Positions 1 to 4,532 of a stretch of 4,532 bases of DNA are shown here, piece by piece (within the stretch, counting starts at the first letter, position 1; each line of letters opens with the position of its first letter). The stretch lies in assembly GCA_000004985.1 (NCBI GenBank), contig GG739183.1, one strand, 5' to 3'. The position numbers and the translations under genes were made by a program. The notes under the pieces were generated by a model, which was not told where the DNA came from, did not search any database, and saw only the letters and a list, made by a program, of their open reading frames with translations. The stretch is from Naegleria gruberi. Taxonomy: Eukaryota.

Positions 1-20
1 CTAATGTGAAGAAATTATGA

Positions 21-1267
21 ATATTAAAATTAAATAATTGTTATGAATTATTTTTAAATAACACTATTGAAAATAATGAAATAAATATAAATGAAAATCT
101 TAATATTTTAAATAATAATAATATAGAAATTAATAATAATAATTTAATAATTCATTCATTAAATAATTCTATAAAAAAAGAAGAATTATTAATAGAAAGA
201 ATTAAAAATTTAGAATTTCAAATTCAAGAATTAAATTTAAAATTAGAAGAAAAAGAAATTGAAAATTTTTATTTAACAAATCCAGAATTATTACCAAATA
301 TTAATATATCTAAAAATAGTAATAGTGGAAATGAATTTAAATTATTATCATCATTTAATTTATCTAATAATAATACTTCCAATTCTAGTAATATAAAAAT
401 AATATCATATAAAGATATAAAAATAGATAATAATATACCAACTATAAAAGGAGGATTATTTACAATTAATTTTGGAATTTTAAAAAATAAAGAATTTGAT
501 GAAATTAAAATAGCAATAAAATCAATTCAACTTGAATATAAAAATGATTTAGAAAAAATGATTAAAAAATTAAATTTAGATTTTTTATATAATTTATCAC
601 ATCCAGTTATAGAAAGAGTATATGGTATTACTAAAATAGGAAAGGAATTTAATATAATAGCAGAATCATGTCAAGGTATTATTTTATCACAATTATTATT
701 AAATAGAAATATTAAATTAAATTTACAAATGCAAATTAATTATTCATTTCAATTATCAAGTGTTTTTTTATATATTTTTGAACAAAATAGGACATGTAAT
801 TCAATTTCTATAAATAATATTTTAATTTTAAATNNNNNNNNNNNNNNNNNNNNNNNNNNNNNNNNNNNNNNNNNNNNNNNNNNTTAAAAATATTAACAAT
901 ATATACAATGCATGAATTTAAAAATATTAAAGAAAAGAAATTAGCATGTTGTAAAATATTAAAAAATTTAAGTTCAATTTGTTTTTGTATTTTAACAAGA
1001 GAATCATCTGAAAGATTAAATATACATTTTAATCAAGAAGAATTTTCACCAAATTATGAAAATTTAATTGATAAATATTTTAATTATACACCTACTAATA
1101 AGGATAAAGAATTAATAATTGAATATTTAAATATTATTAAATCATGTTTAAAATATTCTAAATATTTATGTAATAATTTAAATGATCAGGAAAATGATTT
1201 ATCAAATTATTATTTAAGAAAAATACTTTATCGTTGGAGTAAATTAAAAGATTATTCTAATTTATAA
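21..1267 (+). CDS. Partial gene, 5' end unresolved. N/I-rich low-complexity and coiled-coil-like N-terminal region (ELLIERIKNLEFQIQELNLKLEEKEIENF), then a protein-kinase-like domain from about 402 with degenerate catalytic motifs. Predicted TKL-like pseudokinase. The coding sequence is interrupted by the assembly gap 834-883 and resumes in a different frame to the stop at 1265-1267.
   Basis: Frame 0 is stop-free from 21 to the gap at 834. The ORF track shows only the part from the first in-frame ATG at 558. By eye the translation aligns to the kinase N-lobe and catalytic loop. TIKGGLFTINFGIL matches the glycine loop. IAIK (K at 519-521) matches the VAIK lysine. LSHPVIERVYGIT matches the hxHPNIVxLxG motif. 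NIIAESCQGIILSQLL matches the hinge (VTEYMxxGSLxDLL). TCNSISINNILIL (795-833) matches IHRDLKSxNLLL, with HRD replaced by CNS. After the gap, frame 2 is open from 884 with no ATG needed. It reads YTMHEF...SSICFCILTRE, which resembles the APE motif and the alphaF helix (DVYSFGxVLWELLT) of a degenerate kinase C-lobe. The gap length is arbitrary, so the frame change across it is uninformative. Confidence 0.6.
834..883. other. Assembly gap of 50 N inside the kinase-like domain of gene 1. Its true length is unknown. It probably hides subdomain VII (DFG) and the activation segment.
   Basis: Run of n characters. A 50-nt run is a conventional placeholder length. Confidence 0.95.
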
Positions 1268-1381
1268 ATATTATTATTGATAATGTTAATTATAAATATT
1301 AATAATAATTGATATAATATTATTACTTCTTGGTGTATCAACATTGTGAGTTAGGTTTGGAAGAAGTGAAAGTGTATTCAA

Positions 1382-1395
1382 ATGAATGATTCATA
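1382..1395. promoter_or_regulatory. Palindromic motif ATGAATGATTCATA, copy 1. ATGAAT and ATTCAT are exact inverted repeats. A further ATTCA half-site lies at 1377-1381. Candidate transcription-factor binding site in the gene 1-gene 2 intergenic region.
   Basis: Read directly from the sequence. A second copy with one mismatch lies 53 bp downstream (1435-1448). Both sit in an unusually GC-enriched island (about 1321-1450) 150-220 bp upstream of the gene 2 ATG. Confidence 0.35.
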
Positions 1396-1434
1396 TTTCT
1401 TCCTTTTACAATATTACATAGTAGTAGTAGTACT

Positions 1435-1448
1435 ATGAATGGTTCATA
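1435..1448. promoter_or_regulatory. Palindromic motif ATGAATGGTTCATA, copy 2. It matches copy 1 at 13 of 14 positions.
   Basis: Read directly from the sequence. An adjacent (GTA)4 microsatellite lies at 1421-1432. Confidence 0.35.
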
Positions 1449-1599
1449 ATTTAATAAAAATCAATATACCTATTCCTTAATAATATTAATATTATTTGTA
1501 AAGAGTTGGGTGATTAACAATTTGATCTTTCTCTGTAAAAATGAAAAGGAATTTCAAGTTATTTTTAAATTGTAAGGTAAAAAATCATTATTTAAAAAA

Positions 1600-1847
1600 A
1601 TGTCAACAACAACTACACCACCAACATCAACAGATCAGGAAAATACTTTACCAATTGCTTCATCATCTGGTGATTCCACTACTACTACAACAACAATAAC
1701 TCCATCATCACCATCTAATACTATAACAACAACACCATCATCTCCTGTTCTTCAACAAGAAGCCTCAACAACAACAAATGAACCTAAATTTGACTTTGAA
1801 ATTTCCCATAACAAATCTGTATATAATATTACAATGAGTGGTGATCA
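1600..1847 (+). CDS. 5' portion of a gene encoding a Thr/Ser/Pro-rich low-complexity protein (MSTTTTPPTSTDQENTLPIASSSGDSTTTTTTITPSSPSNTITTTPSSPVLQQEASTTTNEPKFDFEISHNKSVYNITMSGD...). It continues into the 733-nt assembly gap. Function unknown. It could be mucin-like and O-glycosylated, or could carry an N-terminal disordered region.
   Basis: The ATG at 1600 sits in the classic A-run start context (tttaaaaaaATG). Codon usage matches the other genes in the window. The frame is open to the gap edge. The ORF-track extension beyond the gap (to 2607) is an artefact of the arbitrary gap length. Confidence 0.55.
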
Positions 1848-2580
1848 NNNNNNNNNNNNNNNNNNNNNNNNNNNNNNNNNNNNNNNNNNNNNNNNNNNNN
1901 NNNNNNNNNNNNNNNNNNNNNNNNNNNNNNNNNNNNNNNNNNNNNNNNNNNNNNNNNNNNNNNNNNNNNNNNNNNNNNNNNNNNNNNNNNNNNNNNNNNN
2001 NNNNNNNNNNNNNNNNNNNNNNNNNNNNNNNNNNNNNNNNNNNNNNNNNNNNNNNNNNNNNNNNNNNNNNNNNNNNNNNNNNNNNNNNNNNNNNNNNNNN
2101 NNNNNNNNNNNNNNNNNNNNNNNNNNNNNNNNNNNNNNNNNNNNNNNNNNNNNNNNNNNNNNNNNNNNNNNNNNNNNNNNNNNNNNNNNNNNNNNNNNNN
2201 NNNNNNNNNNNNNNNNNNNNNNNNNNNNNNNNNNNNNNNNNNNNNNNNNNNNNNNNNNNNNNNNNNNNNNNNNNNNNNNNNNNNNNNNNNNNNNNNNNNN
2301 NNNNNNNNNNNNNNNNNNNNNNNNNNNNNNNNNNNNNNNNNNNNNNNNNNNNNNNNNNNNNNNNNNNNNNNNNNNNNNNNNNNNNNNNNNNNNNNNNNNN
2401 NNNNNNNNNNNNNNNNNNNNNNNNNNNNNNNNNNNNNNNNNNNNNNNNNNNNNNNNNNNNNNNNNNNNNNNNNNNNNNNNNNNNNNNNNNNNNNNNNNNN
2501 NNNNNNNNNNNNNNNNNNNNNNNNNNNNNNNNNNNNNNNNNNNNNNNNNNNNNNNNNNNNNNNNNNNNNNNNNNNNNNNN
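1848..2580. other. Assembly gap of 733 N. It swallows most of gene 2 and that gene's 3' end.
   Basis: Run of n characters. The flanking coding sequence is an S/T-rich simple repeat, a sequence type that often breaks assemblies. Confidence 0.95.
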
Positions 2581-2832
2581 ATAAATTATTATTTATTATT
2601 ATTATAATAGAATAAGTTGTTGTAAAATGTAATAGTATTGGTTCTAGAGAGGTTGTAATAATAAATAGTATTAATCAGGTTGAAATTGTTTTATTTGGAT
2701 TGATAATAGTTTCAGAACTGTAATACAAAATTACTTTTTAGTTTAGAGCGACATTTTGTTGATTCTCCAATCAAAGAAAAATAAACTACAAACACACTCT
2801 CTCACTTGAATCTCTGCATCCTCTTGAGAGAA

Positions 2833-2865
2833 CATCATCATCATCATCAACTACAACTACAACAA
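2833..2865. repeat. (CAT)5 followed by (CAACTA)2 microsatellite. It lies inside a CA/CT-rich, relatively GC-rich island (about 2763-2870) just upstream of the gene 3 TATA box.
   Basis: Read directly: catcatcatcatcat caactacaactacaaca. Frame 0 is open from 2763 to the TAA at 2868-2870, and the stretch reads ...ERTSSSSSTTTTTI*. That could instead be a short coding tail (see findings). Confidence 0.6.
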
Positions 2866-2873
2866 TATAAATA
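2866..2873 (+). promoter_or_regulatory. Candidate TATA box TATAAATA, 63 bp upstream of the gene 3 ATG.
   Basis: Exact TATAAA(T)A consensus. The spacing would allow a transcription start about 30 bp downstream and a short 5' UTR. No oligo-dT stretch follows it, which is atypical for Dictyostelium promoters, so confidence is modest. Confidence 0.35.
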
Positions 2874-2935
2874 GTAATAGTAGTAGATAGTATTCCGCAT
2901 CAAATTAGTCTTGTAATAATTGTAAATATATAACA

Positions 2936-4532
2936 ATGATAGAATCATTAGATTCACAATCGTATGATTCTAAACAGTCACCAACAAATCATCATCAACA
3001 TTATAATACTCATAATAATAATAATAATATATTAAATAATAATAATCAACAACAACAAGAACATTCTGAAATATTATCATCATTAGCACAAGAACAACAA
3101 GAACAACAAGTTGATGAAATACAAGATAAATCAATAGCAACTAATGGATCTAATTTAATATCATCTTCAACAAATAGTTTACATTCAATTTGGAATGAAA
3201 AGTCTAAATTTCAAAAATTAAAATATTATTTAAAAATACCATTATTAAAATCATCTAAATGTATTACTATTATGAATGTTTTATTAATTTTATTTATTTT
3301 ACAAGGTTTATTTGGTTTATTTTCATGTATGTTTTTTTAAATATTTATAATTTTAATAATAATTTTAATAATATTTTAATAATTTTAATAATAATTTAAT
3401 TAAATTTAAAAAGCATTTATATTATTATATACAACAGGTGATAATTTAATAGTACAATCAAGAAGTAATCAAAAATTACAAATGAAATCAGTAATTGATT
3501 ATGAAATTGGTGAAATGGTTAAAAGTACAACATTAATAATGAATCAATTATTATATCAAATTAAAAGTGGTGGACCATTTGATTTAAATAATAATATAAC
3601 ATGGTTTAGAATATTTTATTATTTAAAAAGATTATATGTACATAAATCACCTTTGAAAATGTTATATTTTGGTAGATTTGATCAGAGTTTTATTGGTGTT
3701 GAAGTTGATTTTGTTAGAGTACTTTTAAAAGCATCAACATTTACAAATTTAGAAAGAATGGGAACTGATTATCATTTAATTTCAGATCCAAATTTAATTT
3801 ATTCACCTTCCAATATCATTGAATCTAAGAATTGGACATTAGAAGTAACTAATAGAGCATGGTATTCAATATTTACAAAATATCAAACATCTAACAAGAC
3901 ATTATCAAATGTTAAATGGAGTCCACTATTTTCAAGTGTTAGTGGATTACCATCTATTACATTATCAATGCCAATCTATATTAATATACCAACTAGATAT
4001 TTATCTACCACTTATTCACAAAATAGAATTATACCCTATTTTCAATCAACTTTATCAAATAATATTACAACATTACCAAATATAAATTCATCTTCATTAA
4101 TAACATTAAATAGATATTTAAATATAAAAGAATCTATTTTAACAAGTGGAAATTCAAATGATTTATCAGATCCAATTATTAAAGAATTATATAATAAAAT
4201 AGATGTATCTGATTATTTATATGGAACAATTGGTATACAATTATCATTGGATGAATTAGCAAGTAGATTAAATCAATCAACAATTGAAGCAGGTGTTTCT
4301 TTAACTTTAATTATAAATTCTAATGCTGATATTGTTGCATGTACTGATTTATTTTATAATTTACAATATAATTCTAAATTTACAAATCAATCTAATTTAT
4401 CTAATTTTATTATACATTCTATTTTAAATCATTCCATTTTAAATTATGATTTTTTAAATAAAATTGAAACTTATAATAATAATAATGGAAATACAAATAC
4501 AAATAATGGAAATACAAATACAAATACAAATG
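2936..4532 (+). CDS. Two-exon gene, 3'-partial. Exon 1 is 2936..3326 and exon 2 is 3438..>4532. Predicted single-pass (type II-like) membrane glycoprotein of unknown family. It has an N/Q-rich N-terminal region, a hydrophobic segment CITIMNVLLILFILQGLFGLFSC (about 3260-3326), a large domain rich in N-x-S/T sequons, and a C-terminal N/G/T tandem repeat.
   Basis: Exon 1 is in the ORF track (2936..3340). It begins at ATG in an A-rich context (aacaATG). The hydrophobic segment ends exactly where GTATGT begins (3327-3332). The stretch 3341-3430 is about 95% AT with tandem repeats and is intron-like. An AG acceptor lies at 3436-3437. The intron is 111 nt, a multiple of 3, so frame 2 continues. I translated exon 2 codon by codon from 3438 to 4532 and found no stop (CDNLIVQSRSNQKLQMKSVIDYEIGEMVKSTTLIMNQLLYQIKSGGPFDLNNNITWFRIFYYLKRLYVHKSPLKMLYFGRFDQSFIGVEVDFVRVLLKASTFTNLERMGTDYHLISDPNLIYSPSNIIESKNWTLEVTNRAWYSIF...NGNTNTNTN). 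The first in-frame ATG of that open frame is not until 3482, with the frame open upstream of it. This favours splicing over an independent gene. Confidence 0.6.
3327..3437 (+). other. Predicted spliceosomal intron of gene 3. The GTATGT donor is at 3327. The AG acceptor is at 3436-3437. An alternative acceptor ttaatAG at 3451-3452 gives a 126-nt intron that is also frame-preserving.
   Basis: Canonical dictyostelid donor hexamer, extreme AT content, and a length typical of short amoebozoan introns. Both candidate acceptors keep the downstream frame open. Confidence 0.5.
3341..3416. repeat. Tandem repeat of a roughly 13-nt AT-only unit (aattttaataata, about 4-5 copies), intronic.
   Basis: Read directly: ataattttaataataattttaataatattttaataattttaataataatttaat. 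Confidence 0.6.
4475..4532 (+). repeat. In-frame tandem coding repeat (aataatggaaatacaaataca x2 plus a partial copy). It encodes NNNNGNTNTNNGNTNTNTN and runs off the window end.
   Basis: Direct repeat read from the sequence. It is a typical dictyostelid coding microsatellite. Confidence 0.7.

Follow-up and report, generated by a model that had tools for sequence, protein, structure and literature searches.

A predicted pseudokinase of Naegleria gruberi, probably the C-terminal portion of a tandem kinase found in Heterolobosea

Pairs of a pseudokinase and a live kinase are recurrent regulatory devices, known from the JAKs, GCN2 and the plant tandem kinases. In the JAKs, the JH2 pseudokinase keeps its DFG motif and binds ATP with Mg. 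The domains of the plant tandem proteins derive from receptor-like-kinase lineages. Plant tandem kinase-pseudokinase proteins include WTK1/Yr15, RPG1 and Pm24 (PMC6170490); their dead domain is thought to serve as a regulatory or decoy module. In terms of sequence, a kinase domain counts as a pseudokinase when one or more of three residues, the VAIK Lys, HRD Asp and DFG Asp, are absent (PMC13519141).

The stretch of N. gruberi DNA analysed here (the window, 4,532 nt) appears to be a whole scaffold. Its first open reading frame (gene 1) encodes a real protein-kinase domain that is predicted to be catalytically dead. Taking all evidence jointly, nt 21-1267 probably represent the C-terminal end of a tandem kinase of heterolobosean type, in which the dead pseudokinase would be regulatory. 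Here a TKL/TK-like pseudokinase domain would follow a short coiled coil, a conserved linker motif and a spacer of low complexity (Table 1). In the relatives, an intact PKR/NEK-like kinase comes first, and a short coiled coil and the conserved linker motif connect it to the pseudokinase. The heterolobosean kinase - coiled coil - pseudokinase family was defined from the proteins P0014 (N. fowleri), P0016 and P0005 and the metagenomic locus L004.

Table 1. Features of gene 1 and its downstream neighbour (window coordinates)
Feature	Position	Strand	Basis or remark
ORF, first part (frame 3)	21..833	+	open from stop 18-20 up to gap
Heptad-patterned coiled coil SIKKEELLIERIKNLEFQIQELNLKLEEKEIEN	171..266	+	alignment A1; heptad spacing read by eye
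Linker motif NFYLTNPELLP	264..296	+	family-specific; columns 48-57 conserved
Pseudokinase N-lobe, hinge, alphaD-alphaE, catalytic-loop remnant	390..833	+	Pfam PF07714, AF2 model, Foldseek
Degenerate glycine loop TIKGGLFTINFGIL	441..482	+	one Gly conserved in family
Beta3 (VAIK) lysine	519..521	+	retained in window and 8/8 relatives covering region
HPVIERVYG, end of alphaC to beta4	600..626	+	Glu and Gly invariant in family
C-N-S in H-R-D slot	795..803	+	phmmer, family motif table
Catalytic-loop Asn	816..818	+	kept in window; H, V or L in orthologues
Assembly gap, 50 N, shifts apparent frame	834..883	.	about one residue of orthologue protein
ORF, second part: beta8, truncated activation segment, alphaF to alphaI	884..1267	+	stop TAA 1265-1267
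T-M-H in D-F-G slot	905..913	+	family and JAK1/BTK profile alignments
SSICFCILTRE, alphaF helix	971..1003	+	alphaF Asp replaced by Leu just upstream
UBFD1-like ubiquitin-domain gene, 5' end (gene 2)	1600..1847	+	matches L004 neighbour

The heterolobosean family resembles the plant proteins in that the active kinase precedes the pseudokinase within a single polypeptide. It differs in its independent origin and in its coiled-coil linker, which the plant proteins lack, and an immune role is known for no heterolobosean member. Instead of two domains of RLK/Pelle derivation, a PKR/NEK/GCN2-like domain stands first and a TK/TKL-like domain second. A covalent pairing of pseudokinase and active kinase is also shared with JAK JH2-JH1 and GCN2; the family profile matches both JH2 and JH1 of JAK1, and the model of the window N-lobe matches JH2 of TYK2 and JAK2. 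However, the order is reversed relative to the JAKs, with the pseudokinase C-terminal in the heterolobosean proteins, and the domain, unlike JH2, retains neither the DFG Asp nor the greater part of its activation segment. In the JAKs, FERM and SH2 precede the pseudokinase; Pfam detected neither domain in the heterolobosean orthologues. With MLKL, the window domain has in common its TKL-like character, substitutions in the catalytic loop and DFG, and a retained beta3 Lys, and a family-profile match (E about 5e-10) falls on the pseudokinase domain of MLKL, a similarity no closer than that to active TKs. The four-helix-bundle executioner domain of MLKL is absent from the family, in which the partner domain is a different one.

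Kinase homology was evaluated by profile search and structure prediction. The initial annotation had read both parts of the ORF as kinase-like. In the first part, nt 390-833 matched PF07714 with E 1.5e-9 and 38 bits (profile positions 15-136 of 258; curated gathering score 23.1 bits), while PF00069 scored 17 bits, under its cut-off. The second part, 884-1267, gave no kinase match in Pfam on its own and was recognisable through the orthologues only (tblastn E 1e-19 to N. lovaniensis); a sub-threshold Pfam ACDC match of this part was treated as noise. The anticipated bilobal fold was supported by the model of an orthologue domain, a confident kinase fold (pLDDT 87.8, pTM 0.88) that Foldseek matched to JAK2, FAK, RET and Eph kinases (E about 1e-12, TM about 0.65). 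For the window protein, which the gap interrupts, the model covers the N-part (390-833, AF2, pLDDT 74.8), with Foldseek matches to AXL, MerTK and TYK2-JH2 at E about 1e-6. Nearest to the pseudokinase were JAK, BTK, FAK and MLKL (TK/TKL).

Most motif assignments of the initial annotation, including a C-N-S replacing HRD, a kept catalytic-loop Asn and beta3 Lys, a degenerate glycine loop, an HPxIxxLxG motif, a hinge Glu and an alphaF helix at ICFCILTRE, agreed with the alignments. In the phmmer alignment to PYK2/FAK, RTCNSISINNILI pairs with CVHRDIAVRNILV, replacing H by C, R by N and D by S; the Ser at 801-803 faces the Asp of the PYK2 HRD, and no family member has an Asp there. The slot is unconserved across the family (CNS, IGA, IGL, LPG, LQS, FSA, FTV, YTI), reading IGA/IGL in N. 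fowleri, N. lovaniensis and W. magna as against CNS in the window. The catalytic-loop Asn, kept in the window according to the same alignment, varies among the orthologues and is therefore not conserved. The Lys of IAIK pairs with the VAVK/VAIK Lys of PYK2 and BTK. This position was assigned from HMMER alignments; MAFFT shifted the Lys of the canonical reference by four columns (alignment A1), and the invariant Lys in alignments A1/A3 is the beta2 Lys (GILK) and not that of beta3. Two of the three glycines of the glycine loop are lost, and the alphaC Glu and alphaF Asp are lost as well. The HPxIxxLxG motif, present as HPVIERVYG, and the hinge Glu are conserved across the family, and ICFCILTRE pairs with the ICWCILIRE helix of the orthologue model.

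The assignment of TMHEF to the APE motif had to be abandoned. Both the family alignment and the profile alignments against JAK1 and BTK place T-x-H on D-F-G, the family sequence 'KlttlH' pairing with 'KIGDFG' of JAK1 and 'KVSDFG' of BTK. As T-M-H fills the D-F-G slot, the DFG Asp is lost too, with Thr (905-907) replacing this metal-binding residue. No family member, the window copy included, has either the HRD Asp or the DFG Asp. There is no APE motif in the window pseudokinase domain, and its activation segment falls short of the canonical length by about 20 residues, with the P+1 loop and APE deleted.

The suggestion that the assembly gap might hide a DFG motif was not borne out, since the alignment with the orthologues runs through the gap at a cost of about one residue, which leaves no room for DFG; resequencing of the gap is thus not needed for this question. 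Five relatives share a conserved phase-0 intron whose position is no more than 3 codons away from the gap; the window copy has no GT at this site. An intron starting from the GT at 796 was rejected because CNSISINNILILN matches the orthologue catalytic loop and beta7 residue for residue. Overlapping the contig ends on TTAAA gives an in-frame ILILKILTIYTMH, and this merge would make the beta7-beta8 turn 3 residues shorter than in every orthologue.

The losses of HRD, DFG, the alphaC Glu, the glycine loop, APE and the activation segment exclude canonical phosphotransfer, as predicted from the sequence and the orthologue model. The earlier view of a retained scaffold with probable loss of phosphotransfer is thereby strengthened, both catalytic aspartates being absent. 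Some motif-deficient kinases have proved active (WNK, CASK, WNG1), and WNK, CASK and SelO are precedents for an atypical active enzyme, which would use relocated residues for phosphotransfer or another nucleotide-dependent reaction. Such an enzyme would be consistent with the conserved beta3 Lys and with a His that the window and 5/7 relatives covering this part carry as the third residue of the DFG slot, where the remaining two have Tyr and Gln; WNG1 is a precedent that lacks the glycine loop (PMC6442604). For the heterolobosean domain, this explanation is highly improbable: neither the HRD slot nor the catalytic Asn is conserved, no substitute invariant Asp occurs among the family-invariant columns, and the deletion takes in the activation segment, the P+1 loop and APE.

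An exhaustive HMMER search of 1.84 billion representatives returned only heterolobosean and metagenomic proteins as close matches of gene 1, including an N. fowleri fragment (phmmer E 6e-38, 46% identity) and a W. magna protein (E 8e-15). The closest relatives are those of N. fowleri, N. lovaniensis, Willaertia magna and metagenomes, rather than the Dictyostelium TKL kinases previously proposed as the reference set. The orthologues comprise FDP41_010043 of N. fowleri (KAF0971820.1 / XP_044556536.1, 798 aa), C9374_011615 of N. lovaniensis and ABK040_003349 of Willaertia magna (KAL9649672.1, 702 aa), and in the databases they are labelled only as hypothetical or 'non-specific serine/threonine protein kinase'. 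These three share with the window the pseudokinase domain (42-47% and 34-39% identity), the coiled coil, the linker, the HRD and DFG losses and the truncated activation segment; the window copy differs in being far more AT-rich and in lacking the upstream kinase half, probably through the scaffold end. The family signature, found also in the window, consists of K-x-T-T/N-x-H in the DFG slot, HP-x-IE-x-x-YG, LLNRNI and a C-terminal xKL. The pseudokinase domain is under purifying selection: its dN/dS is 0.20, compared with 0.12 in the active kinase and 0.84 in a low-complexity insert.

The polypeptides of N. fowleri, N. lovaniensis and W. magna, as well as those of two metagenomic relatives, have an intact PKR/NEK/GCN2-like kinase ahead of the pseudokinase, and this N-terminal kinase is closest to PKR, NEK1/2/7 and GCN2. 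P0014, P0005 and P0007 each contain two kinase-profile stretches, the first with HRD, DFG and APE, and in the metagenomic contig L004 the Pkinase exons are directly upstream of the pseudokinase. In the orthologues, the coiled coil joins the active kinase to the pseudokinase, followed by a linker reading E-I/L-F-Y/F-L-x-H-P-E-x-x-P. The initial annotation had presented gene 1 as a stand-alone gene with an N-terminal coiled coil, which does not fit the orthologues with enough sequence, all of which have the active kinase upstream.

A stand-alone adaptor, with the N. gruberi coiled coil and pseudokinase forming an independent protein that would act as a dimerising scaffold in trans, is unlikely. 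It would agree with the window, which shows coiled coil and pseudokinase only and in which stops close all three frames within nt 1-37, and with the metagenomic model P0006 (320 aa), which begins with Met just before the linker motif; the start of P0006 is unreliable because it comes from a prokaryotic-style gene finder on a 2.4-kb metagenome contig. Against it, no in-frame ATG follows the stop at 18-20 until nt 558, a position already within the N-lobe, so that the coding sequence presumably extends upstream of the scaffold, and all relatives with enough flank have the active kinase upstream on the same strand. The N. gruberi copy very probably carries this upstream kinase also, with the scaffold ending first; that half is unseen because the start codon is absent and the frames are closed in nt 1-37. 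Word-index protein searches with gene 1 (no hit), gene 3 (the model on its own scaffold only) and N. fowleri P0014 (two hits, low-complexity words having crowded the candidates) yielded no N. gruberi protein with the N-terminal kinase half. The window copy of the gene probably lost its start through the scaffold end, and it could be a 5'-truncated fragment. An intron at 6-126 (GTGAAG...TAG) was rejected as a rescue of the 5' end, as the junction codon would read TAA.

The missing start codon also bears on whether gene 1 is a decaying, 5'-truncated pseudogene on a poorly assembled, extremely AT-rich scaffold. The GC content of gene 1 is 14-15%, as against 24-32% in the orthologues, with GC3 at 2-4%; it is also below the 20-25% of the flanking intergenic DNA. 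The ORF is missing from the N. gruberi annotation, the one gene modelled on the scaffold fuses genes 2 and 3 into a chimera, and there are two assembly gaps, all of which would suit decay. However, the 271+127 codons of the ORF (21-833 and 884-1264) contain no stop, compared with 32 and 15 expected, and 0/20000 shuffles of the ORF were stop-free. Third codon positions are 96-98% A/T, unlike positions 1 and 2, which is a coding signature. Furthermore, the window keeps 45/56 positions that are identical in the four nearest relatives, and 18/20 of those identical in six. A pseudogene is thus very unlikely.

In the tandem kinase favoured here, the coiled coil would dimerise the protein, and the dead domain, by analogy with the described pairs, may regulate the live kinase or serve it as a docking module. 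Possible modes would be intramolecular restraint and release, as in JAK JH2, or binding of a partner or substrate, and the pseudokinase may still bind nucleotide without metal through its conserved lysine. A role as dimerising adaptor or allosteric partner would be a reasonable one. A more far-reaching proposal, which we consider rather unlikely, would be a heterolobosean lineage-specific tandem kinase in which a dimerising coiled coil connects a PKR/GCN2/NEK-like catalytic domain to a TKL-derived pseudokinase without activation segment. By sensing a ligand or partner, this pseudokinase would switch the live kinase. The logic of the JAKs and of the plant tandem kinases would then have been invented independently for a third time, possibly in stress or anti-microbial signalling.

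The pseudokinase-bearing protein is a fresh member of an ordinary class and not a new kind of system. Lineage-specific pseudokinases are common, there is no sign of a new mechanism, and no long-standing question is opened. The analysis describes an uncharacterised pairing of this type, conserved between Naegleria, with the pathogen N. fowleri among its species, and Willaertia; for N. gruberi, one unannotated gene is gained and a mis-modelled scaffold is flagged.

Downstream of gene 1, gene 2 (MSTTTT...FDFEISHNKSVYNITMSGD) corresponds to the UBFD1-like gene of L004, where gene order and strand are the same, and this shared neighbour supports orthology. Gene 2 also matches the UBFD1-like genes of N. 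fowleri and N. lovaniensis, which share the neighbourhood. An origin from a dictyostelid contaminant in the Naegleria assembly, which the composition, the poly-N/T/Q tracts and a GTATGT intron had suggested, was rejected, the nearest homologues being those of Naegleria and Willaertia and the order of gene 1 and UBFD1 being as in a Naegleria-like metagenome contig. Scans of the window for Rfam families, tRNAs and tandem repeats gave nothing relevant.

The pre-gap part of the kinase-like domain (translated 390-833) matched the Pfam profile PF07714 (PK_Tyr_Ser-Thr; E 1.5e-9, 38 bits, curated cut-off 23.1), as the initial annotation had proposed, over profile positions 15-136 of 258 only. Its PF00069 score was sub-threshold. 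The match predicted for the combined segments 402-833 and 884-1267 thus held for the N-terminal part, but the post-gap piece alone gave no kinase match in Pfam. A word-index search for relatives of gene 1 found nothing. When the 390-833 translation was run with HMMER exhaustively against 1.84 billion representatives, a small family was recovered, including a fragment (P0002) of N. fowleri FDP41_010043 (full length P0014, 798 aa; E 6e-38, 46% identity), two metagenomic proteins (P0003 and P0004; E 5e-27 and 2e-21), Willaertia magna ABK040_003349 (P0005, 702 aa; E 8e-15), and the more distant metagenomic or run-assembly proteins P0006, P0007 and P0009 (E 7e-13 to 5e-7). The N. fowleri protein shares 70% identity with N. 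lovaniensis C9374_011615 (P0016). The window domain is the orthologue of these uncharacterised Naegleria and Willaertia proteins.

Features of the window (nt positions)
Feature	Position	Strand	Detail
Gene 1, first piece	21-833	+	frame 3
Heptad-patterned segment	~171-266	+
NFYLTNPELLP	264-296	+
IAIK Lys	519-521	+
Run of N	834-883		50 nt
Gene 1, second piece	884-1267	+	different frame
DFG slot	905-913	+	T-M-H, immediately past the gap
Stop of gene 1	1265-1267	+	TAA
Gene 2	1600-1847	+	5' end of UBFD1-like ubiquitin-domain gene, MSTTTT...FDFEISHNKSVYNITMSGD
Run of N	1848-2580		733 nt
Gene 3, first part	2936-3326
Gene 3, intron	3327-3437
Gene 3, second part	3438-4532		runs past window end

Through phmmer comparison with solved structures, the 390-833 translation was aligned with PYK2, FAK, JAK1 and ZAP-70. 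At the HRD slot, RTCNSISINNILI falls on CVHRDIAVRNILV, replacing H, R and D by C, N and S and retaining the downstream Asn, in agreement with the annotated CNS. The Lys of IAIK, rightly described as retained, falls on the VAVK/VAIK lysine both here and in the family-profile alignment to BTK, and the eight relatives covering the region all share it with the window. The HPVIERVYG motif, the hinge Glu and the degenerate glycine loop also proved to be as described when motifs were compared across the family. The HRD slot is variable (IGA in N. fowleri and N. lovaniensis, IGL in W. magna, and LPG, LQS, FSA, FTV and YTI elsewhere) and holds an Asp in no member; the alphaC Glu position is occupied by N, G, D, Q or K. 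The catalytic-loop Asn kept in the window carries no weight, the relatives having H, V or L instead.

The reading of TMHEF as the APE motif was wrong, because the T-x-H slot aligns on the DFG of JAK1 and BTK (family profile 'elKlttlht' on 'vKIGDFGLT' and 'vKVSDFGLS', respectively). The relatives carry TWH, TLH, NCH, CNY, NTH or SMQ in this slot, and the DFG Asp is absent from every member. In the Naegleria/Willaertia clade, 18-20 residues separate the DFG slot from the alphaF anchor, versus 40 in a canonical TKL reference (P0013), and the APE Glu, alphaF Asp and alphaH-I Arg-Pro are all lost. The deeper members P0006, P0007 and P0009 still show a full-length segment with the alphaF Asp; an APE-like SPE/PPE is present in P0006 and P0009, and the Arg-Pro is kept in P0006 and P0007, P0009 stopping short of that region. 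Under the standard sequence definition (PMC13519141), a kinase domain counts as a pseudokinase once any of the VAIK Lys, HRD Asp and DFG Asp is missing, and judged by its residues the window domain is one. An atypical active enzyme is highly improbable; metal-independent nucleotide binding via the conserved Lys is possible.

A DFG concealed in the first gap had been considered. The orthologues align across the gap with about one residue missing (window ..NNILILN[gap]LKILTIYTMH, N. lovaniensis ..LYHIALNEQLTLPKITTWH), leaving no room; neither a DFG nor an activation loop is therefore hidden there, and no catalytic residue is restored. Three codons ahead of the gap lies the site of a phase-0 intron, placed at exactly ..(I/V)(A/L/N) | (L/M)(N/S)(E/V).. 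in five relatives (N. fowleri, N. lovaniensis, W. magna and the metagenomic contigs L004 and L005). The corresponding position of the window lacks a GT, and G is absent from the 30 bases preceding the gap. The explanation is loss of the intron, its displacement into the gap, or unreliable sequence at the contig ends. L004 and L005 carry two distinct family members from one environmental sample (JGI metagenome 3300002220, each about 39% GC), with very short introns of in-frame length at this site (37 and 36 nt), one of which was translated as protein by a prokaryote-style gene caller (SIISTRYSMYKM in P0003).

Structure prediction supported the anticipated bilobal kinase fold. The AlphaFold2 model of the N. 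lovaniensis domain, built on an 8-row family alignment (pLDDT 87.8, pTM 0.88), matched the JAK2, FAK, RET, Eph, EGFR and MET kinase domains in a Foldseek search of the PDB (E ~1e-12, TM ~0.65). In this model beta8 leads directly into one long helix, which is consistent with a deleted activation segment. The model of the window N-part (pLDDT 74.8) matched AXL, MerTK and the TYK2/JAK2 JH2 domains (E ~1e-6).

Two kinase-profile stretches are present in each of P0014, P0005, P0007 and P0016. The first is intact (HRDxKPAN, DFG, (A/S)PE), and its closest solved relatives are PKR (E 1e-26), NEK1/2/7 and GCN2. It is followed by a heptad-patterned segment of ~30 residues, a conserved motif, a low-complexity spacer and the pseudokinase, so in these relatives the pseudokinase is covalently joined to an intact kinase via a coiled coil. 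In the DNA of L004, likewise, Pkinase exons immediately precede the pseudokinase exon and share its strand. The motif, E-(I/L)-F-(Y/F)-L-x-H-P-E-x-x-P (columns 48-57 of the family alignment), is fully kept in N. fowleri, N. lovaniensis, W. magna, P0003 and P0004, with only the E-I/M-F/Y portion in P0006 and P0007; it may be a candidate docking element for one kinase lobe. The heptad segment annotated as the N-terminal coiled coil of gene 1 aligns, together with NFYLTNPELLP, to this inter-kinase linker. We therefore infer that gene 1 of N. gruberi covers the C-terminal half of a tandem protein of this kind and is truncated by the scaffold end; a stand-alone adaptor, as gene 1 would appear when read by itself, is unlikely. 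The frame opening at nt 21 reads ILKLNN..., similar to the ends of the upstream kinase domains of the W. magna and N. lovaniensis proteins (..ILKFLQN.. / ..YILKH..). The N. lovaniensis model has an extra N-terminal exon (residues 1-312; 10001-10936 of its contig) with faint LRR matches; neither the N. fowleri nor the W. magna protein has it, and it probably comes from a neighbouring gene fused into the model and is not a genuine domain.

As part of such a tandem protein, the coiled coil would dimerise the polypeptide, which would suit a PKR/GCN2/NEK-like kinase. Kinases of this type activate by dimerisation. The dead domain would then modulate or target the live one, by analogy either through intramolecular restraint or release, following JAK JH2 logic, or through partner or substrate docking, following plant tandem-kinase logic (PMC6170490). 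The family would work similarly to both systems and belongs to neither: compared with JAK the domain order is reversed and FERM and SH2 are lacking, and from the plant TKP family it is set apart by the origins of its domains. Full-text literature searches found no paper on this Naegleria/Willaertia family. The analysis corrects the motif reading, adds a gene missing from the N. gruberi annotation and describes a conserved heterolobosean tandem kinase, one of whose members belongs to the pathogen N. fowleri.

The window, apparently one complete small scaffold labelled N. gruberi, is ~80% A+T (19.6% GC overall). Gene 1 contains no stops in 271 + 127 codons versus 32 + 15 predicted from base composition, none of 20000 shuffles left its pieces stop-free, and its third codon positions, unlike positions 1 and 2, are 96-98% A/T; it is therefore coding sequence and not chance. 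Between N. fowleri and N. lovaniensis, dN/dS was 0.20 for the pseudokinase domain, 0.12 for the active kinase domain and 0.84 for the low-complexity insert, and of the 56 positions invariant among its four nearest relatives the window copy keeps 45, and of the 20 invariant among six it keeps 18. This is a kinase fold without catalytic aspartates under purifying selection, and a decaying fragment is very unlikely, even with no in-frame ATG upstream of nt 558, which already lies inside the domain. Stops close all three frames at nt 1-37, which could reflect a sequencing error at the scaffold end or an intron boundary (AG 125-126); an intron at 6-126 was ruled out, as the junction codon would become TAA. 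GC is 14-15% in gene 1 versus 32% and 24% in the N. lovaniensis and W. magna orthologues and 40% over the L004 contig, and GC3 is 2-10% over the coding segments of the three window genes. Homology and synteny speak against a dictyostelid contaminant, first suspected from the AT-rich composition.

The orthology of gene 1 is supported by its shared neighbourhood. L004 has the order kinase-pseudokinase (+), UBFD1 (+), ACOX (-), and the first two of these also appear in the window in matching orientation, with no ACOX gene seen there; gene 2 and the L004 UBFD1 homologue both start MSTTT. Relative to L004 and the window, N. fowleri and N. lovaniensis carry the ACOX-UBFD1 block in inverted orientation. 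The remainder of gene 2 was probably swallowed by the second gap. Gene 1 has no gene model, and the only database protein matching the rest of the window is P0001 (354 aa, 'predicted protein [Naegleria gruberi]'), a chimeric model in which exon 1 of gene 2 is spliced to parts of gene 3. Gene 3 had no Pfam match and no homologue except this model. Its product has an N-terminus rich in N and Q and a single predicted hydrophobic segment (ITIMNVLLILFILQGLFGLF), and continues for over 360 more residues; the intron is 111 nt long (GTATGT...CAG) with 6% GC.

What the first reader, a model, noticed from the sequence alone, without database searches (positions are those of the whole stretch)
3327..4532. 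Unlisted second exon: a 111-nt frame-preserving intron joins a transmembrane-anchor exon to a roughly 365-codon sequon-rich domain
The ORF track ends gene 3 at the TAA at 3338-3340. That stop lies inside a sequence beginning GTATGT (3327) immediately after the hydrophobic segment. Ninety nucleotides of about 95% AT tandem repeat follow, and then an AG at 3436-3437. From 3438 the same frame is open for 1095 nt to the window edge, and no ATG is needed to enter it. The intron length of 111 is a multiple of 3, so the intron stop codon is the only thing hiding the continuity. Exon 2 is rich in N-x-S/T sequons: NIT at the NNNITW run, NWT, NKT, NIT, NSS, NQS twice, and NHS. A domain like that must enter the secretory pathway. 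Exon 2 alone has no signal peptide, and exon 1 supplies a signal-anchor-like TM segment. Together they predict a type II membrane glycoprotein of unrecognised family.
Basis: partly seen in the sequence, partly recalled or inferred. Interest (0 to 1): 0.55.

Follow-up and report, generated by a model that had tools for sequence, protein, structure and literature searches.

The report
Intron in Naegleria Cache-sensor receptor gene
The flagged region is an ordinary short intron (87 bases, not the 111 proposed) inside a Naegleria gene for a membrane receptor whose outside part is a bacterial-style "double Cache" sensor domain and whose relatives all carry a cyclase domain inside the cell; it is a new member of a known kind of protein, not an unrecognised glycoprotein family.

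The parts
2936..3326 (+). Exon 1. It holds the ATG start, a ~109-residue low-complexity (N/Q/S-rich) cytoplasmic tail, a K-rich stretch, and the first 21 residues of TM1 (...CITIMNVLLILFILQGLFGLFS). It ends with the first base of codon 131, so the intron is phase 1.
   Evidence: ORF list. In-frame stops lie just upstream of the ATG. TM1 is near-identical to N. fowleri P0013, which reads CITIMNVVLMLFILQGLFGLFS. Kyte-Doolittle peak 2.4.
3327..3413 (+). Spliceosomal intron of 87 nt, phase 1, from donor GTATGT to acceptor ...TTTAAAAAG. It contains 8 in-frame stops, including the TAA at 3338-3340 that ended the ORF call. Its core is an AT-only period-20/12 tandem repeat.
   Evidence: N. fowleri orthologue P0013 (L001) and paralogue P0014 (L003) have introns of 96 and 165 nt at exactly the same codon and phase. 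The deposited model P0001 uses this junction.
3414..3437 (+). They are coding: CA completes the Ser codon (T|CA), followed by FILLYTT and the first base of the Gly codon. This is the C-terminal third of TM1.
   Evidence: SFILLYT(T/S)G is nearly invariant in all relatives. Window versus the N. fowleri gene over codons FILLYTTG: 6 synonymous and 0 non-synonymous differences. Willaertia P0025 and N. fowleri P0021 encode this stretch with no intron at all.
3263..3433 (+). TM1 (residues 110-137, ITIMNVLLILFILQGLFGLFSSFILLYT, 28 aa), split by the intron into 3263-3326 and 3414-3433.
   Evidence: In the model of the orthologue, the helix continues directly into the stalk helix of the sensor.
3434..4474 (+). 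Extracellular sensor domain with the dCache (double PDC) fold. The window holds the stalk helix, the whole membrane-distal module (motifs YFGRFD, R-A-W-Y, WSPLF, SITLSMPIY, LYGTIGIQL) and the first half of the membrane-proximal module. A lineage-specific insertion of roughly 75 residues lies at about 3985-4210.
4475..4532 (+). Low-complexity N/G/T run (NNNNGNTNTNNGNTNTNTN) from a 21-nt tandem repeat. The ORF runs off the contig here. The last three strands of the proximal module, TM2, the linker and the cyclase-homology domain expected from relatives are not in the window.
   Evidence: TRF 4475-4526, period 21. Alignments A1 and A2.

Best explanation
Positions 2936-4532 (+) are the 5' part, 503 codons, of one Naegleria gene for a two-pass receptor of the 'dCache sensor plus class III cyclase-homology domain' type.

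Shown:
- Exon 1 (2936-3326) and exon 2 (3414 onward) are joined by removing an 87-nt phase-1 GT-AG intron (3327-3413).
- The junction codon is T|CA = Ser, giving ...LFGLFS-S-FILLYTTGDN....
- TM1 spans the junction.
- The downstream ~350 residues are homologous to the extracellular domains of 11 heterolobosean proteins. The orthologue's domain is confidently predicted to have the double-Cache fold.

Inferred from relatives, because it lies off the contig:
- The protein continues with the rest of the proximal Cache module, TM2, a helical linker and a cytoplasmic PF00211 domain.

Inferred mechanism, by analogy with bacterial dCache receptors:
- The N-terminus is cytoplasmic.
- A small-molecule ligand binds the membrane-distal module outside the cell.
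- The change passes along the stalk helices and TM2 to a dimeric cyclase-homology domain, altering cAMP output.
- The nearest orthologue lacks two of the six canonical catalytic residues. The output may therefore need a catalytically competent partner, or may not be enzymatic at all.
For: Splice site:
- The first AG after the donor is at 3412-3413.
- Only this acceptor reproduces the family-wide motif LFGL.SSFILLYT.G.
- N. fowleri P0013 and P0014 have annotated introns at the identical codon and phase, with exon 2 beginning CATT in all three.
- Over the disputed 24 nt there are 6 synonymous and 0 non-synonymous changes.
- The intron-less Willaertia and P0021 genes encode the stretch contiguously.

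Architecture:
- All 8 relatives that include the TM1 region have exactly two TM segments about 370 residues apart (P0004, an N-terminally truncated call, shows TM2 only).
- All ten family members scanned in full (nine, P0004) reach the PF00211 gathering score.

Fold:
- AF2 with an 11-sequence alignment gives pLDDT 82.5 and pTM 0.76.
- The Foldseek top 50 are all Cache domains: the first 42 are dCache ligand-binding domains, and all but two of the rest are alpha-2-delta Cache domains. E reaches 6e-9 at probability 1.0.

Taxon:
- All relatives are Naegleria or Willaertia.
- The window matches the contig length of the N. gruberi protein P0001.

Literature:
- Naegleria has at least 81 membrane cyclases (PMC9928731).
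- A Cache-containing bacterial-type adenylate cyclase is already noted in Naegleria (PMC4822843).
Against: - No transcript data could be consulted, so the splice junction rests on comparative evidence.
- The window's own TM2 and cyclase domain are not in the sequence.
- Pfam dCache_1 is not reached by any member. The best is P0026 at 18 bits against a cut-off of 45, and the window's exon 2 gives no hit.
- The structure model is of the N. fowleri orthologue (40% identical), not of the window protein. The window protein folded alone gave pLDDT 35.
- Catalytic residues in the closest relatives are degenerate, so 'cyclase' may not describe the real output.
Confidence: 0.88

Rival explanations
1. 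One reading: the intron is 3327-3437 (111 nt), the junction codon is T|GT = Cys, and the product is a single-pass type II membrane glycoprotein of an unrecognised family.
For: GT...AG with a good YAG|G acceptor. The reading is in frame, and the shortened TM (ITIMNVLLILFILQGLFGLFSC) would still be long enough.
Against: - It deletes SFILLYTT, which is nearly invariant across the family and under purifying selection.
- An earlier AG exists.
- Orthologous introns end before CATTTAT.
- Relatives have a second TM and a cyclase domain.
- Sequons are not enriched.
- The fold is dCache.
Confidence: 0.05
2. Two separate genes: a 134-codon gene ending at the TAA 3338-3340, and an independent gene starting at the ATG at 3482 (or another start downstream).
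For: A purely mechanical ORF reading gives this. Automated calls for N. fowleri (P0002, P0003) likewise start just upstream of FILLY, at an ATG inside the intron.
Against: - Conserved coding sequence (FILLYTTGDNLIVQSRSNQKLQ) lies upstream of ATG 3482, with no ATG of its own.
- TM1 in exon 1 is near-identical to the orthologue.
- In intron-less relatives, TM1 and the sensor form one uninterrupted ORF.
- A dCache ectodomain without TM1 or a signal peptide could not be exported.
Confidence: 0.03
3. No intron: the stops are read through under a variant genetic code (TAA/TAG = Gln, as in ciliates), or the contig comes from a different AT-rich organism, such as a dictyostelid contaminant.
For: The window is 19.6% GC with poly-N, poly-Q and poly-T tracts. 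That is far below the 35% average of N. gruberi (PMC9928731). Read through, the segment would be hydrophobic (IFIILIIILIIF).
Against: - There are 8 stops in 29 codons of the interval, against 0 in 503 exon codons.
- Gln is encoded by CAA or CAG 28 times and never by TAA or TAG.
- Relatives have no residues corresponding to the interval.
- All homologues are heterolobosean and none is amoebozoan or ciliate.
Confidence: 0.01
4. A decaying pseudogene or assembly artefact on a tiny gap-ridden scaffold, with no functional product.
For: This is a 4.5-kb unplaced scaffold with two N gaps and atypical composition. The gene is truncated by the contig end.
Against: A 503-codon frame stays intact in roughly 79% AT coding sequence, where shuffles give at most 106 open codons. 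Conserved motifs are retained along the whole domain. Splice signals are intact.
Confidence: 0.04

Closest known systems
N. fowleri FDP41_012757 (KAF0980969.1 / XP_044565682.1, 'guanylate cyclase domain-containing protein', P0013), with paralogues FDP41_005817 and FDP41_000980 and Willaertia magna ABK040_002964 / _007643 / _016445
   Same: - TM1 is near-identical, and the intron sits at the same codon and phase (P0013, P0014).
- 40-43% identity through the sensor domain.
- The same conserved motifs are present.
   Different: - The window has a ~75-residue insertion in the sensor, an N/T-rich tail and much lower GC (19.6% versus 27-37% for the relatives' genes).
- Its TM2 and cyclase part are not available.
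- The relatives are uncharacterised hypothetical proteins.
Bacterial dCache_1 ligand-binding domains of chemoreceptors, sensor kinases and diguanylate cyclases (PctD 7PRQ, Tlp3 4XMR, TlpQ 6FU4, A. caviae DGC 7K5N, CqsR 9NIA)
   Same: - A long stalk helix continuous with TM1.
- Two stacked alpha/beta PDC modules.
- A return helix running into TM2.
   Different: - Sequence identity is only 8-18%.
- Pfam dCache_1 is not reached.
- The domain is about 100 residues larger, with eukaryote-style low-complexity insertions.
- The ligand is unknown, and the pocket residues were not compared.
Cache-containing class III adenylate cyclases: M. tuberculosis Rv2435c and the single 'bacterial-type adenylate cyclase' with a Cache domain reported in Naegleria (Upadhyay et al. 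2016, PMC4822843)
   Same: The logic is the same: TM, extracellular Cache, TM, cytoplasmic cyclase-homology domain. The cyclase domains of the relatives are closest to bacterial class III enzymes (P. aeruginosa CyaB 3R5G, E 7e-30).
   Different: - That paper counted one Cache protein in Naegleria. This family has several paralogues per species whose Cache domains escape the HMMs.
- I could not establish whether the paper's protein is one of them.
- Most Naegleria members lack canonical catalytic residues.
Receptor-type adenylate cyclases of other protists: Dictyostelium ACG and trypanosomatid receptor ACs. This comparison rests on my own knowledge and was not tested here.
   Same: An extracellular sensor is coupled through a TM helix to a single cytoplasmic class III catalytic domain that must dimerise.
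   Different: These proteins use other sensor folds (CHASE-type in ACG, periplasmic-binding-protein-like in trypanosomes). No sequence similarity to them was detected in any search here.

Membership tests
Spliceosomal GT-AG intron | 5' GT with an extended consensus (GTAWGT) and a 3' AG, the first AG downstream of the branch region | tested here: met
   GTATGT lies at 3327-3332. The AG at 3412-3413 is the first AG after the donor.
Spliceosomal GT-AG intron | The interval is non-coding: it holds stops, its composition differs from the exons, and it is not conserved at protein level | tested here: met
   8 in-frame stops against 0 in the exons. AT is about 94-98% in the interval against 79% in the exons. 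Relatives have no matching residues.
Spliceosomal GT-AG intron | Position and phase shared with orthologous genes | tested here: met
   N. fowleri P0013 (96 nt) and P0014 (165 nt) carry an intron at the same codon, phase 1. It is absent in the more distant P0021 and in Willaertia P0025.
Spliceosomal GT-AG intron | Spliced transcript observed | not testable with these tools
   No RNA-seq or EST resource is available. The deposited model P0001 uses the junction, but it is an automated prediction.
dCache (double Cache / tandem PDC) extracellular sensor domain | Long N-terminal helix followed by two alpha/beta PDC modules, with structural similarity to solved dCache domains | tested here: met
dCache (double Cache / tandem PDC) extracellular sensor domain | Extracytoplasmic location between two TM helices | tested here: inconclusive
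   TM1 is present in the window, with K/R-rich N-flank. TM2 is seen in all 8 relatives that include TM1 (P0004, truncated at its N-terminus, shows TM2 only), but it lies beyond the window end.
dCache (double Cache / tandem PDC) extracellular sensor domain | Match to Pfam dCache_1 (PF02743) at the gathering score | tested here: not met
   The best match is P0026, at E 0.0021 and 18 bits against a cut-off of 45. The window's exon 2 gives no hit. It therefore belongs to the fold or superfamily, not to the Pfam family as currently modelled.
dCache (double Cache / tandem PDC) extracellular sensor domain | Ligand-binding pocket residues in the distal module, such as the amino-acid-sensor motif | not tested
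   R-(P/A)-W-Y is conserved. No residue-level alignment to a solved dCache domain could be obtained, because the profile search of PDB sequences found nothing relevant.
Class III nucleotidyl cyclase (receptor type) | PF00211 catalytic domain in the same polypeptide, C-terminal to TM2 | not testable with these tools
   The window ends at 4532, before this region. All ten family members scanned in full carry PF00211 above its cut-off (nine, P0004).
Class III nucleotidyl cyclase (receptor type) | The canonical catalytic hexad: two metal-binding Asp, substrate Lys and Thr/Asp, and transition-state Asn and Arg | tested here: not met
   This was tested on relatives only. The closest orthologue P0013 reads D-K-N-T-N-G. 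Only Willaertia P0025 and P0009 read D-K-D-T-N-R. The window's own domain is unknown.
   The N-in anchor is met. However, homologues have a second TM and a cytoplasmic C-terminal domain.
   9 observed against 6.7 +/- 2.2 expected, P = 0.21. The density is lower than in the neighbouring kinase-like gene.

The most novel reading that the evidence does not exclude
Naegleria and Willaertia carry a lineage-specific, multi-paralogue family of highly divergent dCache receptors that current HMMs miss. The literature counts one Cache protein in Naegleria. In the Naegleria branch, the attached cyclase-homology domains have lost canonical catalytic residues. These proteins would then signal as obligate heterodimers with a competent cyclase, or as non-enzymatic pseudo-cyclase receptors. 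That would be a eukaryotic reuse of a bacterial sensor module with a rewired output.
Probability: 0.3. Interest if true: 0.45.

Novelty: new member of a known kind. Interest (0 to 1): 0.22.

Why it matters
Practical value:
- The result corrects a gene model. The deposited N. gruberi protein for this contig is a chimera of two genes that skips most of TM1. Prokaryote-style ORF calls split the gene in two.
- The corrected 5' structure is 2936-3326 joined to 3414 onward. It gives a sensible receptor with an intact TM1 and a recognisable sensor fold.

Biological value:
- The result adds a set of Cache-fold sensors to a free-living amoeba whose relative N. fowleri is a lethal pathogen. Naegleria is known for a very large cyclase repertoire, but the ligands of these receptors are unknown.
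- The apparent loss of catalytic residues in the Naegleria members is a testable lead about how these receptors signal.

None of this is surprising to a specialist.

Tried and rejected
- Dictyostelid-contaminant idea. It was prompted by 80% AT and poly-N/Q tracts. It is rejected because every homologue is heterolobosean.
- Ciliate-type stop-codon reassignment. Rejected on codon counts.
- phmmer and a profile search against PDB sequences: nothing relevant.
- Word-indexed homologue searches: they found only the window's own deposited model, and with the profile only two relatives. The exhaustive HMMER scan was what found the family.
- Single-sequence AlphaFold of exon 2: useless at pLDDT 35.
I therefore modelled the complete domain of the orthologue instead of the truncated window protein.
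- The AFDB fold library was not available.
- DNA for the N. gruberi paralogues P0010, P0012 and P0026, and for P0001, is not on record. Same-species splice-site and composition comparisons could not be made.
- The Cache paper's Fig 7 accession for the Naegleria protein is not in the held text.

Full report
**What is in the sequence**

The window is 4532 bases, 19.6% GC outside two runs of N (834-883 and 1848-2580). An ATG-initiated ORF runs from 2936 to the TAA at 3338-3340.

- GTATGT lies at 3327-3332.
- The TAA lies 11 nt into that interval.
- 3341-3430 is 97.8% AT, with period-12 and period-20 tandem repeats.
- An AG lies at 3436-3437.
- The frame of exon 1 reopens and stays open to the last base.

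That open frame is far beyond chance. It spans 374 codons, whereas shuffles of the same bases give a mean longest open run of 40 and a maximum of 106. The interval 3327-3413 has 8 in-frame stops, and the 503 spliced codons have none.

Listing every AG after the donor shows three in-frame acceptors: 3412-3413, 3436-3437 and 3451-3452. They give introns of 87, 111 and 126 nt.

The sequon argument also fails. There are nine N-x-S/T in 345 residues, which is what the N/S/T-rich composition gives (6.7 ± 2.2 in shuffles, P = 0.21). The kinase-like gene upstream has a higher density.

**Finding relatives**

Pfam, PDB-sequence and word-indexed searches returned nothing except a 354-residue 'predicted protein [Naegleria gruberi]', P0001, on a contig of exactly 4532 bases. 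That contig is this window.

Mapping P0001 back shows it is an automated chimera. It has these pieces:
- the first exon of the upstream S/T-rich gene (1600-1837), joined across the 733-N gap;
- 2945-3181;
- a mini-exon encoding FGLFS;
- 3414-3937;
- a frame-shifted tail.

It is not independent evidence, but it does use the 3326|3414 junction.

An exhaustive HMMER scan of 1.84 billion representatives with exon 2 found 11 true relatives (E from 3.8e-45 to 3e-6). All are from Naegleria fowleri, N. gruberi or Willaertia magna, apart from two unnamed metagenome sequences: P0004, and P0005, whose cluster includes a named N. fowleri protein. This refutes my first impression that the contig might be a dictyostelid contaminant.

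**Which acceptor is used**

The relatives read ...ILQGLFGL(F/S)SSFILLYT(T/S)GD... across the end of TM1.

Splicing 3326|3414 gives ...CITIMNVLLILFILQGLFGLFSSFILLYTTGDNLIV.... N. fowleri P0013 reads ...CITIMNVVLMLFILQGLFGLFSSFILLYTTGDNIV....

The comparative evidence is as follows:
- In the N. fowleri genome, the annotated gene for P0013 has a 96-nt GTAAGT...TTTCAG intron. It interrupts the same codon in the same phase (TCT T|gt...ag|CA TTT), and exon 2 starts CATTTAT in both species.
- The paralogue P0014 has a 165-nt intron at the same place.
- The more distant P0021 and Willaertia P0025 have no intron there and encode the stretch continuously. So it cannot be an artefact of gene models.
- Over the eight disputed codons, the window and the N. 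fowleri gene differ at six nucleotides, all synonymous.
- The AG at 3412-3413 is also the first AG after the donor.

I conclude that the intron is 3327-3413 (87 nt, phase 1). It would delete eight conserved TM residues.

**What the protein is**

All 8 relatives that include the TM1 region have two hydrophobic segments about 370 residues apart; P0004, an N-terminally truncated call, shows only TM2. All ten family members scanned in full have a PF00211 adenylate/guanylate cyclase domain after TM2, above the Pfam cut-off.

The region between the TMs aligns with the window's exon 2 along its whole length, apart from a window-specific insertion. The alignment ends about 100 residues before TM2 because the contig ends.

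Sequence profiles give only sub-threshold hints of Cache: dCache_1 at 18 bits against 45, and MCP-like_PDC_1.

Structure settles the question:
- An AlphaFold model of the complete orthologous domain, built with an 11-sequence alignment that includes the window, has mean pLDDT 82.5 and pTM 0.76. Its topology is stalk helix, PDC module, PDC module, then return helix into TM2.
- The Foldseek top 50 PDB hits are all Cache domains. The first 42 are double-Cache ligand-binding domains (Tlp3, TlpQ, TlpC, TlpA, PctB/C, CtaA, CqsR, DctB and others; E down to 6e-9, probability 1.0). All but two of the rest are alpha-2-delta Cache domains.

The window encodes model residues 1-288 of 381. That covers the stalk helix, the entire membrane-distal module and half of the proximal module.

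**Topology and mechanism**

The 20 residues before TM1 carry six K/R and no acidic residue. The 20 after it carry three K/R and one acidic residue. The N-terminus is therefore cytoplasmic and the sensor is outside. After TM2, the cyclase-homology domain would be cytoplasmic, where its nucleotide substrate is.

By analogy with bacterial dCache receptors, ligand binding in the distal module would be relayed through the stalk and TM2 to a dimeric output domain. This step is inference.

There is one caveat. I aligned the relatives' cyclase domains to P. aeruginosa CyaB (3R5G, E 7e-30). Only two Willaertia proteins keep the full D-K-D-T-N-R hexad. The window's closest orthologue reads D-K-N-T-N-G, and every Naegleria member lacks at least two positions. 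The real output may therefore be heterodimeric or non-catalytic. The window's own output domain is unknown.

**Comparison with what is known**

Cache-coupled class III cyclases are well known in bacteria. Upadhyay et al. [quoted passage not shown] Naegleria is known to encode at least 81 membrane cyclases (PMC9928731).

The window gene is thus a new member of a known kind. The modest additions are these:
- Several paralogues per species have Cache domains too divergent for the HMMs.
- An intron is conserved inside TM1.
- The catalytic sites appear degenerate.

**Verdict**

There is a real intron and a real continuation, but the acceptor is wrong and the sequons are not enriched.

A TM exon is indeed joined to an extracytoplasmic domain. 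The protein, however, is a dCache receptor of the cyclase family, not a type II glycoprotein of unknown family.

This is an ordinary eukaryotic gene structure hidden by a prokaryote-style ORF track. Interest is low to modest.

Noticed in passing
window 1-4532 (whole contig): The non-N sequence is 19.6% GC, far below the 35% reported for the N. gruberi genome (PMC9928731). It is also below the relatives' genes (27-37% GC). Unusually, the coding regions of gene 1 (about 15% GC) are more AT-rich than the intergenic spacers (20-25% GC). It is unexplained why this small unplaced scaffold is so atypical.
   Followed up: partly
window 1600-4158 (deposited model P0001): The public N. gruberi protein for this contig is a chimera. 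It joins exon 1 of the S/T-rich gene at 1600 across the 733-N gap to pieces of the receptor gene. It skips HSIW...ILQGL, which is most of TM1 and the K-rich flank. It ends in a frame-shifted 15-residue tail (4114-4158).
   Followed up: yes
relatives P0013, P0014, P0021, P0010, P0012, P0026, P0004, P0008 (cyclase domains): The canonical class III catalytic hexad (D-K-D-T/D-N-R) is intact only in Willaertia P0025 and P0009. All Naegleria members lack two or more positions. For example, the window's closest orthologue reads D-K-N-T-N-G. These may be pseudo-cyclases or obligate heterodimers.
   Followed up: partly
window 3-1267 (+), gap at 834-883: An upstream gene encodes a coiled-coil/N-rich region followed by a protein-kinase-like domain (PF07714, E 2.3e-9). 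It is interrupted by a 50-N gap, across which the reading frame changes from frame 3 to frame 2. It ends at the TAA 1265-1267.
   Followed up: partly
window 1600-1847 (+), running into the N gap 1848-2580: This is the start of a gene with a Thr/Ser/Pro-rich N-terminus (MSTTTTPPTSTDQ...). It has no Pfam match and is truncated by the 733-N gap. At 34% GC it is much less AT-rich than its neighbours.
   Followed up: no
L001 3401-3496 (N. fowleri intron); proteins P0002, P0003: The protein models P0002 (an NCBI N. fowleri annotation, KAF0980841.1) and P0003 (an ENA/Logan contig gene call) start at an ATG inside the orthologous intron. They read through the acceptor in frame (MLIQNPVIIS-AFILLY...) and so lose exon 1 and TM1.
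   Followed up: yes
alignment A1 columns ~222-232; window about 3961-3990: All nine relatives carry an N-x-S/T sequon within the few residues after the conserved IPIY motif (for example YVNET, YINST, YVNQT). The window has NIP there, which is not a sequon. So the one position where glycosylation looks conserved in the family is not a sequon in this protein.
   Followed up: no
window 3327-3413 versus L001 3401-3496 and L003 ~1832-1995: All three orthologous or paralogous introns at this site have lengths divisible by three (87, 96 and 165 nt). This may be coincidence, and I did not test it.
   Followed up: no
protein P0011 (4571 aa): The one non-heterolobosean HMMER hit (E 2.5e-6) is a huge, highly repetitive T/S/G-rich protein. 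It matches only query residues 145-225. I judged it a compositional match and did not pursue it.
   Followed up: no
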